Below are positions 1 to 64,000 of a stretch of 64,000 nucleotides of DNA, piece by piece. The notes under the pieces are model-generated. The model worked only from the letters and a program-made list of their open reading frames with translations. It made no database searches and had not been told where the DNA came from. The stretch lies in contig QHNJ01000163.1 of the NCBI GenBank assembly GCA_003218395.1, positions 1,676 through 65,675 on the forward strand, read 5' to 3'. This stretch comes from Verrucomicrobiota bacterium (GTDB lineage Bacteria > Verrucomicrobiota > Verrucomicrobiia > Chthoniobacterales > UBA10450). Positions within the stretch are counted from its first letter, which is position 1. The number at the start of each line of letters is the position of its first letter. The position numbers and the translations under genes are program-made.

Positions 1-1257
1 CGCTGGCTTCCATTTTTCCATCTCATTCTCGCAGTTTGCGCGGCAGAAGCGCTGCAAACTTGGCGTGGTACGGGGCCGACTCTCCGATGGCCGGGGTCAT
101 TGACACCGGCTACAACAGCGCTCGCACTCGTTATCTTGATAGCCCTAACGATGTCCATCTTTCAAACGGGCGGCCCCTACGCTTTTCCGTTGACCTGGAT
201 TTTTCTCGGGCTCGCCGTGCTTTGGTATTTTTTGGAGCTTCTTTTACGCAATTCCGAACTTGGCGGATGGGTACCGGTAGCGATCACATTTCTGGCGTTT
301 CTTTCGACATATCTTTGCATCCCGCCGAACTGCGGTGTCCCGAAATACAATCTGTCGCAAGAACTGATTAGGTCGTCACCGCTTGATTCGCGCCGCCTTT
401 ATCTCAGTCTCTATCTATGGGCCGAGCAGACATATCGTACGGGAAAAAAACCGGAATCGGTCGGACAAATTGTGCGATTGGGGAGCACATCGATGTGGGG
501 ACAGCTTCGTTTCATCAACGGTTACAGCCCAATCCGGCCTGCGGGTGTAGCACGTAAATTCGGAACGACGGTTCACGGAGAGATTGATCCCGAAGTGGGA
601 AAGTATCTACTTCATGACCAAGCTGGCGAAGGAGGTGACTTGGCACGACTTGGTGTGGACGGGGTCGTTGTGGCGCGAGAATTGGATATCACGCCCCAGC
701 CGACCTCCGAATGGGAAGCGGTTCTTACAACTGATGAAGGACGAGTCTTTCATCGGCGCGGCGCTCCATTCGCGCGCGTGCGCTCGGTTGCGTCAATTCC
801 TTCACGGTCTAGCGAGCAATTTGCTTCCGCTACGATTTCACGAATCAATGATTTGCGAAATCGCGTCGAAGTAGATGTCGATGTTCCAAAGGCGCATCGG
901 CCGGCTTTGCTCACTTTTTCCAGGCCATACTTTCGCGGATACAAAGCAAAACTGGGCAATCAAAAACTCGCCGTCACGTCTTATCGCGGATTATTTCCTG
1001 TTGTCGAAGTCCCAGCCGGCGCGCATGGGCGGGTCATTCTCACCTATCGACCATATTGGCTGATTTGGGGAACCGGAGCAGCCATCGCGTCCGTTCTGGT
1101 GGTTGTGTTTAGCTTTTTCGCTGCGATTTCTCAGCGCAGGTTGGAGCGATCAATCATCGGCTTCCGTTCGGCAGGCTCAAGGCAAGCCGAGTCTCGCCCC
1201 ACCAGGAAATCAATCATAGTTTTTTTGGATCTTGCAGCAGCTCGATTACACGTTTGA
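1..1257 (+). CDS. YfhO-like polytopic membrane protein, C-terminal part (5' end lies outside the window)
   Basis: Frame 1 is open from nt 1, with no stop before the Met at 100. It has N-terminal TM segments, a large soluble region and a terminal TM helix (WLIWGTGAAIASVLVVVFSFF). The ...YFRGYKAKLGNQKL...VEVPAGAHGRVILTYRP region resembles YfhO-family C-termini, from recollection only. Confidence 0.4.
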   Translation, partial: RWLPFFHLILAVCAAEALQTWRGTGPTLRWPGSLTPATTALALVILIALTMSIFQTGGPYAFPLTWIFLGLAVLWYFLELLLRNSELGGWVPVAITFLAFLSTYLCIPPNCGVPKYNLSQELIRSSPLDSRRLYLSLYLWAEQTYRTGKKPESVGQIVRLGSTSMWGQLRFINGYSPIRPAGVARKFGTTVHGEIDPEVGKYLLHDQAGEGGDLARLGVDGVVVARELDITPQPTSEWEAVLTTDEGRVFHRRGAPFARVRSVASIPSRSSEQFASATISRINDLRNRVEVDVDVPKAHRPALLTFSRPYFRGYKAKLGNQKLAVTSYRGLFPVVEVPAGAHGRVILTYRPYWLIWGTGAAIASVLVVVFSFFAAISQRRLERSIIGFRSAGSRQAESRPTRKSIIVFLDLAAARLHV

Positions 1258-2425
1258 GCAAACGACCCGCGCCGCCGCCGTCGATGCTGCGATGATCGAA
1301 ACTTAACGTGATCTGCGCCTCGGTCTTGGGAACAAACTCTTTTTTATCTTCATCCCACGAAGGAACTTTCTTTCCCACGCCGAGGCCGAGCAACAATGTT
1401 TGATCGGGTAATGGAATTGGGGTGCCCCATTCCATTCCGAAGGTGCCGAAGTTTGAAACAGTCGCGATGCCGCCAAATTGCATGTCGGGCGAAATTCGTC
1501 GTTGCCGCGCAAGATCGACAAGTTCCTTGTATTTCGCCGTAAGATCGGCAAGAGACGTTTTGTCAGCGGAACGAATGACCGGCACCATAATTCCATCCTC
1601 GGCTTCGACGGCGATGCCCACGTCGATGGAGTTCGATTGTACAACGCGGCTGCCGATTAATTTTGCGGCTGCGCTTGGATTTTGGGCAAGGGCGAGAGCA
1701 AGCGCGCGCAAAGCGTAAAGCCCGGGGCCGGGCTTTGGATCGCGCGATTGTCGATCCCGTAATACCGGATCGAGATTCACTGACGAACCAATCGTTGAGA
1801 GCGGCCGCGTCCAACTCCGCCGCATCGCATCAGCGACGCCTGCCCGAATCGCGGAAGCTTCTTCCGTCTGCTGGTTCTCGATCTTATGCAGAAAATTCTC
1901 CAGATCTTTGATCGTGACGCGATTTCCCGCGCCGGTCGGAGGAATTCCGGCAAGATCAGCGTTGGTTAGCTGCAACTCCTCCATGCGCGCACGCACCCGC
2001 GGGGACAAAAATCCGGCGCCTTTTGCGACGGCAGGAACGGGCAGCCCGCCAGTGCGTCTTACGCCTTCACCATCCCTCTGGCGTGCTGCGATGGCAGCCT
2101 GTTCTTCGCGCCCGGGAATTTCCATTGACACAGTTCCCTTTGGAGGTTCCGGGACCGCTTTCTTGAATCTTGCTGCGTCTGCCTCGCTCGCTTCCACGTA
2201 GCCGAGCACCGCGCCGACTGGATACGTTTCCTTCAATTGCACAGTAATTTTGTCGATCTTGCCTTTGCACGGCGTGGTCACGCCCATGACGGCCTTGTTC
2301 GTTTCGACATCGAGAATTTCCTGATCGGCCACGACTTCGTCGCCGGCCTTCACTTTGATATCGACGATGGTGGCTTCGGCGATCGATTCGCCTAGCTGCG
2401 GCATGATGATCGGAACCTGCGCCAT
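1214..2425 (-). CDS. 2-oxoacid dehydrogenase complex E2 (dihydrolipoamide acyltransferase)
   Basis: N-terminal lipoyl domain (PQLGESIAEATIV...VETNKAV). E3-binding segment (FLSPRVRARMEEL). Catalytic C-terminus with DHRSIDGGGAGRLL. Confidence 0.9.
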   Translation of the reverse strand: MAQVPIIMPQLGESIAEATIVDIKVKAGDEVVADQEILDVETNKAVMGVTTPCKGKIDKITVQLKETYPVGAVLGYVEASEADAARFKKAVPEPPKGTVSMEIPGREEQAAIAARQRDGEGVRRTGGLPVPAVAKGAGFLSPRVRARMEELQLTNADLAGIPPTGAGNRVTIKDLENFLHKIENQQTEEASAIRAGVADAMRRSWTRPLSTIGSSVNLDPVLRDRQSRDPKPGPGLYALRALALALAQNPSAAAKLIGSRVVQSNSIDVGIAVEAEDGIMVPVIRSADKTSLADLTAKYKELVDLARQRRISPDMQFGGIATVSNFGTFGMEWGTPIPLPDQTLLLGLGVGKKVPSWDEDKKEFVPKTEAQITLSFDHRSIDGGGAGRLLKRVIELLQDPKKL

Positions 2426-2431
2426 AAATTC

Positions 2432-3400
2432 CTATTCTCGGAGGAGAGCCCGGGCCTTTCTCGCAATCTCTTTTGTGTTCGGGCGATGCGCTGACCAGAG
2501 ATTCGGATGATACGGGATGGGTGTATCTTTCGCGTTTAGGCGCTGCGGTGCCGCGTCTAGCAGATGAAAGCCTTCCGCTGTGACACGTGCGATAATCTCA
2601 GCCGTTGCGCTGCCCCACGGAAATGATTCTCCGACGCAAAGCAAGCGACCCGTGCGCGCAACTGACGCGAGAACAGTATTGGTATCAAGCGGCTTAACGG
2701 AACGAAGATCGACAACTTCAGTTTCAAAACCTTCGCTGGCCAATTGTTCCGCGACCGCGAGTGCTTCGTGCAGCATCGCGCTGTAGGTGGCAACGGTCAG
2801 GTCGCGCCCTTCCCGCGCGATGCGCGCTTTGCCTGTGGGCAAGCCTTCGGTCGGCAGTTTCTCTGCCTTAAGGTGATAATAGAGATATTTGTGTTCGCAG
2901 TATATGACCGGATCATCGATCGCCACCGCTTCAATGAGCATGGTGTAGGCGTCTTCTACGGTCGCCGGCGTCATTACGATGAGCCCCGGATAATGCGCGT
3001 AGATCGATTCCATCGACTGACTGTGAAACGGCCCGCTGCCTTTTGTGCCACCAGAGGGCAAACGTACCGTGATGGGAATTGGAACGTCCGTCCGCCAATA
3101 ATGCGTCCCGGCGTTGTTTAAGATTTGATTGAGCGCGGTGCTGGAAAAGTCGGCAAATTGCATTTCGACAATCGGCCGCATCCCATGCATCGCGGCCCCG
3201 ATTGCAGTCCCAACCATCGCGTCTTCGCTGATCGGCGTGTTCAACACGCGCCCGGGAAACTCTTTAGCGAGACCTTTCGTTGCTTTAAAGGCGCCACCAA
3301 ATGTTCCGCCGACATCCTGCCCGTAGATAAAAACGTCTTCGTTGTCGCGAAGCAATTTCGCCTGCGCCTCGCGGATCGCCTCCAGATACGTGATGCTCAT
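2432..3400 (-). CDS. 2-oxoacid dehydrogenase E1 component, beta subunit
   Basis: Transketolase-like pyrimidine-binding and C-terminal domains (DVFIYGQDVG..GGAFKATKGL, VEMQFADF, PSGGTKGSGPFHSQS). Translationally coupled to the E1 alpha gene. Confidence 0.9.
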   Translation of the reverse strand: MSITYLEAIREAQAKLLRDNEDVFIYGQDVGGTFGGAFKATKGLAKEFPGRVLNTPISEDAMVGTAIGAAMHGMRPIVEMQFADFSSTALNQILNNAGTHYWRTDVPIPITVRLPSGGTKGSGPFHSQSMESIYAHYPGLIVMTPATVEDAYTMLIEAVAIDDPVIYCEHKYLYYHLKAEKLPTEGLPTGKARIAREGRDLTVATYSAMLHEALAVAEQLASEGFETEVVDLRSVKPLDTNTVLASVARTGRLLCVGESFPWGSATAEIIARVTAEGFHLLDAAPQRLNAKDTPIPYHPNLWSAHRPNTKEIARKARALLRE

Positions 3401-4431
3401 TCCAGAGAATCAACAAGGCTGCGGGTAGAGATTGCGCACCAATCTTCTTTATCGCCTTCCGGTGGGGCCTCTTTCTGCGCTGTAGAAATTGCCTCGTCCA
3501 CCTGCGCGGCTGCATGTCGACGCCACCCCGCCAGTGTCTCCGAGTCGACCAATTTAAGATCGACAATCGTCTGCTCAGTGACTTTCAAACAATCGCGCGC
3601 AAACGGTTCACGTTTAATCTCGTCCGTTACGTAACTTGCATCGTCATGTTCGCCGTGACCGGACAGGCGCAGGACGGAAGCAACGACCAACTGCGGCGGA
3701 CGTCCTGCGCGCGCGCGTTTCACCGCGCTGCCGATCACATCGAGGCAGGCAGCGAGATCCGTTCCATCGAGACTGTAACCCTCAAATCCATATCCGATCG
3801 CGCGATCAACCAAATCATGACAGGCGAATTCGCGCTCGTTCGGTGTTGAGTAAGCGTAATGATTATTGGTCGCGACGACGACCAGCGGCACCTGCTCAAC
3901 AGCGGCAATGTTCATTCCTTCGTGAAACGAGCCCGTCTGCATTCCGCCTTCGCCGATGCAACTCAGGCCGATGAATCCCTTTTCGCCTCGGAATCGTTTC
4001 GCCATCAACGCGCCGACTGTCACGGAAATCATGGCCCCAAGATGACTGATCATTGCCAATTCGTTCTTGCGCGGATGGCCACGATGAATGTTGCCATCAC
4101 GCCCGCGCATTGGACCCTGGCGCGAACCAAGATAAGTGCGCGTTACGTCGATAAGTGGTTCGCCAAACGCGGCTCGGCCTGCCTGATCGCGAATCAATGG
4201 CGCGAAGATGTCGTTTTTTTGCAAAAACAAGCCGCACGCGACGCTGACCGCTTCCTGACCTTTGCCGATATAGACCCCGCCTGTAATCAAGCCGCCTCGG
4301 TATAGACTGACGAGCTTTTCTTCGAGCGTGCGTGCGAGCAGCATCCAGCGAAACGCTTCCAGAAACCGCTCATGCGGCAGCGCGGGCTTTTTGGTTTTTG
4401 ATTTTGCGGTGCGCTGCGCCGTCTGAAGCAT
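3397..4431 (-). CDS. 2-oxoacid dehydrogenase E1 component, alpha subunit (ThDP-dependent)
   Basis: ThDP-binding region (GEGGMQTGSFHEGMNIAAVEQVPLVVVATNNHYAYSTP). A 4-nt overlap with the beta subunit gene. Confidence 0.9.
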   Translation of the reverse strand: MLQTAQRTAKSKTKKPALPHERFLEAFRWMLLARTLEEKLVSLYRGGLITGGVYIGKGQEAVSVACGLFLQKNDIFAPLIRDQAGRAAFGEPLIDVTRTYLGSRQGPMRGRDGNIHRGHPRKNELAMISHLGAMISVTVGALMAKRFRGEKGFIGLSCIGEGGMQTGSFHEGMNIAAVEQVPLVVVATNNHYAYSTPNEREFACHDLVDRAIGYGFEGYSLDGTDLAACLDVIGSAVKRARAGRPPQLVVASVLRLSGHGEHDDASYVTDEIKREPFARDCLKVTEQTIVDLKLVDSETLAGWRRHAAAQVDEAISTAQKEAPPEGDKEDWCAISTRSLVDSLE

Positions 4432-4485
4432 CAGCCAATTTTACCCAAGATCGACAAATACGCGCAAAATTTTTTCTGAATCCTG

Positions 4486-4514
4486 CCAGAAAAGACCGCG
4501 CACAGTGCGCGAGC
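4486..4514 (-). terminator. candidate intrinsic terminator downstream of smc
   Basis: Palindrome CGCGCAC-A-GTGCGCG, followed on the minus strand by a T-rich run (gtcttttctgg), immediately after the smc stop. Confidence 0.35.
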
Positions 4515-4518
4515 TATC

Positions 4519-7500
4519 TTACCGCGCGGCGAAGCTCCGCTTTGCCCCTGAGCCTTCGAGCGATAAATGACGCTGACTCGGCGTCTGTTCTTCTCCGTTC
4601 GACGCCACCTCGGTTGGGACCTGCCGCGGAGCGGTTAATTTCATTCCAACGAGCTTGCTCACTCCGCGCTCCTCCATTGTCACTCCGTAAAGCACGTCCG
4701 CTTTTGCAATCGTGCGTTTGTTGTGGGTCATGATAATGAACTGGCTCTGGTTTACGAATCGCTCCAACACCCGGATGAAGCAGTTGATGTTGCCTTCATC
4801 GAGTGGCGCATCCACTTCGTCGAGAATGCAGAACGGACTCGGTCGCACCATGTAAATCGCGAACAGCAACGCGACCGCCGTCATGGCGCGCTCGCCTCCG
4901 CTTAGCAACGAGACGCTTTGCAGTTGTTTGCCCGGCGGCTTGGCGCTGATCTCAATCCCGCAGTTCACCTGCGCGAAGGTCTCCGAGAACAATTTCCTTG
5001 TGGTCGAATTGATTTGCGCAATCACGTCGAACAACTCGCGCCGGGAGGCCGTTAGGTCGTTGTTTTGGTTTTCGAGAAAACGATAACGCTCTTCAAGCTC
5101 GTCGTACTCATGCACCGCATCCAGATTGACTGGGCCCATGTTATCGAGTTGGCGGGTAAGATCGGCAATTAGCTGTTGCACGTCCACCTGGGCAAGATCG
5201 ACATCTCGGTGTGCCGTGCTCTCCGAGCGCAATGTTCCATTCGACGCGGCTTCGCCGCCATTATCAGCATCGAGCGACCGAGCGCTCGATTCACCTTGAC
5301 GCCGTTTGAGTTGCACGCGCAAAGTCTTTTCGAACGCTGCTTGGTCCAGATTAAATGCGCCCAGGTCAATTTGATAACGGCGCGAGATATGTTCGGCGAG
5401 ATTATCGATTTGCAACTGCAACTGTGCCTGACGAACTTGCTGTTTTGAACGCAAATCGTGCAGCTCATTCACGGAGTTTCGGACTACGCGCAGGCTCGAC
5501 TCCATTTCGTTCATTGCGGATGAGCGTTCCGCCCGCTGATCGGCCAGTGAGGCAACGGCGGCCTCCAGTTCGGCGCGTTGGGCATTCTGTTTCTCGATAG
5601 CGGCTTCAGCGTCCTTCGATTCGCCCGCTTGCGCGGCCAATCGCTCTTCGAAATTCACGATCTCCGCCTGCCGAGCCGCGATTGTCTCAACGAGTTCAAC
5701 TTCCCGTGCGGTCATGGGCTTGCGCTGTGCGATAAGGTTTTCGTAACGCTGTCGCTCCGTAGCGAGCACAAGGCGTAGCCTGTTGACCTGCTCTGTCGCC
5801 TCGCCTTCACTCTTTGTTGCTTTCTCGTGCGCAGCCTGGATCTCGAGCTGCTGATTTTGCTGCGCTTCCAGAGCAGTGCGCTCTGAGGTCAATTCTTCTT
5901 CTAAGTTTGCGATCCGTTCGTCTGCAGTTTGGATTTGCTGCGCGAGGACTGTCTGCTCCGAGCGAAGTTGGTCAACCTTCTGTTCGCTCGCCTGCAATTC
6001 TCGTTCCAGGAAAAGAATCCTATTCTCCGAGCCCGACTGTTCCCGATCAGCAGACTCACATCGGCAGCGGGCTTCTTCAAATTCGCCCCTTGCTTTCTCC
6101 AATATTGCATTTGCTTCGTCGCGTTTTTGTAACAGCGCGTCCCGTTGTTTGCGGAGTTCGGAATAATCTGTGTTCAGAGCCGCCATCCGCGCTCTGCGTT
6201 CGAGCAACGAATCGGCAGACGCGTCCCGGCTGCCGCCAAAAACAATCCCCTCCGCTGAAATGAATTCCCCGGCGAGCGTCGCGGCGGCACAATCGTTTCC
6301 ATGTTTCTTGAAAGCCAAGGCTGCTTCGAGATCGCGAAAAATTACGATGTTGTGCAGCAACCGTGCCACCAATAACGCAAGAGAATCTGGCGCTTTCACC
6401 TTGTCGATAGCCCAGGCGAGGCCTTTTTTTGGGAGGACCGGTGAGTGCGCTTTCGGCGCGGAGCCACAGAGTTTCGGAAGGACAAGAGCAGCTTGTCCGA
6501 GTTTCTTTTCCTTCAATGCCGCAATGATTTCAAGCGCGAGCTGTGCATCTTTCAGAACAATCGCTTGCAGATTTCGACCCAGGGCGCCCTCGATCGCGGC
6601 GATATATTCTGAATCAACATCGAGATTTGAAACAAAGGCTCCGGCCAGCGCAGGCTGGATTCGCGACCGGTCATCAAGCCCTTTGAGGACGGCTTGTGAA
6701 CCTTGTGCGAGTCCTTCGCCTTCTTCGTTAAGCTGACGCAGAATTTCAAGGCGTGATGCTTTTTCCGTCAGTGCACGTTCGACTTCCGCCAGACTCTTTT
6801 CAGTGCCGGCCCGAAGTTGTTGATGCTGCCGCAAGGTTGTTTCGCTGGCCTGCGATTTTGTCTTTAGAAGATCGAGATTCTTTCGCGCGGTTTCTGCAGC
6901 AGCGTGCGCGGTGCTGATCTCTTTCTGAAGTTTGTCCCGAACTGCCTGTGCGTCCGAAATCGCGATCCCGAGAGTGCGCCGATTTTCCTCCGTGGTTTCG
7001 CGGCGAATCGCAAGTCCGGAGATTTCGTCTTCCAGTTCTCCGATTCGCTTCTCGTTTTTCGAGAGCGACAATTGCAGCGCTTCAAGTTTCGAATTGTGCT
7101 CGCTCTGCTCGCCGCGAAGGTGCGAAATTAAGTCAGTAACCTTTGCCAGTTCGGCTTCGTTGGTCTGGAGAAATTGGTCCGTTTTTTCAATCAGCGCGTT
7201 CGCGTCCTGTATTTCTTTTCCTTGCTGGGTGCGCTTTGCTTCGGCCGCGGCGATCTCTTTTCGGGAGCGCTTGATTAACTCTGCCAATTCTTCGGCGCGT
7301 TGCCGATTGAATTGGATTCGATTTTGATTCGTGCTGATTTCGCCTTGCAGACGTTGTAATTCGCTGCGGCCATCGGCAATCTGTGCATCAATGTCGTCCA
7401 GCGCGCGACGCTGCTCGGTGAGCTGATTTTCGCTGCTGTTGATCTTAGCGCGGCTCGTCTCTTCCGATTCGCCAAGCTGCTCAATCTCTGCGAGACAATG

Positions 7501-8226
7501 GGCAAGCTCAGCTTCACGCGAATCGAGCTGTTTGCGCGAATGATGGGTATCGAGTATGCGAAGCTCCGCGTGCAATGCCTGGTAGCGCCGCGCCTTGCCC
7601 GCCTGTCGCTGCAACGAGCCGATCTGGCGCTTTACTTCCTTGATAACGTCACCAATACGCAAAAGATTTGCCTCGATCGCTTCGAGCTTGCGCAGCGCGT
7701 CGCGTTTTTGCGTTTTATATTTTGTAATCCCGGCCGCTTCTTCAAAAACCGCGCGGCGATCTTCCGGACGCGAGCTTAAGATCATGTCGATCTTGCCCTG
7801 TTCCATCATCGAGTAAGCAGTCCGCGCGATGCCGGTGTCGGCAAAAAGATTTTGAATGTCGCGAAGCCGGCAGGGTGTTTTGTTAAGCAGGTATTCGGAA
7901 TTGCCGTCGCGATACACGCGGCGGGTTACCCGTACGTCGTGCCAGTCGACTGCCAGCTCCTTTGCGCAATCGGCGAAGGTGACAGAGACCTCCGCAAAGC
8001 CCACAGGCTTGCGCGCGTCGGTGCCGTTGAAAATAACGTCGGCCATCTCGTCGCCGCGAAGCGATTTGGCGGACTGTTCGCCCAAGACCCAGCGCACGGC
8101 GTCAAGCACATTCGATTTCCCGCAGCCGTTCGGCCCGACAATAGCGGTGATGCCTTCGTGAAAATCAAAAATCGTTTTATCGGCGAACGATTTGAAGCCG
8201 AGGAGCTCGAGCGATTGTAAGTGCAT
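4519..8226 (-). CDS. smc: chromosome segregation protein SMC (about 30 aa of the C-terminal head appear to be missing)
   Basis: Walker A (GPNGCGKSN), long coiled coils, hinge, signature motif LSGGERAMTAVALLFA and Walker B (PFCILDEVDAPLD). The LFGGG...A.L.L segment normally just before GIEI..PPGK is absent. Confidence 0.88.
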   Translation of the reverse strand: MHLQSLELLGFKSFADKTIFDFHEGITAIVGPNGCGKSNVLDAVRWVLGEQSAKSLRGDEMADVIFNGTDARKPVGFAEVSVTFADCAKELAVDWHDVRVTRRVYRDGNSEYLLNKTPCRLRDIQNLFADTGIARTAYSMMEQGKIDMILSSRPEDRRAVFEEAAGITKYKTQKRDALRKLEAIEANLLRIGDVIKEVKRQIGSLQRQAGKARRYQALHAELRILDTHHSRKQLDSREAELAHCLAEIEQLGESEETSRAKINSSENQLTEQRRALDDIDAQIADGRSELQRLQGEISTNQNRIQFNRQRAEELAELIKRSRKEIAAAEAKRTQQGKEIQDANALIEKTDQFLQTNEAELAKVTDLISHLRGEQSEHNSKLEALQLSLSKNEKRIGELEDEISGLAIRRETTEENRRTLGIAISDAQAVRDKLQKEISTAHAAAETARKNLDLLKTKSQASETTLRQHQQLRAGTEKSLAEVERALTEKASRLEILRQLNEEGEGLAQGSQAVLKGLDDRSRIQPALAGAFVSNLDVDSEYIAAIEGALGRNLQAIVLKDAQLALEIIAALKEKKLGQAALVLPKLCGSAPKAHSPVLPKKGLAWAIDKVKAPDSLALLVARLLHNIVIFRDLEAALAFKKHGNDCAAATLAGEFISAEGIVFGGSRDASADSLLERRARMAALNTDYSELRKQRDALLQKRDEANAILEKARGEFEEARCRCESADREQSGSENRILFLERELQASEQKVDQLRSEQTVLAQQIQTADERIANLEEELTSERTALEAQQNQQLEIQAAHEKATKSEGEATEQVNRLRLVLATERQRYENLIAQRKPMTAREVELVETIAARQAEIVNFEERLAAQAGESKDAEAAIEKQNAQRAELEAAVASLADQRAERSSAMNEMESSLRVVRNSVNELHDLRSKQQVRQAQLQLQIDNLAEHISRRYQIDLGAFNLDQAAFEKTLRVQLKRRQGESSARSLDADNGGEAASNGTLRSESTAHRDVDLAQVDVQQLIADLTRQLDNMGPVNLDAVHEYDELEERYRFLENQNNDLTASRRELFDVIAQINSTTRKLFSETFAQVNCGIEISAKPPGKQLQSVSLLSGGERAMTAVALLFAIYMVRPSPFCILDEVDAPLDEGNINCFIRVLERFVNQSQFIIMTHNKRTIAKADVLYGVTMEERGVSKLVGMKLTAPRQVPTEVASNGEEQTPSQRHLSLEGSGAKRSFAAR

Positions 8227-8470
8227 GTGCAGGCCGAAAGGTTCGACCTTGGCTGTTCAATATAGTGAGCTTTAGAGGCTTACAAGCGCAAAATCACACA
8301 ATTTGGAGGGTGCGGAGCTGCACCAGCTACAGGATATTGGGCTTTACGCGCCGCCCAACACTTCGGATTCTCTGGTACCGGATCGATTTATCGTGCGAAC
8401 AAGCTGCCACTGTCCGCGAAGTTCAACCGGCAGTCTTGCCTCGGACAACTGAATCACACAGGATGCGCCA

Positions 8471-9690
8471 ATGGCCAATGAAACGACGATGTCGATCGAA
8501 CAAGCGGAGCGCGTCGATCATCAGCTGGTCCGCGGCATCGGGATTCCAGCTCTCACCGCGAATATTGTCAGCTCCACAATCGGTGCGGGAATTTTCGTAA
8601 TTCCAGCGACAGTTGCCAGAGGACTAGGACCCGCCGCGCCACTCGCATTTGTCTGTTGTGCCGTTGCGATGGTGTTGTTCGTCACTTGTTTCGCGATCGC
8701 CGGCAGCCGCGTATCGTTGACCTCGCGAATTCAGTTGCCCTCGTCGTTCCATTCCTCGGCAGTCCCCTGATGCGCATTATCGTCATGCTCGCCGTTTATG
8801 GTTCGCTCGTACTAATCAACATCCGCGGCGTGCGCCAAGGCGCGGGTGCGGTGACCGTGATCACCGTGGCAAAGCTTCTGCCTCTGTTGCTGTTCGTTTG
8901 CGTAGGAATATTTTTCATTCACGCGCCGAATCTTTCTTGGATCGGTTGGCCCGGCAGCAAGTCGTTAGGTGACGCAGTGATTCTGCTGATTTTCGCCTTC
9001 GTAGGAATCGAGGTGGCGTTGATTCCGAGCGGCGAAGTGAAGAATCCGGCGCGCACCGTTCCGCGCTCGGCATATCTGGCGCTCGTCGTCACCACGGTCA
9101 TTTACATCCTGATCCAACTCGTAGCGCAGGGTACGCTCGGCGCCGATCTTGCGAATCATCCTGACGCACCTCTTGCCGAATCGGCGGCGACATTTCTCGG
9201 CAACTTAGGCCGCACGATTCTTCTGGCCGGAGCCACCATCTCCGCATTCGGATTTGTGACGAGCGACATTCTGAGTTCACCGCGAATGATCTTTGCTTTC
9301 GGCCGCGATGGCGCGTTGCCGCAGTTTTTCGCGCACGTTCATCCGCGCTATCGATCACCAGACGTCGCGATCATTACTTACGCGGTGTTGGCCTTTATGC
9401 TCTCGATCAGCGGCACCTTCGAACGGCTGGCGGTACTTTCGAACGTCGCCGTGTTGTTGATGTATCTGCTTTGCTGCGCCGGCTGCTGGGTCTTGGTGCA
9501 ACGCGATGTGCGCTCGGATGGTGAGCCCTTCAATTTCCCCGGAATGAAAATTGTGCCCGCGCTGGCGATTCTCGCGATCATCTGGATTCTAGCCCACGCC
9601 ACAGTTCGCGAATTTGTAGTGACTGGAATCGTGCTCGCGCTTGCTTCGATTGTGTATCTGATCCGCGGCCAACTTAGGCGGAAGTCGTAG
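8471..9690 (+). pseudogene. APC-family amino acid permease, split by an internal deletion plus frameshift near 8720-8730
   Basis: ORF 8471..8770 carries TM1-TM2 (SSTIGAGIFVIPA...AIAGSRVSLT). ORF 8656..9690, in frame +1, carries the remaining TMs. The GGxY...FG...GW segment expected between them is missing. Confidence 0.7.
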
Positions 9691-9716
9691 GCAAAAATCG
9701 AAAAGCCGATTAGCTT

Positions 9717-11057
9717 GTGGGCATGCGCGACAATTATCTTGAGGAGTATTATTCGTTCTTGCGATTTCCAAGTGTTTCGACCGACGACCAGTACAAGGAA
9801 AAGCTGGAGGAATGCGCGGGATGGCTGGTTGAAAAACTCACCAGCATCGGCTTGCAGACGCAGCTTGTTCCCACGCGTGGACATCCAATCGTCTGGGCGC
9901 ATAATGAACAGCAGTCCGGGCGCCGGACAGTGTTGATCTACGGGCATTACGATGTGCAGCCGCCGGATCCTCTGGAGCTTTGGGACTCGCCTCCGTTCGA
10001 GCCTGTTTTGAAGAACGGCTACGTTTTTGCACGCGGCGCTACCGACAACAAAGGCCAAATCCTTTCGCATATTCTCGGGATTCAGGAAACGATCGAGCAA
10101 CATCACGATTTGCCGGTGAATTTGCATCTGGTGATCGAAGGAGAAGAGGAGATCGGGAGTGCTAACCTCGGCGGTTTTCTAAACGAAAATCGCAACGCGC
10201 TGAAGTGCGACGTAGGAGTTGTTTCCGATACCGGGATGATCGCGCGCGGCGTGCCGACGTTGAGTTATGGATTGCGCGGCGTGACCGCTCTCGAGATCAA
10301 AGTAACCGGCCCGAAAGTGGATTTGCACTCCGGCGTGTTTGGCGGGGCCGTTGCAAATCCGATCACCGCGCTTGCGCAATTATTGGCGACACTTCACGAT
10401 CGCGACGGTCGTGTGAAGATCGCGGGATTCTATGATCGCGTCAAGCCACTGGAAGATTGGGAGCGCGAAGCGTGGCGGAAACTTCCAGTCGATGGCGACA
10501 AACTAATTCGAGAGGAAACGGGCGTGCCCGAACTTTTCGGCGAAGCCGGCTACAATTCAGTGGAACGCATTTGGGCGCGACCAACGGCCGAGATCAACGG
10601 AATCGGCGGAGGGTACCAGGGGAAAGGGACAAAGACAGTGATTGCCAGCCATGCGATGGCGAAACTGACGTTCCGTCTCGTTCCGGAACAGCGAGGTGAT
10701 GAAATTCTCGAATTGGCAGAAGTGCATTTGCAGAAAAATCTGCCGAAAGGCGTCACGATCGAAATCACTACCGGTCACAGCGGCCCATGGTATCTCACAG
10801 ATCCGCACTCGCCGCTGGGCGAAGCGGCCCAGCACGCCTTACGCAACGCTTTCAACCGCGAGGCCGCGCTCATACGCGAGGGTGGCAGCATCCCGATCGT
10901 TTCGCAGTTTCGAGAAATACTCGGTATCGAAACATTGCTGATGGGACTTGCATTGCCCGATTGCCGTGCGCATTCGCCCAACGAAAATTTTCCCCTGGAA
11001 AATTTCGAGGGCGGCATTCGTCTCAACAAAGCAATTCTTCAGGAGCTCGCGCGCTGA
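9717..11057 (+). CDS. M20-family dipeptidase / acetylornithine deacetylase-like metallopeptidase
   Basis: YGHYDVQPPDP...WDSPPFEP...ARGATDNKGQ and VIEGEEEIGS motifs, typical of the ArgE/DapE/ACY1/CPG2 (M20) family. Confidence 0.85.
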   Translation: MGMRDNYLEEYYSFLRFPSVSTDDQYKEKLEECAGWLVEKLTSIGLQTQLVPTRGHPIVWAHNEQQSGRRTVLIYGHYDVQPPDPLELWDSPPFEPVLKNGYVFARGATDNKGQILSHILGIQETIEQHHDLPVNLHLVIEGEEEIGSANLGGFLNENRNALKCDVGVVSDTGMIARGVPTLSYGLRGVTALEIKVTGPKVDLHSGVFGGAVANPITALAQLLATLHDRDGRVKIAGFYDRVKPLEDWEREAWRKLPVDGDKLIREETGVPELFGEAGYNSVERIWARPTAEINGIGGGYQGKGTKTVIASHAMAKLTFRLVPEQRGDEILELAEVHLQKNLPKGVTIEITTGHSGPWYLTDPHSPLGEAAQHALRNAFNREAALIREGGSIPIVSQFREILGIETLLMGLALPDCRAHSPNENFPLENFEGGIRLNKAILQELAR

Positions 11058-11101
11058 TTTATCTTCTTACTCTTGCTCCTGCTCATGCTCTTGATCACTC
11101 G

Positions 11102-11183
11102 CTGTAGCGGGCGCTGTCCTCAGCGCATCCGATCGAGTGATCGCGCGCGCTGGATTCTCCGCTGAGGACAGCGGACACTACAG
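11102..11183. repeat. inverted pair of GTAG+hairpin REP units (variant)
   Basis: CTGTAGCGGGCGCTGTCCTCAGCG (11102-11125) and its near reverse complement CGCTGAGGACAGCGGACACTACAG (11160-11183). Each carries a GCGCTG/CAGCGC stem. Confidence 0.7.
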
Positions 11184-11202
11184 CCTCAAGCGCACCGTTC
11201 CG

Positions 11203-12141
11203 ATGATAAAATGGCTTCTAATTGTTGCGATGTTATTTGGAGCGATCTGCGCAGCGGATGCAGCTGAAGAATCGTTAGGCACAAAGATTAAGAAGATTTT
11301 CGCGACGCCAACACCGAGTCCAGCTCGCAAGCATCGGAAGCGTTCGTCGAACAAAGCAACGCCTAGTCCATCGCCTGTGACTTCGCCAAAAAAAAGGAAA
11401 GCTTCACCGACTCCGTCTCCAACGCCGACGCCGAAGAGCAAATCGAAGAGGAAGAAAATATCTCCCACTCCCACACCAAGCAAGTCTCCGGCTGCAACAG
11501 AGACTCCATCTCCCAGTCCGGCAGAAACGCCGTCGCCTTCTAATCGTCCCGCTCCAGGAAAAAAAGGTGCGGCCAACGTCAGTCTTTCGCCGGACGAAAT
11601 AGCGGGCTACGACAGTTACCCGCCGAAAGTACGCCAGATCATCGACGCCGGGCTGGCGCTAACAAAACAAAATCTCGGTTACAGCTACGGCTCTGCCGAT
11701 CCCAAAAACGGTGGGATGGATTGCTCAGGCTTTGTCTATTACGTCCTTCAGCAAAACGGATTTCCCGACGGGCCGCGTGATTCCAGCCAGCAATATGTCT
11801 GGGTCCGAAAGGCGGGAAATTTCAATGCGGTCTTGAGCCGACACGAAGATTCATTCGAATTCGAGGCGCTTAAGCCGGGCGACCTGCTCTTTTGGCGCGG
11901 CACCTACAACATCGATCGCGACCCGCCTATCACGCACACGATGATTTATCTGGGTCGCGAAAAGCGAACGAAAAAGCGTGTGATGGTTGGGGCAAGCGAC
12001 GGTCGCACTTACGATGGGAAGCAACGCTTTGGCGTCAGCGTTTTCGATTTCAAATTGCCACCGCCACCCACCAGTGGCGATGCGAAGATCAGCCCTGTCT
12101 TTGTTGGCTACGGCCGAATTCCTGGGCTGAACGGACAATAA
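11203..12141 (+). CDS. NlpC/P60 (C40) cell-wall peptidase with signal peptide and Pro/Ser/Thr/Lys-rich linker
   Basis: Signal peptide MIKWLLIVAMLFGAICAADA. About 110 aa of TPSPSP/KRK low complexity. Catalytic Cys in GGMDCSGFVYYV and His in THTMIYLG. The upstream Met at 11137 lies inside a REP pair, so the start at 11203 is preferred. Confidence 0.85.
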   Translation: MIKWLLIVAMLFGAICAADAAEESLGTKIKKIFATPTPSPARKHRKRSSNKATPSPSPVTSPKKRKASPTPSPTPTPKSKSKRKKISPTPTPSKSPAATETPSPSPAETPSPSNRPAPGKKGAANVSLSPDEIAGYDSYPPKVRQIIDAGLALTKQNLGYSYGSADPKNGGMDCSGFVYYVLQQNGFPDGPRDSSQQYVWVRKAGNFNAVLSRHEDSFEFEALKPGDLLFWRGTYNIDRDPPITHTMIYLGREKRTKKRVMVGASDGRTYDGKQRFGVSVFDFKLPPPPTSGDAKISPVFVGYGRIPGLNGQ

Positions 12142-12218
12142 GCTCTATTATCCTTCCGACAACGCTTCTCATCATCGGAGGCGAGCTTTGGCATATCCTC
12201 GTAGGTTTGGGTGCTACT

Positions 12219-12590
12219 TTATTTGCGAGCAAATGGAGTCGCATGTCTGGGCGTGTTGCCCGAATGGTCGTCGACCTGGGGCTTATCAGTCGTAGTCCTC
12301 TTATGCGGACGAGCGAGCACAATGCTAAGCACAATTCCTAGGCATATCCCAACCAACGAAGCTCTAATTACGACAAGCGAAACATAAACCTCCCGGCTCA
12401 AATGGAAACTTTCCGAATTTACTGCGACCCAGTCAAGACAGACCCAGATCACCGTTACCAAACACACGATAACCACTGTAGACTTGGCCCACCCAGGGTA
12501 TACGCAGCCACGGCCGAAAAAAACGTGAAGTGCCAAAGCGGCCGGTGCTAAAACTCCCGCGACCAGTAGGATGATATCTTCACCAGTCAT
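12219..12590 (-). CDS. hypothetical small membrane protein (3-4 TM)
   Basis: ORF with several hydrophobic helices. No recognisable family. Confidence 0.4.
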   Translation of the reverse strand: MTGEDIILLVAGVLAPAALALHVFFGRGCVYPGWAKSTVVIVCLVTVIWVCLDWVAVNSESFHLSREVYVSLVVIRASLVGICLGIVLSIVLARPHKRTTTDKPQVDDHSGNTPRHATPFARK

Positions 12591-12735
12591 GGCGACTTAA
12601 CGAAAGACATTACGAGATCCCAGGTGAAGAGAAAGAGAATGGGAGAGAATGAGAATAGATAAAATGGGGTCAGTCTAGGGTTGCATTGATTTGACGGACA
12701 GTGGGCTAAGGGTCAAAACCCGAAAGGAAGCCCAC

Positions 12736-13083
12736 ATGAAGACGCAGTTATCGAAGCCGGCTCGCAGCAAGGCGAGATACACCGATCAATATAAACAGGA
12801 GGCATTGGAGTTGTGGCGTGCGAGTGGACGCAGTGCAGCCAAGGTAGCGGCCGAGCTGGGGATCCGTCCGCCGCTGCTCTATCGTTGGGCGCACGCGGAA
12901 CGCGTGCCTGATGCGCCAAAGGCCGGACGCAAGCCGAAGCGCAGCTTGGAAGAACTGGAGGCGGAGAACCGACGGTTGCGTGCAGAGAACGCAAAGCTCT
13001 TGGAGCAGCGTGAAGTTTTAAAAAAATCACTGGGCATCCTCTCCGAAGCGCCGCCGAGAGGTATGCCCGAATCGAACAGATGA
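12736..13083 (+). CDS. IS3-family transposase OrfA (HTH)
   Basis: YTDQYKQEALELWRASGRSAAKVAAELGIRPPLLYRW helix-turn-helix plus a leucine-zipper-like LEAENRRLRAENAKLLEQREVLKK. Confidence 0.85.
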   Translation: MKTQLSKPARSKARYTDQYKQEALELWRASGRSAAKVAAELGIRPPLLYRWAHAERVPDAPKAGRKPKRSLEELEAENRRLRAENAKLLEQREVLKKSLGILSEAPPRGMPESNR

Positions 13084-13912
13084 GCGGCCAATACAAGGTA
13101 GCCTGTTTATGCGAGGCTCTTCTGGTCTCGCGCAGCGGTTACTACGACTGGAAAGAGCGGCGCCGCCACCCCGGACCGCGCCAACTGGAAAACATCCGCT
13201 TGCGCGAGCGGATCCGAGAGGAATTTGCTCGCAGTCGCCAGACTTACGGCAGCCCACGATTGTCTCATGCGCTGGGTTGTCCGGGACGACGCAATTGCAT
13301 TGCCCGCCTCATGCGTCTGGAGCGGATCTTCGCCCGGCAGCGCTCCAAATATCGAGTGGCTACCACCGACAGTCGCCGTGCTGGACCCATTGCGCCTAAC
13401 CGATTGCACAACCTCGCCGTTCGACGCTCCAATCAAGTCTGGGTCAGCGATGCCACCGCAGTCCTCACTGCTCAGGGCTGGTTGTATCTGGTCGCGGTCC
13501 TGGATCTCTCTTCACCAGGCGCGTAGTTGGATGGGCTATGAGCCAAATCCTCGACGCCGCACTGGTGATCAGCGCATTGCGCATGGCGCTTGGTCAACGT
13601 CCTCCCACGCGAAATCTTATCCTCCACTCCGATCGCGGGGCTCAGTTCGCCAGCGCCGCTTACCGACAAGTCCTGGCCCAACATGGCTTGGTCGCTTCCA
13701 TGAGTCGCAAAGGCAACTGCTACGATAACGCCTTCATCGAGTCCTTCTTTAGCACTCTCAAATACGAACTGGTCTACCATCATCGCTTCGCTACCCGCGC
13801 CCAGGCCCGCACCGCCATCTTCGATTACATCGAAACCTTCTACAACCGCACCAGACTCCACTCCAGTCTTGACTACCAAAGCCCTATCAATTTTGAATCC
13901 AAATTGAACTAA
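13080..13912 (+). pseudogene. IS3-family transposase OrfB (rve/DDE integrase), frameshifted at about 13506-13512
   Basis: VSRSGYYDW...WVSDATAV..GWLYLVAVLDL, then a premature stop. The sequence continues in another frame as (F)TRRVVGWAMS...HSDRGAQFAS...SMSRKGNCYDNAFIESFF. An extra TC in the ctctctt run explains the shift. Confidence 0.8.
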
Positions 13913-13997
13913 AGATTATCCCTTACTTACTGTCCGAGAAATTAGCGCAAGCCCAGTCCTCACTTTTGACATAAACATCACTCGCGAAGATTAGACT

Positions 13998-14189
13998 CTA
14001 CTGCTGGTCCTCAGTTTCCACAGGACTAGGAGACGCTTTCGGTTCTCTCGCTGATATTTGCTGAACCGGACGATGATGACCACGTCGCGCATATCCGACA
14101 AAGGCAATTGCAACTAGCGCAAGCATTACGATGAGGACGACGCGCTGTTCGTTTTTCGAGACCTCGAAAATCCGGAGTAGGCGCTTCAT
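13998..14189 (-). CDS. hypothetical small single-TM protein, translationally coupled to queC
   Basis: 63-aa ORF with one TM ([17 protein letters not shown]). Its start overlaps the queC stop. Confidence 0.35.
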
Positions 14190-14881
14190 TTTGTTACGTA
14201 AGCAATCGGATCTGTTGTTCCAGCTTCGCGAAAACCTTTGAGCCGCAGGAGACAGGAATCACATTTGCCACAGGCGAGACCTTCTGGCGACGGATCGTAA
14301 CAGCTGTGGGTTCGTGAGAGATCGACACCGAATTCGACTGCTTTGCGAATGATTTCAGCTTTCGAGAGGTTGATGAGCGGCGTGTGAATTTGAAAGCGTC
14401 TGCCTTCCACACCCGCTTTGGTCCCAACGTTGGCGAGAGTCTCGAACGCCTTGATAAATTCCGGCCGGCAATCTGGGTAACCGCTGTAATCGATTGCGTT
14501 TACGCCGAGAAAAATGTCACGGGCGGGAATCACTTCGGCCCAGGCGAGCGCGTACGCGAGGAAAATCGTGTTGCGTGCAGGAACATAGGTGACCGGAATG
14601 CCTTTCCCGATTTCTACATCAGAACGCTTCTTTGGCACATCGATATTGTCAGTGAGCGCGGAGCCGCCAAAGATGCGCATGTCGATCTTTGCGATGCGAT
14701 GTTCTTTTGTGCCTAATAATTTTGCAAGCCGGCTAGCGGCTTCCGTTTCGATCTGGTGACGCTGGCCATAATCGAATGACAGCGCGTACGCCTCATAGCC
14801 TTCTGCAATTGCAATTGCCAGCGTCGTTGTCGAATCAATTCCGCCACTCAACAGAACGACTGCACGTTTCATTTTATTCAC
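14186..14881 (-). CDS. queC: 7-cyano-7-deazaguanine (preQ0) synthase
   Basis: PP-loop [13 protein letters not shown]-terminal zinc cysteines [20 protein letters not shown]. Confidence 0.92.
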
Positions 14882-14947
14882 AACGCAATGTTAAACGACG
14901 GCGTAGGGTCATTCGTCGGCGCGCCCGGCGGTCGCGCCCTACCAGTT

Positions 14948-15385
14948 TCACTGGCTGTCGCGGGCAGCTTTCTTGTCCGGATGCTCCGCACGGATCGTGA
15001 GCGCGATTCCGCCGCGCGCGGAGAATTGCGCAGTCACGACTGCTTCGCGCGGCGCGCACGCTTTGACGAAATCGTCTAGAATGCGGTTTGTCACCGCCTC
15101 GTTAAAAGCCCGCTCATTGCGATACGAAGCAAGATAGAATTTGAGCGATTTGCTCTCGACGCACTCACGGTCCGGCACGTAATCGATATCGATCCGCGCA
15201 AAATCAGCCTGACCTGTGACGGGGCAAACGGAAGTGAAATCGTCGGTTTCGAAATGAATACGGTAGTTGCGGCGGGGCGCTGGATTCGGAAACGTTTCGA
15301 GCTGCGCCTCGGCAGGCGAAGCGGGCAGCTTCACTTCGCTCCGTCCCAGCAAGGTCAATCGGCCTGCTCTTTTTGCTTTTGCCAC
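14948..15385 (-). CDS. queF: NADPH-dependent preQ0 reductase (unimodular type)
   Basis: TSVCPVTGQADFA catalytic Cys motif and ESKSLKFYL. GTG start. Confidence 0.9.
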   Translation of the reverse strand: MAKAKRAGRLTLLGRSEVKLPASPAEAQLETFPNPAPRRNYRIHFETDDFTSVCPVTGQADFARIDIDYVPDRECVESKSLKFYLASYRNERAFNEAVTNRILDDFVKACAPREAVVTAQFSARGGIALTIRAEHPDKKAARDSQ

Positions 15386-15480
15386 GGCAACTAAAATCTG
15401 CCGGAGCCGCTTGAGGTCAACCCGCGAAAGCTTTCAGAGTGGTGTAGAGGCGTTTGTGCCAAACGTCTAACTGGAGCATC

Positions 15481-15508
15481 GGTGCTCGCCGCGGCGAGCA
15501 CCGCTACA
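15481..15508 (-). repeat. GTAG+hairpin REP unit
   Basis: The minus strand reads TGTAGC-GGTGCTCGCC-GC-GGCGAGCACC, a 10-bp perfect stem. It lies between the cupin gene end and queF. Confidence 0.7.
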
Positions 15509-15528
15509 ACGCACCGCGGCGGTTGAGG

Positions 15529-16080
15529 TCAATCGCCGCTGGTGCGTTGAAATGCTCGCAAATCGTCAGCCACCCTTGGATATTTCGCCGCGAGTGCTTC
15601 AACATCGCCGATTTCAATGTCTACCCGTTCGACGCCCGGCCATTCGGTGCTCCCACCGAGGAACCAGCGCCGGCGCTCGATCACGCGCGCGGTGTGAAAC
15701 GTGTTGCCGGGGATCAATAGCTGCACGTGTTGACCGCCGCGCAAGTCAGGGCCGACCACGACGCGTTCGCTCGTGCCATTTTCCTGTAACATCAGAACGT
15801 CGATCGGATCTCCGAGGTAATAGTGATACAGTTGATCGTTGTGGATGCGATGCAGGCGCACGGGTGCATCTGGCGTTACCATAAAATAGAGCGCAGAGCC
15901 GGCTGGTCTGCCGTCGACGAATGGCGGCGGCAGTCCGCCCGGCGCAATTCGTCGTTGGCTGACAAAAGTTAGGCGGACAAACCCGCATGTGGCGTGCGGT
16001 TGCAATTTCAGGAGCGTACGAATCTCCTCGGCGGTGAGCCCGTCGATCATTTGTTTTCTTGAACATCGAACGCCCAACAT
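15529..16080 (-). CDS. DUF985-type cupin family protein
   Basis: L.PHATCGFVRLTF...ALYFMVTPD.PVRLHRIHNDQLYHYYLGDPIDVL...GPDLRGGQHVQLLIPGNTFH resembles YML079w/DUF985 cupins, from recollection. Confidence 0.65.
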   Translation of the reverse strand: MLGVRCSRKQMIDGLTAEEIRTLLKLQPHATCGFVRLTFVSQRRIAPGGLPPPFVDGRPAGSALYFMVTPDAPVRLHRIHNDQLYHYYLGDPIDVLMLQENGTSERVVVGPDLRGGQHVQLLIPGNTFHTARVIERRRWFLGGSTEWPGVERVDIEIGDVEALAAKYPRVADDLRAFQRTSGD

Positions 16081-16106
16081 CCAACGTCCAACACTGAATC
16101 ATCTGC

Positions 16107-16499
16107 ATGGAGAGTAAAGATCCGAACGCAAACGCAAAAGGTCCAACAGCTCTGATCGATGTAATCGCACAAGACCCGAAGACGGACGAAGTCGTTCTCG
16201 TGATGAATCAGCCTGACGAGTGGAACGGCTCGGACGAACAATTGCTCGCGTTACAGGAGCGGTTCAACGCTTACGTTTCATTTTTGCTCGACGGCGAAAT
16301 GGCATCCGATCATCCGGGACTTGCTGGCAAACCGGCGCGCATTGAGGTGCGTTGCGCGCACATGCCTGATACTGGCGCGCTAGAGTTGCTCGCTCTCATT
16401 CATGATCAGCTGGTGTTCCAGGAGATTAAACTGGAAGTGGTCGTACGAAATGACGAAATCCGAATGCCGAATGACGAAGGAATGACGAAATCCGAATAA
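16107..16499 (+). CDS. hypothetical protein whose C-terminal tail is encoded by a hairpin repeat
   Basis: 130-aa ORF with an acidic N-terminus. The last ~17 codons (RNDEIRMPNDEGMTKSE) lie in the AATGACGAA reiterations. Confidence 0.45.
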   Translation: MESKDPNANAKGPTALIDVIAQDPKTDEVVLVMNQPDEWNGSDEQLLALQERFNAYVSFLLDGEMASDHPGLAGKPARIEVRCAHMPDTGALELLALIHDQLVFQEIKLEVVVRNDEIRMPNDEGMTKSE

Positions 16500-16590
16500 C
16501 GGAGCCGCATCGGTTGTTGTTCGTCATTTCTGCATTCGAGCTTCATTCGTCATTAGTCATTCGTGCTTCGTCATTTTCTGATCTAGCGTG
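16441..16590. repeat. MITE/REP-like hairpin element built of AATGACGAA / TTCGTCATT units
   Basis: Three forward AATGACGAA units (16448-16490) face several TTCGTCATT units (16518-16578). Confidence 0.65.
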
Positions 16591-17952
16591 CATAGCCTGC
16601 GGTTTTCTGGACAACACGTGGATTCGCCATCAACCGAGCCGCCCGATGTTGCGACCGTAACCTTGCGCAAGATCACGCTGCGGTTAATCCCGTTTCTGTT
16701 TGTTCTCTACATCGTAGCGTGGCTCGATCGAGTGAACGTCGGTTTCGCGGCGCTACAAATGAATTCCGATCTCGGGTTTAGTTCGGCTGCGTTTGGGTTC
16801 GGTTCCGGCGTCTTCTTCCTCGGCTACTGCTTGTTCGAAGTGCCGAGTAATCTCCTTTTGCATCGCGTGGGAGCGCGTCGTTGGATCGCACGCATCATGG
16901 TGAGCTGGGGCGCCATTTCCGTGGCCATGATGTTTGTCCAGACGACGCTGACTTTCTATGTCCTGAGATTCCTGCTGGGAGCTGCTGAGGCAGGTTTTTT
17001 CCCAGGTATGATTTATTACCTGAGCCTTTGGTATCCGGAGGCGCAACGCGCTCGCGCGATCGCGGCGTTTATGACAGCAGTGCCTGTGAGCGGCGTGATC
17101 GGCGGCCTGCTGTCCGGCGCACTGCTAGAGTTGCATGGGACGTTTGGCCTCGCGGGATGGCAATGGCTTTTTTTAGTTGAAGGAGTTCCCGCAGTGTTGC
17201 TCGGCGTCATCGTCTTGGTTTATCTCACCGATCGACCTGAGGCAGCGCACTGGCTGAGTGTGGCAGAGCGGCACTGGCTGGTTAGTAAACTTGCCACCGA
17301 GCCAAATGCCTGCGGCCTAGGACAGCCGATTGGCATTTTGACCGCATTGAGCAATCCGACGGTATGGCAGCTTGGGATTATCTTTCTTTTCGCCGCAGTT
17401 GGTTTTTACGGGTACTCGTTTTGGGCGCCGCTGATTATCAAATCGCTCACGGGGAGCAGCGATTTGGGCGTAGGGGTAATTCTAGGTGCGATCAGTGCGG
17501 TGACGATGGCCTCAATGGCGTTGAACAGTATCCATTCCGATCGCACTGACGAGCGCCCTCTGCATGTGGCTGTTCCGTTGTTGATCGCGTATGCGGGGTT
17601 TTTCGGATGTGCTCTCCTTCCCGAGCCCAGACTGGCCGTCTTGTCCCTGGCGCTCGTTCCGGTTGGGCACTGTGCCGCGTATGGTCCGTTTTGGTCGATA
17701 CCGACACGGTTCCTCACTGGACCGGCGGCGGCCGCTGGGATTGCGTTGGTGGTGACAATCGCCAATATGGGTGCCTTCCTGGGTCCAACCCTCATCGGCG
17801 CGCTGAAAGATCGCTTCGGCACACACGGCCCTGCCTTCATGCTTCTCGGCGCGTGTGGAATTGTTGCGGCGCTTCTCTCCCTGCGACTTCGTCATGCCGG
17901 GGTCCTGAGCAATACACGCTCTCCCGCGTGCACGACGATGGCCCTCGAATGA
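16588..17952 (+). CDS. MFS transporter, anion:cation symporter (ACS, tartrate/galactonate-like) family
   Basis: 12 predicted TMs. N-terminal signature IPFLFVLYIVAWLDRVNVGFAALQMNSDLGFS..FGFGSGVFFLGYCLFEVPSN. Confidence 0.82.
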   Translation: MHSLRFSGQHVDSPSTEPPDVATVTLRKITLRLIPFLFVLYIVAWLDRVNVGFAALQMNSDLGFSSAAFGFGSGVFFLGYCLFEVPSNLLLHRVGARRWIARIMVSWGAISVAMMFVQTTLTFYVLRFLLGAAEAGFFPGMIYYLSLWYPEAQRARAIAAFMTAVPVSGVIGGLLSGALLELHGTFGLAGWQWLFLVEGVPAVLLGVIVLVYLTDRPEAAHWLSVAERHWLVSKLATEPNACGLGQPIGILTALSNPTVWQLGIIFLFAAVGFYGYSFWAPLIIKSLTGSSDLGVGVILGAISAVTMASMALNSIHSDRTDERPLHVAVPLLIAYAGFFGCALLPEPRLAVLSLALVPVGHCAAYGPFWSIPTRFLTGPAAAAGIALVVTIANMGAFLGPTLIGALKDRFGTHGPAFMLLGACGIVAALLSLRLRHAGVLSNTRSPACTTMALE

Positions 17953-18024
17953 TGGATAGATTCCAAGAATGTTTCGTGGGCTCTTTTTACCAACTCGCGT
18001 TTCAGCAAATTAGATGGAAGACGT

Positions 18025-18137
18025 GGTGAGGAATGAGGAAGCCCGAATGACGAATGACAAATGAAGCTCGAATTCAAAAATGACGAACACGCAAACCATG
18101 TGTTTCGTCCTTCAGCATTTTGTCATTCGTCATTACG
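18025..18137. repeat. second copy of the AATGACGAA/TTCGTCATT hairpin element
   Basis: GAATGAGGAAGCCCGAATGACGAATGACAAATGAAG...AAAATGACGAAC faces TTTCGTCCTTCAGCATTTTGTCATTCGTCATT. Confidence 0.6.
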
Positions 18138-18668
18138 CTAGTATTTCAGGAACGAAATTACCGGCGTCGGCTCGATTTGTTTGCGGCCACTAAGGAATTC
18201 GAGTTCAATTAGAAACTGCGCTTCGAGAAGTTTTCCGCCGACTTTGCGAATGAGCGCGGCCGCTGCAGCAGAAGTCCCCCCCGTCGCCAGCAAGTCGTCC
18301 ACCATTACAACTTGGTCACCCGCCATCATGGCATCGACGTGCACCTCCATTTCCGCTGTGCCGTACTCGAGCGAATATTTCGCGATCTCAGTCTTGTAAG
18401 GTAATTTCCCGCGCTTCCGGATCGGAACGAAGCCGATCCCAAGTTCATACGCAACGGTTGATCCAAAAAGAAATCCGCGCGCGTCAATGCCGACGATTTT
18501 GTCGATCTTTTTCCCGCGACAGCGTTCCAAAAAAAGATCAATCGAGGCGTGAAACAGCGCCGGATCGCTCAAGATCGGAGTGATGTCTTTGAAAACGATT
18601 CCCTTTTTCGGAAAATCAGGAACGTCACGCACGCCGGCACGCAATTTCTCAAGAGTAGCTGAGGCCAT
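18138..18668 (-). CDS. apt: adenine phosphoribosyltransferase
   Basis: DFPKKGIVFKDITP...GIDARGFLFG...PRPP loop VVMVDDLLATGGT. Confidence 0.92.
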   Translation of the reverse strand: MASATLEKLRAGVRDVPDFPKKGIVFKDITPILSDPALFHASIDLFLERCRGKKIDKIVGIDARGFLFGSTVAYELGIGFVPIRKRGKLPYKTEIAKYSLEYGTAEMEVHVDAMMAGDQVVMVDDLLATGGTSAAAAALIRKVGGKLLEAQFLIELEFLSGRKQIEPTPVISFLKY

Positions 18669-18857
18669 CGGGGCGATGCTAGCGGCTCGCCTGGGAACGT
18701 CAACGATCCAGTCGGTTTCTGGGCGATAAATACCGTTTCACCGCGCTGGCAAGCGCAAAACGCTCGATTTCCTGTTAGCGAATTGCTCCAAAGATTTGGT
18801 CGCGGTGGCGCGAGTAACGCGTTGCCAAGCCCGCTCCAATTACTCCAAACTAATCGA

Positions 18858-19754
18858 ATGCGAATCGTTTCTCATTCGTTCTGGCCGGTGCTGGTTTCCC
18901 TTTCGTGGGCAACAGTCGCCGTTGGAGCTGATCAGGAGCGACCGGATAACGCCGCCCGTACGATGGTCGAGACTGAAAAAAATTTCTATCAAGCCGGACA
19001 GGAGCGCGGAACGCGCGCCGCGTTTCTTGCATTTCTTGCCGATGATGGGGTTGTCTTCCGCCCCGGCCCTGTGAACGGCAAAAAGGTCTGGACAGAACGG
19101 CCAGAAACAGGTCTTGACCTCATCTGGGAACCGACATTCGCTTCGATGGCTCGGAGCGCCGATTTCGGATTCACAAGCGGCCCAGCGCAATGGAAGGCGA
19201 AGAAAGAAGACGAGAAACCGCTCGGTTACGGACAGTTCGTTTCGGTTTGGAAGAAACAGAAGGATGGCTGGTGGAAGGTAGCGCTCGATGTCGGGACAGA
19301 AAATCCTCGCCCGCGTGGTCCGTCTGAGCGGCTTCATGTGATCGTGCCGGACGTTGCACTCAATGTCGATCCTGCCGAGGCGCGCAAGGCATTGCAGCAA
19401 GCGCAGCAGAAATTCGCGGCGGCGGCTAAACGTGATTTGGCGGCTGCCTTAGTTTCCGTCGCCAGCGATAACATCCGAGTATATCGCGATGGCATTTTTC
19501 CTTCGATTGGAAAAGATGCCATTGCCTCGATTTTAGACGGGCCCGGCAAGATCTGGCTAGAACAAATAGGCGGTGACATGAGTTCCTCACGCGATATCGC
19601 TTACAGCTATGGAAAATATTCCATCGCGCGGATGCAAGGCGGTGCGCAGGGTTTTTACGTCCAAATTTGGCAGACTGATGCCAAAGGGGCATGGAACATA
19701 ATCATCGATCTGCAAAAGGATCTGCCTCCACCGGAAAACAAACCAGCGAGTTGA
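18858..19754 (+). CDS. secreted hypothetical protein, probably two NTF2/SnoaL-like (DUF4440-like) repeats
   Basis: Signal peptide MRIVSHSFWPVLVSLSWATVAVGA. Two similar halves, each ending in W.....GWK/AWN...D. The fold assignment is tentative. Confidence 0.45.
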   Translation: MRIVSHSFWPVLVSLSWATVAVGADQERPDNAARTMVETEKNFYQAGQERGTRAAFLAFLADDGVVFRPGPVNGKKVWTERPETGLDLIWEPTFASMARSADFGFTSGPAQWKAKKEDEKPLGYGQFVSVWKKQKDGWWKVALDVGTENPRPRGPSERLHVIVPDVALNVDPAEARKALQQAQQKFAAAAKRDLAAALVSVASDNIRVYRDGIFPSIGKDAIASILDGPGKIWLEQIGGDMSSSRDIAYSYGKYSIARMQGGAQGFYVQIWQTDAKGAWNIIIDLQKDLPPPENKPAS

Positions 19755-19890
19755 TTTCGGCGATTTGTTTTGGATCAGCCGGACTGAGGGTAAGATAAGG
19801 TCGTTCATGGCGCGGGGTTTTGCCTTCTGATCGAGCGAAGCCCAGCATGTATTGCCAAGGTCGAACGCAGCTCTTACTCTGTGCCACGGA

Positions 19891-20598
19891 ATGGATCGAG
19901 TAATTCTCATCGTTTCGACAATCTGCTTTCTCGCAGCGGTTGTACACACCGTTATTGAGCTGCGCGGCGGAGTGTTTCGGCCGATGCGATTCATTTTTTT
20001 TGCGGTCGGGTTGGGCTTTATTTTTCAGTCAGCGCTAATCTACATGCTGGTTGGCCCGGCCTATCGCCTCTCGCTCATGGGCGCGTTCACCGCGCCACTG
20101 GTCGTTTTGATTCAAGGATTCGCTCTAATTGCGCCAATCGACGTCCGGCATCCGGTGAAGGTGTCGGCAAATCCATGGCTGGAGTTTCACGCTTCCATCT
20201 CGATCGTAGCCTACGGTGCGTTCGCGCTCGCCTGCATCGCCGGCGTCATGTATCTCGTGCAGGAGCGCCAGCTCAAGACGCATCAACTGCATTCCATTTT
20301 TTATCATCTCCCGCCGCTCACCGATCTTTTTGCGGCTATCACGCGGCTGCTTTGGTTGGGCTTTGCCCTTTACACGCTTGGGATTGTGAGCGGGTTTTTT
20401 ACCGGGCGACCATTGCCGCACGTGCAAGTGGTGGCCGCTATTGGGGTTTGGCTGCTTTACGCTGCGATTTTGCAAGGCCGCCATCTTCGCCGCCTTGCGC
20501 CGAGACGCGTAGCCGCGCTTTGCGTTATTGGATTTAGCGCGGCGTTAACGCTCCTCTGGGGAATTACTTTCTCGGCCCAAACCCATCCGTTGCCATGA
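19891..20598 (+). CDS. cytochrome c assembly (CcsA/YpjD/HemX-like) family membrane protein upstream of hemA
   Basis: Multi-TM protein with WLEFHASISIVAYGAFALACIAGVMYLVQERQLK. Overlaps the hemA start, which is a common hemA neighbour arrangement. Confidence 0.6.
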   Translation: MDRVILIVSTICFLAAVVHTVIELRGGVFRPMRFIFFAVGLGFIFQSALIYMLVGPAYRLSLMGAFTAPLVVLIQGFALIAPIDVRHPVKVSANPWLEFHASISIVAYGAFALACIAGVMYLVQERQLKTHQLHSIFYHLPPLTDLFAAITRLLWLGFALYTLGIVSGFFTGRPLPHVQVVAAIGVWLLYAAILQGRHLRRLAPRRVAALCVIGFSAALTLLWGITFSAQTHPLP

Positions 20599-21674
20599 AT
20601 CTTTTCTGTGTCGGCTTGAGCCATCACACCGCAGACGTGGAGGCGCGCGAGCGCTTCGCCGGCCGCGCTGAGACCGATCGCGTTCTGCGGGGAGCTGGTT
20701 GCGCGGAAGCGCTCGTGCTCACGACTTGTAATCGGGTCGAAGTTTACGGCGCGTCGGAAAAACGCGTTTCGACAGCCGAGATCGCGCATTGTCTACTGCG
20801 CAAGACTGACATGACCGACAATAAACCTCACCAATATGCAGTACCATTTTACCGTTACGAGGACGCCCGGTGCGTACAGCATCTTTTTCGGGTTGCTTCA
20901 GGTCTCGATTCGATGGTGGTTGGCGAGACTGAAATTCTCGGCCAGGCGAAAAAGGCGTACGAATCGGCGCGAACTTCAGCTGCGGTCGGGCCGTATCTTC
21001 ACCGCCTGTTCCAGCGTGCCTTTCGGGTTGCGAAGCAGGTTCGCACGCGCACTGAAATTACGCGCGGCTCGGTATCGGTGGGCTCCGTGGCGGTTGACCT
21101 TGCCCAGAAAATTTTTGGCAAGCTCAGCGTTTGCAAAGTCCTTGTGCTTGGTGCTGGTGAAACAAGCGAGCGTACTGCCCGGGCGCTTGTTTCTCGCGGG
21201 GCGTGCGACCTTAGGGTGAGCAATCGATCGACCGATCGTGCTCACGAACTGGCACGACTGGTTGGCGGCCGTGCAATTCCGTTCGATGAATGGCCGGAGC
21301 AGTGTTGTGAGATTGACATCTTGATTACATCCACATCGTCTGAAGCGCCATTGCTAACGCCCGAGAATCTGGCACCCACGCTCCGGGATCGCATCGACCG
21401 CCCGCTTTTTATTATTGATATTGCCGTGCCACGCGATGTCGATCCCAGCGTAAACAAATTGGAAGGCGTTTATCTTTACGACATTGATTCGTTGCAATCG
21501 GTCGCCGAACAATCGCTTGCGTTAAGGCGCCAGCAAATCGCCGCTGCCGAGGCAATCATTGCTGAACATGTCGCGGATTTTGTCGATTCGATTTCGCGTG
21601 GTTTGAATCGGATCTCCCGAATTACCGAACATCCTTCTGCCTCTGGTAATTCTCTGCGCTCTTCGGAATTGTAG
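20595..21674 (+). CDS. hemA: glutamyl-tRNA reductase (short; C-terminal dimerisation region apparently truncated)
   Basis: TCNRVEVY catalytic Cys motif, VASGLDSMVVGETEILGQAK and NADPH site VLVLGAGETSE. It is 359 aa versus about 420 typical. Its TAG stop (21672-21674) lies inside the REP at 21670-21693. Confidence 0.85.
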   Translation: MNLFCVGLSHHTADVEARERFAGRAETDRVLRGAGCAEALVLTTCNRVEVYGASEKRVSTAEIAHCLLRKTDMTDNKPHQYAVPFYRYEDARCVQHLFRVASGLDSMVVGETEILGQAKKAYESARTSAAVGPYLHRLFQRAFRVAKQVRTRTEITRGSVSVGSVAVDLAQKIFGKLSVCKVLVLGAGETSERTARALVSRGACDLRVSNRSTDRAHELARLVGGRAIPFDEWPEQCCEIDILITSTSSEAPLLTPENLAPTLRDRIDRPLFIIDIAVPRDVDPSVNKLEGVYLYDIDSLQSVAEQSLALRRQQIAAAEAIIAEHVADFVDSISRGLNRISRITEHPSASGNSLRSSEL

Positions 21675-22191
21675 CGGCGGTCTATGACCGCCGAAACTCG
21701 AAAGCAGCGCCTGCCTCGCCTCGAGTTCCTGTTCGTGTCGCTAGCCCATCTACTTCGTCACCGCCTGCACAAAAGATCGGCAAAAATTTCTTGCGACGGC
21801 GGCCGTCAACAAAACTTTTCTGCGCTTTGGGCAAGAACGTCCTGCGCATGGAGGATGGATCGGCGCGTATGTGACTATGCCTGATCAATTGCACCTATTC
21901 GTCACAACTGATGACGAAAAAATCACACTTGCAGCGCGGACGAAATCTTTGAAGAATACGATTTCGAAGGCTCTGCGTTCGACTGGAGTTGCCCGCCATT
22001 GGCAGAAGACATTTTTAAACCACTTGCTTTGGAGTGATCGGTCATCGCACAAAAGTGGAGCGACGTTCGTGACAACCCGGTGTGGGCTGGACTCGTAAAA
22101 AAAGCTGAGGACTGGCCGTTTATGGGCGAGATCTTTGCGTTGGAATATCGCTTCGGGTAATAAGGTTCGGCGGTCATAGACCGCCGCTACA
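21670..22191 (+). mobile_element. decayed REPtron: RAYT pseudogene bracketed by inverted GTAG+hairpin REPs
   Basis: TGTAGCGGCGGTCTATGACCGCCG (21670-21693) and its exact reverse complement CGGCGGTCATAGACCGCCGCTACA (22168-22191) flank an IS200-like Y1 transposase remnant. Confidence 0.8.
21684..22160 (+). pseudogene. REP-associated tyrosine transposase (RAYT, IS200/IS605 Y1 family) remnant with two frameshifts
   Basis: The pieces lie in three frames: RLPRLEF | IYFVTACTKDRQKFL...YVTMPDQLHLFV...HWQKTFLNHLL | KWSDVRDNPVWAGLVKKAEDWPFMG. The HUH motif is degraded to QLH, and the Tyr position before NPV is Asp. Confidence 0.75.
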
Positions 22192-22204
22192 GAAAGCTCC
22201 AATT

Positions 22205-23155
22205 GTGAAAACCTCGCAGATTGTGCTTGGGACGCGCGGCAGCGAGCTTGCTCGGGCGCAGGCGCATTTGGTTGAAAAAGCAGTTCAATCAGCCTGGCCG
22301 GCACTGAAGATCGACATAAAAATCATCGCGACCAAAGGGGATGAGCCGCGCATGCCGGTTCGAGACTTCCGCCTGGGACGGAAAGGATTATTCACCGCAG
22401 AAATTGAGCGGGCGCTCCGCACCGGAGATGTCGATGTTGCGGTACATAGCGCGAAGGATTTGCCAAGCGAAAAGAACCCGGGCGCGGAGATTGCAGTGGT
22501 GTTTCCGCGCGCTCGAATAGATGACGTTCTAGTGTCAAAACACTCGGGCGGCCTGGCTGGCCTTCCGGATGGCGCGACGATCGCGACCGGCAGTGTGCGT
22601 AGGAAACACCAGCTGCTCTGGAAATGTGCGGATCTCAAGATTATCGCTCTTCGCGGCAACGTGCCGACGCGTTTGCGCAATCTCGCGGAGAACGAGTGGG
22701 ACGCGATTGTACTTGCGCGTGCAGGGCTCGAGCGGCTCGGCCTGTCGCTAGCCCAGAACGAAATCAACTTTGAAGACTCGCAATTCTTTCTTGAGGTCCT
22801 TCCGAGCGAAATATTTTTACCCGCAGGCGGGCAGGGGATCATAGCTCTGCAAATTCGTGTTGGCGACGAAAGGGCAAAGGCGATCATCGATCCCGTGAAT
22901 GATCGCGAGACGTTGCTTTGTTTGCGCGCGGAGCGAGAATTTCTGCGTTTGTTGCACGGTGATTGCAATTCGCCGGTGGGCGTCTTGGCGAAGATCGACA
23001 ATGGCAAGATGAAATTGCGTGCGCAAGTTTTCGATCAAGGCTTGGCGGCGCCGCGTGAGAGCAAAGTGGAAGGCGAGTGCGCCGAGGGCGAGCGTCTCGC
23101 CGTACAATTACTAAGGCAGATCAATGGAGAGCAGGAGAAAGAGCGAGAGCACTAA
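22205..23155 (+). CDS. hemC: hydroxymethylbilane synthase (porphobilinogen deaminase)
   Basis: LGTRGSELARAQA, ...TKGD..., AVHSAKDLP, RGNVPTRL and the cofactor Cys in GDCNSPVG. GTG start. Confidence 0.92.
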   Translation: MKTSQIVLGTRGSELARAQAHLVEKAVQSAWPALKIDIKIIATKGDEPRMPVRDFRLGRKGLFTAEIERALRTGDVDVAVHSAKDLPSEKNPGAEIAVVFPRARIDDVLVSKHSGGLAGLPDGATIATGSVRRKHQLLWKCADLKIIALRGNVPTRLRNLAENEWDAIVLARAGLERLGLSLAQNEINFEDSQFFLEVLPSEIFLPAGGQGIIALQIRVGDERAKAIIDPVNDRETLLCLRAEREFLRLLHGDCNSPVGVLAKIDNGKMKLRAQVFDQGLAAPRESKVEGECAEGERLAVQLLRQINGEQEKEREH

Positions 23156-24683
23156 CGAGAACGGAAAGGTTTATCTCGTTGGAGCAGGGCCGGGAGATCT
23201 TGGTCTGGTCACGTTGCGGGCAAAGGAATGCATCGAACGTGCAAATGCGATCGTTTACGATCATCTGACAAATCCGGAGATCCTTAGTTGGGCGCGCGAT
23301 GATGCGGAGATTATTTACGCCGGCAAAGAGGCGGGCCAACACTCGTTAAGCCAGCAAGAGATTAACGCGCTGCTGATTGAGAAAGCGCGCGCAGGAAAGG
23401 ATGTCGTCCGGTTGAAGGGCGGGGATCCGTTTGTGTTTGGTCGAGGCGCAGAAGAAGCGCGAGCAATCGTTGATGCGGGAATTGAATTTGAAATTGTGTC
23501 AGGAATCACCTCGGCAATCGCCGGCCCGGCCTACGCCGGAATTCCCATGACGCATCGTGCCGAAAATTCGCACATCACATTTTTTACTGGGCACGAAGAT
23601 CCAGCGAAGACCGAAAGTACGATTGACTACGCTGCGCTGGCAAAACTTGGCGGCACCCAAGTGATGTTGATGGGCGTGAAACGTCTCGGTTCGATTGCGC
23701 GCGAAATGCTTGAGCAAGGTGTGAGAAATGATTTGCCCGTCGCGCTCGTGCGCTGGGCCACAACCGGGCGGCAGGAAACGCTCACCGGAACCCTTCAGAA
23801 CATCGCGCAACGAGCTGTCGCGAGCGGCTTTGAAGCACCGGCGGTCGCCGTATTTGGAGAAGTTGTCGCTTTGCGTGAAACCCTGAATTGGTATGAGAAC
23901 CGGCCGCTCTCGGGGAAGCGGATTGTGGTTACGCGAACACGAAAACAAGCGAGCGCGTTAAGCAACAAGTTACGTACGCTCGGTGCTCACGTGGTCGAAT
24001 TGCCGACGATCCGAATCGAGCCGCCCGGCGATTTACGCGGCTTCGCCCAGCTAGTGCAGGATGCGCATGTTTACGATTGGATCGTTTTCACGAGCGCAAA
24101 TGGCGTCGAAGCATTTTTCGACGTCTTCTTCAAACTGTACGACGACGCTCGTGAGATCGGCGGCGCGCGGATCGCAGCCATCGGCCCGGCTACAGCGCAA
24201 CGGGTGAAAGACTTTCATCTGCACGTCGATCTTCAGCCGGAGGAGTTCGTAGCGGAAGCGGTTGTAAAGGAGTTTCAGAAACAGGGTGGCATTGAGAATT
24301 TGCGGATTCTACTGGTGCGCGGGGAAAACGCGCGGGACGTGCTTCCAAAAGAGCTCTCGGGTTTGGGAGCAATTGTGGACAAAGCTTTCGCTTATCGCAC
24401 GGTGCCGGAAACGCGCGATCCCACCGGTGCGGGCCGGCAGCTGACGAAGGAAGGGGCCGATCTGATCACATTTACCAGCTCTTCGACGGTGGAAAATTTT
24501 CTCGCGCTTGGATTGCCGTGGCCGAAGGGAATGCAAGTCGCGAGCATCGGGCCGATCACGTCAAAAACTGCGCGGGATCACGGTTTGAACATCGACATCG
24601 AAGCGCGCCGGCACGACATCGACGGTTTGGTGGAGGCAATCGGCGACTTTTTCGCAGCAGGAAACGCCAGGAAACAGAGTTAG
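23124..24683 (+). CDS. bifunctional uroporphyrinogen-III C-methyltransferase / uroporphyrinogen-III synthase
   Basis: N-terminal SUMT domain (VYLVGAGPGDLGLVTLRA...RLKGGDPFVFGRGAEE). C-terminal HemD-like domain (RIVVTR...WIVFTSANGV...ITFTSSSTV). Confidence 0.88.
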   Translation: MESRRKSESTNENGKVYLVGAGPGDLGLVTLRAKECIERANAIVYDHLTNPEILSWARDDAEIIYAGKEAGQHSLSQQEINALLIEKARAGKDVVRLKGGDPFVFGRGAEEARAIVDAGIEFEIVSGITSAIAGPAYAGIPMTHRAENSHITFFTGHEDPAKTESTIDYAALAKLGGTQVMLMGVKRLGSIAREMLEQGVRNDLPVALVRWATTGRQETLTGTLQNIAQRAVASGFEAPAVAVFGEVVALRETLNWYENRPLSGKRIVVTRTRKQASALSNKLRTLGAHVVELPTIRIEPPGDLRGFAQLVQDAHVYDWIVFTSANGVEAFFDVFFKLYDDAREIGGARIAAIGPATAQRVKDFHLHVDLQPEEFVAEAVVKEFQKQGGIENLRILLVRGENARDVLPKELSGLGAIVDKAFAYRTVPETRDPTGAGRQLTKEGADLITFTSSSTVENFLALGLPWPKGMQVASIGPITSKTARDHGLNIDIEARRHDIDGLVEAIGDFFAAGNARKQS

Positions 24684-24725
24684 GACTGGCCAATTCCGCA
24701 ATCGGCAATCCGAAATCGAAAATTG

Positions 24726-24923
24726 TCAGGACGGATTGAAGCGGAATCTAGTGCGGACGCGCTTGGCGTTGGCTTTTGCTTTGCGGCGGTGCTTTTGCGA
24801 AGGCGTCTCGAAGGCGCGCAAACGGCGGACCTCCTCGAGAATGCCTTCGGCATCAAGCTTGTTTTTCAGCCGCTTTAGCGCGCGATCGACGGGTTCACCT
24901 TTGCGAACGATCACTTCTGGCAT
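24726..24923 (-). CDS. rpsU: 30S ribosomal protein S21
   Basis: MPEVIVRKGEPVDRALKRLKNKLDAEGILEEVRRLRAFETPSQKHRRK. Confidence 0.92.
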   Translation of the reverse strand: MPEVIVRKGEPVDRALKRLKNKLDAEGILEEVRRLRAFETPSQKHRRKAKANAKRVRTRFRFNPS

Positions 24924-25033
24924 CGATAATCACTCCTAGGTTTAAAAAATAGACTTAACCGGCGAGTCTGAGCCTACTCGGGCGAGGCGACCTCGTCAAA
25001 TCTCACCAGAAAACGCCGCCGCGGCCGTTTAAT

Positions 25034-25057
25034 TTGTAGCCACGGCTCTGTGAGCCG
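25034..25057 (+). repeat. single GTAG+hairpin REP unit (variant)
   Basis: TGTAGCCA-CGGCTC-TGT-GAGCCG-C lies in the rpsU/secDF intergenic region. Confidence 0.55.
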
Positions 25058-25132
25058 CTAATTGGTGAGCTGTTACCTGTGATCGTTCTTTCGACCTAGC
25101 GCAGGAAAGAAGGACGGCTTTGCAATCCGTCT

Positions 25133-27475
25133 CTACCGTTGGGCGAGCGGGTTAGCCGTGGCCGCTTTTTCAGTGATTTCGCGTCGAAGAGCGGTGGCAC
25201 TGCCGCCACGCGCGCGTGTCCACCAGAGAACAATAGGCGAAGCGATAAAGATCGAGGAGTAGGTGCCCACGACCACACCAACGATGATGGCGAGAGAAAA
25301 GTCGCGCAGCACGGCGCCGCCAAAGAAGAACAGGCAAAGAATCGGGATAAGCGTCACTGTGCTTGTAAGAATGGTGCGGCTGAGCGTCTGGTTGATGCTC
25401 GAGTTCATAATTTCCTCGATCGTGCCGCGGCGCCCGCTGGCCAGGCCTTCCCGAATCCGGTCGTAAACGACAATGGTGTCGTTAATGGAATAACCGGCGA
25501 TGGTTAGGACAGCGCCGACCATCGTTAGAGTCAGCTCGCGGCCGAGGAGCGAGAACATGCCAACCGTCATGAGCACGTCGTGCAGGAGCGCGACAATCGC
25601 TCCCACCGCAAAGGAAAGTTCGAAGCGGAAGGTTACGAAAATTAAGATGCCGAGAATGCCGAGGCCGAGCGCGATGAGCGAGCTTTTCGCCAGTTCACCG
25701 CCCACGAGCGCGCCCACGCGTTCCGAGCCTTCCACTTTAAATCCGGTGCCTGGAATTGTCTGCATGATTTGCTTTTCCACTTTATCGCTCGTGTTCAGTG
25801 GAGTACGGACGGTGATGTAGCTCTTGCCCCCCTGGGTGGATTCCTGAATTGACGCGTCGGCAAATCCGATCGGCTTGAGCGCATCGCGCACCTGTCCGAT
25901 GTCGATCTTGCCCGGTGCGCTCAATGTGATCAGGTCGCCGCCGCGAAAATCGACGCCAAAGTTACGGTCCCCACGCGTGTAAAATGCCAACGCGCCGGCC
26001 AGAAGCAGAGCGAGCGAGCACATGCAGGCAAGAAAGCCTTTGCCGAGGAAGTTGATGTTTTGCGCCGAAATCAAATGCAACATCGAGATGCGCTTCAACC
26101 GTCCTGTATCGACAAACCAGCCGAGGCAGTTCCGCCCCACGATGAGGGCCGTGAACAACGAGGCCAAAATGCCGAGCGTAAGTGAGATGGCGAATCCTTT
26201 CACCGGGCCGCTGGCCTTCCAAAACAGGATCGCCGCCGTTATCAAAGTCGTCACGTTGGCGTCGAAGATGGAGCTAAAAGCTTTCTCGTAGGCCGTCTTT
26301 ACCGCGACCTTGAGCGATTTTCCGAGAGCCATTTCTTCACGTAATCGTTCGTAAATGAGCACATTCGCGTCCACCGAAAGGCCGATCGTCAAAATGATGC
26401 CGGCAATGCCCGGTAATGTGAGGACAAAGTGAAACATCGTCAGCGCGCCGATGAGCAGGACGAGATTTATGATCAGCGCGAGATTTGCGACGAGACCGGG
26501 AATTTTGTAGTAGACAGCCACACAGACGAGCGTGATGGCGAGTCCAACCAAGCCGGCGAGAATGCTCGCGCGAATGGAATCCAGCCCGAGAGTGGGCGAG
26601 ACGCTGCGCTCTTCCTCGATGCTCACGGGTGTTTGCAGCGGGTTCTCAAGCACGCTGGCGAGCCCGCGAGCCTCGTGTTCCGAGAATTTGCCGGTGATGA
26701 TGGCGTCACCGCCATAGATGGCATCGCGGATAACTGGCGCAGATTGAATTAGCCCATCCAGGACAATTGCGAAGCGGTGGCCTTTGTATTGCTCGGTGAT
26801 CTGGCCGAACTTCTTGGCTCCCTCGCTGTCAAACTTTAATTGCACGGTCCACCCCTCGTTGCCGTAGTAAGCGTTTGAGGCTGAAACTCGGTCGCCGCCG
26901 AGGTCGGCTTTCTTTTTTACCAGCAACCGCTCTTCGACCGGTTTTTCATTTCCTTCTGCGGTGTGCTTGTAAGATTCGATGCGATATTCCGGAGGAATAA
27001 CTTCCTTGCCAGCATCAATGGCGCGCAAGCGTTCGCCGTTGTCTGGATAAACCAAGCGAAACTCCAACTTCGCGACGCGCGAGAGCTGATCTCGCGCCTC
27101 CTGAATCTTAGCGGTGTCCAGTCCTGGAATTTGGACAAGAATCCGATCGCTGCCGACCGGACTGATGATTGGTTCGCCGCCGCCAAAATAATCGACGCGC
27201 TTGCGAATGACCTCGACCGCCTGGTCGAGCATGCCCTTGTTCACTTCTTTGTCGCCGCCCTTCAACCGGATGAGGAAGGACGTGCCGCCTTGAATGTCGA
27301 GGCCGAGCGCGATTTTTTTCTGTGGCGGCCAGATCGTGATGATGCTGAAAGTGACGAGAAGCAGCATCAGCGTGGCTGCGAGCAGGTGTTTCCTGAGGCC
27401 TTGATCGGTCGCAAAGTACCACCCGAAGAGAATGAGCATGACGAGCCCGATAAAAAATGTCAGCCCAGCGGTCAT
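25133..27475 (-). CDS. secDF: protein translocase subunit SecDF (fusion)
   Basis: SecD part (LGLDIQGGTSFLI, large periplasmic domain, six TMs). SecF part (NFLGKG...GVDFRGGDLITL, six TMs). Confidence 0.9.
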   Translation of the reverse strand: MTAGLTFFIGLVMLILFGWYFATDQGLRKHLLAATLMLLLVTFSIITIWPPQKKIALGLDIQGGTSFLIRLKGGDKEVNKGMLDQAVEVIRKRVDYFGGGEPIISPVGSDRILVQIPGLDTAKIQEARDQLSRVAKLEFRLVYPDNGERLRAIDAGKEVIPPEYRIESYKHTAEGNEKPVEERLLVKKKADLGGDRVSASNAYYGNEGWTVQLKFDSEGAKKFGQITEQYKGHRFAIVLDGLIQSAPVIRDAIYGGDAIITGKFSEHEARGLASVLENPLQTPVSIEEERSVSPTLGLDSIRASILAGLVGLAITLVCVAVYYKIPGLVANLALIINLVLLIGALTMFHFVLTLPGIAGIILTIGLSVDANVLIYERLREEMALGKSLKVAVKTAYEKAFSSIFDANVTTLITAAILFWKASGPVKGFAISLTLGILASLFTALIVGRNCLGWFVDTGRLKRISMLHLISAQNINFLGKGFLACMCSLALLLAGALAFYTRGDRNFGVDFRGGDLITLSAPGKIDIGQVRDALKPIGFADASIQESTQGGKSYITVRTPLNTSDKVEKQIMQTIPGTGFKVEGSERVGALVGGELAKSSLIALGLGILGILIFVTFRFELSFAVGAIVALLHDVLMTVGMFSLLGRELTLTMVGAVLTIAGYSINDTIVVYDRIREGLASGRRGTIEEIMNSSINQTLSRTILTSTVTLIPILCLFFFGGAVLRDFSLAIIVGVVVGTYSSIFIASPIVLWWTRARGGSATALRREITEKAATANPLAQR

Positions 27476-27516
27476 TTCTTTGTCATTCCGAGCGGAGTCG
27501 AGGAATCTCTCACTGT

Positions 27517-27861
27517 TTAAGACTCAACCGATTTCAGCACCGTTGCGATGGCCGATTTTTCCATCTCGACCTTTACGTTGTCAGCTACTTTTACGATCAC
27601 CGTGGTCTCTTTCACGTTGGAGATAAGGCCGTGAATGCCGCCGTTCGTTACTACGCGATCGCCCGTCTTTATACTCGCAATCAATTTCTGTTGCTGCTGC
27701 TGCCGTTTTTTCTGCGGCCGGATCATCACGAAATACATGATGATAAAAATGAAAATGAACGGCACAAAGAAGCCGATGCCGCTGGCCGGACTGGCTGTAG
27801 GAGCGGCGCTTTGTGCCTGAGCTAGAAACATGTGGAGCATATCAAGAATTGGAGATCGCAC
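27517..27861 (-). CDS. yajC: preprotein translocase subunit YajC
   Basis: Single TM followed by MIRPQKKRQ...IKTGDRVVTNGGIHG.I. Confidence 0.85.
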   Translation of the reverse strand: MRSPILDMLHMFLAQAQSAAPTASPASGIGFFVPFIFIFIIMYFVMIRPQKKRQQQQQKLIASIKTGDRVVTNGGIHGLISNVKETTVIVKVADNVKVEMEKSAIATVLKSVES

Positions 27862-28001
27862 CTTAAGCGCGAACGCCTCCGCTGCAATCGCTGTTTGTCA
27901 TGTCGAGCGAACATGCCAGTCCGGTCCGCCAATCCTTGGACTCGTTCTGTGGCGAGCTCAGACCGAGACATATCTAACTGCTTTTACGTGAGAGGAGTCG
28001 A

Positions 28002-28088
28002 CCACGGATCGACACGGATTTTCACAGATTCAGAACAGGGACTGAGCTAAGAAGGGGAAATGGGTGTTTCATCTGTGTGAATCTGTGG
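28002..28088. repeat. CACGGAT/CACAGAT-type hairpin repeat overlapping the 3' end of tgt
   Basis: CCACGGATCGACACGGATTTTCACAGAT (28002-28029) faces ATCTGTGTGAATCTGTGG (28071-28088). A related inverted pair occurs at 48081-48164. Confidence 0.6.
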
Positions 28089-29178
28089 CTAAGTTCTTCC
28101 CGCAAGATCGATCGACATCGCGCGTTCTGTATCCTGATACGAACGCTTTTCTGAATTCGTGGAAGTTTCCATTCTCAATCGCAGCCTGCGCTCGCCTCAT
28201 TAGATCGAGATAAAAATGCAAATTGTGGAGCGTGATCAGGCGGAGTCCGAGGATTTCTTCGGCCTTGATGAGATGCCGAATGTAGCCGCGTGAGAACTCG
28301 GAGCACGCATTGCGCGCAAGCCGGGTAGGTAGCACGCAATCGAACATGTCCATTCCGCGCGCGATCATCTCGAGCAACTGCGGCGGCGTGCCAAGTCCCA
28401 TCGCATAGCGAGGTTTTTCTTTGGCCAAAAAGGGCTCGGTCGATTCGACGGCTCGCATCATTTCCTCCTCCGGCTCGCCCACGCTCACGCCACCAATGGC
28501 ATGGCCATCAAAATCAAGATCGACAATCGCCTGCGCGCTTTCTTTGCGCAGGTCATCAAAGGTCGCGCCTTGAATGATACCGAAGAGAAGTTGATTGGCT
28601 GTAGTGGCGGCTGTGTCAGCCGCAGTTCGCCAACCTGCGCGTGAGACACACACCTCTACAGCTTTTTTGCATCGCTTGGCCCACCGCGTTGTCATCTCGG
28701 CGCTGCGCGCTGCATAATCGCGCTCGCACGGCCACGGCGGGCATTCATCGAGCACCATTGCGATGTCGCTGCCAAGCTTCGCCTGAATTTCCATCGCAAT
28801 CTCCGGCGAAATAAACGCCGGTGTCCCATCGACATGATTCTGAAAATGGACGCCCTCATCCGTGATCTTGCGCAGCTTCGCCAGCGAAAAAATCTGATAA
28901 CCGCCACTATCGGTCAGAATCGCTCCATCCCAATTCATGAACCTGTGCAGCCCGCCGAAATGCTGCATAACATCGATGCCCGGCCTAACAAACAGATGAT
29001 ACGTATTCCCGAGAATGATCTGCGCCTTGAGCTCGCGCAGTTCCCGCGGAGTGACCGCCTTCACGGTGCCTTGCGTCCCAATCGGCATAAACGCCGGCGT
29101 GTGAATCACGCCATGCGCGGTCGTCAATCGTCCGTGCCGCGCTTTCGTATGCCGATCTTGTACGATAAGCTCAAACAT
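28069..29178 (-). CDS. tgt: tRNA-guanine (queuine) transglycosylase with an in-frame internal deletion of the zinc-site region
   Basis: TPAFMPIGTQGTVK, LGNTYHL, DSGGYQ, LFGIIQG, GGVSVGE and MFDCVLPTR are all present. ARNA is followed directly by CSEFSRGYIRHL, so about 31 aa including the CxC of CxCxxC are missing. Confidence 0.85.
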   Translation of the reverse strand: MFELIVQDRHTKARHGRLTTAHGVIHTPAFMPIGTQGTVKAVTPRELRELKAQIILGNTYHLFVRPGIDVMQHFGGLHRFMNWDGAILTDSGGYQIFSLAKLRKITDEGVHFQNHVDGTPAFISPEIAMEIQAKLGSDIAMVLDECPPWPCERDYAARSAEMTTRWAKRCKKAVEVCVSRAGWRTAADTAATTANQLLFGIIQGATFDDLRKESAQAIVDLDFDGHAIGGVSVGEPEEEMMRAVESTEPFLAKEKPRYAMGLGTPPQLLEMIARGMDMFDCVLPTRLARNACSEFSRGYIRHLIKAEEILGLRLITLHNLHFYLDLMRRAQAAIENGNFHEFRKAFVSGYRTRDVDRSCGKNLATDSHR

Positions 29179-29351
29179 CGCGGGTCATCTGCACGTCGCA
29201 TTCATTCACGAAAAGAAACGAATGAACACGAACTGATAACAAGTCTTCCACATTAGCTGGCGTGTTTCCGGATTTTCGTCTTACTTCTGATTAGCGGTTA
29301 ATCCTTGGCTTAGTGTGCATCGCTACCCCAACTCATCGCGCAAAATAGTCT

Positions 29352-29379
29352 TTGCCGCTGATTATTTTCACTCTATATT
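29352..29379 (+). promoter_or_regulatory. candidate sigma70-type promoter for the rpsL operon
   Basis: TTGCCG (29352-29357), a 16-nt spacer, then TATATT (29374-29379), about 100 nt upstream of the rpsL ATG. Called by eye only. Confidence 0.3.
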
Positions 29380-29478
29380 CGCGGCTCACCGCACAGACGC
29401 GTGAAAGGACGTTACGCGGCCTGAGCGGGTTTTTTGTCGCCCCGAGTACGACTTTGGGCGGCGCTTTGTTTAGAGAAA

Positions 29479-29931
29479 ATGCCTACCATTAACCAGCTTA
29501 TTCGAAAAGGGCGGCGGAAGGTGTCGGTGAAATCGAAGTCACCGGCGCTGACTGATTGTCCACAACGGCGCGGTGTGTGCGTGCAGGTGATGACACGCAC
29601 GCCAAAGAAGCCGAATTCTGCCTTGCGCAAAGTGGCGAAGGTCCGCTTGACGAATGGCCAGGAAGTGATTGCCTACATTCCAGGGGAAGGCCACAATTTG
29701 CAGGAGCACTCCATCGTGCTCGTGCGCGGCGGACGCGTGAAGGATTTACCAGGCGTACGTTATCACATTGTGCGCGGAACGCTCGACAGCCTTGGCGTCG
29801 ATGGACGTCGCCGTAGCCGCTCCAAATATGGGGCGAAGCGCCCGAAAGGTGGCGGGGGCGGTGCGGGCGCATCTAAAGCGGCCGCAAAGGAAACGCCCGC
29901 AGCGAGAGAAGGCGCTGCGGAAAAGAAATAA
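29479..29931 (+). CDS. rpsL: 30S ribosomal protein S12 (Gly/Ala/Lys-rich C-terminal extension)
   Basis: [13 protein letters not shown]...[25 protein letters not shown]...[26 protein letters not shown]. Confidence 0.95.
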
Positions 29932-29952
29932 TTTTGGATAGAAAGATCGACA

Positions 29953-30426
29953 ATGTCGCGACGGAGGAAGGTTTACAAAAAGGAGGAGCGAGTCGATTCC
30001 CGCTACGGGAGTCCGGCGGTTGCACGCCTCATTACCACGGTCATGAAGCGTGGCAAGAAATCTCTCGCGGAGCGAATCGTTTACACGGCGATCGAGAAAT
30101 CGCGCGAAGGATCTGATTCAGTCGATCCGCTGGAAGTTGTAAACAAGGCGATCGAGAATGTTCGCCCGCGGCTGGAAGTAAAATCGCGCCGCGTCGGTGG
30201 CGCGACTTATCAAGTGCCCATGGAAGTGGCTCCCGCGCGCCAAATTTCACTCGCTACCCGTTGGATCGTCCAATACGCGGATAATCGCAAAGGAATGCGA
30301 ATGGCAGACGCTCTCGCGCGGGAAATCAAAGACGCCGCCACCGGCCAGGGCAACGCGATCAAGAAACGCGAAGACACACACAAGATGGCGCAAGCGAATC
30401 GCGCGTTTGCGCATTTCCGTTGGTGA
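29953..30426 (+). CDS. rpsG: 30S ribosomal protein S7
   Basis: MSRRRK....DSRYGS..V.R.I...M..GKKS.AE.IVY; ...[13 protein letters not shown]. Confidence 0.95.
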
Positions 30427-30431
30427 CGATT

Positions 30432-32606
30432 ATGCCCGCGACGCTCGAACAAAAACCTGCCGCGAAGAATCCGAATTCGCCTAATCGCAAGTTCCCGCTC
30501 GAGCGGACGCGGAACATTGGAATCGCCGCGCACATTGATGCCGGCAAAACGACACTGACGGAGCGCGTTCTGTTTTACACCGGTATGATCCACAAGATCG
30601 GCGAAGTGCACGAAGGCACCACCGTGACCGATTGGATGGAACAGGAGCGCGAGCGTGGGATTACGATTACTTCGGCGGCGACGACCTGTGCGTGGACGCA
30701 GCGTCAAGAGCCAGGCGTTTACAAGATTTTCGAGGGTATCAAGCAGCGCATTAATATCATTGACACGCCCGGCCACGTGGATTTCACCGCGGAAGTTGAG
30801 CGTTCGCTTCGAGTGCTCGATGGAGCGATTGCGGTGTTCGATGCCGTTGCCGGCGTGCAGCCACAATCTGAGACCGTTTGGAGGCAGGCGACTAAATACA
30901 ATGTCCCGTGCATCGCGTTCATCAACAAAATGGACCGTGTCGGTGCTGACTTTAAGATGTCGATCGACAGCATGCGCCAAAAACTCGGCGCAAACGCCTG
31001 GCCGGTTTTGCTTCCACTCGGCAAAGAGGATCAGTTCAAAGGCCAGATCGACATCATTAATAAGAAGGCGGTCATTTATTCGGACAGCGATCAGCTAGGG
31101 TCGACGTATGAACTTGCAGATGTTCCAAAAGAGTATGTCGATCTTGTCGATAAAGCTTATGCCGACCTCGTCGAACAAATTTCAAATCTCGACGACGAAG
31201 TCGCGGAGGCTGTTCTCGAAGAAAAGCCGGTCCCACCCGAGTTGCTGAAAGCGGGTATTCGGCGCCAAACCATCGCGAACAAGTTTGTGCCGGTCGTTGC
31301 CGGTTCTGCACTCAAGAATAAAGGCGTGCAGTACCTGGTCGATGCGGTAGTCGATTATCTGCCGAGCCCGCTCGATATTCCGCCAGCGAAAGGTCAGGAC
31401 CCGGACACGGGCGAAAAGATCGAAGCGCCGACCGATGACAACGGCAATTTTTGTTCGCTCGCCTTCAAGCTTTGGAGCGATCCGTTTGTCGGCAAGCTTG
31501 TCTTCTTTCGTGTTTATTCCGGCACACTTTCGAAAGGCGACACGGTTTACAATCCGCGCACGAACAAGCGCGAACGCATTTCGCGTTTGATCCAAATCCA
31601 GGCCGACAAACGCGAGGATATCGAAACCTGTTACTCAGGCGATATCGCGGCCATCGTCGGCATTAAGAATATCACCACGGGCGACACTCTGTGCGACGAA
31701 GACTATCCGATCCTGCTCGAGCCGCCGACGTTTCCTGATCCCGTCATATCAATGGCCATCGAGCCAAAGACAAAATTGGATCAGGAAAAGATGGGTGTCG
31801 CGCTGCAACGTCTTGCCGAAGAAGATCCAACGTTCCGCGTTTACACGCACGAAGACACCGGCCAAACGATCATCGCCGGCATGGGCGAATTGCATCTGGA
31901 GATCATTCGCGATCGTATGTTCCGCGAGTTCAAAGTCGACGCGAACGCGGGCAAACCGCAGATCGCGTATCGCGAAACGATTACCAGCTACGCGCACGGC
32001 GTCGGTAAGTTGATCAAACAATCCGGTGGTCGCGGTCAATACGGCCACGTCGAAGTAGATGTGCGTCCCGGCTCTCGAAGCAGCGGCTTGGTCGTCGAAA
32101 ATAAAATCGTCGGCGGCATTATTCCGCGGGAGTACATTCCCGCAGTCAAGAAAGGCATCGAAGAAGCGGTGCTCAACGGCGTGCTGGGCGGTTACCCCGT
32201 TGTCGATGTTGAGGTCGACATTGTTTATGGAAGTTTTCACGAAGTCGATTCCAGCGAACTGGCGTTTAAGCTGGCAGCGATTTTCGCGATGAAAGACGGC
32301 TTCAAACAGGGTAAGCCGATCCTGCTCGAGCCGATCATGAAGGTGGAAAACATCACACCAGAGGAATTTCAAGGCGACATTTGCGGAGATCTGAGCCGAC
32401 GGCGCGGCAGCATCAATAGCATAGAAACCAGAGGCCATCTGGCGATTATTCACGCCGAAGTTCCGCTTGCTGAACTCTTCGGCTACGCAACCGCGATTCG
32501 TTCGCTCTCCAAAGGCCGCTCGAGTTATTCGATGGAACCGTCGCATTTTCAGCAAGTGCCGCAGAATCTGGTGGCGGCGATTCTTGATCAAAAGGAGACG
32601 AAATGA
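30432..32606 (+). CDS. fusA: translation elongation factor G
   Basis: G1 [10 protein letters not shown]3 DTPGHVDF, G4 NKMD, plus domains II-V (e.g. [17 protein letters not shown]). Confidence 0.95.
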
Positions 32607-32914
32607 GCAACGGCCAGCGCATTCGTATTCGCTTGAAGGCATTCGATCATCGAATGCTCGATCAATCTGCAGTCGAGATCGTCGAAACCGCCAAGCGCAC
32701 TGTCGCACGAGTGGCCGGACCGACTCCGCTGCCGACATTGATCGAGAAATTCACGGTGAATCGCTCGCCGCATGTCGATAAAAAGTCGATGGAGCAATTT
32801 GAAATTCGCACTCACAAGCGGTTGCTCGACATCATTGAACCGACGGCGAAAACGGTGGATGAACTAAAGAAATTAAATTTGCCTGCGGGCGTTGATATTA
32901 CGATTAAGATTTAA
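32603..32914 (+). CDS. rpsJ: 30S ribosomal protein S10
   Basis: [14 protein letters not shown]...[16 protein letters not shown]...[24 protein letters not shown]. Confidence 0.95.
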
Positions 32915-32951
32915 GCGGAGGGGCTTCTGAAAGATTTGCAAACCCACGATC

Positions 32952-33665
32952 ATGAGCATCGGGCTTCTCGGACAAAAAATCGGCATGACCAGCGTTTACG
33001 ACGCCAGAGGTCGATTGTGTCCCGTGACCGTGATCGCGGCGGGCGATAATGTTTTACTGCGTCGCTTGACCGAGAAAAACGAGGGCTATTCGGCCGTGCA
33101 GGTTGGGTTCTACTCGCAAAAGGAATCGCGTGTCACCAAACCATTGCTTGGCGAATTCAAGAAGACCGGCGTCGGGCCGCAAAGATTTGTGCGGGAGTTT
33201 CGCCTGACAAACGATCTTCCCGAAGGCGAGATCAATTTAAGCGTCACGCAATTTCAGGCAGGCGACTATGTCGATGTGATTGGCCGCTCGAAAGGCAAAG
33301 GGTTTCAAGGCGTGATGAAGAGACACAACTTTCACGGACAAGGCGCGGCGCACGGGTCGAAGACACACCGGCGCATCGGCGCTGTGGGCAATCGATCTAC
33401 GCCGGGACGCATTTGGAAAAATATGGGGATGCCGGGGCATCTGGGGGACGAGCGTGTGACCGTGCAGAATCTTCAGGTCATGCAAGTGCGTGAGACTGAA
33501 AAAGTGATTTTGATTAGCGGTGCGGTGCCCGGAGCAAACGGTAGTTTTGTTGTCGTCCGTCCGGCCATCAAGAAACCGACAGCAGCAAAGCCAGAAGCGG
33601 CTAAGAAACCAGAAGCCGTAAAGACATCAGAGGCAACGAAGGAGATGGAGGCAGCCAGGAAATGA
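32952..33665 (+). CDS. rplC: 50S ribosomal protein L3 (Lys/Ala/Glu-rich C-terminal extension)
   Basis: GLLG.KIGMT.V......PVTVI......GKGFQGVMKRHNF.G..A.HG....HR..G..G....PGR...G..MPGH.G. Confidence 0.95.
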   Translation: MSIGLLGQKIGMTSVYDARGRLCPVTVIAAGDNVLLRRLTEKNEGYSAVQVGFYSQKESRVTKPLLGEFKKTGVGPQRFVREFRLTNDLPEGEINLSVTQFQAGDYVDVIGRSKGKGFQGVMKRHNFHGQGAAHGSKTHRRIGAVGNRSTPGRIWKNMGMPGHLGDERVTVQNLQVMQVRETEKVILISGAVPGANGSFVVVRPAIKKPTAAKPEAAKKPEAVKTSEATKEMEAARK

Positions 33666-34297
33666 GCGCGAACGTTTTGACCAAAGCTGCTGCGCAAGAG
33701 GCAAAGATCGAGATCATCGAAAACGGACGCGGCACGCAAGTCGTCCATGACGCGGTCGTCGCCATGCGCGCGGCACGCCGTTCCGGTTCGGCCAATACGA
33801 AAACAAAAGCCGAAGTGAATCTGTCCGGTGCAAAACCCTGGCGACAAAAAGGAACCGGCCGCGCCCGGGCCGGTTACAAATCGTCGCCGATTTGGCGGGG
33901 TGGTGGCGTCGTTTTCGGGCCAAAGCCGCGTGATTATTCCAAAAAGATCTCAAAATCCGTGCGACGTCTCGCTTTTCGAAAGGCACTGAGCGAGCGGATC
34001 AACGCCGGGGATGTTTTGACAATCGACAAATTCGTCGTGCCAGAACTGAAGACGAAGTCGTTTCTGGCGTTGCTGAAAAAACAAACGGACGCACGGAAGG
34101 TCTTGTTGATCTCAGATGCATTTGATGAAACGACCTTCAAGTCAGCGCGCAACGTTAAACCGGTGACGCTCGCGGCCGCTTCTGATGTAAACGTAGAGCA
34201 ATTGCTTGCCTTCGAGAAAATTCTCGTCACCCAGAAGGCGCTGGAAAAATTAGCGGAGAGAACCCGTCCAGTGGGCAGCCACGGGGCTACGGAATAA
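33662..34297 (+). CDS. rplD: 50S ribosomal protein L4
   Basis: SGAKPWRQKGTGRARAG...SPIWRGGGVVFGPKPRDY. Its position in the S10 operon supports the call. Confidence 0.93.
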   Translation: MSANVLTKAAAQEAKIEIIENGRGTQVVHDAVVAMRAARRSGSANTKTKAEVNLSGAKPWRQKGTGRARAGYKSSPIWRGGGVVFGPKPRDYSKKISKSVRRLAFRKALSERINAGDVLTIDKFVVPELKTKSFLALLKKQTDARKVLLISDAFDETTFKSARNVKPVTLAAASDVNVEQLLAFEKILVTQKALEKLAERTRPVGSHGATE

Positions 34298-34301
34298 AGC
34301 A

Positions 34302-34583
34302 ATGAACGAGCCGCACGAGATTATTCAAACTGCTTCGTTAACGGAAAAGTCGACGTTGATGGGCGAAAAGCAGAATAAGTACGTCTTTCGCGTCAGCCCG
34401 CGCGCGAACAAAATTCAGATCAAGAACGCAATTGAACGGTTGTTTCAAAAGAAAGTGGTTGATGTGAACACGTGCAATTACACCGGCAAAGAGAAACGCG
34501 TGCGCGGGCCGTTGGGACGACGCCCGCACTGGAAGAAGGCCATCGTGACGCTCGCGGAAGGGGAAAAGATCGACCTAGTATGA
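34302..34583 (+). CDS. rplW: 50S ribosomal protein L23
   Basis: I....LTEKST......NKYVF.V...ANK.QIK.A.E.LF..KV..VNT. Confidence 0.93.
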
Positions 34584-34611
34584 GCAAGCGCTCCATCACT
34601 CCATTCTTATC

Positions 34612-35460
34612 ATGGCACTAAAAAATTATCGCCCGCTTACGCCGACGCTGCGCTTTAAGTCGCTGCCGGGCTTCGATGAAATCACCAAGTGGCGGCCGGC
34701 CAAAAGCCTCGTTGAGCCGAAGAAAAAAACCGGCGGCCGTAATAATTACGGACGGCTGACATCGCGGCACATTGGCGGTGGTCACAAACAGAAATATCGC
34801 AAGGTCGATTTCAAGCGGCGCAAACGCGGTGTTGCCGCCGAAGTGATCGCGATCGAGTACGATCCGAACCGTTCCGCGCGCATTGCTCTCATTAAATATG
34901 CGGATGGCGAGCTGAATTACATTCTTGCGCCGAGTGGACTTCGAGTCGGATCGACGGTCGCCGCCGGGAACGATGTCGCGCCGGATTTGGGAAACGCGCT
35001 GCCGCTTTGCGCGATTCCGCTCGGCACCAACATTCACAATATTGAACTGAGTCCGGGCCGCGGCGGTCAGGTTGCGCGGAGTGCCGGGCAGCAGGCAACG
35101 TTAAATAACCTCGAAGGCGGTTACGCGCTGGTGAAAATGCCCTCCGGCGAGATCCGACGGATTCACGAAAATTGTTTCGCGACGATCGGCCAGGTGGGAA
35201 ACGTCGATCACATAAATGTGTCGAGTGGCAAAGCGGGGCGGACGCGCTGGCAGGGACGGCGCCCGCATGTGCGCGGGATGGCGATGAACCCGATCGATCA
35301 TCCGATGGGCGGCGGTCAGGGGAAATCAAAAGGCGGCGGCGGCCGGCATCATCCAGTCAGCCCATGGGGGCAATTGGCAAAAGGATTTAAAACGCGGAGC
35401 AAACACAAACCGAGCGATCGTTTCATTTTAGAAAGGAGAAGGTCGAAGAAGAAAGCGTGA
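34612..35460 (+). CDS. rplB: 50S ribosomal protein L2
   Basis: GRNN.GR.T.RH.GGGHK..YR..DFKR; ...[12 protein letters not shown]; ...MNP.DHP.GGG.G. Confidence 0.95.
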
Positions 35461-35501
35461 TGTTCTGTAGTTGCGGCCCTGTTTGGCACGGGGAATCCGT
35501 C

Positions 35502-35546
35502 CTGTAGGGATGCATCGCGCACGCGCCGCACAGAGGCGCGCTACAA
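35502..35546 (-). repeat. GTAG+hairpin REP unit (variant) in the rplB-rpsS spacer
   Basis: The minus strand reads TGTAGC-GCGCC-TCTGTGC-GGCGC-GTGCGCGATGCATCCCTACA. The 103-nt spacer inside the S10 operon is otherwise unexplained. Confidence 0.55.
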
Positions 35547-35563
35547 GTTGTCATTTGCAATTT

Positions 35564-35842
35564 ATGGCTAGATCGTTGAAGAAAGGACCCTTCGTCGAAT
35601 CGCATCTTTTGGAGAAGATCGACAAGATGAATAGTGCGGGCGCAAAGAAACCGATCAAAACCTGGTCGCGGCGTTCGATGGTGACACCGGATTTTGTCGG
35701 CCACACGTTTTTGGTGCACAACGGAAAGACCTTTAACTCCGTTTTCATCACTGAGAACATGGTCGGTCATAAGCTCGGTGAATTTTCACCGACGCGCGTG
35801 TTCAAGAAACATGGTTCGCACACGGCGAAGGTGGCGAAGTAA
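35564..35842 (+). CDS. rpsS: 30S ribosomal protein S19
   Basis: [15 protein letters not shown]........[20 protein letters not shown].....[15 protein letters not shown]. Confidence 0.95.
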
Positions 35843-35891
35843 TGTGAATTTTCGATTTTCGACTTTCGATTTTCGATTGCCCAAATGGGCA

Positions 35892-36683
35892 ATGAGTCGG
35901 GGATCGATGATCATGTTTGTTGGCCTGTTGCCGGTCGGAAGGCTGGCGGCAGAGGGAGATAGTTCTTTGTCAGAATCCAAAGTTGAAAACGCGGAACACG
36001 CAGTGACGGCGGGGGCGTTGCTCGTACAAAACGAAGAGCTGCGCAGGCAGTTGTCCGTTGAGCAGGAATCGCTCAAGGCCTTGACGAGCAGCTTGGCGGA
36101 ATCCAACGCGGAAGCGGAATTGTTTCGCCGCAAGTATTCCGATTTGGAATTGCGGATGGAAGCGCTGGGTCTGGCTTCAGCGAGTAAAGATCGCGCGAAG
36201 CTGGAGCAACGCTTGCTGGCGGCTGTGAGCGATCTTCAACTCGCACAGAAGGAACGCGATGAGTATCGCGATCAGATGTTGCGGCTGAACGAGGCGATGT
36301 TGCGTTATCTGAAAACGTCGCAGGGTGGTGACGCGCAAGCGCGCATGGAGGTAGAAACGCAATTGCGCAGCATGAATAATCTCGTGACAAGATCGGCCAG
36401 CGCGCCGGATTCGGCGGAACCGAGTTTGCTGGATGGGAGCGTCATTAGTGTGAAGGACGAGTGGTCGTTCGTGGTCGGCAACCTTGGCGAAAAACAGGGT
36501 GTAAAAATCGGCATGCCGATGCGCGTAATGCGCAACGATCGGAAGATCGCGACGCTGCGAGTGGTCGACGTGCGGCAGAAAATTTGCGGCGCCGTGATTC
36601 AAGAAATGGATTCGGAGAAGGAAAAGATAAGAATAGGGGATCGCCTCCAGGTGGATGCGCAGTCGAATGTGAGCTTGAAATAA
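35892..36683 (+). CDS. non-ribosomal coiled-coil protein with N-terminal hydrophobic segment and C-terminal beta-rich domain, inserted between rpsS and rplV
   Basis: 263-aa ORF. MIMFVGLLPVGRLAA may be an anchor or signal. About 130 aa have heptad-like coiled-coil character (LRRQLSVEQESLKALTSSLAESNAEAELFRRKYSDLELRMEAL...). The C-terminus is GSVISVKDEWSFVVGNLGEKQGVKIGMPMRVMRNDRKIATLRVVDV. Confidence 0.6.
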   Translation: MSRGSMIMFVGLLPVGRLAAEGDSSLSESKVENAEHAVTAGALLVQNEELRRQLSVEQESLKALTSSLAESNAEAELFRRKYSDLELRMEALGLASASKDRAKLEQRLLAAVSDLQLAQKERDEYRDQMLRLNEAMLRYLKTSQGGDAQARMEVETQLRSMNNLVTRSASAPDSAEPSLLDGSVISVKDEWSFVVGNLGEKQGVKIGMPMRVMRNDRKIATLRVVDVRQKICGAVIQEMDSEKEKIRIGDRLQVDAQSNVSLK

Positions 36684-36794
36684 TAGAAGTTAAGAAGGTT
36701 AAAAGAGTAATAAGGGTTGCATCGCTAAGACGGGAGGACGTTGCCGTTGTAACGTTGTAACCTTTTGACCCTTTTGACGTCATGACGAAGTAAC

Positions 36795-37286
36795 ATGGAA
36801 GTGAGATCAATATATAAATATGCGCGGATTTCGCCGTTCAAGGTGCGCGAAGTCACGCGTGAGATCCAGGGTCTGCCGGTTTCGGCCGCACTCGATCTTC
36901 TCGCGTTCACTCCAAAAAAAGCCGCATTTCTGATCGGCAAAACGCTCAAGAGCGCAATCGCCAATGCGGAGAACAACGCGAACTTGAAACCGGATGGATT
37001 GGTCGTGAAGGAGGCGATTGTCGGCGAAGGCCCGACGCTCAAGCGGATCATGGCGCGCGCGCGGGGAAGCACCAGCCGAATTTTGAAGCGCACGAGCCAC
37101 ATCCGCATTGTGCTATCGGACGAAATTCCAATTGAGACGCGCGAGACGCAAAAAGCGAAACGAGAACAGGGAAAGAAAGAATTAAAGAAGCAAGCAACAG
37201 CCGGTGAGACGGCCGAAGCACCGACAACCTCAGCGGCGGAAAAGAGGCGCAAGGTAAAGAAGGCCGGAAAGAAAGCGAAAAGGTAA
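36795..37286 (+). CDS. rplV: 50S ribosomal protein L22 (Lys/Glu-rich C-terminal extension of about 50 aa)
   Basis: A..KY.RISP.K.R.V...I.G..V..AL..L.F.PKKAA....K.L.SA.ANAE.N......L.V.....EGP.LKR...RA.G....I.KRTSHI. Confidence 0.93.
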   Translation: MEVRSIYKYARISPFKVREVTREIQGLPVSAALDLLAFTPKKAAFLIGKTLKSAIANAENNANLKPDGLVVKEAIVGEGPTLKRIMARARGSTSRILKRTSHIRIVLSDEIPIETRETQKAKREQGKKELKKQATAGETAEAPTTSAAEKRRKVKKAGKKAKR

Positions 37287-37289
37287 TTT

Positions 37290-37973
37290 ATGGGACAAAA
37301 AGTTAATCCAATTGGGTTTCGCCTCGGCGTCAATCGCGACTGGCGTTCGCGTTGGTACGCCTCGCCGCAGGAACTTCCGGCATTCTTGCACAGCGATCTG
37401 GCGATTCGCAAGTATGTGAAGAAAAAACTGCAGTTCGCTGCCGTCTCGAAAATTGTGATTGAGCGGGCGTGGAACAGTATTCGAGTGACAATTTTCACCG
37501 CGCGTCCCGGGATTGTGATTGGGCGCAAAGGCGCTGAGATCGAAAAGATGACGGAGGAGATCTCGAAAATGGCGCAAGGCAAGCAAGTCAAGATCGACAT
37601 CCAGGAGATCAAGACTCCGGAGCTGGATGCGCAACTGGTCGCAGAGAACGTCGCGCTGCAAATTGAGCGGCGCATCGCTTATCGTCGCGCGATGAAGAAA
37701 GCGGTGCAGACTGCAATGGATTTTGATGCGGATGGTATTCGTCTGCGTTGTTCGGGGCGTCTCAACGGCGCGGAGATCTCGCGGTCGGAATGGTACCGGG
37801 AAGGCAAAGTTCCTCTGCACACGCTGCGAACGGCAGTCGATTATGGATTTGCCGAAGCCAACACAGTTTACGGCAAGATTGGCGTGAAATGTTGGATTTG
37901 TAAGAAGGAAGAACCGGCAGCTCAGCCCGCTACGCCACCACCACCACCGCTGCCAGTTCCTGAGGAAGTTTAA
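37290..37973 (+). CDS. rpsC: 30S ribosomal protein S3
   Basis: [20 protein letters not shown]; KH domain; ...GRL.GAEI.R.EWYREG.VPLHTLRA.DY. Confidence 0.95.
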
Positions 37974-37985
37974 GGAGGAGTCGTT

Positions 37986-38411
37986 ATGCCATTGATGCCA
38001 AAACGCGTGAAGTATCGAAAGTCCCAGCGAGGAAGTCGCAAGGGAACGGCTTCGCGCAACCTAAGAATTGACTTTGGCGAGTTTGGTTTGCAGACGCTAG
38101 AGCGGGCCTGGATCACCAACACGCAGCTGGAAGCGGCACGTGTGGCCCTGACGCGGAATATGAAGCGCAAAGGCAAATTGTGGATCCGCATTTTCCCCGA
38201 TAAATCAGTCACGGCACGCCCGCCGGAAACGCGCATGGGCAAAGGCAAAGGCCAGCCCGAGTTCTGGGTCGCCACCGTGCGACCGGGCAACATTTTGTTT
38301 GAGCTAGACGGAGTGCCTGAATCGGTCGCGCGCGAATCTCTGCGACTGGCTGCGGATAAATTGCCCGTGCGCACGAAGTTCCTGAGCCGGCACCATGTGG
38401 CCGCCGCCTAA
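37986..38411 (+). CDS. rplP: 50S ribosomal protein L16
   Basis: M.PKR.KYRK.Q.G...G.A......FG.FGL......[38 protein letters not shown]. Confidence 0.95.
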
Positions 38412-38417
38412 CGAGCC

Positions 38418-38621
38418 ATGAAAATGAAAGAAATTGTTGAAATGAGTACGGACGAGTTGCTAACGAAGAGACGCGACTTGCGCCAAGAGAGCCTGCATCT
38501 GCGTTTGCAACAGCAGAGTGGCCAGCTCGAGCAGCCAAGCAGGTTGCGTTTGCTGCGGCGCGACGTTGCTCGGATTGAGACAGTGCTCTCGCAGCGCGCG
38601 AGACAGACCGAAAAACAGTAA
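38418..38621 (+). CDS. rpmC: 50S ribosomal protein L29
   Basis: 67 aa; ...ELR.....EL......L..E...LR.Q...GQLE....LR..RRD.ARI.TVL. Its position after rplP supports the call. Confidence 0.9.
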
Positions 38622-38625
38622 ATTT

Positions 38626-38925
38626 ATGACCGAGCAACAACAATCGCCTCCTCAAGTGCCGCCGCAGCCTGTGCCCGTCGCCCGCGGTGCGCGCAAGACG
38701 CGGACTGGCGAGGTGACTTCTAGCAGCATGAACAAAACGATTGTCGTGCGGACCGTCACGCGGGTGCCGCATCCCAAGTTCGGCAAGATTGTCAAACAGA
38801 TGCAAAAATTTTATGCGCACGACGAGCAGAACGCAGCAAAAACCGGCGATACGGTTCGGATCATGGAGACGCGGCCGCTGAGTAAGCTGAAGCGCTGGCG
38901 CTTGGTAAAGGTTATCCAAAAATAA
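38626..38925 (+). CDS. rpsQ: 30S ribosomal protein S17 (Pro/Gln-rich N-terminal extension)
   Basis: G.V.S..M.KTIVV......HPK.GK.V....K...HDE.N....GD.V.I.ETRPLSK.K.W.LV. Confidence 0.92.
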
Positions 38926-38959
38926 CTTCGAAATGACTTGCGAGTAAATTGTCGATCTT

Positions 38960-39325
38960 ATGGTGCAACTTCGATCCAGACTTGATGTGGCAGACAACAG
39001 TGGTGCGCGCATGGCGACCATGATCGGCGTGATCGGCAAGTCCACGCGTTACGCCGGAATCGGCGATGTGATCACAGCGAATGTGAAGGAAGCAAGTGCG
39101 ACTGGGACAGTAAAGAAGGGCGAAGTCGTGCGTGCGGTTCTCGTTCGCACGAAACAACCGATTCGGCGCGATGATGGTTCTCTGCTGCGCTTCGACAACA
39201 ATGCGATTGTGATTATCGACAAAGATTTGAATCCGCGCGGCACGCGCATTTTTGGGCCGGTGGCCCGCGAATTGCGCGAGCGCAATTTCATGAAAATTGT
39301 CTCGCTGGCTCCGGAGGTTTTATGA
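38960..39325 (+). CDS. rplN: 50S ribosomal protein L14
   Basis: M.Q..S.L.VADNSGA.......V.G......A..GD.I...VK.A.....VKKGEVV.AV.VRT....RR.DGS..RFD.NA.V.I. Confidence 0.95.
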
Positions 39326-39615
39326 ACCGGCTTAAGTGTCACGTGAGAAAAGGGGACCATGTCGAGGTCATCTCGGGGAATTTCCGGGGCTCTTCAGGAA
39401 AAATTCTGGCGGTATTTCCACAAAAGCAGCGTGTTTTGGTCGAAGGCGTACGCATTATCAAGAAGCACCTCCGGAAATCGCAGGACAATCCGAGTGGCAA
39501 AATCGCGGAGCGGGAGGGCCCGATTCATATTTCTAATGTGAAATTAATCGAGCGCGACGGAAAGCCTGTGAAAGCCGCGGAATCGAAGGCGAAAAAAGAC
39601 AAAAGGAAAAGTTAG
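39322..39615 (+). CDS. rplX: 50S ribosomal protein L24
   Basis: KOW motif ...VRKGD.V.VISG...G..GK.L.V.....RV.VEGV...KKH. Confidence 0.9.
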
Positions 39616-39633
39616 ATGACAGCCTGTTGAAAA

Positions 39634-40206
39634 ATGGAAAACGAATTTTATCGACATTACAAAGAACGCGTGATGCCGGCGCTGAAAGAGCTCCATGGCT
39701 ACAAAAACGTCCACCAGATTCCGAAGGTCGACAAAGTCGTGATTAACACTTCAGTTGGCTCGCAATCGGACGTGAAGCAGGCGCTGGAGGAGGCAAAGGC
39801 GGAACTTGCCTTGATCACGGGACAGCGCCCGGTGGAAACTTTGGCGAAGAGAAGCATTTCCAACTTCAAGTTGCGAAAGTCGCAGGCAATTGGCGCGAAG
39901 GTGACCTTGCGTGGCGAACGCATGTACGAGTTTCTCGAGCGCTTCATCAAAGCAGCGCTCCCCCGCATTCGTGATTTTCGCGGCGTGTCGCCGCGCTGTT
40001 TTGATAAGCATGGCAACTACACGCTGGGAATTTCGGATCAGTCGATCTTTCCCGAAGTCGAGCTCGATAAAATCAAGCGCAACATTGGATTTGATGTTAC
40101 AATTGTCACCACGGCACGGACGGACGAGGAAGCCAAGTCGCTCTTAAGCGAAATGGGAATGCCGTTCAGCGACCGGGCGAGGAAGCCCGCCGCGCAACCC
40201 GCCTGA
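39634..40206 (+). CDS. rplE: 50S ribosomal protein L5
   Basis: Y.......L......N.HQ.PK..KVVIN..VG..........A...L..ITGQ.P......KSI..FKLR......G.KVTLRG.RMYEFL.R.I..ALPR.RDFRG. Confidence 0.95.
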
Positions 40207-40211
40207 TTTTC

Positions 40212-40610
40212 ATGAGTACTGTTACTGATCCTATTGCTGATTTTCTGGCGCGCGTCCGCAACGGCACGCGTGCGCAAAAGCCGGAGGTTTTCGTTCCGTA
40301 CTCGAAGATCAAGGCGGAGATTTCCCGCATCTTAAAGGACGAAGGCTACATCTCCGATTATTCGATCGACACGAGCGCTGCGCATCCGCGCATTAAGATC
40401 ATAAACAAAATAGTGAGCCGCTCGAGCGCGATTGCAGGGCTGCGACGCGTGAGCCGGCCGGGATTGCGCCGGTACGTCGGTGCGCACGAAATCCCTCGAG
40501 TGCTCGGTGGAATGGGTTTGGCGATTCTTTCCACCTCGCGCGGCATTTTATCGGGGCGCGAAGCAAGGAAGCACAAGGTCGGCGGCGAACTACTTGCCTA
40601 CGTTTGGTAA
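40212..40610 (+). CDS. rpsH: 30S ribosomal protein S8
   Basis: DPIAD.L.R.RN.......V..P.SK.K..I..IL..EGYI.....; ...PGLR.Y...........GG.G..I.STS.G....EAR...VGGE.L.YVW. Confidence 0.95.
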   Translation: MSTVTDPIADFLARVRNGTRAQKPEVFVPYSKIKAEISRILKDEGYISDYSIDTSAAHPRIKIINKIVSRSSAIAGLRRVSRPGLRRYVGAHEIPRVLGGMGLAILSTSRGILSGREARKHKVGGELLAYVW

Positions 40611-40615
40611 ATTTT

Positions 40616-41155
40616 ATGTCACGAATCGGAAATAAAGCGGTTGAGATTCCCGACAAAGTCAGAGTCAGCATCGACAATAACGGGGAGGTTTCAGTGGAAG
40701 GCCCTAAGGGAAAGTTGAGCTGGAAGCTGCCGTGCGACATCAAGGCAAGCGTCAAGGACAATCGCGTTTCGCTCGTGCGCGAGGCGGAGACGCGCAGCGT
40801 GAAAGCGTTGCACGGACTTTCACGGAGCCTCGTTCACAACATGGTGCAAGGCGTGAGCGAGGGTTTCAGCAAGGAACTCGAGATCGAAGGAGTCGGTTTC
40901 AAGGCTGCAGTGCAGGGATCGACGCTTAATTTGAGTCTCGGTTTCTCACATCCGATTCCATTTTCGATTCCGAAAGACATTAAAATTACAGTCGCGGATA
41001 ACACAAAGATTGCGATCCAGGGCGTCGACAAAAAATTAGTTGGCCAAGTGGCGGCGGACATCCGCCGTTTTTACCGGCCGGAACCGTACAAGGGCAAAGG
41101 CGTCCGGTACGCAGGCGAGCAAATTCGTCGCAAGGTGGGCAAAACCGTTCAGTAA
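40616..41155 (+). CDS. rplF: 50S ribosomal protein L6
   Basis: MSRIG.K...IP..V.V......V.V.GPKG.L; ...GVGF.A...G..L.L.LGFSHP; ...R....PEPYKGKG.RY.GE...RK.GK. Confidence 0.95.
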   Translation: MSRIGNKAVEIPDKVRVSIDNNGEVSVEGPKGKLSWKLPCDIKASVKDNRVSLVREAETRSVKALHGLSRSLVHNMVQGVSEGFSKELEIEGVGFKAAVQGSTLNLSLGFSHPIPFSIPKDIKITVADNTKIAIQGVDKKLVGQVAADIRRFYRPEPYKGKGVRYAGEQIRRKVGKTVQ

Positions 41156-41157
41156 AT

Positions 41158-41520
41158 ATGGCGACGACTCGTAAAGCGGCCCGGCAGCGCGTTCACCGAC
41201 GGATCCGGAAGAAAGTTGCTGGCACGGCGGAACGGCCGCGGCTAGCGGTTCATTTCTCCGGGAAACACATTTACGCGCAAGTTATCGACGATGGTGCTGG
41301 TCGCACGCTGATCGCTGCATCGACGGCTGAGCGTTCGCTGGTGGGGACTAATAAATCCGCCGCCAACCGCGCCGCAGCGGAACAGATCGGCAAAACGATT
41401 GCGGAACGTCTGCTCGAAAAGGAACTCGATCGAGTGGTTTTTGATCGCGGCGGGTTTCTTTATCACGGAAAGGTTAAAGCTTTGGCGGATGCAGCGCGCG
41501 CAAGCGGTTTAAAATTTTAA
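41158..41520 (+). CDS. rplR: 50S ribosomal protein L18
   Basis: R..RH.RIRKK..GT.ERPRL.V..S..HIYAQ.IDD..G.TL..AST.E........N...A...G..IAER......D.VVFDRGG..YHG.VKALADAAR..GL.F. Confidence 0.95.
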   Translation: MATTRKAARQRVHRRIRKKVAGTAERPRLAVHFSGKHIYAQVIDDGAGRTLIAASTAERSLVGTNKSAANRAAAEQIGKTIAERLLEKELDRVVFDRGGFLYHGKVKALADAARASGLKF

Positions 41521-41523
41521 TTC

Positions 41524-42084
41524 ATGGCACAAACGACTTCAGGCAGGCGACCGGATCGCACCGCAGACAGGAGTCCCGCGGCAAGGGGGGATACGACCGA
41601 GAAAGTCGTTTTCATCAATCGCTGCGCGAAGGTGGTCAAGGGCGGCCGGCGCTTTAGCTTCAGCGCATTGATCGTGGCCGGAGATCACGATGGAAAAGTC
41701 GGCTGCGGATTTGGCAAGGCGAACGAAGTCTCGGAAGCGATTCGAAAGGCCTCTGAGGCGGCGCGCAAGTCGATGGAAAAAGTCTCATTACGCGAAAATA
41801 CAATCCCGCATGAGACAATCGGCGAGTACGGAGGTGGGCGCGTTTTGTTACGGCCCGCTTCGCCCGGCACTGGCGTGATTGCCGGTGGGGGAGTCCGCGC
41901 GGTGGTTGAAGCAGCTGGTATTCGCGATGTGCTTGCGAAGTCGCTTGGCTCAAGCAATCACGCAAACGTTGTGAAAGCGACGATAGCCGCGTTGCGATCG
42001 CTTCGCCGGCGCGACGAAATTTTCAAAGTGCGTGGCATTCGGTCCAGCGACGGAAAGGGCGAACAGCATGATGCGTCTTCATAA
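41524..42084 (+). CDS. rpsE: 30S ribosomal protein S5
   Basis: [33 protein letters not shown]...A....; ...AGGG.RAV.E.AGI.DVL.KSLGS.N. Confidence 0.95.
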
Positions 42085-42679
42085 TTTACGGCCGCGTCCA
42101 GGGTCACGGCATCGGGTCAAGCGGCTCGGCTGTGGTGAAAGCTCAGGGCACGGAAAGACCAGCGGGAAAGGCCATAAAGGACAAAAAGCGCGATCCGGCG
42201 GCAGCATTCGGCTTGGGTTCGAGGGCGGGCAAATGCCGCTGATTCGACGATTGCCGAAGCGTGGATTTAACAATGCCGCTTTTCACAAGCACTATGCGAT
42301 TGTGAATCTTGGTGACCTCAGTGCATTCAAGGCCGGAACAGTCGTGAACGAGCAATTGCTGCGGCGAGCGAACCTAGTGCGTGGTCATTTCGTTGGAATC
42401 AAAATCCTTGGCGATGGTGAATTGAAGCACGGTCTGACGGTTGAAGCCGATAAGGTTAGCGCGGCAGCCCAGGAAAAAATCGAGAAGGCCGGCGGAACCA
42501 TCACCTTACGCGATGGGCGAGCGGCAAAGCCAACCGCCTCGCATGAAATCGTCGATCTTACGTCGCAGGAAGCTCCGGCGGCGGAAGCAGCGCCCGCGGC
42601 GGCCATGAAGAAAAGATCGACGAGCAAACCGAAAACAAGGGCGCGAGCACCAATAAAGAAAACGTCGCGGGAGAGGTAG
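42068..42679 (+). CDS. rplO: 50S ribosomal protein L15 (about 60-aa Ala/Lys-rich C-terminal extension)
   Basis: L..L.P.PGS...[41 protein letters not shown]. Overlaps the rpsE stop. No rpmD lies between rpsE and rplO. Confidence 0.92.
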
Positions 42680-42711
42680 CTTCCCGGCGCGCGATGTTCC
42701 AAATTTAGCGG

Positions 42712-44217
42712 ATGGTCTCGGCGTTTCTAAACACGGTTAAGATACCGGAATTGCGCCGGCGGATTTTGTTTACGCTGGCAGTGATTGTGATTGTGCGTTT
42801 AGGGGCAGCGATCACGACTCCCGGAGTCAACCAGGCGGTATTACAGGAATGGTTCCGCACTGCATCTGATAAAACTGGAGGCGGTCTCGCGGCGCTCTTC
42901 AATCTGTTCAGCGGGGGGGCGCTGGAAAACTGCGCAGTTTTTTCCCTGGGCATTATGCCTTACATCAGCGCATCGATCATGATGCAGTTGCTTACGGCGG
43001 TAATTCCGCGGCTTGGCCGGATGGCGCGTGAAGATGGTGGGCGGCAAAAGATCATGCAGTTGACGCGTTACGCGACGGTCGTGCTGTGCATTTTCCAAGG
43101 TTATTTGCTGGCAGTGTCATTTCAGCACCCCGAATCGTATCATACGATGCTGCCGGGAATCACTGACACGATCAGGAACCTCGGAATTCCGCTGGTGGAA
43201 GACCTTGGCTGGACGTTTCGCATCGTAACGGTGATTTCCCTGACGACCGGCACACTTTTATTGATGTGGCTGGGCGATCAAATCACCGAGCGCGGCATTG
43301 GCAACGGAATCTCGCTTATCATCACCATTGGCATTGTCGCGCGTCTGCCCGCTGCATTGGCACAAGCGTGGAAGACCTTTGTGCCCTCGGCGCAGACCGG
43401 GTCGAGCCAGGTGAATCCAATGGTCCTGGTATTGCTGGTGTTGCTCCTGATCATAGTTATCGCGGCGGTGATCGCGATCACACAAGGCGTGCGGAAGATC
43501 ACCGTGCAGTATGCCAAGCGCGTGGTCGGTCGCAAAATGTACGGTGGACAAACGCAGTACATGCCTTTGAAAGTAAATTACGCCGGCGTGATGCCAATCA
43601 TCTTTGCCTGGGCGCTGCTTCTCTTCCCGGCGACGATTGTCCAGTACGGATTTAGAAACAGCCCCACAGCCGCGAAGATCGCAAGCGCGCTCTCCACCGG
43701 TTGGCCCCATTATGTCGCTCTCGGGGCAATGATTTTCTTCTTCAGTTATTTTTGGGTTGCCACGCAGTTTCAACCGTCGCAAATCGCGGACGACCTGAAG
43801 AAATACGGTGGTTACATTCCCGGCGTAAGGCCCGGGAAACCGACTGCGGATTTTCTCGATTTCACCATGACGCGACTCACGTTTTCCGGCGCGATCTTTC
43901 TGACGCTGATAGCGGTGCTGCCAAGTCTTCTCAGCCAGGGACTGAACGTACCAATGATCACAGCGCAATTTTTCGGCGGCACGAGCCTGTTGATCATTGT
44001 CGGGGTCATGCTCGATACCATGCGCCAGGTGGAGACACATCTAATTCAACGGCATTACGACGGCTTTTTGCGTAAGGGCCGCATTCGCGGTCGATCATTT
44101 GATCGCGCGTCCTACAGCCGCGGGGAAGCGGCGGCGGGCGGCACGCTTATGTGGCTTTATGTCGGCATCGCCGTGCTCGCTATTGCCGGGGTTGCCATTT
44201 TCCTTTACGGCCGATAG
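42712..44217 (+). CDS. secY: preprotein translocase subunit SecY (extra C-terminal hydrophobic segment)
   Basis: PELRRRILFTL..I...R.G..I..PGV; LFSGGALE...VF.LGIMPYISASI..QLL; GNGISLII; ...RQVE..L..R.Y.GFL. Confidence 0.93.
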   Translation: MVSAFLNTVKIPELRRRILFTLAVIVIVRLGAAITTPGVNQAVLQEWFRTASDKTGGGLAALFNLFSGGALENCAVFSLGIMPYISASIMMQLLTAVIPRLGRMAREDGGRQKIMQLTRYATVVLCIFQGYLLAVSFQHPESYHTMLPGITDTIRNLGIPLVEDLGWTFRIVTVISLTTGTLLLMWLGDQITERGIGNGISLIITIGIVARLPAALAQAWKTFVPSAQTGSSQVNPMVLVLLVLLLIIVIAAVIAITQGVRKITVQYAKRVVGRKMYGGQTQYMPLKVNYAGVMPIIFAWALLLFPATIVQYGFRNSPTAAKIASALSTGWPHYVALGAMIFFFSYFWVATQFQPSQIADDLKKYGGYIPGVRPGKPTADFLDFTMTRLTFSGAIFLTLIAVLPSLLSQGLNVPMITAQFFGGTSLLIIVGVMLDTMRQVETHLIQRHYDGFLRKGRIRGRSFDRASYSRGEAAAGGTLMWLYVGIAVLAIAGVAIFLYGR

Positions 44218-44877
44218 GTGAAAAGACGACTCGTTCTTCTCGGCGCGCCCGGTTCCGGCAAAGGAACCCAAGCGGAAATGATTACGCGCCAATTCGGTAT
44301 TCCCGTCACTTCACCGGGCGCGATTTTGCGCCGCGAAAAAGATCTCGGCACACCTCTGGGGCAAGAGACGGCGGAAGTGTTGCAGCGCGGCGACCTCGTT
44401 TCCGATAAAATCATTATTGAACTGATCGAAGACTGGCTGCGCTTGCACGGCGGCCATGGATTCGTCTTTGACGGTTTTCCCCGAACCCTCCCACAGGCAG
44501 AAAGTTTGATGTCGATCTTGGCGCGGCTGCGCACAGCTCTCGACCTGGCGATTTGGCTCGAAGTGTCGGAACAGACTGTGCGCGACCGTATCGCGGGCCG
44601 TCTGCAATGCGGCGCCTGCGGGTTTACCACCAGCGTTAAAAGCGCGAAATTCGCGGAGCGACCAGTTTGTCCTTATTGCGATGGACCGCTTGTGCGACGG
44701 AATGATGATGACATGGCCGTGTTGCAAAAGCGACTTTCTGAATTCGAAACGAAGACCCAGCCGCTGGCTTCCTTTTACGGCAAGATGTCGATCTTGCATC
44801 GAATTGACGGCAACCGCGATCGCGAGACGGTCTTCAGCGATATCTCGCGCCTAATCGAAGGCAAAGCCTCGGCATGA
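44218..44877 (+). CDS. adk: adenylate kinase (zinc-lid type)
   Basis: P-loop GAPGSGKGTQA. Lid cysteines CGACGF...CPYCDG. GTG start directly after the secY stop. Confidence 0.93.
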   Translation: MKRRLVLLGAPGSGKGTQAEMITRQFGIPVTSPGAILRREKDLGTPLGQETAEVLQRGDLVSDKIIIELIEDWLRLHGGHGFVFDGFPRTLPQAESLMSILARLRTALDLAIWLEVSEQTVRDRIAGRLQCGACGFTTSVKSAKFAERPVCPYCDGPLVRRNDDDMAVLQKRLSEFETKTQPLASFYGKMSILHRIDGNRDRETVFSDISRLIEGKASA

Positions 44878-45650
44878 TCCCGATCAAGAGCCCGAAAGAA
44901 ATTGAGAAAATGCGGCAATCATGCCGGTCCGCCAGCGATATTCTCGACCGGATCAGGGAGCTGGTTCGCCCCGGAATTACGACCAAGGAAGTCGATGAAG
45001 CGGCTGCGGACTTCATGAGCGAAGCGCACGTCAAAAGCGCGTTTCTCGGTTATCGGCTCGGGCACCGTGTTTTTCCCGGCAACATTTGTATCTCGCTTAA
45101 CGATGAAGTGGTGCACGGCATCGGCAGCCAGCGGCGGATCCAATATGGCGATATCGTAAAGCTCGATATCGGCGTGATTCGGGATGGTTGGGTAGGCGAT
45201 AACGCGACGACTGTGCCGGTTGGAATCGTTGATGAACGGACGGACCAGTTGCTGCGGGTGACGGAAAATGCGCTCGCCCGCGCAATCGGTGTTGCTTATG
45301 AAGGCCGGCGTGTCGGCGACATCTGCGCAGAAATTGAAGACGAAGCACGGCGCTTTGGCTTTTCAGTCGTACGCGAATTTGTTGGCCACGGGGTGGGGCG
45401 AAAAATGCACGAAGAGCCACAGATTCCCAATTACGGCAAACGCGGCAGCGGCCCAAAGTTGAAAGCTGGGATGACGCTGGCAATTGAACCGATGATTAAT
45501 ATCGGAGTATCCGATGTGAGATTGCTCGAGGACGGGTGGACTGTGCGCACAGCGGATGGACTGCCATCGGCCCATTTCGAGCACACTGTCCTGGTCACAA
45601 AGGGTGAGCCGGAAATCCTGACATGGCGCGCAAAGACGCAATTGAAGTAG
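44874..45650 (+). CDS. map: methionine aminopeptidase, type I
   Basis: KS..EI.KMR.......; metal ligands in D.GV..DGW.GD, GHG.G...HE.P, .L.IEPM and FEHT. Confidence 0.93.
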
Positions 45651-45841
45651 AAGGCACGGTCGTCGAGTTGCTGCCCAATACAATGTTTCGCGTTGAGCTG
45701 GCCAATGGCCATCGTGTTCTCGCGCATATTTCCGGGAAAATGCGGTTGCACTTCATTCGGATCTTGCCAGGCGACAAAGTTATGCTAGAGATTTCACCCT
45801 ACGATTTGTCGAAAGGGCGAATTACCTATCGCCAAAAATGA
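45623..45841 (+). CDS. infA: translation initiation factor IF-1
   Basis: [36 protein letters not shown]...IRILPGD.V..E.SPYDL.KGRI.YR. Confidence 0.95.
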
Positions 45842-45880
45842 CAACGCGGAGGCCCCTCCGCGTTTCCTATTTCGCGGATT

Positions 45881-45994
45881 ATGAAAGTACGACCATCAGT
45901 AAAAAGACTTTGTGCGAGTTGCAAGATCGTGAAGCGCAAGAACGTCGTGCGCGTGATCTGCAAAAACCCGCGCCATAAACAGCGCCAGGGATGA
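45881..45994 (+). CDS. rpmJ: 50S ribosomal protein L36
   Basis: Hand translation gives [37 protein letters not shown]. It is below the 60-aa cutoff of the ORF track. Its position is the canonical one between infA and rpsM. Confidence 0.9.
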
Positions 45995-46052
45995 AATCCA
46001 TTTAACGGGTTAACATTTAACTTTGTAACCTTGTAACTTTTTAACGAATATC

Positions 46053-46448
46053 ATGCCAAGACTACTCGGAGTTGAAATTCCAGCGGATAAACGTATTGAG
46101 GCGTCCCTAACCTATATCTACGGGATCGGCTTGAGTACGGCCAAGCGCATTCTCGAGCAAACGAACATCGACCCTAATTTGCGCGCGAAGAATCTTAGCC
46201 CGCAACAGCTGAACGAAATCATTCACGCAATCACAAACAATAAGATCAAGATTGAAGGCGATTTGCGCCGCGACGTGCAAACCAATTTGAAACGCTTGCA
46301 GGCGATCAATTGTTATCGCGGCATCCGCCACCGAAAAGGCTTGCCCGTGCGGGGGCAGCGTACATCGACAAATGCCCGGACACGCAAAGGCCCGCGCAAA
46401 ACTGTCGGCGTGATCCGAAACCCGGAAGCCAAAGCGGGCAAAGTTTAA
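46053..46448 (+). CDS. rpsM: 30S ribosomal protein S13
   Basis: [18 protein letters not shown]...A..IL.......N.......L.......I........[36 protein letters not shown]. Confidence 0.95.
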
Positions 46449-46460
46449 TGACTACCTAAA

Positions 46461-47129
46461 ATGGCTGAATCAAAGGACCCGACCAACGCAAATCCGGAAG
46501 AATCGGAAACGAAGAAGCCGAAATCGATGGCAGCTCGGACCGATTCGCCGGAACGCGAGACTGTGGGAACAACCGGTGAAGAGGGCGCACATGGCGACGT
46601 TTCGACAAGCGCAGGTTCTAAATTGGCAGCTCCAGAGACGGAGCCGGTAGTTAAGCCAGCCACGAAGCTTGCCAAGAGAAAAAAAGAAGAGCCAGCGCCG
46701 GTTCAAGCGGCACGGGAAAGCCTTTCACTGTCGTCGGACGAGATTGACAAGCCAAAGGTCGTCAAGGCTAAAGGCAGCAAGAATATTCATTCGGGCATTG
46801 CCCACGTTCTTTCGACGTTTAACAACACAATCGTGACGATCACCGACATGAAAGGCAGCGTGATTGGTTGGTCGAGCGCCGGCAAAGTCGGCTTTAAAGG
46901 CTCGCGCAAAAGCACCGCCTACGCAGCGCAGATGGTCGCGCAAGATGCTTCGCGACAAGCGATGGGCCACGGGCTGAAAGAAGTGGAAGTTTTGGTAAAA
47001 GGGCCCGGGGCAGGACGCGAATCGGCGGTACGAGCTTTGCAGGCAATCGGGCTCGATCTCACGGTTATTCGCGATGTTACTCCCATGCCACATAACGGCT
47101 GTCGCCCGCCAAAACAACGCCGCGTCTAA
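46461..47129 (+). CDS. rpsK: 30S ribosomal protein S11 with a low-complexity N-terminal extension of about 95 aa
   Basis: Core: [43 protein letters not shown]....R.A...G...V.V.VKGPG.GRESA.RAL...GL....[17 protein letters not shown]. No in-frame ATG/GTG/TTG lies closer to the core. Confidence 0.88.
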
Positions 47130-47168
47130 TGCTCTCAACTCTCAACTAACAACTCTCAACGTTCCGCA

Positions 47169-47780
47169 ATGGGTAGATACACAGGACCAAAAACGAGAGT
47201 GAGCCGGCGCTATGGGGTGCCGATTTTCGGTTTCTCCAAGGCATTGGAGCGGAAAAATTATCCTCCAGGCATGCATGGCCCGAGAGGTTCCCGGCGCAAA
47301 CAATCGGAGTACGCGATTGCGCTCGGCGAAAAACAAAAGCTGCGTTATCAATATGGGCTTCTCGAGCGGCAATTTCGGAGGATTTTCGAGAAGGCGCTGC
47401 AGAAGCGCGGTGTGACAGGTGAAACACTTCTTCAACTATTGGAGACGCGTATCGATAATGTCGTTTACCGACTTGGCTTGGCCAACACGCGCAGCGCGGC
47501 TCGCCAGCTCGTGTCGCATGGCCACGTGCTCGTGAACGGGCGCAGCGTGAATGTCGCTTCCTACAATGTGAAGGCAGGCGACGAAATCACGATCAAAGAT
47601 AAACCTAAATCGCGCCAGCTGGTGTTGCGTAACCTTGATCTGACGCAAATCGTTCCCGTGCCCGACTGGCTCACAGTCGATCGCGACGCGCTCAGCGGCA
47701 AAGTCGCGCACATTCCGTCGCGAGAAGAGATGCAGCCGATCGTAAACGAACAGCTCATCGTCGAGCTGTATTCGCGGTAA
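47169..47780 (+). CDS. rpsD: 30S ribosomal protein S4
   Basis: MGRYTGPK...SRR.G; ...SEYA..L.EKQKLR..YG..ERQFR; S4 RNA-binding domain LE.R.DNVVYR.GLA.TR..ARQLVSHGH..VNG..VN..SY.V..GD.I. Confidence 0.95.
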   Translation: MGRYTGPKTRVSRRYGVPIFGFSKALERKNYPPGMHGPRGSRRKQSEYAIALGEKQKLRYQYGLLERQFRRIFEKALQKRGVTGETLLQLLETRIDNVVYRLGLANTRSAARQLVSHGHVLVNGRSVNVASYNVKAGDEITIKDKPKSRQLVLRNLDLTQIVPVPDWLTVDRDALSGKVAHIPSREEMQPIVNEQLIVELYSR

Positions 47781-47781
47781 T

Positions 47782-47842
47782 CTGTAGCGGCGCTCTATGA
47801 GCGCCCCGAATTATGATCGGCGGTCATAGAGCGCCGCTACAG
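47782..47842. repeat. inverted doublet of GTAG+hairpin REPs directly after rpsD (possible terminator)
   Basis: CTGTAGCGGCGCTCTATGAGCGCC (47782-47805) and GGCGGTCATAGAGCGCCGCTACAG (47819-47842). Each unit contains a GGCGCTC-TAT-GAGCGCC type stem-loop. Confidence 0.8.
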
Positions 47843-48069
47843 TTGGCCTCAAGATACTCTAAGGCTTTGTCGTAACTTTTACGCTCGAGGTAATGCTTCA
47901 GTCGCGGATCAATCGGCTGCGGAAGCGCTGCTTGCAAGCTGTCGATCTTCTCAGAAACCGCGCGCAATCGGGCGATGTGTTTCACTTCATCGCGACGGCT
48001 GTCTTCGTTATGAATAATCGCGAGGCGTTCTCGCAGAGCTTCTCTTAAATCGACAATTGCGCTTTCCAT
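47824..48069 (-). CDS. hypothetical small helical protein (C-terminal codons lie in the REP)
   Basis: 81-aa ORF, charged and helical in character, with no recognised family. The last residues (NCSGAL) are encoded by the REP at 47819-47842. Confidence 0.35.
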   Translation of the reverse strand: MESAIVDLREALRERLAIIHNEDSRRDEVKHIARLRAVSEKIDSLQAALPQPIDPRLKHYLERKSYDKALEYLEANCSGAL

Positions 48070-48080
48070 TTATTTAAGAA

Positions 48081-48164
48081 CCGCGGATTACACAGATTAA
48101 CACAGATAGAGAAATCGGCGCCTACAGATCGCTAATTATCCGTAATCATCCGGGAAATCCGTGG
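48081..48164. repeat. CACAGAT/CACGGAT-type hairpin repeat, second locus
   Basis: CCGCGGATTACACAGATTAACACAGATA faces TTATCCGTAATCATCCGGGAAATCCGTGG. Confidence 0.55.
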
Positions 48165-48206
48165 TTAAGAATGATTCCGAGCAAATCGGTCTGCGTGACA
48201 ACGGAT

Positions 48207-48590
48207 TCAGCGCGGGCCTGTTTCGGAGAGTAGCTGGCGTCTCGCTTCGAGCCAATCCGATTCAGCGTCGCCTGGCAGCGCGAACCTGCGGCGTCGCTCG
48301 GAAATGAAGTAGGCGCGCAACCGAATTTGCTCGTCCGTAGGCTCCGCTGTTCCGCCGGCCTCTGGCGGCATTGGAACCGTTGCTCTCTGCGCCGTTGCAA
48401 TTCTCTTATCATGCGCTCCTGGTTTCTTCGAGCCTGTTGGTGCGCGACGGGGACGAGGCGCTTTACCGCGCTTTGCTTCAGTAGGCAATCCGCTGGCTTC
48501 TAGTGGCCCTTGATTTTTGCTTTGGACAATTTTGCTCTTTTTGGGCACAGATTGATTGGTGTTAATGATTTCAATTCGTTTAACGCGCAT
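48207..48590 (-). CDS. DUF2934-domain protein
   Basis: The C-terminal EQIRLRAYFISERRR......GDAESDWLEARRQL matches the DUF2934 signature as I recall it. The N-terminus is basic and low in complexity. Confidence 0.55.
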   Translation of the reverse strand: MRVKRIEIINTNQSVPKKSKIVQSKNQGPLEASGLPTEAKRGKAPRPRRAPTGSKKPGAHDKRIATAQRATVPMPPEAGGTAEPTDEQIRLRAYFISERRRRFALPGDAESDWLEARRQLLSETGPR

Positions 48591-48653
48591 CGTCCGGTTG
48601 GCAAGTGCTTTCTCGCCGCCGGTTAGACGAGTGCTAAATTATAAATCTCCTGT

Positions 48654-49067
48654 ATGAGGCATTTCGTTTTTCGTTGGCTCGTGACGACTGTTGCCGTGTT
48701 TGTGGCGGCACCAATTGTGGGCATTAACTACGGCGATCGCCTCGGTTGCCTGCTGGGCGCTTCGCTTCTGCTCGGTATTGTGAACGCTTTTGTTCGTCCC
48801 GTGCTGTTGTTGTTGAGCCTACCATTGATTCTTGTGACGCTCGGTCTCTTCATTTTGATCATCAATGCGCTGATGTTGAAATTTGTCGGCCAGATCGTGC
48901 CCTGTTTTGAAGTGCCAGGCTTCTGGCCCGCTTTCTTCGGCGCAATCATAATTTCCTTCATCAGTTGGTTGCTCAGCGCTTTTTTTCGAGGAAGCGATGG
49001 ACGCGTTCATGTGCTAACGCACCACAGTCAAATCCGGCGTGTTCGCGGCCGGGTGATCGAGCGCTGA
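48654..49067 (+). CDS. phage-holin-IV / DUF360 family membrane protein
   Basis: Four TMs, with LLLGIVNAFVRPVLLLLSLPLILVTLGLFILIINALMLKFV typical of PF04020, from recollection. Confidence 0.6.
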   Translation: MRHFVFRWLVTTVAVFVAAPIVGINYGDRLGCLLGASLLLGIVNAFVRPVLLLLSLPLILVTLGLFILIINALMLKFVGQIVPCFEVPGFWPAFFGAIIISFISWLLSAFFRGSDGRVHVLTHHSQIRRVRGRVIER

Positions 49068-49082
49068 ACGCAACGCTTCTTG

Positions 49083-49685
49083 CTAACCGAGATATCGGCT
49101 CAGTCGCGAGCGCAGTTCTGTTCGTGCACGAAAGAGCACGCTTTTTACAGCGGGCACCGAAAGATCGAGGACCTCAGCGATTTGCTCGTAGCTAAGTTGC
49201 TCATATCGCCGCAACACCATGGCCATTCGTTGAGTCTCGGGAAGGTGCATAATCGCCTCCTCAATTGCTTTCCGCAGCTCGACTTCCAGGAGTGATGCGT
49301 CGGGGGCCGGGTTGCTCTCGTCCTTCAGGGCTGGTTCATCCGCGCTCGCCTCCGATTCCAGCGGAACCTGAGCCCTGCGCTTGGTCCGGCGCAATTCGTT
49401 GAACACGAGATTGCGGGTAATTTTTAGCAACCAGGTAGTGAATTTGGCGCGCGGGACGTATCGGCTGGCGCTTTTCCACACGCGGATAAAAACCTGCTGC
49501 GCGATGTCTTCCACGTCGGAGTTGCTGCCCAACATTCGGGCCACCGTGCCCGCCACCAAGGCTTGATGCCTTTCGACCAGTTCCTCAAACGCGCTCGTGT
49601 CGCCCTGGCTTACCAGCCGCATCAGTCGCACGTCCTCAGCGTCTTCCTCCGATCTCCCTTGATTTCCTGGATCGCCGGCAGCCAT
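49083..49685 (-). CDS. ECF-type RNA polymerase sigma-70 factor
   Basis: Region 2 (FEELVERHQALV...DVEDIAQQVFIRVW...F.TWL..ITRNLVFNELRR). Region 4 (LPETQRMAMVLRRYEQLSYEQIAEVLDLSVPAVKSVLFRAR). Confidence 0.88.
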   Translation of the reverse strand: MAAGDPGNQGRSEEDAEDVRLMRLVSQGDTSAFEELVERHQALVAGTVARMLGSNSDVEDIAQQVFIRVWKSASRYVPRAKFTTWLLKITRNLVFNELRRTKRRAQVPLESEASADEPALKDESNPAPDASLLEVELRKAIEEAIMHLPETQRMAMVLRRYEQLSYEQIAEVLDLSVPAVKSVLFRARTELRSRLSRYLG

Positions 49686-49824
49686 CGCTCAATTAGACGG
49701 TAGCATCAGGCGAAGCTTGCGAAAAATGTGACGAATCATTGCCATAGACGTTGCCATGGTTTTTGTTGCAAGCTGGAAGCGCCGTGTGCATTCTTGATGG
49801 CCAACGCATTGCCTTGGCTGCCCG

Positions 49825-50973
49825 ATGAATTATTTGCTTATTTCAAAAGAACTCAGGCCGATCGCCGAAAAAGTTGAGTCCGGGCAGCGAATCTCAGAGG
49901 CCGATGCGCTCGCGCTTTATCGCTCAAACGATCTGAACACCTTGGGCAGGATCGCCAACGTTTTGCGCGAGCGAAAAAACGGCAACTACGCGACCTACAT
50001 CCACAATCGTTACATCAATTACTCCAATATCTGCGTCCTTTCATGCCAGTTCTGCGCCTTCGCAGCGAAGAAACGTGACGCACACGCCTTCGAATACGCG
50101 ATCGACGAAATTATCGGTGCGGTCCGGGAGGCTTTGTCCCTTGGGATCACCGAAGTGCACATGGTTGGCGGGCTGCATCCCAGTTTGAAGATGGAGTGGT
50201 ACCTCGAGCTTTTACGGCGTCTTCGCGGCCTCAACTCGGATCTCCATATCAAAGCCTTTACCGCTATCGAAGTACGGCATTTTGCGCAGCGGATCTTTCG
50301 CATGTCGATCCGCGAAACGCTGGAAACATTGCGCGAAGCCGGTCTCGGCTCCATCACTGGCGGCGGCGCGGAGATTTTCGACCCCATTGTGCGCGACCAA
50401 ATCTGCCGCGGCAAAGAGACTGCCGCCGAATGGCTCGATGTGCATCGCACCTGGCACCAAATGGGTGGCCGCAGCACGTGCACCATGCTCTACGGCCATG
50501 TCGAGACATTCACTCAACGCGTTGATCATTTGCGCCAGCTTCGCAAATTGCAGGATGAGACCGGCGGTTTTACAGGTTTTATTCCGTTCGCGTTTGAGCC
50601 GCAGACGACCGTGCTTTCCCACATAAAACGCGCCTCGGCGTTCGAGCAGCTTCGAAATCTTGCCGTGAGTCGCATTTACCTCGATAACATCGACCATTTG
50701 ACTGCGTACTGGGTCAGCCTGGGATTGCCGCTCGCGCAGGTCTCGCTCAGCTACGGCGTGGATGATCTGCACGGCACAATTTTGGAGGAAAAGATTTTCC
50801 ATATGGCAGGGGCAACTACTCCGCAACAACAGACCGTAGCTGCGCTCGAACATGCCATCCGCGAAGCGGGCCGCGAACCGGTGCAACGCGACAGTTATTA
50901 TCGCCACATATCTCCGGACTCGACGTCTGAGAAACGCACATCCTCGACGCGACCGGAACTTGCCTGCGCGTAA
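49825..50973 (+). CDS. radical-SAM futalosine-pathway enzyme, MqnE/MqnC family (aminofutalosine synthase or cyclic dehypoxanthine futalosine synthase)
   Basis: CxxxCxxC cluster motif in NICVLSCQFCAF. CofH/MqnE-like features (HMVGGLHP, ...GGGAEIF, ...MLYGHVET, ...LQDETGGFTGFIPFAF). It is adjacent to mqnA. Confidence 0.72.
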   Translation: MNYLLISKELRPIAEKVESGQRISEADALALYRSNDLNTLGRIANVLRERKNGNYATYIHNRYINYSNICVLSCQFCAFAAKKRDAHAFEYAIDEIIGAVREALSLGITEVHMVGGLHPSLKMEWYLELLRRLRGLNSDLHIKAFTAIEVRHFAQRIFRMSIRETLETLREAGLGSITGGGAEIFDPIVRDQICRGKETAAEWLDVHRTWHQMGGRSTCTMLYGHVETFTQRVDHLRQLRKLQDETGGFTGFIPFAFEPQTTVLSHIKRASAFEQLRNLAVSRIYLDNIDHLTAYWVSLGLPLAQVSLSYGVDDLHGTILEEKIFHMAGATTPQQQTVAALEHAIREAGREPVQRDSYYRHISPDSTSEKRTSSTRPELACA

Positions 50974-51010
50974 ATGATAAGGCGCGACCGCCGGGCGCGC
51001 CGGGGAACGA

Positions 51011-51799
51011 ATGCTCCGCATCGGCTGCGTCAAATATCTTAATGCCCGTCCGCTTATTCGAGGGTGGCTAGGCCCTGTGGAATTCGATCATCCGTCGACG
51101 CTCGGCAAACGACTGGCGAACGGTGAGTTCGATGTCGCGCTTGTTTCCAGTTTCGAATTCTTGCGCAACCCGATTTATCGAATCGTTGACGACGTTTCCA
51201 TTTCGTCGGTCGGATCGGTTTACAGCGTGGTTGTCGCGCATCGCGGCGACATTTCTAAGATCGAAGAGATCGAACTTGATCCTGCATCGAAAACTGCAGT
51301 CAATCTTCTGCGTTGCCTACTCGCCGAGCTGGGATTCAATTGGCGTTTAATCCGAGGTGTTCTGGGGAGCACAGGCTGCCAGCCTGTCGTGTCCGGCAGC
51401 CTGCCGGACACGACAGCGTGGCTTCTCATTGGCGATCAAGCCATTCGTTTCCGTCAGAAACACGCCGGTGAATTTGATTTCTGGGATCTCGGCGAACAAT
51501 GGCGGAAACTTGTTGATCTTCCGTTCGTTTACGCGCTTTGGCTTGTTCGCCCTGAAGTTATTGATCCAAAACAAATCGCGGAGCGCCTGCGTGTCTTGCG
51601 CGATGAAAACCTGACCAATCTCGACGAGTTAATTGCGGCCGAAAAAGAATCCGATCACCAATTCTGTTCCCGCTATTACCGCAAACATCTTCAATTCAGC
51701 CTTGGAGAAAAAGAAAAGGAAGGTCTGCGAACGTTCGCGTACCTCTGTGCAAAGCACGGTCTACTTCCGAAGCGCGATCTCGCGTTCGATCTCGTGTAG
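51011..51799 (+). CDS. mqnA: chorismate dehydratase MqnA-like protein carrying an in-frame palindromic repeat insertion
   Basis: LRIGCVKYLNARPLI.G..........P..L...L..GEFDVALVSSFEFLRNP.YRIV, ...LLIGDQAIRF and ...DLG..W......PFVYALW resemble MqnA (DUF178). The segment GSTGCQPVVSGSLPDTT is encoded by hairpin repeats. Confidence 0.72.
   Translation: MLRIGCVKYLNARPLIRGWLGPVEFDHPSTLGKRLANGEFDVALVSSFEFLRNPIYRIVDDVSISSVGSVYSVVVAHRGDISKIEEIELDPASKTAVNLLRCLLAELGFNWRLIRGVLGSTGCQPVVSGSLPDTTAWLLIGDQAIRFRQKHAGEFDFWDLGEQWRKLVDLPFVYALWLVRPEVIDPKQIAERLRVLRDENLTNLDELIAAEKESDHQFCSRYYRKHLQFSLGEKEKEGLRTFAYLCAKHGLLPKRDLAFDLV
51371..51416 (+). repeat. double-hairpin REP-like element inside the mqnA coding sequence
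   Basis: ACAGGCTG-C-CAGCCTGT (51371-51387) overlaps CTGTCGTGTCCGGCAG-C-CTGCCGGACACGACAG (51384-51416, a 16-bp perfect stem). Confidence 0.75.
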
Positions 51800-51833
51800 C
51801 AAAATCAATCTGCCCTTGTGCCTGCCGCACCAG

Positions 51834-52340
51834 TCAACGTTTCGCCTCGCCGAAACCAAGGTCGAGATCGTTGAGCCGCCAGCCTAAACCTATAAAACGG
51901 AATCGGAGTTTGATTCCTTCCCGATCGACCACAAAGGTACGCGGGCCTGTAAAGAATGCGTATTTTACTTTTAACCAGTTTACAGATTTTCCCGTAGTGA
52001 ATCGGAACTGCTGTGGAGTCTGAAGGTTCCTTAGTGCGGCTGGATTAGAAAGAAGCGCCGCAATACCATCCGGGGTGGCATAAGCGTCAATGATCGCATC
52101 GATCAGCGTCGGCCCGAGTTTGCTCCATCGCTTGTGACTAGTCGTCGCGTGAGTGAACCGCGCGGCAAGTTGTTTCTTCAGCGATGCTCGAATAGCAGGA
52201 AAATCGACACGCGAATTGATCGCTGCGCTATCGCCGGATCGAAGCGCGACCGTGAAGCGCCAGAATGAAAAGTACGGTGAGGCGCCATAGAGGAGCAGAA
52301 GAACAATGCAGATGAGTGCGACCCAGCGGACAAGTCTCAT
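51834..52340 (-). CDS. DUF2939-like protein with N-terminal TM
   Basis: MRLVRWVALICIVLLLLYGASPYFSFWRFTVALRSGDSAAINSRVDFPAIRASLKKQL matches my recollection of DUF2939 N-termini. Confidence 0.5.
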   Translation of the reverse strand: MRLVRWVALICIVLLLLYGASPYFSFWRFTVALRSGDSAAINSRVDFPAIRASLKKQLAARFTHATTSHKRWSKLGPTLIDAIIDAYATPDGIAALLSNPAALRNLQTPQQFRFTTGKSVNWLKVKYAFFTGPRTFVVDREGIKLRFRFIGLGWRLNDLDLGFGEAKR

Positions 52341-52407
52341 TTGAAAACTCCGATCTTACTGACGAGAAGTGGCATATACCTAGCGTGAATCTGGAGGCGT
52401 CTCAAAG

Positions 52408-52788
52408 ATTAACGCGAAGGCACAGGCCCGATTTTCTTGCAGTACTGAAGAATTCGCCCGCTTCCCGGAGGCGACTTGAACTCTGTCGGCCGCGGACCAC
52501 CAGGCGGCCCCCCAGTAGGCGCGTTTGTGGGTTGCGTCGATGATCTCGTAATGCCGCGCGTCAGTTGAGCGGTTGTGATCGGTGATGAGGACCGTATTTC
52601 GCAGCACAGTTGCGGGCACAGACTTTCCGTTCACTACGGCGCGAGTCAATTGCCAGGTTCCAGACAACAGTTCCTAATTTCTCTGAGCGCCGGCAGATTG
52701 CGCGGTTGCGCTGCCTATTTCGCCATTTGCGCAGCAAGCGCTAATCGCGCCACGACGCCGATAGCCAAGATCGATATTGCTTTGATCA
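52408..52788 (-). pseudogene. decayed TIGR03067-like (PVC-type lipocalin-like) secreted protein gene
   Basis: On the minus strand: signal peptide MIKAISILAIGVVARLALAAQ, a frameshift, an in-frame TAG, then ELLSGTWQLTRAVVNGKSVP...YEIIDA. After a second frameshift at a C6/G6 run, ...RPTEFKSPPGSGRILQYCKK follows in another frame. Confidence 0.45.
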
Positions 52789-52900
52789 TGTGTGCCCTTT
52801 GCATTGAAAATCGCCATTTGTCGAGCGCAGCATGATTGCGAGTCAGACACATGCGATTCGCTGCATCTTGTCACGAAGTCATCCGCGATTAGGCTAATCG

Positions 52901-54543
52901 GTGCAATCCCGATGGATCGTTGCGCCGCCGGAGGAACTATACGGCGGACCAATTTCGTGGAATGAAATCTGTGGGTACGCATGTATCGCGCGGCTACTCA
53001 TGCGCAAAGGCTTCGCGAACGCGGAGGAAGTAGAAACGTTTCTGCGACCGCGTCTCAAATCATTAAGCGATCCGTCTTTGCTTCCAAACATGCAAGCGGC
53101 TGCGCAGCGAGTTCTTGCTGCGTTGGATCGGCATGAGCGGGTCGTTTTGTTCGGAGATTACGATGTCGATGGCGTGACCTCGATTGCACTCTTGACGGAG
53201 ATGTTGCGCGCTTACGGCGGCGCGCCGGAATTATTTTTGCCGCTGCGGATGGAGGAAGGTTACGGATTGAGTCCAGAAAGCGTCGAGCGGTGCCTGAAGC
53301 AGCATCATCCTCAACTCTTGATTGCAGTAGACTGCGGCACATCGTCCGTGAGTGAGATTGTCGATCTTACGCGACGCGGCGTGGACGTGATCGTGCTCGA
53401 TCACCATGAACCAAAATCGGCGTTGCCTGATTGCGTGGCGATCGTGAATCCGAAAATCGATCCGGAATCGCCGTTTCATTATCTGTGCAGTGTCGGAATC
53501 GTTTTTAAACTTTGTCACGCCCTTTTGAAAACGAGACCACTGTTTGATTTCGATCTTAAATCGAAACTCGATCTAGTGGCACTGGGCACAGTCGCGGACA
53601 TCGTCCCGTTGCGAGGGGAAAATCGGATTTTTGTCCGGCGTGGCGCGATTGAAATTACAAGACGGACGAGATCATTGGATTCCGACTCGGGCCGCGACTG
53701 AACGCAGCAGGACGATTGAGCACTGCTGAAAAGTCGTTGCAGCTTCTGCTTACCAAAGACGAAAACGAAGCCGGTGCGCTTGCTGACCTTCTCGACAAGC
53801 AAAATCGCGACCGGCAGGAAATCGAAAGGCAAGTGTTCATTGCAGCGGAAGAGCAGATCTGCCGTGATTTTGATCCGTTACGGGACGCGGCAATCGTGGT
53901 TGGAGCGCGCGAGTGGCATCCAGGCGTGGTGGGGATTGTGGCCTCGCGAATTTCGCGCAAATATCATCGGCCGACGATCGTGATCGGGTTCGAGGCAAAT
54001 GGCACTGGAAAAGGCAGTGGACGCAGCATCGAAGGGCTTAATCTGGTCGAAGCATTAGATCGCTGCGCTGAATCACTGGAAAAATTCGGCGGGCACGAAA
54101 TGGCGGCTGGCCTCACAATTCGCGAAGAGAAGATCGACGTGTTCGCGGCGGAATTTCGCCGGGTGACGCGCGAGCTGCTCTCGGATGATTACTTGCAACC
54201 GTGCCTCCGCATCGATCACGAGCTCGCGTTTTCGGAACTCACGGGCGATTTTCTCCAGTGGCACGAAATGCTCCAGCCATTCGGTAACGGGAATCCGGCG
54301 CCGCTTTTTTTTGCGCGCGAAGTCGAGCCGGTCATGCCGCCGCAGGAGGTAAAGGAGAAGCATCTCATTTTGCGCCTGCGCCAGGGGAATTACCATCGGC
54401 GCGCAGTTTACTTCGATTCGGCAAATCTCTCACTGCCGCCGGCGCCCTGGGACATTGCCTTTCGCATCCGCGCGGATGAATACGAAGGCGAAACTACGCT
54501 GGGCATGCGGATCGAGGCCGTGCGAAAAGCGGAGCAAATTTGA
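52901..54543 (+). pseudogene. recJ: single-stranded-DNA-specific exonuclease RecJ, interrupted (short deletion plus frameshift at about 53645-53660)
   Basis: ORF1 carries the DHH motifs (VVLFGDYDVDGVTS, ...IAVDCGTSS, ...VIVLDHHE, ...LDLVALGTVADIVPL.GENR). ORF2 resumes in frame +1 with (I)IGFRLGPRLNAAGRL...NRDRQEIE...GWHPGVVGIVASR. About 15-20 aa expected between them are absent. Confidence 0.8.
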
Positions 54544-54573
54544 ATGATCACGCCCACGAAAAGTAGAAAAAGG

Positions 54574-54620
54574 CTTCGCGGCAAGCTGCCGCGAACAACA
54601 GGCTGGCAGCCTGCGCTCCC
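54574..54620 (-). repeat. double-hairpin REP-like element (same family as in mqnA, opposite orientation) abutting the recG start codon
   Basis: TTCGCGGCA-AGC-TGCCGCGAA (54575-54595) plus ACAGGCTGGCAGCCTG (54598-54613). Its reverse complement shares CAGGCTGCCAGCCTGT 16/16 with the mqnA copy. The second stem differs by compensatory changes. Confidence 0.7.
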
Positions 54621-54623
54621 CAG

Positions 54624-57347
54624 ATGATCGGGATTTCGCAGTCGCTCGAAGACATCGCGTGGATCCCCCGACCGCGTCTGCTGGCGCTGAGACGGCTCGG
54701 TATCGGTACCGTGGAGGATTTGCTTACGCATTTTCCGCGCCGTCATGAGGATCGAACCGAGTTCCCGCATTTTCCACGCGAAGAAAGCGACGTTCCAATT
54801 TGTCTTTGCGGTGAAGTGATTAAAACGTCGCTGCGCCGTTTTGGCGGCTGGAAGAAGATCTTCGAAGCAACACTGCAAGAATCGCAGCCGAACGCGCTGA
54901 GTGAACCACTGGTGTGCCGTTGGTTCAATCTGCATTACGTGCAGAAGATGATCGCAACCGGGCAACGCCTGGTTGTGTTTGGCAGGCCGCGCCTGCGGGG
55001 CAAGAGAATTTGCATGGATCATCCGGAGTTCGAGGTCATCGAGAATGATAAAGAAATTTCGATCCATTTTCGGCGCATCACACCGATTTATCCAGCGACG
55101 GAAGGTCTTTCACAGCGCGTCTTGCGCAGCATTATTTACCGAGCGTTGAATGAAATTTCAGGCGCAGTATTGGAAACAATTGCGCCGAGGGGTTTGGTTC
55201 ATGGCACGCGGCGTGACGCGATCCGCGCGATCCATTTTCCGGAAAGCTGGGAAGCGCGTGATACTGCCCGGGAGCATCTGGTGCTCTCGGAATTTTTTGC
55301 GATGCAAATGCTGATCGCATCGCGACGCTCCGACGCATCCATCCGCGTCGGGTACGCGCACTGTGGAAATGGCGCGTTGCTCGACAAATTTCTTAAGGCG
55401 CTACCGTTCGAGTTAACCAGCGCGCAGTCCAAAGTGATTACGGAAATTCGGCGCGATCTCGCGGCACGCCAACCGATGAACCGTTTGTTGCAGGGAGACG
55501 TTGGCTCGGGAAAAACGGTCGTTGCCATAGCAGCGATGCTTCTTGCGATTGAAGCTGGATATCAGGCCGCGTTTATGGCGCCCACGCAAATTCTGGCGGA
55601 ACAGCATTATGATGTGCTGCGGCGCTGGCTCGAGCCGCTGGGGTTGTGCATCGCGCTGCGAACGGCCGCGCGTCAGGAAGACAACGCACCATTGCCTCTA
55701 TTCGTACTCAGCAAAACGCAACGCGCAAAGATTCCGGGGAGCACGCGCGTCTCGCGTGTTGGCGACGGCGTCGCGCCGTCGCGGACTTTTCCTGAAACAC
55801 AATCAGGCGAGGGGGCTGCGTATTCTCGCCGTCGGCTACCACATTTCGAAAAACCTTGGGCAATTTATGCGGTGAAGATCAGCACGAAGTCGCGGCGTTG
55901 TTTGTCACCAATCACGCGCACCATCGTTCTCGACGCGCTCCGACATTTTCATAACAAACGCTACGAATTGTTCGCGGCGTGCGTGATGCCTGATCATGTG
56001 CATTTTCTTATCCAGCCATGGCCGAAAGAAAGTGATGACGCGGGAAACGCAACATTCTGGCCGCTGAGCGAGCTGATCCACTCGATAAAATCATTTTCGG
56101 CTCACGAAATTAACGAGATCGACAAAAAGAAGGGGGCAGTTTGGGAACGCGAAAGATTTGATCGTTATGTGCGATCGGATCGCGATCTCCAGGAGAAGTT
56201 CCATTACATTCTTCGAAATCCATGGGATTCTGGAGTGGCACAGCAGAATGAGGATTATCCGTGGGTCTGGACGCAGGATGACGAGCGCCGCGAGGAAAGC
56301 TTGTTTCGGGGCGACGCCGAAATCAGCACGCGGGACGCGAGCGCTACCCAATCCGGAGCGTCGTTCGGGACGAACGACCCACAAATCGTCGTCGGCACGC
56401 ATGCGTTGCTGTACGAGAATCTTTCGTTCTCCAATCTCGGGCTCGTTGTTATCGACGAGCAGCATAAGTTCGGCGTTGCTCAACGCGCCCGATTAACCAC
56501 CCGCGAGCCGGCGCCTGACGTCCTCGTGATGACCGCCACGCCAATCCCGCGCACACTGACAATGACCATCTACGGCGATCTTGATGTTTCCGTTATCGAT
56601 GAGATGCCGCGCAACCGCGGGAAAATAATTACCGCCGTGCACGAAACGTCTAAGCTCGGCGAAGTCCTCAGTTTTTTGCGAGCACAACTGGAAGCGGGCC
56701 GCCAGCTCTACGTGATTTATCCGCTAATCGATGAAACCGAAAAACTGGACGTGAAAGCGGCGTCGGTGGAGTACGAGTTGTGGCGGGAGCGATTGCACCC
56801 GTATCGCTGCGAATTACTTCACGGCCGGATTCCGGCGCCGGAAAAACAGGAAATCATGGAACGGTTTCGACGCGGCGAGACAAATGCTTTGATCAGCACT
56901 ACGGTAATCGAAGTCGGTGTCGATGTCCCCAACGCGACCGTAATGCTGGTCGAAAACGCCGAGCGTTTCGGGTTGGCGCAACTCCATCAGCTTCGCGGCC
57001 GGATAGGTCGCGGTGGGCACAAGTCGTACTGCATTTTGTTAACATCCGACACTTCTAAGGAAACATCAGGAAAGCTCACTGTATTGGAAAAAACAAGCAA
57101 CGGTTTCGAAGTGGCGGAGGCTGATTGGGATTTACGCGGGCCGGGCGATTTGCTGGGCACAGCGCAAAGCGGCTTGCCAGTGCTGAAGATCGGCGACTTA
57201 AAAACCGACGCACATTTGATGCGACGAGCGCGCGCGACGGCGGTGTCGATCTTCGCGGCGGATCCGCGTCTAGAACTGCCTGAGAATCAACGTTTCCGGC
57301 GTTTAATTGTCGAACAACAGGGACGAACTTTTTCCAACGTTAGCTGA
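54624..57347 (+). CDS. recG: ATP-dependent DNA helicase RecG containing an in-frame RAYT (HUH Y1 transposase) insertion of about 200 aa
   Basis: Wedge/OB N-terminus. Motif I GDVGSGKT (nt 55494-). Motif II VIDEQH (nt 56449-). Then MTATPIPRTL, ...TTVIEVGVDVPNAT, ...QLHQLRGRIGRG and the TRG region. Motifs I and II are about 313 aa apart. Confidence 0.88.
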   Translation: MIGISQSLEDIAWIPRPRLLALRRLGIGTVEDLLTHFPRRHEDRTEFPHFPREESDVPICLCGEVIKTSLRRFGGWKKIFEATLQESQPNALSEPLVCRWFNLHYVQKMIATGQRLVVFGRPRLRGKRICMDHPEFEVIENDKEISIHFRRITPIYPATEGLSQRVLRSIIYRALNEISGAVLETIAPRGLVHGTRRDAIRAIHFPESWEARDTAREHLVLSEFFAMQMLIASRRSDASIRVGYAHCGNGALLDKFLKALPFELTSAQSKVITEIRRDLAARQPMNRLLQGDVGSGKTVVAIAAMLLAIEAGYQAAFMAPTQILAEQHYDVLRRWLEPLGLCIALRTAARQEDNAPLPLFVLSKTQRAKIPGSTRVSRVGDGVAPSRTFPETQSGEGAAYSRRRLPHFEKPWAIYAVKISTKSRRCLSPITRTIVLDALRHFHNKRYELFAACVMPDHVHFLIQPWPKESDDAGNATFWPLSELIHSIKSFSAHEINEIDKKKGAVWERERFDRYVRSDRDLQEKFHYILRNPWDSGVAQQNEDYPWVWTQDDERREESLFRGDAEISTRDASATQSGASFGTNDPQIVVGTHALLYENLSFSNLGLVVIDEQHKFGVAQRARLTTREPAPDVLVMTATPIPRTLTMTIYGDLDVSVIDEMPRNRGKIITAVHETSKLGEVLSFLRAQLEAGRQLYVIYPLIDETEKLDVKAASVEYELWRERLHPYRCELLHGRIPAPEKQEIMERFRRGETNALISTTVIEVGVDVPNATVMLVENAERFGLAQLHQLRGRIGRGGHKSYCILLTSDTSKETSGKLTVLEKTSNGFEVAEADWDLRGPGDLLGTAQSGLPVLKIGDLKTDAHLMRRARATAVSIFAADPRLELPENQRFRRLIVEQQGRTFSNVS
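55738..56348 (+). mobile_element. REPtron-like unit (RAYT with intact HUH and Tyr motifs, flanked by inverted GC-hairpin repeats) embedded in frame in recG
   Basis: RRRLPHFEKPWAIYAV...CVMPDHVHFLIQP...VWERERFDRYVRSDRDLQEKFHYILRNPWDSGV...DYPWVW. The flanking repeats are GGAGCACGCGCGTCTCGCGTGTTG (55738-55761) and CAGCACGCGGGACGCGAGCGCTACC (56324-56348). They match 18/23 as reverse complements. The right unit reads GGTAGC+hairpin on the minus strand. Confidence 0.72.
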
Positions 57348-58867
57348 TGAAAAACCTCGCCAAGTTTCTACTTTTTGTGCTGCTTGTAAGCGCGGGAATT
57401 TCGCTGCTCTACGATTACCGCCTCAAACGTGGGAACTTGGATTTGCTCCCGCGGCGGGCATCGGAAAATTACACGTTCGCTTCCGAGGCGGCAATCAATC
57501 CAAAACAAGTTGCGTCGCTAGAAGCATTGAATCAAGAACGGCGCGCGCTGGTGAAGAGCGTGATTCCTTCGGTAGTAGCGGTGAAGACCTCCAAGAAGAT
57601 CGGGATTCGCCGGCAGTACGGGCTCGATCCATTCGAGTTTTTCTTCGGCAACCCGAGGGGCCAGTTTCGCAGCCCGCGCGAGGAGGCGCTAGTGCAAAAT
57701 TCGCTTGGCTCCGGGGTGATCGTTACCAATGAGGGACACATCATCACCAACAACCACGTAGTCGATCAGGTGGACGAGATCGAGGTGCAATTGAGCGATG
57801 GCCGCACGAAGAAAGCGTTGTTGGTAGGCGCGGATTCTCAGATCGATTTGGCTGTGCTCAAGATCGATGATCCCGGTGTTAAGCCGCTCAAGCTGGCTGA
57901 TTCCGATACCGTGCAGGCCGGCGATTTTGTTCTCGCCATCGGGAATCCATTTGGATTCGAGGAGACCGTGACCGATGGGATCATTAGCTCAAAGGGCCGG
58001 CCGGGTCGCTCCGATTATTTCGGTGATCTCCTGCAGACGAACGCGGCGATCAATCCAGGCAACAGCGGCGGGCCGTTGATCAATTTGCGCGGTGAAGTTA
58101 TCGGTATTAATACTGCGATCGCCTCTACCACTGGCGGCTCGCAAGGGGTCGGCTTTGCTATTCCGTCAAACACAGTTCGCACGGCGCTTGAAAGCTTATT
58201 GAAGCAAGGGCGAATTATTCGCGGTTATCTTGGGATCCAGGCGCGTGCGGCGCAACCGGGGCAAAGAGGCGCCGATAACGAAGGCGTAGTGGTTGAGGAA
58301 ATACTTCCGGGATCTCCCGCAGCCGAGGCGCAACTGCAGCAGGGAGACGTTATTCGCAAGTTCGACGGGCGCGACGTAAAGAATTTCAATGTGCTCAGGA
58401 GTCTCGTGTCCCAGACCGAGTTAAACAAAAAAGTTGAGTTGGAAATAGAGCGCGGCGGCAAGCCGATCAAGGTGACGGCGCAGATCAGAGAACAGCCGGT
58501 TGATTATCAGACGTCTGGCACTTTGCCTCGACGATCACAGCCACAGCCGCAGGTTCCAAGCCAACCGGATCAAGAGTCGACGAGTGGTCCGTTTGCTTCG
58601 ATCCACGTGGGCGATTTAACTCCAGAAATGGCACGCGAGCTCGATCTGCCCAGCAATGTGCGAGGCGTTGTGGTTACCAATGTCGATCCTGACAGCGGTG
58701 TGGCCGAATTGCAAAAGGGCGACGTGATCGAGGAAATCAATCAGCAACCCATCGCATCAGTTTCGGACTACAACAAAATCGCCGGGTCACTGGATCCCAG
58801 TCAAGCCCAAGTCCTGTCGATTTGCCGGCATCGGATGCGTTCGTTTCTAGTCTTGCGACCGCGCTAG
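57347..58867 (+). CDS. HtrA/DegP/DegQ-family periplasmic serine protease with two PDZ domains
   Basis: N-terminal TM or signal. Catalytic triad context: GSGVIVTNEGHIITNNHVV (His), ...DLAVLKI (Asp), ...GNSGGPLINLRGEVIGINTAI (Ser). Two PDZ-like regions (GYLGIQ..., VRGVVVTNVDPDSG...GDVI). Confidence 0.9.
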   Translation: MKNLAKFLLFVLLVSAGISLLYDYRLKRGNLDLLPRRASENYTFASEAAINPKQVASLEALNQERRALVKSVIPSVVAVKTSKKIGIRRQYGLDPFEFFFGNPRGQFRSPREEALVQNSLGSGVIVTNEGHIITNNHVVDQVDEIEVQLSDGRTKKALLVGADSQIDLAVLKIDDPGVKPLKLADSDTVQAGDFVLAIGNPFGFEETVTDGIISSKGRPGRSDYFGDLLQTNAAINPGNSGGPLINLRGEVIGINTAIASTTGGSQGVGFAIPSNTVRTALESLLKQGRIIRGYLGIQARAAQPGQRGADNEGVVVEEILPGSPAAEAQLQQGDVIRKFDGRDVKNFNVLRSLVSQTELNKKVELEIERGGKPIKVTAQIREQPVDYQTSGTLPRRSQPQPQVPSQPDQESTSGPFASIHVGDLTPEMARELDLPSNVRGVVVTNVDPDSGVAELQKGDVIEEINQQPIASVSDYNKIAGSLDPSQAQVLSICRHRMRSFLVLRPR

Positions 58868-59090
58868 GTTGCATGACAGTTTGCGGGTCCTGGTTTGGGA
58901 AAATGCGATCCCAAAGGCCGAGTTTACACAAAAGTGGCAGGACACTGCCGTACTCCAAAACGTGACCGTCCTCAAAACGCGCATTACACGCTTGCGCCTT
59001 GGACTGCGGCGGTGCTCCGCCGCTTTGGATTCTCATCGGCAGCGAAGGACGCGCCGCACCGCAGCAACAAAGCCGACATGTTTGTCCACG

Positions 59091-59762
59091 TTAGCACGCG
59101 ATCGCGTGACGGCGGCAGACGCCGGAAAGCATTTCCCAAAGTGCGTCGAGAATGCCATTCACAGATGCCCTCACTGATTCGAAATTGCCATTGTCGATGT
59201 ACGCGCCGAGCAGTTTTCGCTCGGCAGCAGAATGTTCACGGTCGGCTTTGACGTGCACAGTGAAATATCGGTAATGCTCAGGATCAGTGAACCCGTAATG
59301 CTTTTTCAGCCCATCGATTTTTGATTCACAAATCGCGGGGATTTGATTCTCGTAGGCGTAAAGGGCTGCGAGACCTTCGGCTGTCGATCCTTTGCTGCAA
59401 ACCGATCGGAACGTATCGATCAAGTTTTTCGTCTCGGCTTCTTGCGCCGTATTGCAAACATCGACTTCGGAAACGCCGAGGCTTTCGGCGAATTTTAACC
59501 AAAGCTGGGGATGATTCGGTGAGCCTGCCTCCTCGTCGGTTAAATTATCGAGTAACTGTTTCCGCGTTGCTTGATCGTCGCACTTCGCATGCACCGCCGA
59601 GAGATACGTCGGAAACGCTGCGACATGGTGATAATACTGCTTCGTGTAATCCGTCAGCGCTTCCTTGCTTAACTGCCCGCGCGTCCATGCGAGATAAAAC
59701 GGGTGTTTCAACAGATGTTTCTTTGCAATGTCGTTGTCGATCTTGTCGAGATGCGTGTTCAT
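59091..59762 (-). CDS. CADD/PqqC/TenA-like heme-oxygenase-fold di-iron protein
   Basis: HPFY..W..G.LS.EAL..Y..QYYHHV.AFP.YL...; ...L.DN..DE......H..LW..FAE.LG; ...ALYAYE.Q.P; ...YF..H...D..H resembles the Chlamydia CADD family, from recollection. The ORF extends to 59813, but MNTHL at 59762 looks like the real start. Confidence 0.65.
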   Translation of the reverse strand: MNTHLDKIDNDIAKKHLLKHPFYLAWTRGQLSKEALTDYTKQYYHHVAAFPTYLSAVHAKCDDQATRKQLLDNLTDEEAGSPNHPQLWLKFAESLGVSEVDVCNTAQEAETKNLIDTFRSVCSKGSTAEGLAALYAYENQIPAICESKIDGLKKHYGFTDPEHYRYFTVHVKADREHSAAERKLLGAYIDNGNFESVRASVNGILDALWEMLSGVCRRHAIAC

Positions 59763-59941
59763 AAGATTCTTTCCAGCTAACCGAGATATAAACGCGGCTT
59801 CGCGAATCGCCAAATTTTTGTTATGTCGAGCCTCATGAATGTCGTTGGTGATAATTCGCCAAGCATTTGCGCCTTGGAATTGGCGGTGCTCCGCCGTTTT
59901 TGACTCTTACGGGGAGCCGATAGAATGGGATTTTCTTATTC

Positions 59942-62900
59942 TTGCACGTAGACGATTATAGGCATCACATGCGCGAGATCCCTCCAGAAACAGTTAGGCC
60001 GTTTGTCTTTTCCGATCCGGCCGGTAAGCGCTGGCCGCGCCTGCGGCTGGTTCTGCTTATTGCCGGCGTGCTGTTTTTTCTCGCCTTGGTGGTGTTCGTC
60101 CAAACGCTGTTTGTGACGCCTCAAATGCGGGTTCCGTTTTCGTTGCGGCAGTTAAAAGGTCAGTTGAGAGCGTTGCAAAAAGAGAACCCTGCCGGACAAG
60201 TCACGACAGCTTCGCTTCTCTGGCAGAAGTTCGGCGCGGCGCGCCAGGCTGCAAAAAAGGTGAGCAAGTCGACGCCAGCGAGGCCCCGGAAAAAATCGCC
60301 GGATAACGAAGTGCATTTGGCCTTTTATACGAACGGCGATCCGTACAGTTACACGTCGCTCCAGCAGCATGCGGCGCAGATCACGCACCTTTGCCCGGAG
60401 TGGATGACGGTGATCAACGGCATGGGCGAGTTGCAAGTCGATGGGGATTCACGCCTGCCGAAATTCGCGGCAAACAAGGGAATTGCCCTGATGCCGTTAT
60501 TGACGAACCTCGTCGGCGACACCTGGCAACCCGAAGCGGTCGAGAACCTGGCGCACGGCCCGGCCGAACGGCAAGAGCGCTTCATTCGGAATGTGCTGGC
60601 AGTCTTGCGCAATGCCAGGGCCTCGGGCGTGGTGATCGATTGGCAGCAAATCGACCCCGCCTATCGAGACGATCTGGCCTCATTCATCGATAAGTTTGCC
60701 GACGTGTTACACGATGATGAAAAGGAACTGTGGTTGTGCGTGCAGCCTGGCCAGGAGTTGGACTACATCGATTTCGATAGGCTTTCGGACAATGTCGATC
60801 GGTTTGTGGCAATGCTGTTTGACGAGACCTCCGATATCGACCCGCCCGGGCCGCTCGCCTCGCGCCCATGGTTCGAAGGCTGGCTGCACGTCTTGCTGGA
60901 AGACACTGACACCAAACAATGGATCATTGCGCTGGGCAGTTACGGATATGATTGGACGATCGGCGGGAAAAAAGCGGATTTGATCGCTTTCGCGGAGGTC
61001 ATGAGTCGCGCCAACGATGCGGAAGTAGGGACCGCGGAAGTGAAGGCGCCCAGCTACAGTCCCTATTTTTATTTTCAGGATGAGGACAAGGAGCACGCCG
61101 TCTGGTTTTTGGATGCCGTGACCTTTCTCAATGAACTGCGGGAGGTGCGTGATCAAAAGGCTGGTGGATTCGCGCTTTATCGGCTCGGCTGCGAAGACCC
61201 GGCAATTTGGGATGCGTTAAGCGTGCCGCGCGACTTGAAGATCGATAATCAAACACGGCAATCGCTCCAGTGGATCAAGGCCACCGACACAATCACGGAC
61301 GTGGGCGATGGCGAGATTGTCACCGTTGATGAGAGCCACACGGATGGCCTGCGCAATCTCGGCATTGACGCAGCTGGTTATCTTACCGCGAAATATGTGA
61401 AGTTCGCGCAATTCCCCACGCTCTATCACCAAGGGGCGGGCGGCGAGCACCAGGTGGCCATCACTTTCGATGATGGACCGGACCCACGATGGACGCCGAA
61501 GATTTTGGACATCCTTAAAGGCGCAAACGCGAAAGCCGCGTTTTTCCTCGTGGGAGCGAATGCGGAACGTTATCCGAAACTGGTACGGCGAATTGTGAAC
61601 GAAGGCCACGAGATCGGAAACCACACCTATTATCATCCGAACCTGGCGCTTTGCTGGCCGGAACACATCCGGCTTGAACTCAATGCGACACAGCTCCTCC
61701 TCGAAACAATAACCGGTCGCGCGACGGCGCTGTTTCGTCCGCCGTACGCGGCCGACACCAGCCCGTCGCAGTTAAGCGAACTGATTCCACTTCAAATCGC
61801 GGAAGACCTCAACTACCTGGTGGTGCTGGAGAGTATCGATCCCGAGGATTGGGCGAAACCAGGCGCGGACATTATTCTGCGGCGCGTGAAACAACAGCGC
61901 CGCGACGGCAACATTATCTTGTTGCACGATGCCGGGGGCGACCGGTCACAGACAGTCCAGGCGCTTCCGCGCATTTTGGAATGGCTGCACACGCGGGGCG
62001 ACACCGTCGTGCCTTTGAGCACGCTACTCGGCACGACTCGCGATGCGGTGATGCCCCCATTGGCGGAAAGCGGTCAACCGTTTGCGCGAGTGGTCAGCAG
62101 TACGGGATTCCGCGTCTATCACGCGGTCGAGGAATTTCTTTGGGCCTTCATGATTGTTGCGACTGCGCTGGTAGTGATCCGAACGCTGATTGTGGTGTGG
62201 CTGGCGTACCGATTCCGGCGACGACCGCGAGCGGAATTTGCTGAACCGGTAAGCGTCGTCATTGCGGCGTACAACGAAGGAAAAGTGATCGCCAACACGT
62301 TACGCGCGCTGTTGACCACTGATTACAAGGGAGACGTTGAGGTGATTGTAGTCGATGACGGATCGCGCGACGAAACCGCCACGGAAGTCCAGCAGATTGC
62401 AGCTGCCGATCCACGTGTGCGTTTGCTGCAGCAGCAGAATAGCGGGAAGGCCCGCGCGTTGCAGCGTGCCCTCTCCGCCGTCCGTCGGGGCATTGTCGTT
62501 TTTATCGACGCCGATACGCAATGTCAGCGCGACACGTTGCCGCGATTGCTGGAGCCCTTCGCCGATGCAGGCGTGGGCGCCGTGTCGGGTCATGCGAAAG
62601 TTGGAAACTTGCGAAGGTTCATCGCGCGTTGCCAAGCGCTGGAATACACCTGCGGGTTCAATCTTGATCGACGGGCCTACAATCGCTGGAACTGCATCAC
62701 GGTGGTGCCCGGAGCCATCAGCGCAGTCCGTAAGGAAGCGATCGACGAAGCGGGCGGCTTAAGTTTGCAAACACTCGCGGAGGACACCGATCTCTCGCTG
62801 GGCGTACGGGACGTTGCAATGTCTGTGGAAACATCGCGACATGTTGTTCAACTGGAACTATCGCGCCCTTGGCTGGTTCAGTTTGCCCAGCATCTGGTTT

Positions 62901-63212
62901 TTCCAGATCATTCTCGTCGCCGTGACGCCGATGGTAGATTTGTTTTTGCTCGCGTCGCTGCCATTCGGCGCGTGGCGCGCGGTGATGCCCTTCGTGATCA
63001 CGTTTCTTTCCATGGACGTTATTTTGGCCACGCTCGCCTGTCTTCTGGAGCGGGAACCGATCCTGCGGGCCTGGCGGATTTTGCCGATGCGCCTGATTTA
63101 CCGTCCGATGCTGAGCTATTGCATCTGGAAAGCAATCCTGCGCGCGATCAAAGGCGCGTGGGTGAGCTGGGGCAAACTGGAGCGCACCGCCAGCGTGCCG
63201 GTGCGCGTGTGA
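59942..63212 (+). pseudogene. three-domain exopolysaccharide (PNAG-like) synthase: GH18-like + CE4 polysaccharide deacetylase + GT2, with the GT2 domain broken by a deletion/frameshift at about 62799
   Basis: TM; GH18-like region (...GVVIDWQQI...); NodB/CE4 (ITFDDGPDP, HEIGNHTYYHP); GT2 (VSVVIAAYNE, VVDDGSRDET, FIDADT, TLAEDTDLSLG). The sequence then continues in frame +1 as AYGTLQCLWKHRDMLFNWNYRALGW..., with TMs to the stop at 63212. The Q(R/Q)xRW block is missing. The ATG at 59969 is an alternative start. Confidence 0.75.
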
Positions 63213-63260
63213 TTGTTGTTCTTAGTTGTGCCACTCCGTGGGATGTGACACATTGGACAC

Positions 63261-63491
63261 ATGAAAAGTGTCACGATTCGCGAATTGCACATGAATACCG
63301 GCAAGTTGGTGCGTGCATCGGCTCACGAGAATATTCTTATTACTGAACGTGGACAGGCGGTCGCCGTGCTCAAGAGTGCCAAGGCGGCCGATCTGGTCGG
63401 CAAACCTTTTCCCAAGCGTGATTTTCGCAAGATGCCCAAGGTTCCTGGCGATTCGACTGTCTATATCTCAGAGGAGCGCGATGCGCGGTGA
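63261..63491 (+). CDS. type II antitoxin (Phd/YefM-like, VapB role)
   Basis: 76 aa, MKSVTIRELHMNTGKLVRASAHENILITERGQAVAVL. A 4-nt GTGA overlap with the downstream PIN gene. Confidence 0.72.
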   Translation: MKSVTIRELHMNTGKLVRASAHENILITERGQAVAVLKSAKAADLVGKPFPKRDFRKMPKVPGDSTVYISEERDAR

Positions 63492-63919
63492 TATACCTGG
63501 ATGCCAGTTACATCGTAAAGTGTTATCTTCGCGAAGCAGGATCCGCCGAGGTGTTGAAGCTGGTCCAAAAGAGTGCCGGACGGATTACTGCACTTCATGG
63601 CCGGACGGAATTTTATTCCGCTGTGCATCGCCGTCTCCGCGAAAAGCATCTATCTTCGCGCGATGCAGCGGCTGTGTGGAAGCAATTTGAAGAAGACGAG
63701 CGCTCTGGCCTTTGGCACTGGCTTCCAGTGACCGAAAGTGTCGTTCGACGAGCGTGCAACGCATTTGAGAAGCTGGACGCCACGGTATTTCTTCGCGCCA
63801 GCGATGCACTCCATCTCGCTTGCGCCGTGGAAAATCAGTTCGCTGCGGTTTACAGCGCAGACCGAATATTGCTGGAAGCTGCGCCGTATTTTGGCCTCAA
63901 AGGGATAAGCGTCTATTGA
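63488..63919 (+). CDS. vapC: PIN-domain ribonuclease toxin (VapC-like)
   Basis: The N-terminal (M/V)IYLDASYIVK acidic residue and ...SDALHLACA..., ...VYSADR match PIN-domain conserved Asp positions. Confidence 0.78.
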   Translation: MIYLDASYIVKCYLREAGSAEVLKLVQKSAGRITALHGRTEFYSAVHRRLREKHLSSRDAAAVWKQFEEDERSGLWHWLPVTESVVRRACNAFEKLDATVFLRASDALHLACAVENQFAAVYSADRILLEAAPYFGLKGISVY

Positions 63920-63966
63920 AGGGTCACGGGTCCGAAAGTTTGCCGGTAAAATAGTGAGTGAATACG

Positions 63967-64000
63967 GTGTTCAACTGGAATTATCGCGCGCTTGGCTGGT
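63967..64000 (+). other. start of a second copy of the GT2 C-terminal membrane segment (runs off the window)
   Basis: GTG-TTCAACTGGAATTATCGCGCGCTTGGCTGGT encodes (V/M)FNWNYRALGW. It matches 62846-62877 at 30/32 nt, and both differences are synonymous. Confidence 0.4.

Follow-up and report, generated by a model that had tools for sequence, protein, structure and literature searches.

In the 64-kb stretch of DNA from a soil member of the Verrucomicrobiota analyzed here (the window), the S10 operon carries, between rpsS (S19) and rplV (L22), a 263-aa open reading frame that we call gene X. Gene X is a genuine, constrained protein-coding gene and an old, lineage-typical cistron at a fixed position of the operon, not a recent insertion. 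Our preferred reading, to which we assign a probability of about 0.6, is that this cistron is ancient, has been inherited vertically within the S10 operon of Verrucomicrobiota and encodes a periplasmic scaffold whose production is coupled to growth. The rpsS-rplV adjacency is near-universal, being shared by bacteria, archaea and plastids, and a stable, lineage-wide interruption of it by the gene of a secreted-looking protein is therefore unexpected.

A constrained gene at a fixed position between rpsS and rplV

From the open reading frames and their translations, rpsS was placed at 35564..35842 (+ strand; ATG at 35564, TAA at 35840-35842) and rplV, whose product has a Lys/Ala-rich C-terminal tail, at 36795..37286 (+ strand). 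The S19-L22 interval (35843-36794) is exactly 952 nt, in agreement with the roughly 950 nt given in an initial annotation of this DNA, which had also correctly described gene X as a 263-aa reading frame on the operon strand (35892..36683, + strand; ATG at 35892, stop at 36683) and quoted the C-terminal sequence of its product without error. The start codon is ambiguous between ATG 35892 (263 aa) and ATG 35907 (258 aa), the latter being the one picked by most gene callers in relatives. A GTG start at 35844 (279 aa) is unlikely because a species-variable repeat would then be translated.

Across 80 orthologues the median pN/pS was 0.19 for gene X, compared with 0.16 for L22 and 0.08 for S19. Homologues number 3900 database proteins at E<=1e-3; the family search returned 809 clusters at 50% identity, and 382 such clusters at E<=1e-10 are nearly all 250-290 aa long. 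The idea that X is a spurious reading frame within a long non-coding spacer has nothing in its favor beyond the unusual location and is, given this constraint, the thousands of homologues and a confidently predicted fold, next to inconceivable; the objection that the frame might have no homologues or non-coding statistics thus fails, and the initial call of a real non-ribosomal gene stands. Codon adaptation was non-discriminating: gene X has a CAI of 0.73, ribosomal proteins 0.71+-0.04 and the remaining genes 0.69+-0.03. Pfam and NCBIfam searches with the window protein gave no family above threshold, and no description of gene X was found in the searchable literature. One candidate member, P0411, was rejected: its match is borderline (E 4e-4), its genomic context is different, and we read the similarity as that of coiled coils because only a third of the query is covered.

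The gene order L2-S19-X-L22-S3 was found in all 80 GTDB species loci of the Udaeobacter/Chthoniobacterales group, where S19 is 90-100% identical, and again in 10 of 10 distant relatives, one of them a MAG labeled Verrucomicrobiales (L2 63-66% identical, X 31-40%). In the distant loci, Pfam Ribosomal_S19 is assigned to the corresponding gene, and identity to the window is 63-76% for L2 and 31-51% for X. Since S19-X-L22 is thus present in every relative sampled (90 of 90 family loci examined), it is a lineage-wide feature; its taxonomic breadth is read from MAG labels and ribosomal-protein divergence, in a sample without the cultured references Akkermansia, Opitutus and Verrucomicrobium.

Flanking repeats, RNA hairpins and operon junctions

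The S19-X spacer contains a tandem heptamer array, (ATTTTCG)x4.4, detected by TRF at 35848..35878 (+ strand). A repeat had been reported there before as (TTTCGAYT)x4 at 35848-35880; the repeat is real, but its period is 7, not 8. In related species, the spacer holds arrays of other heptamers or is missing altogether. The array forms the 5' arm of a predicted RNA hairpin at 35854..35912 (+ strand; MFE -27.3 kcal/mol, z -3.6), in which it is paired with the first codons of X, so that both candidate starts (35892 and 35907) and a GGGGA Shine-Dalgarno-like run lie within the paired region. This hairpin is kept in 14 close relatives, with 22 pairs, 3 of them showing compensatory changes, and from the folding model it may serve as a translational attenuator of X.

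The X-L22 spacer is predicted to fold into a long imperfect hairpin of 98 nt at 36689..36786 (+ strand; MFE -35.3 kcal/mol, z -3.6) built of 7-9-nt units (GTTAA.. / ..TTGTAAC, CTTTTGAC). Two arrays found by TRF, (CGTTGTAA)x2.1 at 36745-36761 and (CCTTTTGAC)x2 at 36761-36778, make up its 3' arm. The GTTAA/TTGTAAC reiterations noted earlier at 36690-36790 correspond to these arrays and constitute an arm of this hairpin. With the alignment scrambled by repeat slippage, covariation says nothing about the downstream hairpin. Homologous or similar elements occupy the X-L22 spacer in 42 of 79 relatives and are absent from the other 37. The repeats were gained or lost at least 16 times, the root state being compact, and the operon has similar repeat spacers at further junctions. 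An Rfam search of the window and the locus gave no match. The flanking repeats are secondary, later additions and form the arms of intercistronic RNA hairpins.

These observations bear on the proposal, made in the initial annotation, that X was acquired by insertion and that the repeats mark the event. A recent mobile or illegitimate event at the S19-L22 junction, with the repeats as its scars, would be in keeping with the repeats that do border gene X in this window and with an S19-L22 adjacency that is otherwise near-universal. In well-studied clades, moreover, insertions into the operon cluster are known mostly between operons (PMC8046335). The synteny survey nevertheless turned up what had been named beforehand as refuting an insertion, namely lineage-typical presence: the gene sits at the same site in all 90 loci, down to 31% identity. 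Many relatives have gene X without any repeats and with zero-length junctions, the repeat units vary in sequence among species, and the repeats have come and gone repeatedly from a compact root state and are shared with other junctions. The upstream and downstream flanks are also unrelated to each other, hence there is no target-site duplication. We consider a recent insertion very improbable. Only a recent event is refuted in this way; that the gene entered the operon early, at the root of the lineage, stays true by definition.

As to the operon itself, no promoter-like or terminator-like site was found in the S19-X or X-L22 spacer of the window. In 34 of 79 relatives, the X stop and the start of L22 are 0 or -1 nt apart, in 37 of 79 the distance is <=8 nt, and a TTG or GTG start directly follows the S19 stop in 9 of 74; the compact junctions read TAG followed at once by TTG upstream of X and TAAATG downstream. 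Intergenic gaps in the distant loci are 6-98 nt. Gene X thus has the properties of an S10-operon cistron (same strand, no internal promoter-like or terminator-like site, short or overlapping junctions, conserved position). That X abuts its neighbors in many relatives points to co-transcription and translational coupling, and, judged from this layout, gene X is almost certainly co-transcribed with rpsS and rplV, which the initial annotation had held to be probable from the shared strand. The TTG starts and the upstream hairpin suggest that X is not translated at ribosomal-protein levels. A protein made at such levels would be extremely abundant.

Domain architecture and predicted export of the X protein

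The AlphaFold2 (AF2) model of full-length X (pLDDT 80) assigns residues 27-91, 101-142 and 148-169 to helices and residues 182-254 to a beta domain, and this prediction bears out the three-part layout described earlier. The parts are a hydrophobic N-terminus, a helical stretch of ~140 aa and a C-terminal beta domain. The helical, coiled-coil region (aa 27-169; 35970..36398, + strand; pLDDT mostly 85-95) contains a conserved EALG hinge with an invariant G93. The C-terminal domain (aa 182-257; 36435..36662, + strand) is predicted to be a six-stranded beta-barrel of the FlgT_C/ATPase-crown/MreC type, and modeled alone it reached a pLDDT of 87.6 and a pTM of 0.76. In Foldseek searches, the top matches of the barrel were FlgT structures (8z5n, E 1.3e-3; 3w1e, E 2.6e-3; TMq 0.62), F1/V1 ATPase crown barrels matched with TMq 0.57-0.67, and MreC structures 2j5u and 7eft matched X at E 7e-4 to 4e-3, the 2j5u match being the one at 7e-4. 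The modeled barrel therefore appears closest to FlgT and ATPase crown domains and more weakly related to MreC. Since the fold is generic and is found in cytoplasmic ATPases also, it indicates no specific function. Apart from TsaP at E 0.23, PDB sequence searches with full-length and barrel profiles gave nothing beyond a background of coiled coils such as vimentin and tetherin.

The hydrophobic N-terminus of X (MSRGSMIMFVGLLPVGRLAA, followed by EG) resembles a Sec signal peptide, predicted from heuristic features and family alignments to cover aa 1-20 (35892..35951, + strand) with cleavage before EGD. Among 109 representatives, 98 have an N-terminal hydrophobic stretch, 91 have R or K before it, and 98 have a small-x-small motif after it; only 5 contain any strongly hydrophobic window of 19 residues past residue 60. 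The stretch is only ~10-15 residues long before the small-x-small site and so looks cleavable by this heuristic test, in which the n-region, h-region and AxA-type c-region were recognized by rule and not by SignalP. The features persist across relatives at 30% identity, while the N-terminal sequence itself is not conserved; in the window protein, the n-region is weak if the start is 35907. A lipoprotein reading was rejected: LxGC occurs in some Udaeobacter orthologues and not in the window protein, and lipobox-like motifs are present in only 9 of the 109 representatives. From these features we infer that X is apparently secreted, a cleavable Sec signal peptide pointing to export to the periplasm.

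Were the N-terminus no export signal, X could instead be a cytoplasmic coiled-coil protein, ZapB-like, SMC-like or ribosome-associated. Automatic database names such as 'ZapB' and 'chromosome segregation ATPase', an operon context suggestive of a tie to translation, and the cytoplasmic ATPases with barrels of the same fold would all agree with this. Those names, however, reflect coiled-coil composition alone, the Pfam and NCBIfam coiled-coil matches are all sub-threshold, and a positive n-region, a hydrophobic region of 10-15 residues and an AxA-like site persist at 30% identity although the N-terminal sequence does not. A cytoplasmic X seems to us quite improbable. The initial annotation had suspected a similarity to MreC, and X might be the MreC of this lineage, a divergent single-barrel orthologue moved from mreBCD into the S10 operon. 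The two share the layout of N-terminal hydrophobic segment, coiled coil (AF2 helices 27-169 in X, between the N-terminal segment and the barrel) and beta-barrel, and the Foldseek matches, with 2j5u at their head, lend the suspicion weak support at the level of the fold, although FlgT is the better match. Pfam MreC (PF04085) did not match the window protein; elsewhere in the family it matched 9 of 54 full-length members and, among C-terminal domains alone, 7 of 23 (best E 2.9e-4), and the one member tabulated scored ~18 bits against a cut-off of 28, over model positions 9-42 of 147. The NCBIfam mreC models match few of the 54 members (TIGR00219, 4, E 2e-3; NF010513, 4; NF010532, 2, with the best E among these models, 2e-4). 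Against orthology, the AF2 model shows one barrel where a curated-threshold match over two tandem barrels would be expected of MreC, the matches are ~30 residues long and below threshold, the distant half of the family has none, and the resemblance to MreC is no closer than that to FlgT and ATPase crown barrels. Furthermore, the N-terminus looks more like a cleavable signal peptide than a membrane anchor, no mre genes were found within the window, and in 90 of 90 loci X lies between rpsS and rplV, without mreB or mreD as a neighbor. We regard an MreC identity as improbable.

It is equally doubtful, if not a little more so, that X is a FlgT- or TsaP-like ring component of a trans-envelope machine, whether one resembling the flagellar H-ring or one that goes with the secretin of a type IV pilus. 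In addition to the structural matches to 8z5n and 3w1e, FlgT_C (PF16538) is the commonest Pfam match in the family, being found in 16 of 23 C-terminal domains, where its best E is 6.7e-6, and in 23 of 54 full-length members, where it is 3.1e-5; it is listed for a few other family members in the precomputed Pfam column of the database, and TsaP is the best PDB sequence match of the barrel. All of our own matches are nonetheless sub-threshold: the window barrel scored 14 bits against a gathering score of 27, the two members with tabulated scores reached 14 and 16.9, and the FlgT_C matches, like those to MreC, cover only ~30 residues. Only the C-terminal barrel is alike, the rest of X being coiled coil, with FlgT_N, FlgT_M and LysM absent; no flagellar genes were found in the loci fetched, no flagellar or pilus genes are adjacent to X in any locus, and a housekeeping position kept this strictly is more in line with a core function than with an accessory machine.

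Proposed role and comparison with known systems

We thus favor X as an envelope scaffold embedded in the S10 operon. X would be transcribed together with rpsS and rplV and, in the compact ancestral layout, would be translationally coupled to both, through a TTG or GTG start right after the S19 stop and an X stop that abuts or overlaps the L22 ATG. The protein would be exported to the periplasm via a cleavable Sec signal peptide, where the hinged coiled coil of ~140 residues together with the FlgT/MreC-type barrel could act as an oligomerizing protein-protein scaffold in the cell envelope, and its embedding in the operon would tie its synthesis to that of ribosomes, i.e. to growth rate. In this genome, X appears to have acquired secondary repeat-array hairpins on either side; the one before it, by pairing the start region, probably damps X translation, and the one after it may uncouple L22 initiation from X. 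A bolder version, which we hold to be unlikely, makes X a phylum-defining, abundant and essential 'periskeletal' periplasmic protein whose output is hard-wired to ribosomes by S10-operon translational coupling, the hairpins being evolvable attenuators of the ratio of X to ribosomal proteins. If true, it would be a direct genetic link from growth rate to envelope architecture and a possible contribution to the unusual PVC cell plan.

The findings point to an uncharacterised core factor of the envelope in Verrucomicrobiota, a phylum that includes one of the most abundant bacteria of soil, Candidatus Udaeobacter. S19-X-L22 offers a simple synteny marker for the lineage, X is a candidate for essentiality and localization studies in cultured Verrucomicrobia, and the locus is a natural system for asking how an operon of tuned stoichiometry accommodates a non-ribosomal cistron and hairpins between its genes. 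The annotation labels 'ZapB' and 'SMC-like' should be dropped for gene X.

Among known systems, the REP/BIME elements found between cistrons in enterobacterial operons are stable hairpins. The repeats on either side of X likewise form stable hairpins between cistrons, vary among relatives and occur at several junctions; they differ in having tandem 7-9-nt units in both arms (array and inverted array), in lacking an Rfam match and in occurring in Verrucomicrobia. MreC (2j5u, 7eft; PF04085), the rod-shape elongasome scaffold, shows weak fold and motif similarity to X and a comparable periplasmic scaffold logic of hydrophobic N-terminus, coiled coil and beta-barrel. However, MreC keeps its membrane anchor uncleaved, carries two barrels and is encoded in mreBCD, whereas in X the signal peptide looks cleavable, the coiled coil is longer and hinged, and there is a single barrel. 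FlgT, the Vibrio flagellar H-ring protein (3w1e, 8z5n), is periplasmic and ends in a six-stranded barrel, but consists of three domains (N, M and C) without a long coiled coil and belongs to a flagellar context; X has the barrel alone in common with it and is located in the S10 operon. CrvA has a signal peptide, a coiled coil and a small beta domain and forms a polymeric periplasmic scaffold. X has the same succession of parts, which we take as analogy alone: the beta domain of CrvA is another one, its genomic context is ordinary, and no sequence relationship is expected. CrvA-type 'periskeletal' coiled-coil proteins of Vibrio cholerae are mentioned in PMC8938487.

The PVC-superphylum signature protein CT421.2, common to PVC phyla and 53-80 aa long (PMC3444138), is like X a hypothetical protein of restricted distribution, and has been put forward as a marker for the broad clade to which this lineage belongs. 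X is not CT421.2, an unrelated protein that it exceeds in length and from which it differs in architecture. Finally, secY, adk, map, infA and rpoA, the passengers of the spc and alpha operons, are non-ribosomal, stably embedded and co-expressed with ribosomal genes (secY-adk-map follow L15 in the same 64-kb window). X resembles them in this stable embedding and is apparently envelope or secretion related. Whereas these passengers are near-universal, X is confined to one phylum in our MAG-labeled sample, and it interrupts S19-L22 in an S10 operon that is otherwise purely ribosomal.

A constrained gene family between rpsS and rplV

A str-S10-spc ribosomal cluster lies on the plus strand of the window, in the order S12, S7, EF-G, S10, L3, L4, L23, L2, S19, X, L22, S3, L16, L29, S17, L14, L24, L5, S8, L6, L18, S5 and onward. 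The gap between rpsS (S19, 35564-35842, +) and rplV (L22, 36795-37286, +), put at about 950 nt by the initial annotation, measures 952 nt, and X, the 263-aa ORF described there, was recovered in operon orientation from the ATG at 35892 to the stop at 36683. Alternative starts are an ATG at 35907 (258 aa), the commonest choice of gene callers in relatives, and a GTG at 35844 (279 aa).

The str and S10 operons are fused, since no tuf lies between fusA (EF-G) and rpsJ (S10), which overlap by 4 nt (32603-32606). rpsN (S14), which normally separates L5 and S8, is absent there (40206-40212), the two genes being only 5 nt apart, and is likewise missing from the distant Verrucomicrobiota loci that reach this junction (among L081-L085, fetched via database proteins). 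S11 (46461-47129) has ~110 additional N-terminal residues forming a low-complexity extension (Pfam domain at 112-221 of 222 aa), L22 ends in a Lys/Ala-rich tail of ~50 aa (L22 length among relatives, 134-243 aa), and L3 (32952-33665) has a low-complexity tail rich in Lys/Ala/Pro/Glu. The alpha operon is seemingly truncated (47169-48600): beyond S13, S11 and S4 come a hairpin and then an opposite-strand ORF, with neither rpoA nor rplQ directly downstream in the window. Further on, RecJ-like domains are spread across two adjoining ORFs (DHH in 52901-53701, DHHA1 and RecJ_OB in 53716-54543), which a frameshift or sequencing error could explain, as could a gene that is truly split.

No Pfam or NCBIfam model matched the window protein at threshold. 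A word-indexed search with X returned 3900 proteins at E ≤ 1e-3, the best 120 of which are 87-100% identical, belong to soil Verrucomicrobia MAGs and are annotated 'hypothetical'. When cluster representatives at 50% identity were scanned exhaustively with HMMER, 809 clusters passed E ≤ 1e-3, of which 382 also passed E ≤ 1e-10 and 103 passed E ≤ 1e-30; among the matches listed, most are 235-300 aa long and cover most of the query at identities down to ~30%, the remainder being shorter fragments. The median pN/pS against 80 orthologues was 0.19 for X, 0.16 for L22 and 0.08 for S19. X is a real gene under constraint and not a spurious ORF. Public annotation of the family is unreliable (database proteins P0123, P0076 and others): some gene calls join the S19 N-terminus to X or begin within the upstream repeat (279-aa forms), and the automatic names 'ZapB' and 'chromosome segregation ATPase' mirror coiled-coil composition only.

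The initial annotation suggested that X was acquired by insertion. We surveyed the synteny of rpsS-rplV by scanning GTDB species genomes, in which relatives turned up in 240 stretches; all of the best 80 (identity 70-97%), which are Candidatus Udaeobacter, Chthoniobacterales or 'Spartobacteria' MAGs (two bear other phylum labels), have the order L2-S19-X-L22-S3. Distant members were found by profile searches seeded with distant members, and their contigs were fetched. In 10/10 of those looked up, including the 7.8-Mb genome of Verrucomicrobiota bacterium sgz303538, one MAG from Chthoniobacteraceae, another labelled Verrucomicrobiales and several metagenome contigs (one at only 38.5% G+C), X lies between the Ribosomal_S19 and Ribosomal_L22 genes, with L2 63-76% and X 31-51% identical to their counterparts in the window. 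Because the arrangement is common to 90/90 family loci, X is lineage-typical and no recent insertion, an outcome that the initial annotation itself had regarded as speaking against its proposal. A borderline match, the database protein P0411 (E 4e-4), aligns with one third of the query and is encoded at a different genomic place; it was attributed to coiled-coil similarity and not counted as a family member. In Chlamydia trachomatis, rpsS and rplV lie side by side.

Operon junctions and intercistronic repeats

Neither spacer flanking X contained a promoter-like or terminator-like site in a consensus scan; the sole promoter-like match and sole minus-strand terminator-like match of the scan lie within the X coding sequence. 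The stop codon of X directly adjoins or overlaps the ATG of L22 (…AAATAAATGGAA or …TAATGG) in 34/79 relatives, and the gap is ≤8 nt in 37/79. On the other side, the S19 stop is only 66 nt from the conserved SSLSES motif in 9/74 relatives, which is just the length of the putative signal peptide, and the same nine have a TTG start (GTG in one) 0-2 nt after the S19 stop. Gaps at the X junctions of the distant loci are 6-98 nt. Tight junctions and site-free spacers are the signature of a gene that is co-transcribed with, and translationally coupled to, both of its neighbours, and X is probably co-transcribed with the ribosomal proteins, as initially proposed. Codon adaptation did not discriminate (CAI 0.73 for X, 0.71±0.04 for ribosomal proteins, 0.69±0.03 for other genes).

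Tandem Repeats Finder detected (ATTTTCG)x4.4 upstream of X (35848-35878) and (CGTTGTAA)x2.1 (36745-36761) and (CCTTTTGAC)x2 (36761-36778) downstream, confirming the reported repeats with an upstream period of 7, not 8. Both spacers fold as stable hairpins. In the upstream hairpin (35854-35912, MFE -27.3 kcal/mol, z -3.6), the heptamer array is base-paired to the initial codons of X, and both candidate AUGs and a GGGGA run are buried. The structure is conserved among 14 close relatives, where compensatory changes affect 3 of its 22 pairs, all three in the inner stem. The downstream hairpin (36689-36786, z -3.6) consists of GTTAA-type units and their complements, and the X-L22 junction of 42/79 relatives carries related elements of other units, GTTAAAAG/CTTTTAAC, GTTGAAG/CTTCAAC and GAGAATCG/CGATTCTC. 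At least three sequence types (units GTTAAAAG, GTTGAAG and GAGAATCG) occupy the identical position, after the stop of X and ahead of the ATG of L22, among the 80 related species. Their two arms change together between species: either insertion has recurred at one site or the arms have evolved in concert. Repeat slippage disturbs an alignment-level test of covariation in the downstream hairpin. None of the array hairpins matched Rfam. The hairpins could plausibly modulate X translation and uncouple L22 initiation.

On a neighbor-joining tree of ribosomal proteins, the presence of the downstream spacer showed at least 16 state changes from a compact root state. Spacers of ≥60 nt are likewise frequent at L23-L2 (19/74), L2-S19 (48/76; 103 nt in the window, 35461-35563) and L22-S3 (12/77). 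Since the repeats were gained or lost at least 16 times from a compact root and occur at other junctions, they are not scars of the acquisition of X, as had been suggested, but a lineage-wide class of intercistronic elements of variable units, added once X was already present.

In the Udaeobacter clade, the S10 operon, elsewhere compact as a rule, is dotted with intercistronic spacers of 60-290 nt (L23-L2, L2-S19, X-L22, L22-S3), whose patchiness between close relatives implies frequent gain and loss. Elsewhere in the window, (AATGACG)n faces (TCATTCG)n in a similar array hairpin at 16448-16576 (MFE -50.8 kcal/mol, z -3.8), and period-7 arrays lie at 13572, 16062, 18044 and 47132 and a period-8 array at 46018; these short tandem arrays of 7-8-nt units appear to belong to one class of intergenic repeat-array hairpins present across the lineage. 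Two near-perfect palindromic hairpins, 47782-47842 (z -9.1), directly after rpsD (S4), and 11101-11184 (z -5.3), share the ends CTGTAGCGG...CCGCTACAG and are REP-like or terminator-like elements; CTGTAGSGG-like words are ~2x more frequent in the window than expected.

Predicted architecture of X

The N-terminus of the family keeps its character while its sequence is not conserved: among 109 representatives, 98 have a hydrophobic stretch (11-residue window), 91 a preceding R or K, and 98 a small-x-small motif after the stretch. A lipobox-like motif occurs in only 9/109, and a strongly hydrophobic 19-residue window beyond residue 60 in only 5/109. In the window, X begins MSRGSMIMFVGLLPVGRLAA followed by EGDSSLSES. 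A cytoplasmic coiled-coil protein is a less likely reading; the sequence features point to a cleavable Sec signal peptide and a periplasmic X. In many Udaeobacter orthologues (L008-L062), the putative signal peptide contains an LxGC lipobox-like motif (e.g., VLGCVTLARGLAA followed by EGN), whose Cys is missing from the window X and most distant members, so lipidation may differ between close relatives.

The full-length AlphaFold2 model (54-sequence alignment, pLDDT 80) has three predicted helices (27-91, 101-142, 148-169), an EALG hinge that is conserved and includes the invariant G93, and a beta domain at 182-254; together with the N-terminal stretch, it supports the three-part layout proposed initially (hydrophobic N-terminus, coiled coil, beta module). 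With the barrel modeled alone (pLDDT 87.6, pTM 0.76), Foldseek against the PDB ranked FlgT first (8z5n, 3w1e; TMq 0.62), followed by the barrels that form the N-terminal crown in F1, V1 and type III secretion ATPases (TMq 0.57-0.67), and the full-length model also found MreC (2j5u at E 7e-4, and 7eft). Pfam FlgT_C matches 23/54 full-length members and 16/23 barrels (best E 6.7e-6), Pfam MreC 9/54 and 7/23 (best E 2.9e-4), and the NCBIfam mreC models ≤4/54 members each (best E 2e-4). From these ranks and matches, the modeled barrel is assigned to the FlgT/MreC/ATPase-crown fold class, which typically serves oligomerization or partner binding. A relocated MreC and a FlgT/TsaP-like ring component are less likely readings of X. 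The FlgT_C and MreC matches with coordinates shown span only ~30 residues around the G..GV..GMP motif and fall under the Pfam cut-offs, which rules out membership of either family as defined; the earlier term 'MreC-like' is weakly supported for the fold class and not for the family, FlgT ranking above MreC.

Comparison with known systems

X is most likely an exported envelope scaffold composed of a coiled coil and a barrel, and its position within the operon would couple its synthesis to that of ribosomes. No description of X or of the S19-X-L22 arrangement was found in the literature searched; the known PVC signature protein is a different protein of 53-80 aa. In Gammaproteobacteria and Bacilli, gene insertions underlie most rearrangements in this operon cluster, often followed by separation of the flanking genes, and three of the four insertions analyzed in detail lie between operons, the fourth being inside rpoBC (PMC8046335). 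Against this background, a stable in-operon interruption of S19-L22 across a lineage is unusual. Passenger genes of ribosomal-protein operons and periplasmic scaffolds built from a coiled coil and a barrel are both known kinds: the logic of the placement of X is analogous to that of secY in the spc operon, and its architecture to that of MreC, FlgT or CrvA-like periplasmic scaffolds.

Follow-up and report, generated by a model that had tools for sequence, protein, structure and literature searches.

A RAYT transposase with its flanking REPs embedded in frame inside recG

The recG gene in the 64,000-nucleotide stretch of DNA analysed here (the window) carries a block of ~614 bp, at 55736..56349, that encodes a REP-associated tyrosine transposase (RAYT) between two inverted REPs, all in the frame of the host gene. 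We regard it as probably a REPtron-like, coding-compatible mobile unit, a selfish element that relies on host genes to express and shelter it. Its family, for the most part undescribed, occurs in translated form within numerous housekeeping genes of Verrucomicrobia from soil. The initial annotation had as its headline an intact RAYT between REPs, in frame inside recG; profile matches, predicted fold, catalytic residues, covarying ends and frame all agree with it.

The recG open reading frame and its RAYT core

The recG ORF appears in the ORF list as first described, stop-free across the unit and re-entering RecG at DPQIVVGTHAL; its product is a predicted 907-aa protein. RecG membership is evident from the wedge domain, the SF2 helicase motifs, domain 3 and a score above the equivalog cutoff (NCBIfam NF008168, 775 bits vs 718, matched in two stretches). 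The Pfam domains are RecG_wedge, DEAD, Helicase_C and RecG_dom3_C, and T. maritima RecG (1GM5) aligns in two blocks (E = 4e-136). The starts of GDVGSGKT and DEQH do lie 313 aa apart, and the spacing of roughly 100 aa given for characterised RecG proteins is borne out by T. maritima RecG, for which we obtain ~94 aa because query residues 335-582 correspond to 1GM5 residues 440-470. Alignment with RecG orthologues places the insert in a hypervariable loop between helicase motif Ia and VVGTHAL. The upstream recJ gene is indeed disrupted, being split into 52901-53701 and 53716-54543; its orthologue at locus L011 is one 576-aa ORF.

The features of this region, in window coordinates, are as follows:

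51366..51411, + strand: type-C REP, in frame inside an mqnA-like gene, encoding GSTGCQPVVSGSLPDT
54574..54621, - strand: solo type-C REP in the recJ-recG spacer (GGGGAGC, 6-bp hairpin CAGGCT-GCC-AGCCTG, 9-bp hairpin)
54624..57347, + strand: recG ORF, 907 aa, open through the inserted unit (ORF list, profile matches)
54624..55706, + strand: RecG N-terminal part, with the wedge, motif I GDVGSGKT at 55494 and motif Ia PTQILAEQHY, ending ...ALRTAARQEDNAPLPLF
55707..55735, + strand: variable host-loop residues VLSKTQRAKIP left of the unit, differing in length and sequence among alleles
55736..55790, + strand: left arm (REP), GGGGAGC then hairpins 1 and 2, translated GSTRVSRVGDGVAPSRTF
55743-55749 / 55753-55759, + strand: left-arm hairpin 1, loop TCT
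55762-55770 / 55774-55782, + strand: left-arm hairpin 2, GCGACGGCG-TCG-CGCCGTCGC, perfect, loop TCG
55791..55820, + strand: spacer between left arm and RAYT core, dN/dS 0.96 (neutral), predicted disordered
55821..56270, + strand: RAYT (TnpAREP-type HUH/Y1 transposase) core, RecG aa 400-549 (profiles, predicted fold, dN/dS)
56271..56292, + strand: spacer between RAYT core and right arm, dN/dS 0.37, low pLDDT
56293..56349, + strand: right arm, an inverted REP, hairpins 2' and 1' then GCTACCC, translated ...FRGDAEISTRDASATQ
56303-56311 / 56315-56323, + strand: right-arm hairpin 2', loop CGA, one mismatch and one wobble
56326-56332 / 56336-56342, + strand: right-arm hairpin 1', loop GGA, one A-A mismatch
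56350..56378, + strand: variable host-loop residues SGASFGTND right of the unit (linkerR dN/dS 0.81)
56379..57347, + strand: RecG C-terminal part from PQIVVGTHAL, with DEQH at 56454, Helicase_C and domain 3

The RAYT identity proposed for the extra block was upheld by profile searches. NCBIfam NF047646 (REP_Tyr_transpos) is passed marginally, because the excised insert scores 80.3 bits (model positions 4-145 of 146) and the whole 907-aa protein a lower 76.9 bits, against a cutoff of 80; Pfam Y1_Tnp matches the insert at 29.2 bits vs a cutoff of 23. The block is not an IS200-type TnpA at the curated cutoff (NF033573 transpos_IS200, 23.3 bits vs 55). Both catalytic elements, earlier read as intact, were located: the HUH motif (H-V-H) at 55995-56003, within PDHVH (55989-56003), and the catalytic Tyr at 56205-56207, within FHYILRNP. 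The two HUH histidines are conserved in 80/82 and 82/82 units and the Tyr in 79/81, with a histidine or the Tyr lost in a few units of other genomes (L012, L039, L068, L070).

Searching PDB with the insert sequence using phmmer gave no significant hit to TnpAREP (E = 0.88), so that a fold search was needed. The AF2 model of the core has pLDDT 80-96, and its top Foldseek match is 4ER8_A (E = 1e-6, probability 1.0, target TM 0.65), E. coli TnpAREP bound to a REP hairpin, with the TnpA proteins of ISDra2, IS608 and IS200 next. With HUH and Tyr present, a profile match, and a predicted fold closest to E. coli TnpAREP, it is confirmed, at the level of sequence and model, that the block encodes an intact RAYT. 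A full-length AF2 model of RecG-RAYT is too poor to place the domain on RecG (mean pLDDT 47.6, pTM 0.30) because the alignment contains only close relatives.

Hairpin ends and selection

The core is flanked by inverted REPs with a GTAG tag and hairpin, as is expected of a RAYT. The imperfect inverted repeats originally placed at 55738-55761 and 56324-56348 are real and longer than claimed: 55736-55778 and 56307-56349 are complementary at 33/43 positions, and the inverted-repeat score of 18 exceeds that of all 200 codon shuffles, which average 9.3 and peak at 14.5. The perfect hairpin reported at 55762-55782 is present, and the right repeat does read GGTAGC on the complementary strand, the GCTACCC end being GGGTAGC there, i.e. 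a GTAG tag. The left tag of the recG copy is GGAG rather than GTAG, a variant found in 15/45 arms. As single-stranded DNA the left arm folds well (-20.8 kcal/mol, z = -3.2) and the right arm, with two stem mismatches, weakly (-13 kcal/mol, z = -1.4). With its slightly degenerate ends, the copy in the window may have lost mobility.

Across the family the hairpins covary. In the left arm 97.9% of cells are paired and 11/16 pairs are compensatory, in the right arm 94.8% and 13/16; in each case 0/500 shuffles were as good, and slid controls reached at most 53% paired. The arms are thus short GC-rich palindromes with a conserved tag and, by covariation and ssDNA folding, a maintained structure. Extragenic location and high copy number, the other marks of REPs, were not found for them: both arms and the mqnA REP are intragenic and translated. 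When the recG copy is aligned with copies found between two T2SSE genes, nucleotide homology starts and ends exactly at the outer arm ends, and homology with other loci gives the left boundary as 55736 and the right boundary at GCGCTACC. These alignments show a discrete element that ends at its arm boundaries.

The 64-kb window has only four REP-like arms. No further arms of the recG-unit type were found in it, and the arm search first suggested that there was no REP family here, a view overturned when a second REP type was found twice: a type-C search gave 2 matches vs 0.00 expected. One type-C REP ends 2 nt before the recG ATG (folding z = -2.6). The other lies in ORF 51011-51799, which matches PF02621 at 142 bits and the chorismate dehydratase 7AHR. 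A generic scan of the window for G(G/T)AG plus two hairpins gave 11 matches vs 9.2 expected by chance, and this pattern alone is therefore unspecific. Related loci, 1.26 Mb in all, contain 28 solo arms or doublets, a low REP density; RAYT-less arms and doublets occur at other loci, some of them in frame.

Selection was estimated from 32 recG loci. The RAYT core has a dN/dS of 0.088, vs 0.115-0.167 for RecG, and the wider linker region left of the unit (residues 336-371) one of 0.21. In the arms dS is 0.33 (left) and 0.29 (right); elsewhere it is five-fold higher, ~1.6-2.1. Codon and nucleotide comparisons thereby show three layers of selection: a constrained core, arms constrained at the nucleotide level with compensatory changes, and neutral linkers together with spacers whose dN/dS is near 1.

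Hosts, site turnover and interpretation

When related genomes were searched for the same recG site, ~50 Chthoniobacterales species were found with an in-frame RAYT unit. Their RecG flanks are down to ~51% identical, which refutes the earlier suggestion of a very recent hit on recG. Other protein hosts, in which the unit is always in frame, are alaS, thrS, valS, metH, priA, dnaK, purH and birA, a glycyl-radical enzyme and DNA methyltransferases; between two T2SSE genes it forms an ORF of its own that is translationally coupled. The same architecture recurs in >120 protein clusters from JGI, ENA and NCBI assemblies.

In close relatives, whose RecG flanks are 76-89% identical, the loop is either empty or contains a solo arm, an arm doublet or a unit of another type. 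The empty, solo-arm, doublet and full-unit states are interleaved on the RecG flank tree, and units do not group by host gene in their own tree; since both are neighbour-joining trees that lack support values, gains and losses can be counted only qualitatively. No target-site motif could be defined: C or T precedes GGG (codons for P, S or L), and the flanks are otherwise variable. A single ancient fixed fusion was rejected on the many empty and partly occupied alleles that a metagenome scan revealed in close relatives. Of the three origins first offered, a tolerated surface-loop insertion comes closest to the evidence: the loop is hypervariable and is found in all four states.

The whole unit, arms included, is an open reading frame of a length that is a multiple of three. 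Under the preferred reading RecG would be translated in the order RecG-N, disordered arm peptide, folded RAYT domain, second disordered arm peptide, RecG-C, and is predicted to function with the insert in place. The family consists of coding-compatible REP/RAYT elements of Chthoniobacterales and other PVC-superphylum bacteria (Planctomycetes-Verrucomicrobia-Chlamydiae). Its members appear to have no expression signals of their own, being either in-frame inserts of housekeeping genes or translationally coupled members of operons, and so would borrow host transcription and translation; at such sites the host gene would keep working only after in-frame changes. By analogy with characterised TnpAREP, whose mechanistic frame we take from PMC8266576, the RAYT domain would bind its own folded single-stranded end hairpins, with the GTAG-type tag as guide, and would cut and rejoin DNA via a Tyr-5'-phosphate intermediate. 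Such an activity would let units excise and reinsert, and would let solo REPs and doublets spread. The strong constraint on the protein and the long time that the unit has stayed in recG are also compatible with a domain that benefits the host.

That last possibility was raised from the start as an HUH-nuclease/SF2-helicase fusion: the nuclease would be a domesticated, working domain of RecG (e.g. for hairpin or flap processing at stalled forks), kept for host benefit. We consider it unlikely. A core as constrained as RecG itself, conserved catalytic residues, persistence in recG across Chthoniobacterales and a unit in PriA, another fork helicase, would all fit. Yet AlaRS, ThrRS, ValRS, MetH, PurH, DnaK and BirA, all unrelated to DNA processing, have this unit in frame too, and close relatives have empty loops. 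Protein function would need neither the nucleotide-level conservation of the arms nor their compensatory changes, and the linkers evolve neutrally.

It is more improbable that the unit is an inert relic, inserted long ago and tolerated because the loop is permissive, with transposase and ends both inactive. The loop is clearly permissive, the window copy combines a GGAG tag with a weakened right arm, and catalytic residues are lost in the four loci named above, but a relic should drift. The dN/dS of the core, the five-fold reduced dS and compensatory substitutions of the arms on either side of neutral spacers, and the turnover at the site all argue otherwise.

Removal of the insert before mature RecG is made, by intein-like protein splicing, RNA splicing or translational bypass, is very unlikely. 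In its favour, the niche is intein-like, with in-frame insertion in conserved housekeeping genes, and the terminal inverted repeats could pair in mRNA. Pfam and NCBIfam searches found no Hint/intein domain and Rfam no family in 54500-57500; for want of a supporting domain or RNA family, an intein or ribozyme was rejected. Nor were splice-junction nucleophiles (C/S/T at both junctions, terminal HN) found at the junctions ...P|GS... and ...ATQ|..., whose residues are variable and neutral like the varying flanks. The strict frame and absent stops favour read-through, and RNA-level removal needs neither. As for an assembly chimera or frameshift artefact in a metagenome-assembled genome, the window does come from a curated MAG and neighbouring recJ has a frame-breaking lesion, but in-frame architecture in >120 protein clusters and ~50 species genomes of independent projects, and a near-identical contig in a separate assembly (L144), make it negligible.

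The usual picture of RAYTs is one of domesticated transposases, extragenic and present in a single copy, and debate continues about their role and how they persist. The transposase gene described here lacks boundaries of its own and is read as part of RecG, or elsewhere as part of tRNA synthetases, MetH, DnaK or PriA. We are evenly divided on the wider reading that this is a distinct transposon lifestyle, in which fully translatable autonomous REP/RAYT units travel as in-frame passengers of essential proteins (RecG, PriA, AlaRS, ThrRS, ValRS, MetH, DnaK, PurH, BirA) across Verrucomicrobiota and at least some Planctomycetota and Actinomycetota. Theirs would be an intein-like niche without splicing, with an active single-strand DNA transposase tethered to a host protein; a RecG or PriA tether might deliver the enzyme to the fork ssDNA it needs.

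The unit offers a testable answer to how REP/RAYT systems persist in compact genomes, namely that essential host genes supply expression and protection. The natural allele series of this one site, which may be empty or contain a solo arm, a doublet or a full unit, would serve studies of REP/RAYT gain and loss, and for protein engineering the family maps loops of essential enzymes that tolerate a ~200-residue insert with a ~150-residue folded domain. In annotation, such proteins are now labelled hypothetical, dual-named or thrown out as fusion errors. An automatic JGI name, 'RecG-like helicase/REP element-mobilizing transposase RayT', indicates that pipelines have already met the domain pair. 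In the literature outside subscription journals we found no description of a RAYT nested in frame in host genes, and an earlier report is possible; translated intragenic REPs (PMC3733652) and REPs inside tnpAREP genes (PMC6006769) are already known.

Comparison with known systems

REPtrons are reportedly RAYT/TnpAREP genes with inverted flanking REPs (Nunvar 2010; Ton-Hoang 2012), E. coli YafM/TnpAREP being an example. The recG unit shares with them the RAYT-type HUH/Y1 transposase and the inverted, GTAG-tagged hairpin REPs, and its family may also share the solo REPs and REPIN-like doublets elsewhere in genomes. Its hairpins resemble group 3 REPs, which are short near-perfect palindromes with 3-nt loops (Corneloup 2021, PMC8266576). 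Classical REPtrons are extragenic and have a gene with boundaries of its own, whereas the recG unit has its arms in the reading frame and lacks both a start and a stop of its own. It further differs from REPtrons in being an internal segment of a host protein, in having two hairpins per arm and in an apparently low REP copy number.

Rickettsia palindromic elements (RPEs; Ogata 2000) are said to be translated intragenic palindromic repeats. Like the REPs of Opitutus, they are in-frame palindromes in functional genes, many of replication and repair, to which they add short peptides. Opitutus terrae, a verrucomicrobial precedent, has the largest number of intragenic GTAG/CGTC REPs (Di Nocera 2013, PMC3733652), and the solo REP in mqnA of the window is exactly of this kind. 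RPEs and Opitutus REPs are short and non-autonomous; the recG unit, in contrast, nests the transposase itself as a folded ~150-aa domain.

Inteins are likewise selfish, nuclease-bearing, in frame in conserved housekeeping proteins, expressed from the host gene, and present or absent among close relatives. They have a Hint splicing domain and conserved splice-junction residues, and the recG unit has neither. It gives no sign of protein removal, and its mobility would be single-strand HUH chemistry, unlike the double-strand-break homing of inteins.

IS200/IS605 TnpA has the same fold family and uses subterminal hairpins as ends, but the recG insert falls below the IS200 NCBIfam cutoff (23.3 vs 55). 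REPs inserted in frame in tnpAREP genes were noted by Quentin 2018 (PMC6006769), a survey that excluded proteins longer than expected as fusions or misannotations and therefore left nested RAYTs out. The motifs of the recG unit (DHVH, YILRNP, ~217 aa) match the subclass 2.7 pattern of that survey.

Structure of the unit within recG

The recG open reading frame (54624..57347) is open throughout and encodes a 907-aa RecG with wedge, DEAD, Helicase_C and RecG domain 3 regions (Pfam/NCBIfam); it exceeds the NCBIfam RecG equivalog cutoff, the match falling in two separate stretches. Helicase motif I begins at 55494 and DEQH at 56454, as in the initial annotation. Because query residues 335-582 align with residues 440-470 of T. 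maritima RecG (1GM5), about 215 residues are extra, and these lie between motif Ia (PTQILAEQHY) and VVGTHAL. Most of these are encoded by a unit consisting of a REP-associated tyrosine transposase (RAYT) gene and an inverted REP, here called an arm, at each end:

55736-55778 and 56307-56349, inverted repeat arms, 33/43 positions complementary
55995-56003, + strand, HUH motif inside the RAYT
56205-56207, + strand, catalytic Tyr inside the RAYT

The excised block scores 80.3 bits against NCBIfam REP_Tyr_transpos (cutoff 80), spanning the full model, and 29.2 bits against Pfam Y1_Tnp (cutoff 23). Modelled with AlphaFold, the 204-aa unit shows a confident core at residues ~40-185 (pLDDT 80-96) and disordered ends. 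Its top PDB match (E = 1e-6, probability 1.0) is 4ER8_A, in which the E. coli REP-associated tyrosine transposase is in complex with a REP hairpin; IS200/IS605 TnpA structures come next in the fold ranking. Across all contexts, 80/82 and 82/82 units keep the two HUH histidines and 79/81 keep the Tyr. A catalytic residue is lost in a few related loci, by Tyr->His (L012, L070) or by change of the first HUH His to Gln (L039) or Tyr (L068), which fits occasional inactivation of single copies, or sequencing error. By catalytic residues, family profile, fold and flanking inverted REPs the unit qualifies as an RAYT; it did not reach the IS200 profile cutoff, failed the intein tests, and lacks the ‘extragenic, high-copy’ character that forms part of the REP definition.

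With a score of 18, the inverted repeat lies above all of 200 codon shuffles (mean 9.3, maximum 14.5). When the recG copy is aligned with free-standing copies found at a T2SSE locus, nucleotide homology starts at GGG(G/T)AGC and stops at GCGCTACC, exactly the outer arm ends; the arms are near-invariant and the interior is rich in synonymous changes. The flanking repeats are the real ends of a discrete unit. At 80 named-genome loci all units are built alike at their ends: a G(T/G)AG tag is followed by hairpins of 7 bp and 9 bp, each with a 3-nt loop, and the right end mirrors this. In the left arm 97.9% of cells are paired, with compensatory changes in 11/16 pairs, and in the right arm 94.8%, with compensatory changes in 13/16; equal or better pairing was obtained in 0/500 shuffles for each arm, and slid-register controls reached <=53%. 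Both hairpins are thus supported in both arms by base-pair counts. In the window's own recG copy the left tag is GGAG and the right arm is weakened, so its mobility may fall short of that of the family consensus. By profile, fold, arm ends and frame, the core reading of the initial annotation, an RAYT with flanking REPs in frame inside recG, is real.

Selection and turnover at the recG loop

Substitution rates were estimated by region over 32 in-frame recG loci.

Table. dN/dS and dS by region
RecG N-terminal part: dN/dS 0.167; dS ~1.6
RecG C-terminal part: dN/dS 0.115; dS ~1.7
RAYT core: dN/dS 0.088; dS ~2.1
Left / right arms: dN/dS 0.38 / 0.75, uninformative because arm dS is constrained; dS 0.29-0.33
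Spacers and linkers beside arms: dN/dS 0.37-0.96; dS ~1.0

The transposase is constrained at the protein level and the ends at the nucleotide level, while the linkers are relaxed to neutral. Such a three-level pattern would be expected of a working transposase with working ends; neither a decaying relic nor a simple loop would give it.

A metagenome scan with the RecG junction, unit removed, yielded many close relatives without the RAYT, their flanks 76-89% identical. These and the occupied relatives present the following states.

Table. States of the RecG loop in related loci
Empty loop: for example L091 (PLPLF-SGDDDA-QIIVGTHAL)
Solo left-arm remnant: L089/L119, whose flanks are closest to the window
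Solo right arm: L127
RAYT-less arm doublet: L097
Degenerate remnants: L107, L110
Doublet-flanked unit: L064, L069, L072, L073, L076 (also L082, in metH)
Unit with a different arm sequence: L161, L162

At least three types of full unit occur, and all states and unit types share one RecG loop. In the doublet-flanked type the RAYT lies between left-plus-right arm doublets (REPIN-like) on both sides, all translated; at its recG loci (L064-L076) identity to the window is ~85% for the RecG flanks and only ~57% for the RAYT, which suggests replacement at the same site. L076 (JBLMXH010000102.1), binned as Nitrospirota, has a recG N-terminal part 84% identical to the window together with a doublet-type unit, and is probably a mis-binned Udaeobacter contig.

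Trees of flanks and units were built by neighbour-joining without support values, so only a qualitative conclusion is safe, namely repeated gains, losses or replacements. In the flank tree, occupied and unoccupied alleles are interleaved within Chthoniobacterales and the more distant RecGs are all empty. The units do not sort by host gene: T2SSE-locus and free copies are nested among recG copies, and one site in alaS has at least three unit lineages, one of which groups with thrS units.

Distribution of units and solitary REPs

More than 120 protein clusters (77-99% identity) have the same ~900-aa architecture and are named ‘RecG-like helicase/REP element-mobilizing transposase RayT’ by JGI; annotation pipelines clearly see the domain pair. 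GTDB species genomes contain 419 stretches coding for a relative of the unit, and the best 80 of these are nearly all from Chthoniobacterales. The initial annotation had offered a very recent in-frame hit as one explanation, which is refuted in that form: at about 50 loci the unit lies within recG in a frame common to both RecG halves, with RecG flanks 100% to ~51% identical and units 59-78% identical. The frame breaks in three exceptions (L050, L062, L077), all from MFD-series MAGs, and these may be sequencing or assembly errors.

At other loci the unit lies in frame within alanyl-tRNA synthetase, threonyl-tRNA synthetase or methionine synthase. Among 1.84 billion representative proteins, a profile search turned up many more long ones with an internal match, hosted (by Pfam) in AlaRS, RecG, PriA, ValRS, PurH, DnaK, BirA, a glycyl-radical enzyme and DNA methyltransferases; the nested units keep the HUH and Y motifs and have repeated arm-like peptides on their flanks. 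Named sources include Verrucomicrobiota, Phycisphaeraceae and Rubrobacteraceae. Units are nested in frame in PriA (proteins P0281/P0388; Verrucomicrobiota, 48 contigs), ValRS (P0309; Phycisphaeraceae, Planctomycetota), DNA methyltransferase (P0321; Rubrobacteraceae, Actinomycetota) and DnaK (P0400), and the phenomenon therefore extends beyond Chthoniobacterales. A purpose-built nuclease-helicase fusion is most probably not the explanation, the unit not being unique to recG.

Searching with the insert core also recovered many free-standing ~217-aa proteins (75-84% identity) that include the peptides encoded by both arms. On each side of these free copies lies one of a pair of tandem T2SSE (GspE/PilB-like) ATPase paralogues (L001-L008, L014, L020, L021, L023, L037, L041). 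With their start overlapping the upstream stop (TGATG) and their stop overlapping the start of the next gene, the copies ride in a secretion or pilus operon as translationally coupled passengers.

Arm profile searches of 1.26 Mb of related loci found 173 arms adjoining RAYTs and 28 elsewhere, the latter often left-plus-right doublets and some in frame in genes. A second, upstream site in alaS genes that also hold an RAYT unit carries RAYT-less arm sequence in frame, as a left-plus-right doublet (L058 9506-9613) or with only a left arm detected (L068 693-746, L070 5092-5145). Within the 64-kb window, no further copy of the RAYT-flanking arm type was found; a second REP type of the same architecture is present in two copies:

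54574-54621, - strand, solo REP in the recJ-recG spacer, ending 2 nt before the recG ATG
51366-51411, + strand, solo REP in frame within an mqnA-like ORF (51011-51799; MqnA/chorismate dehydratase), encoding GSTGCQPVVSGSLPDT

The first might influence the start of recG translation or the stability of the mRNA; in L010 and L017 the corresponding position is taken by an arm of the RAYT-flanking type. The second reads GGAGC, CAGGCT-GCC-AGCCTG and a 9-bp hairpin, and alignment with 7AHR suggests that it stands in for residues of the native protein, lengthening it by only ~5 aa net. Peptides of the GSTGCQPVVSGSLPDT type also flank the RAYT in recG of L161/L162. Directly upstream of recG, recJ is split into ORFs 52901-53701 and 53716-54543; relative to the intact 576-aa orthologue of L011, ~20 codons (...VGLHKLMQVAGVRPPILPEH...) are gone and the frame shifts just before IGFRLGPRLNAAGR. 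Either genuine pseudogene formation or an error in assembling the MAG could account for the split.

Proposed mode of action and known systems

The REPtron-like unit in the window is discrete, translatable from end to end, and sits in a RecG loop that is permissive. Its family occupies many housekeeping genes in frame, with both transposase and hairpins under selection and the site polymorphic. We propose that the unit borrows host-gene transcription and translation, and that the RAYT domain, tethered through disordered arm-encoded linkers, would act on its own ends, folded as single-stranded hairpins, by analogy with TnpAREP, which has been shown to bind hairpins, use GTAG as a guide-like motif, cleave at CT/CA and pass through a Tyr-5'P intermediate (PMC8266576). 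Within essential genes the element would be sheltered, since changes there are viable only when in frame. As read from sequence, this is a REP/RAYT system living inside coding sequence, the transposase presumably expressed and active as a segment of the host protein; expression and activity are the main uncertainty of this reading.

Translated intragenic palindromic repeats are known from Rickettsia RPEs and GTAG/CGTC REPs, and for intragenic GTAG repeats the largest number came from the verrucomicrobium Opitutus terrae, where many of them lie in repair genes (PMC3733652). REPs in frame inside tnpAREP genes are also known, and unexpectedly long TnpA proteins were dropped from the survey that noted them as fusions or annotation errors (PMC6006769). 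In the literature searched, coverage of which was incomplete, we found no account of the RAYT gene itself sitting in frame within host proteins. What sets the present system apart from known REP/RAYT systems is its placement within coding sequence, where the transposase would be translated as a segment of the host protein.
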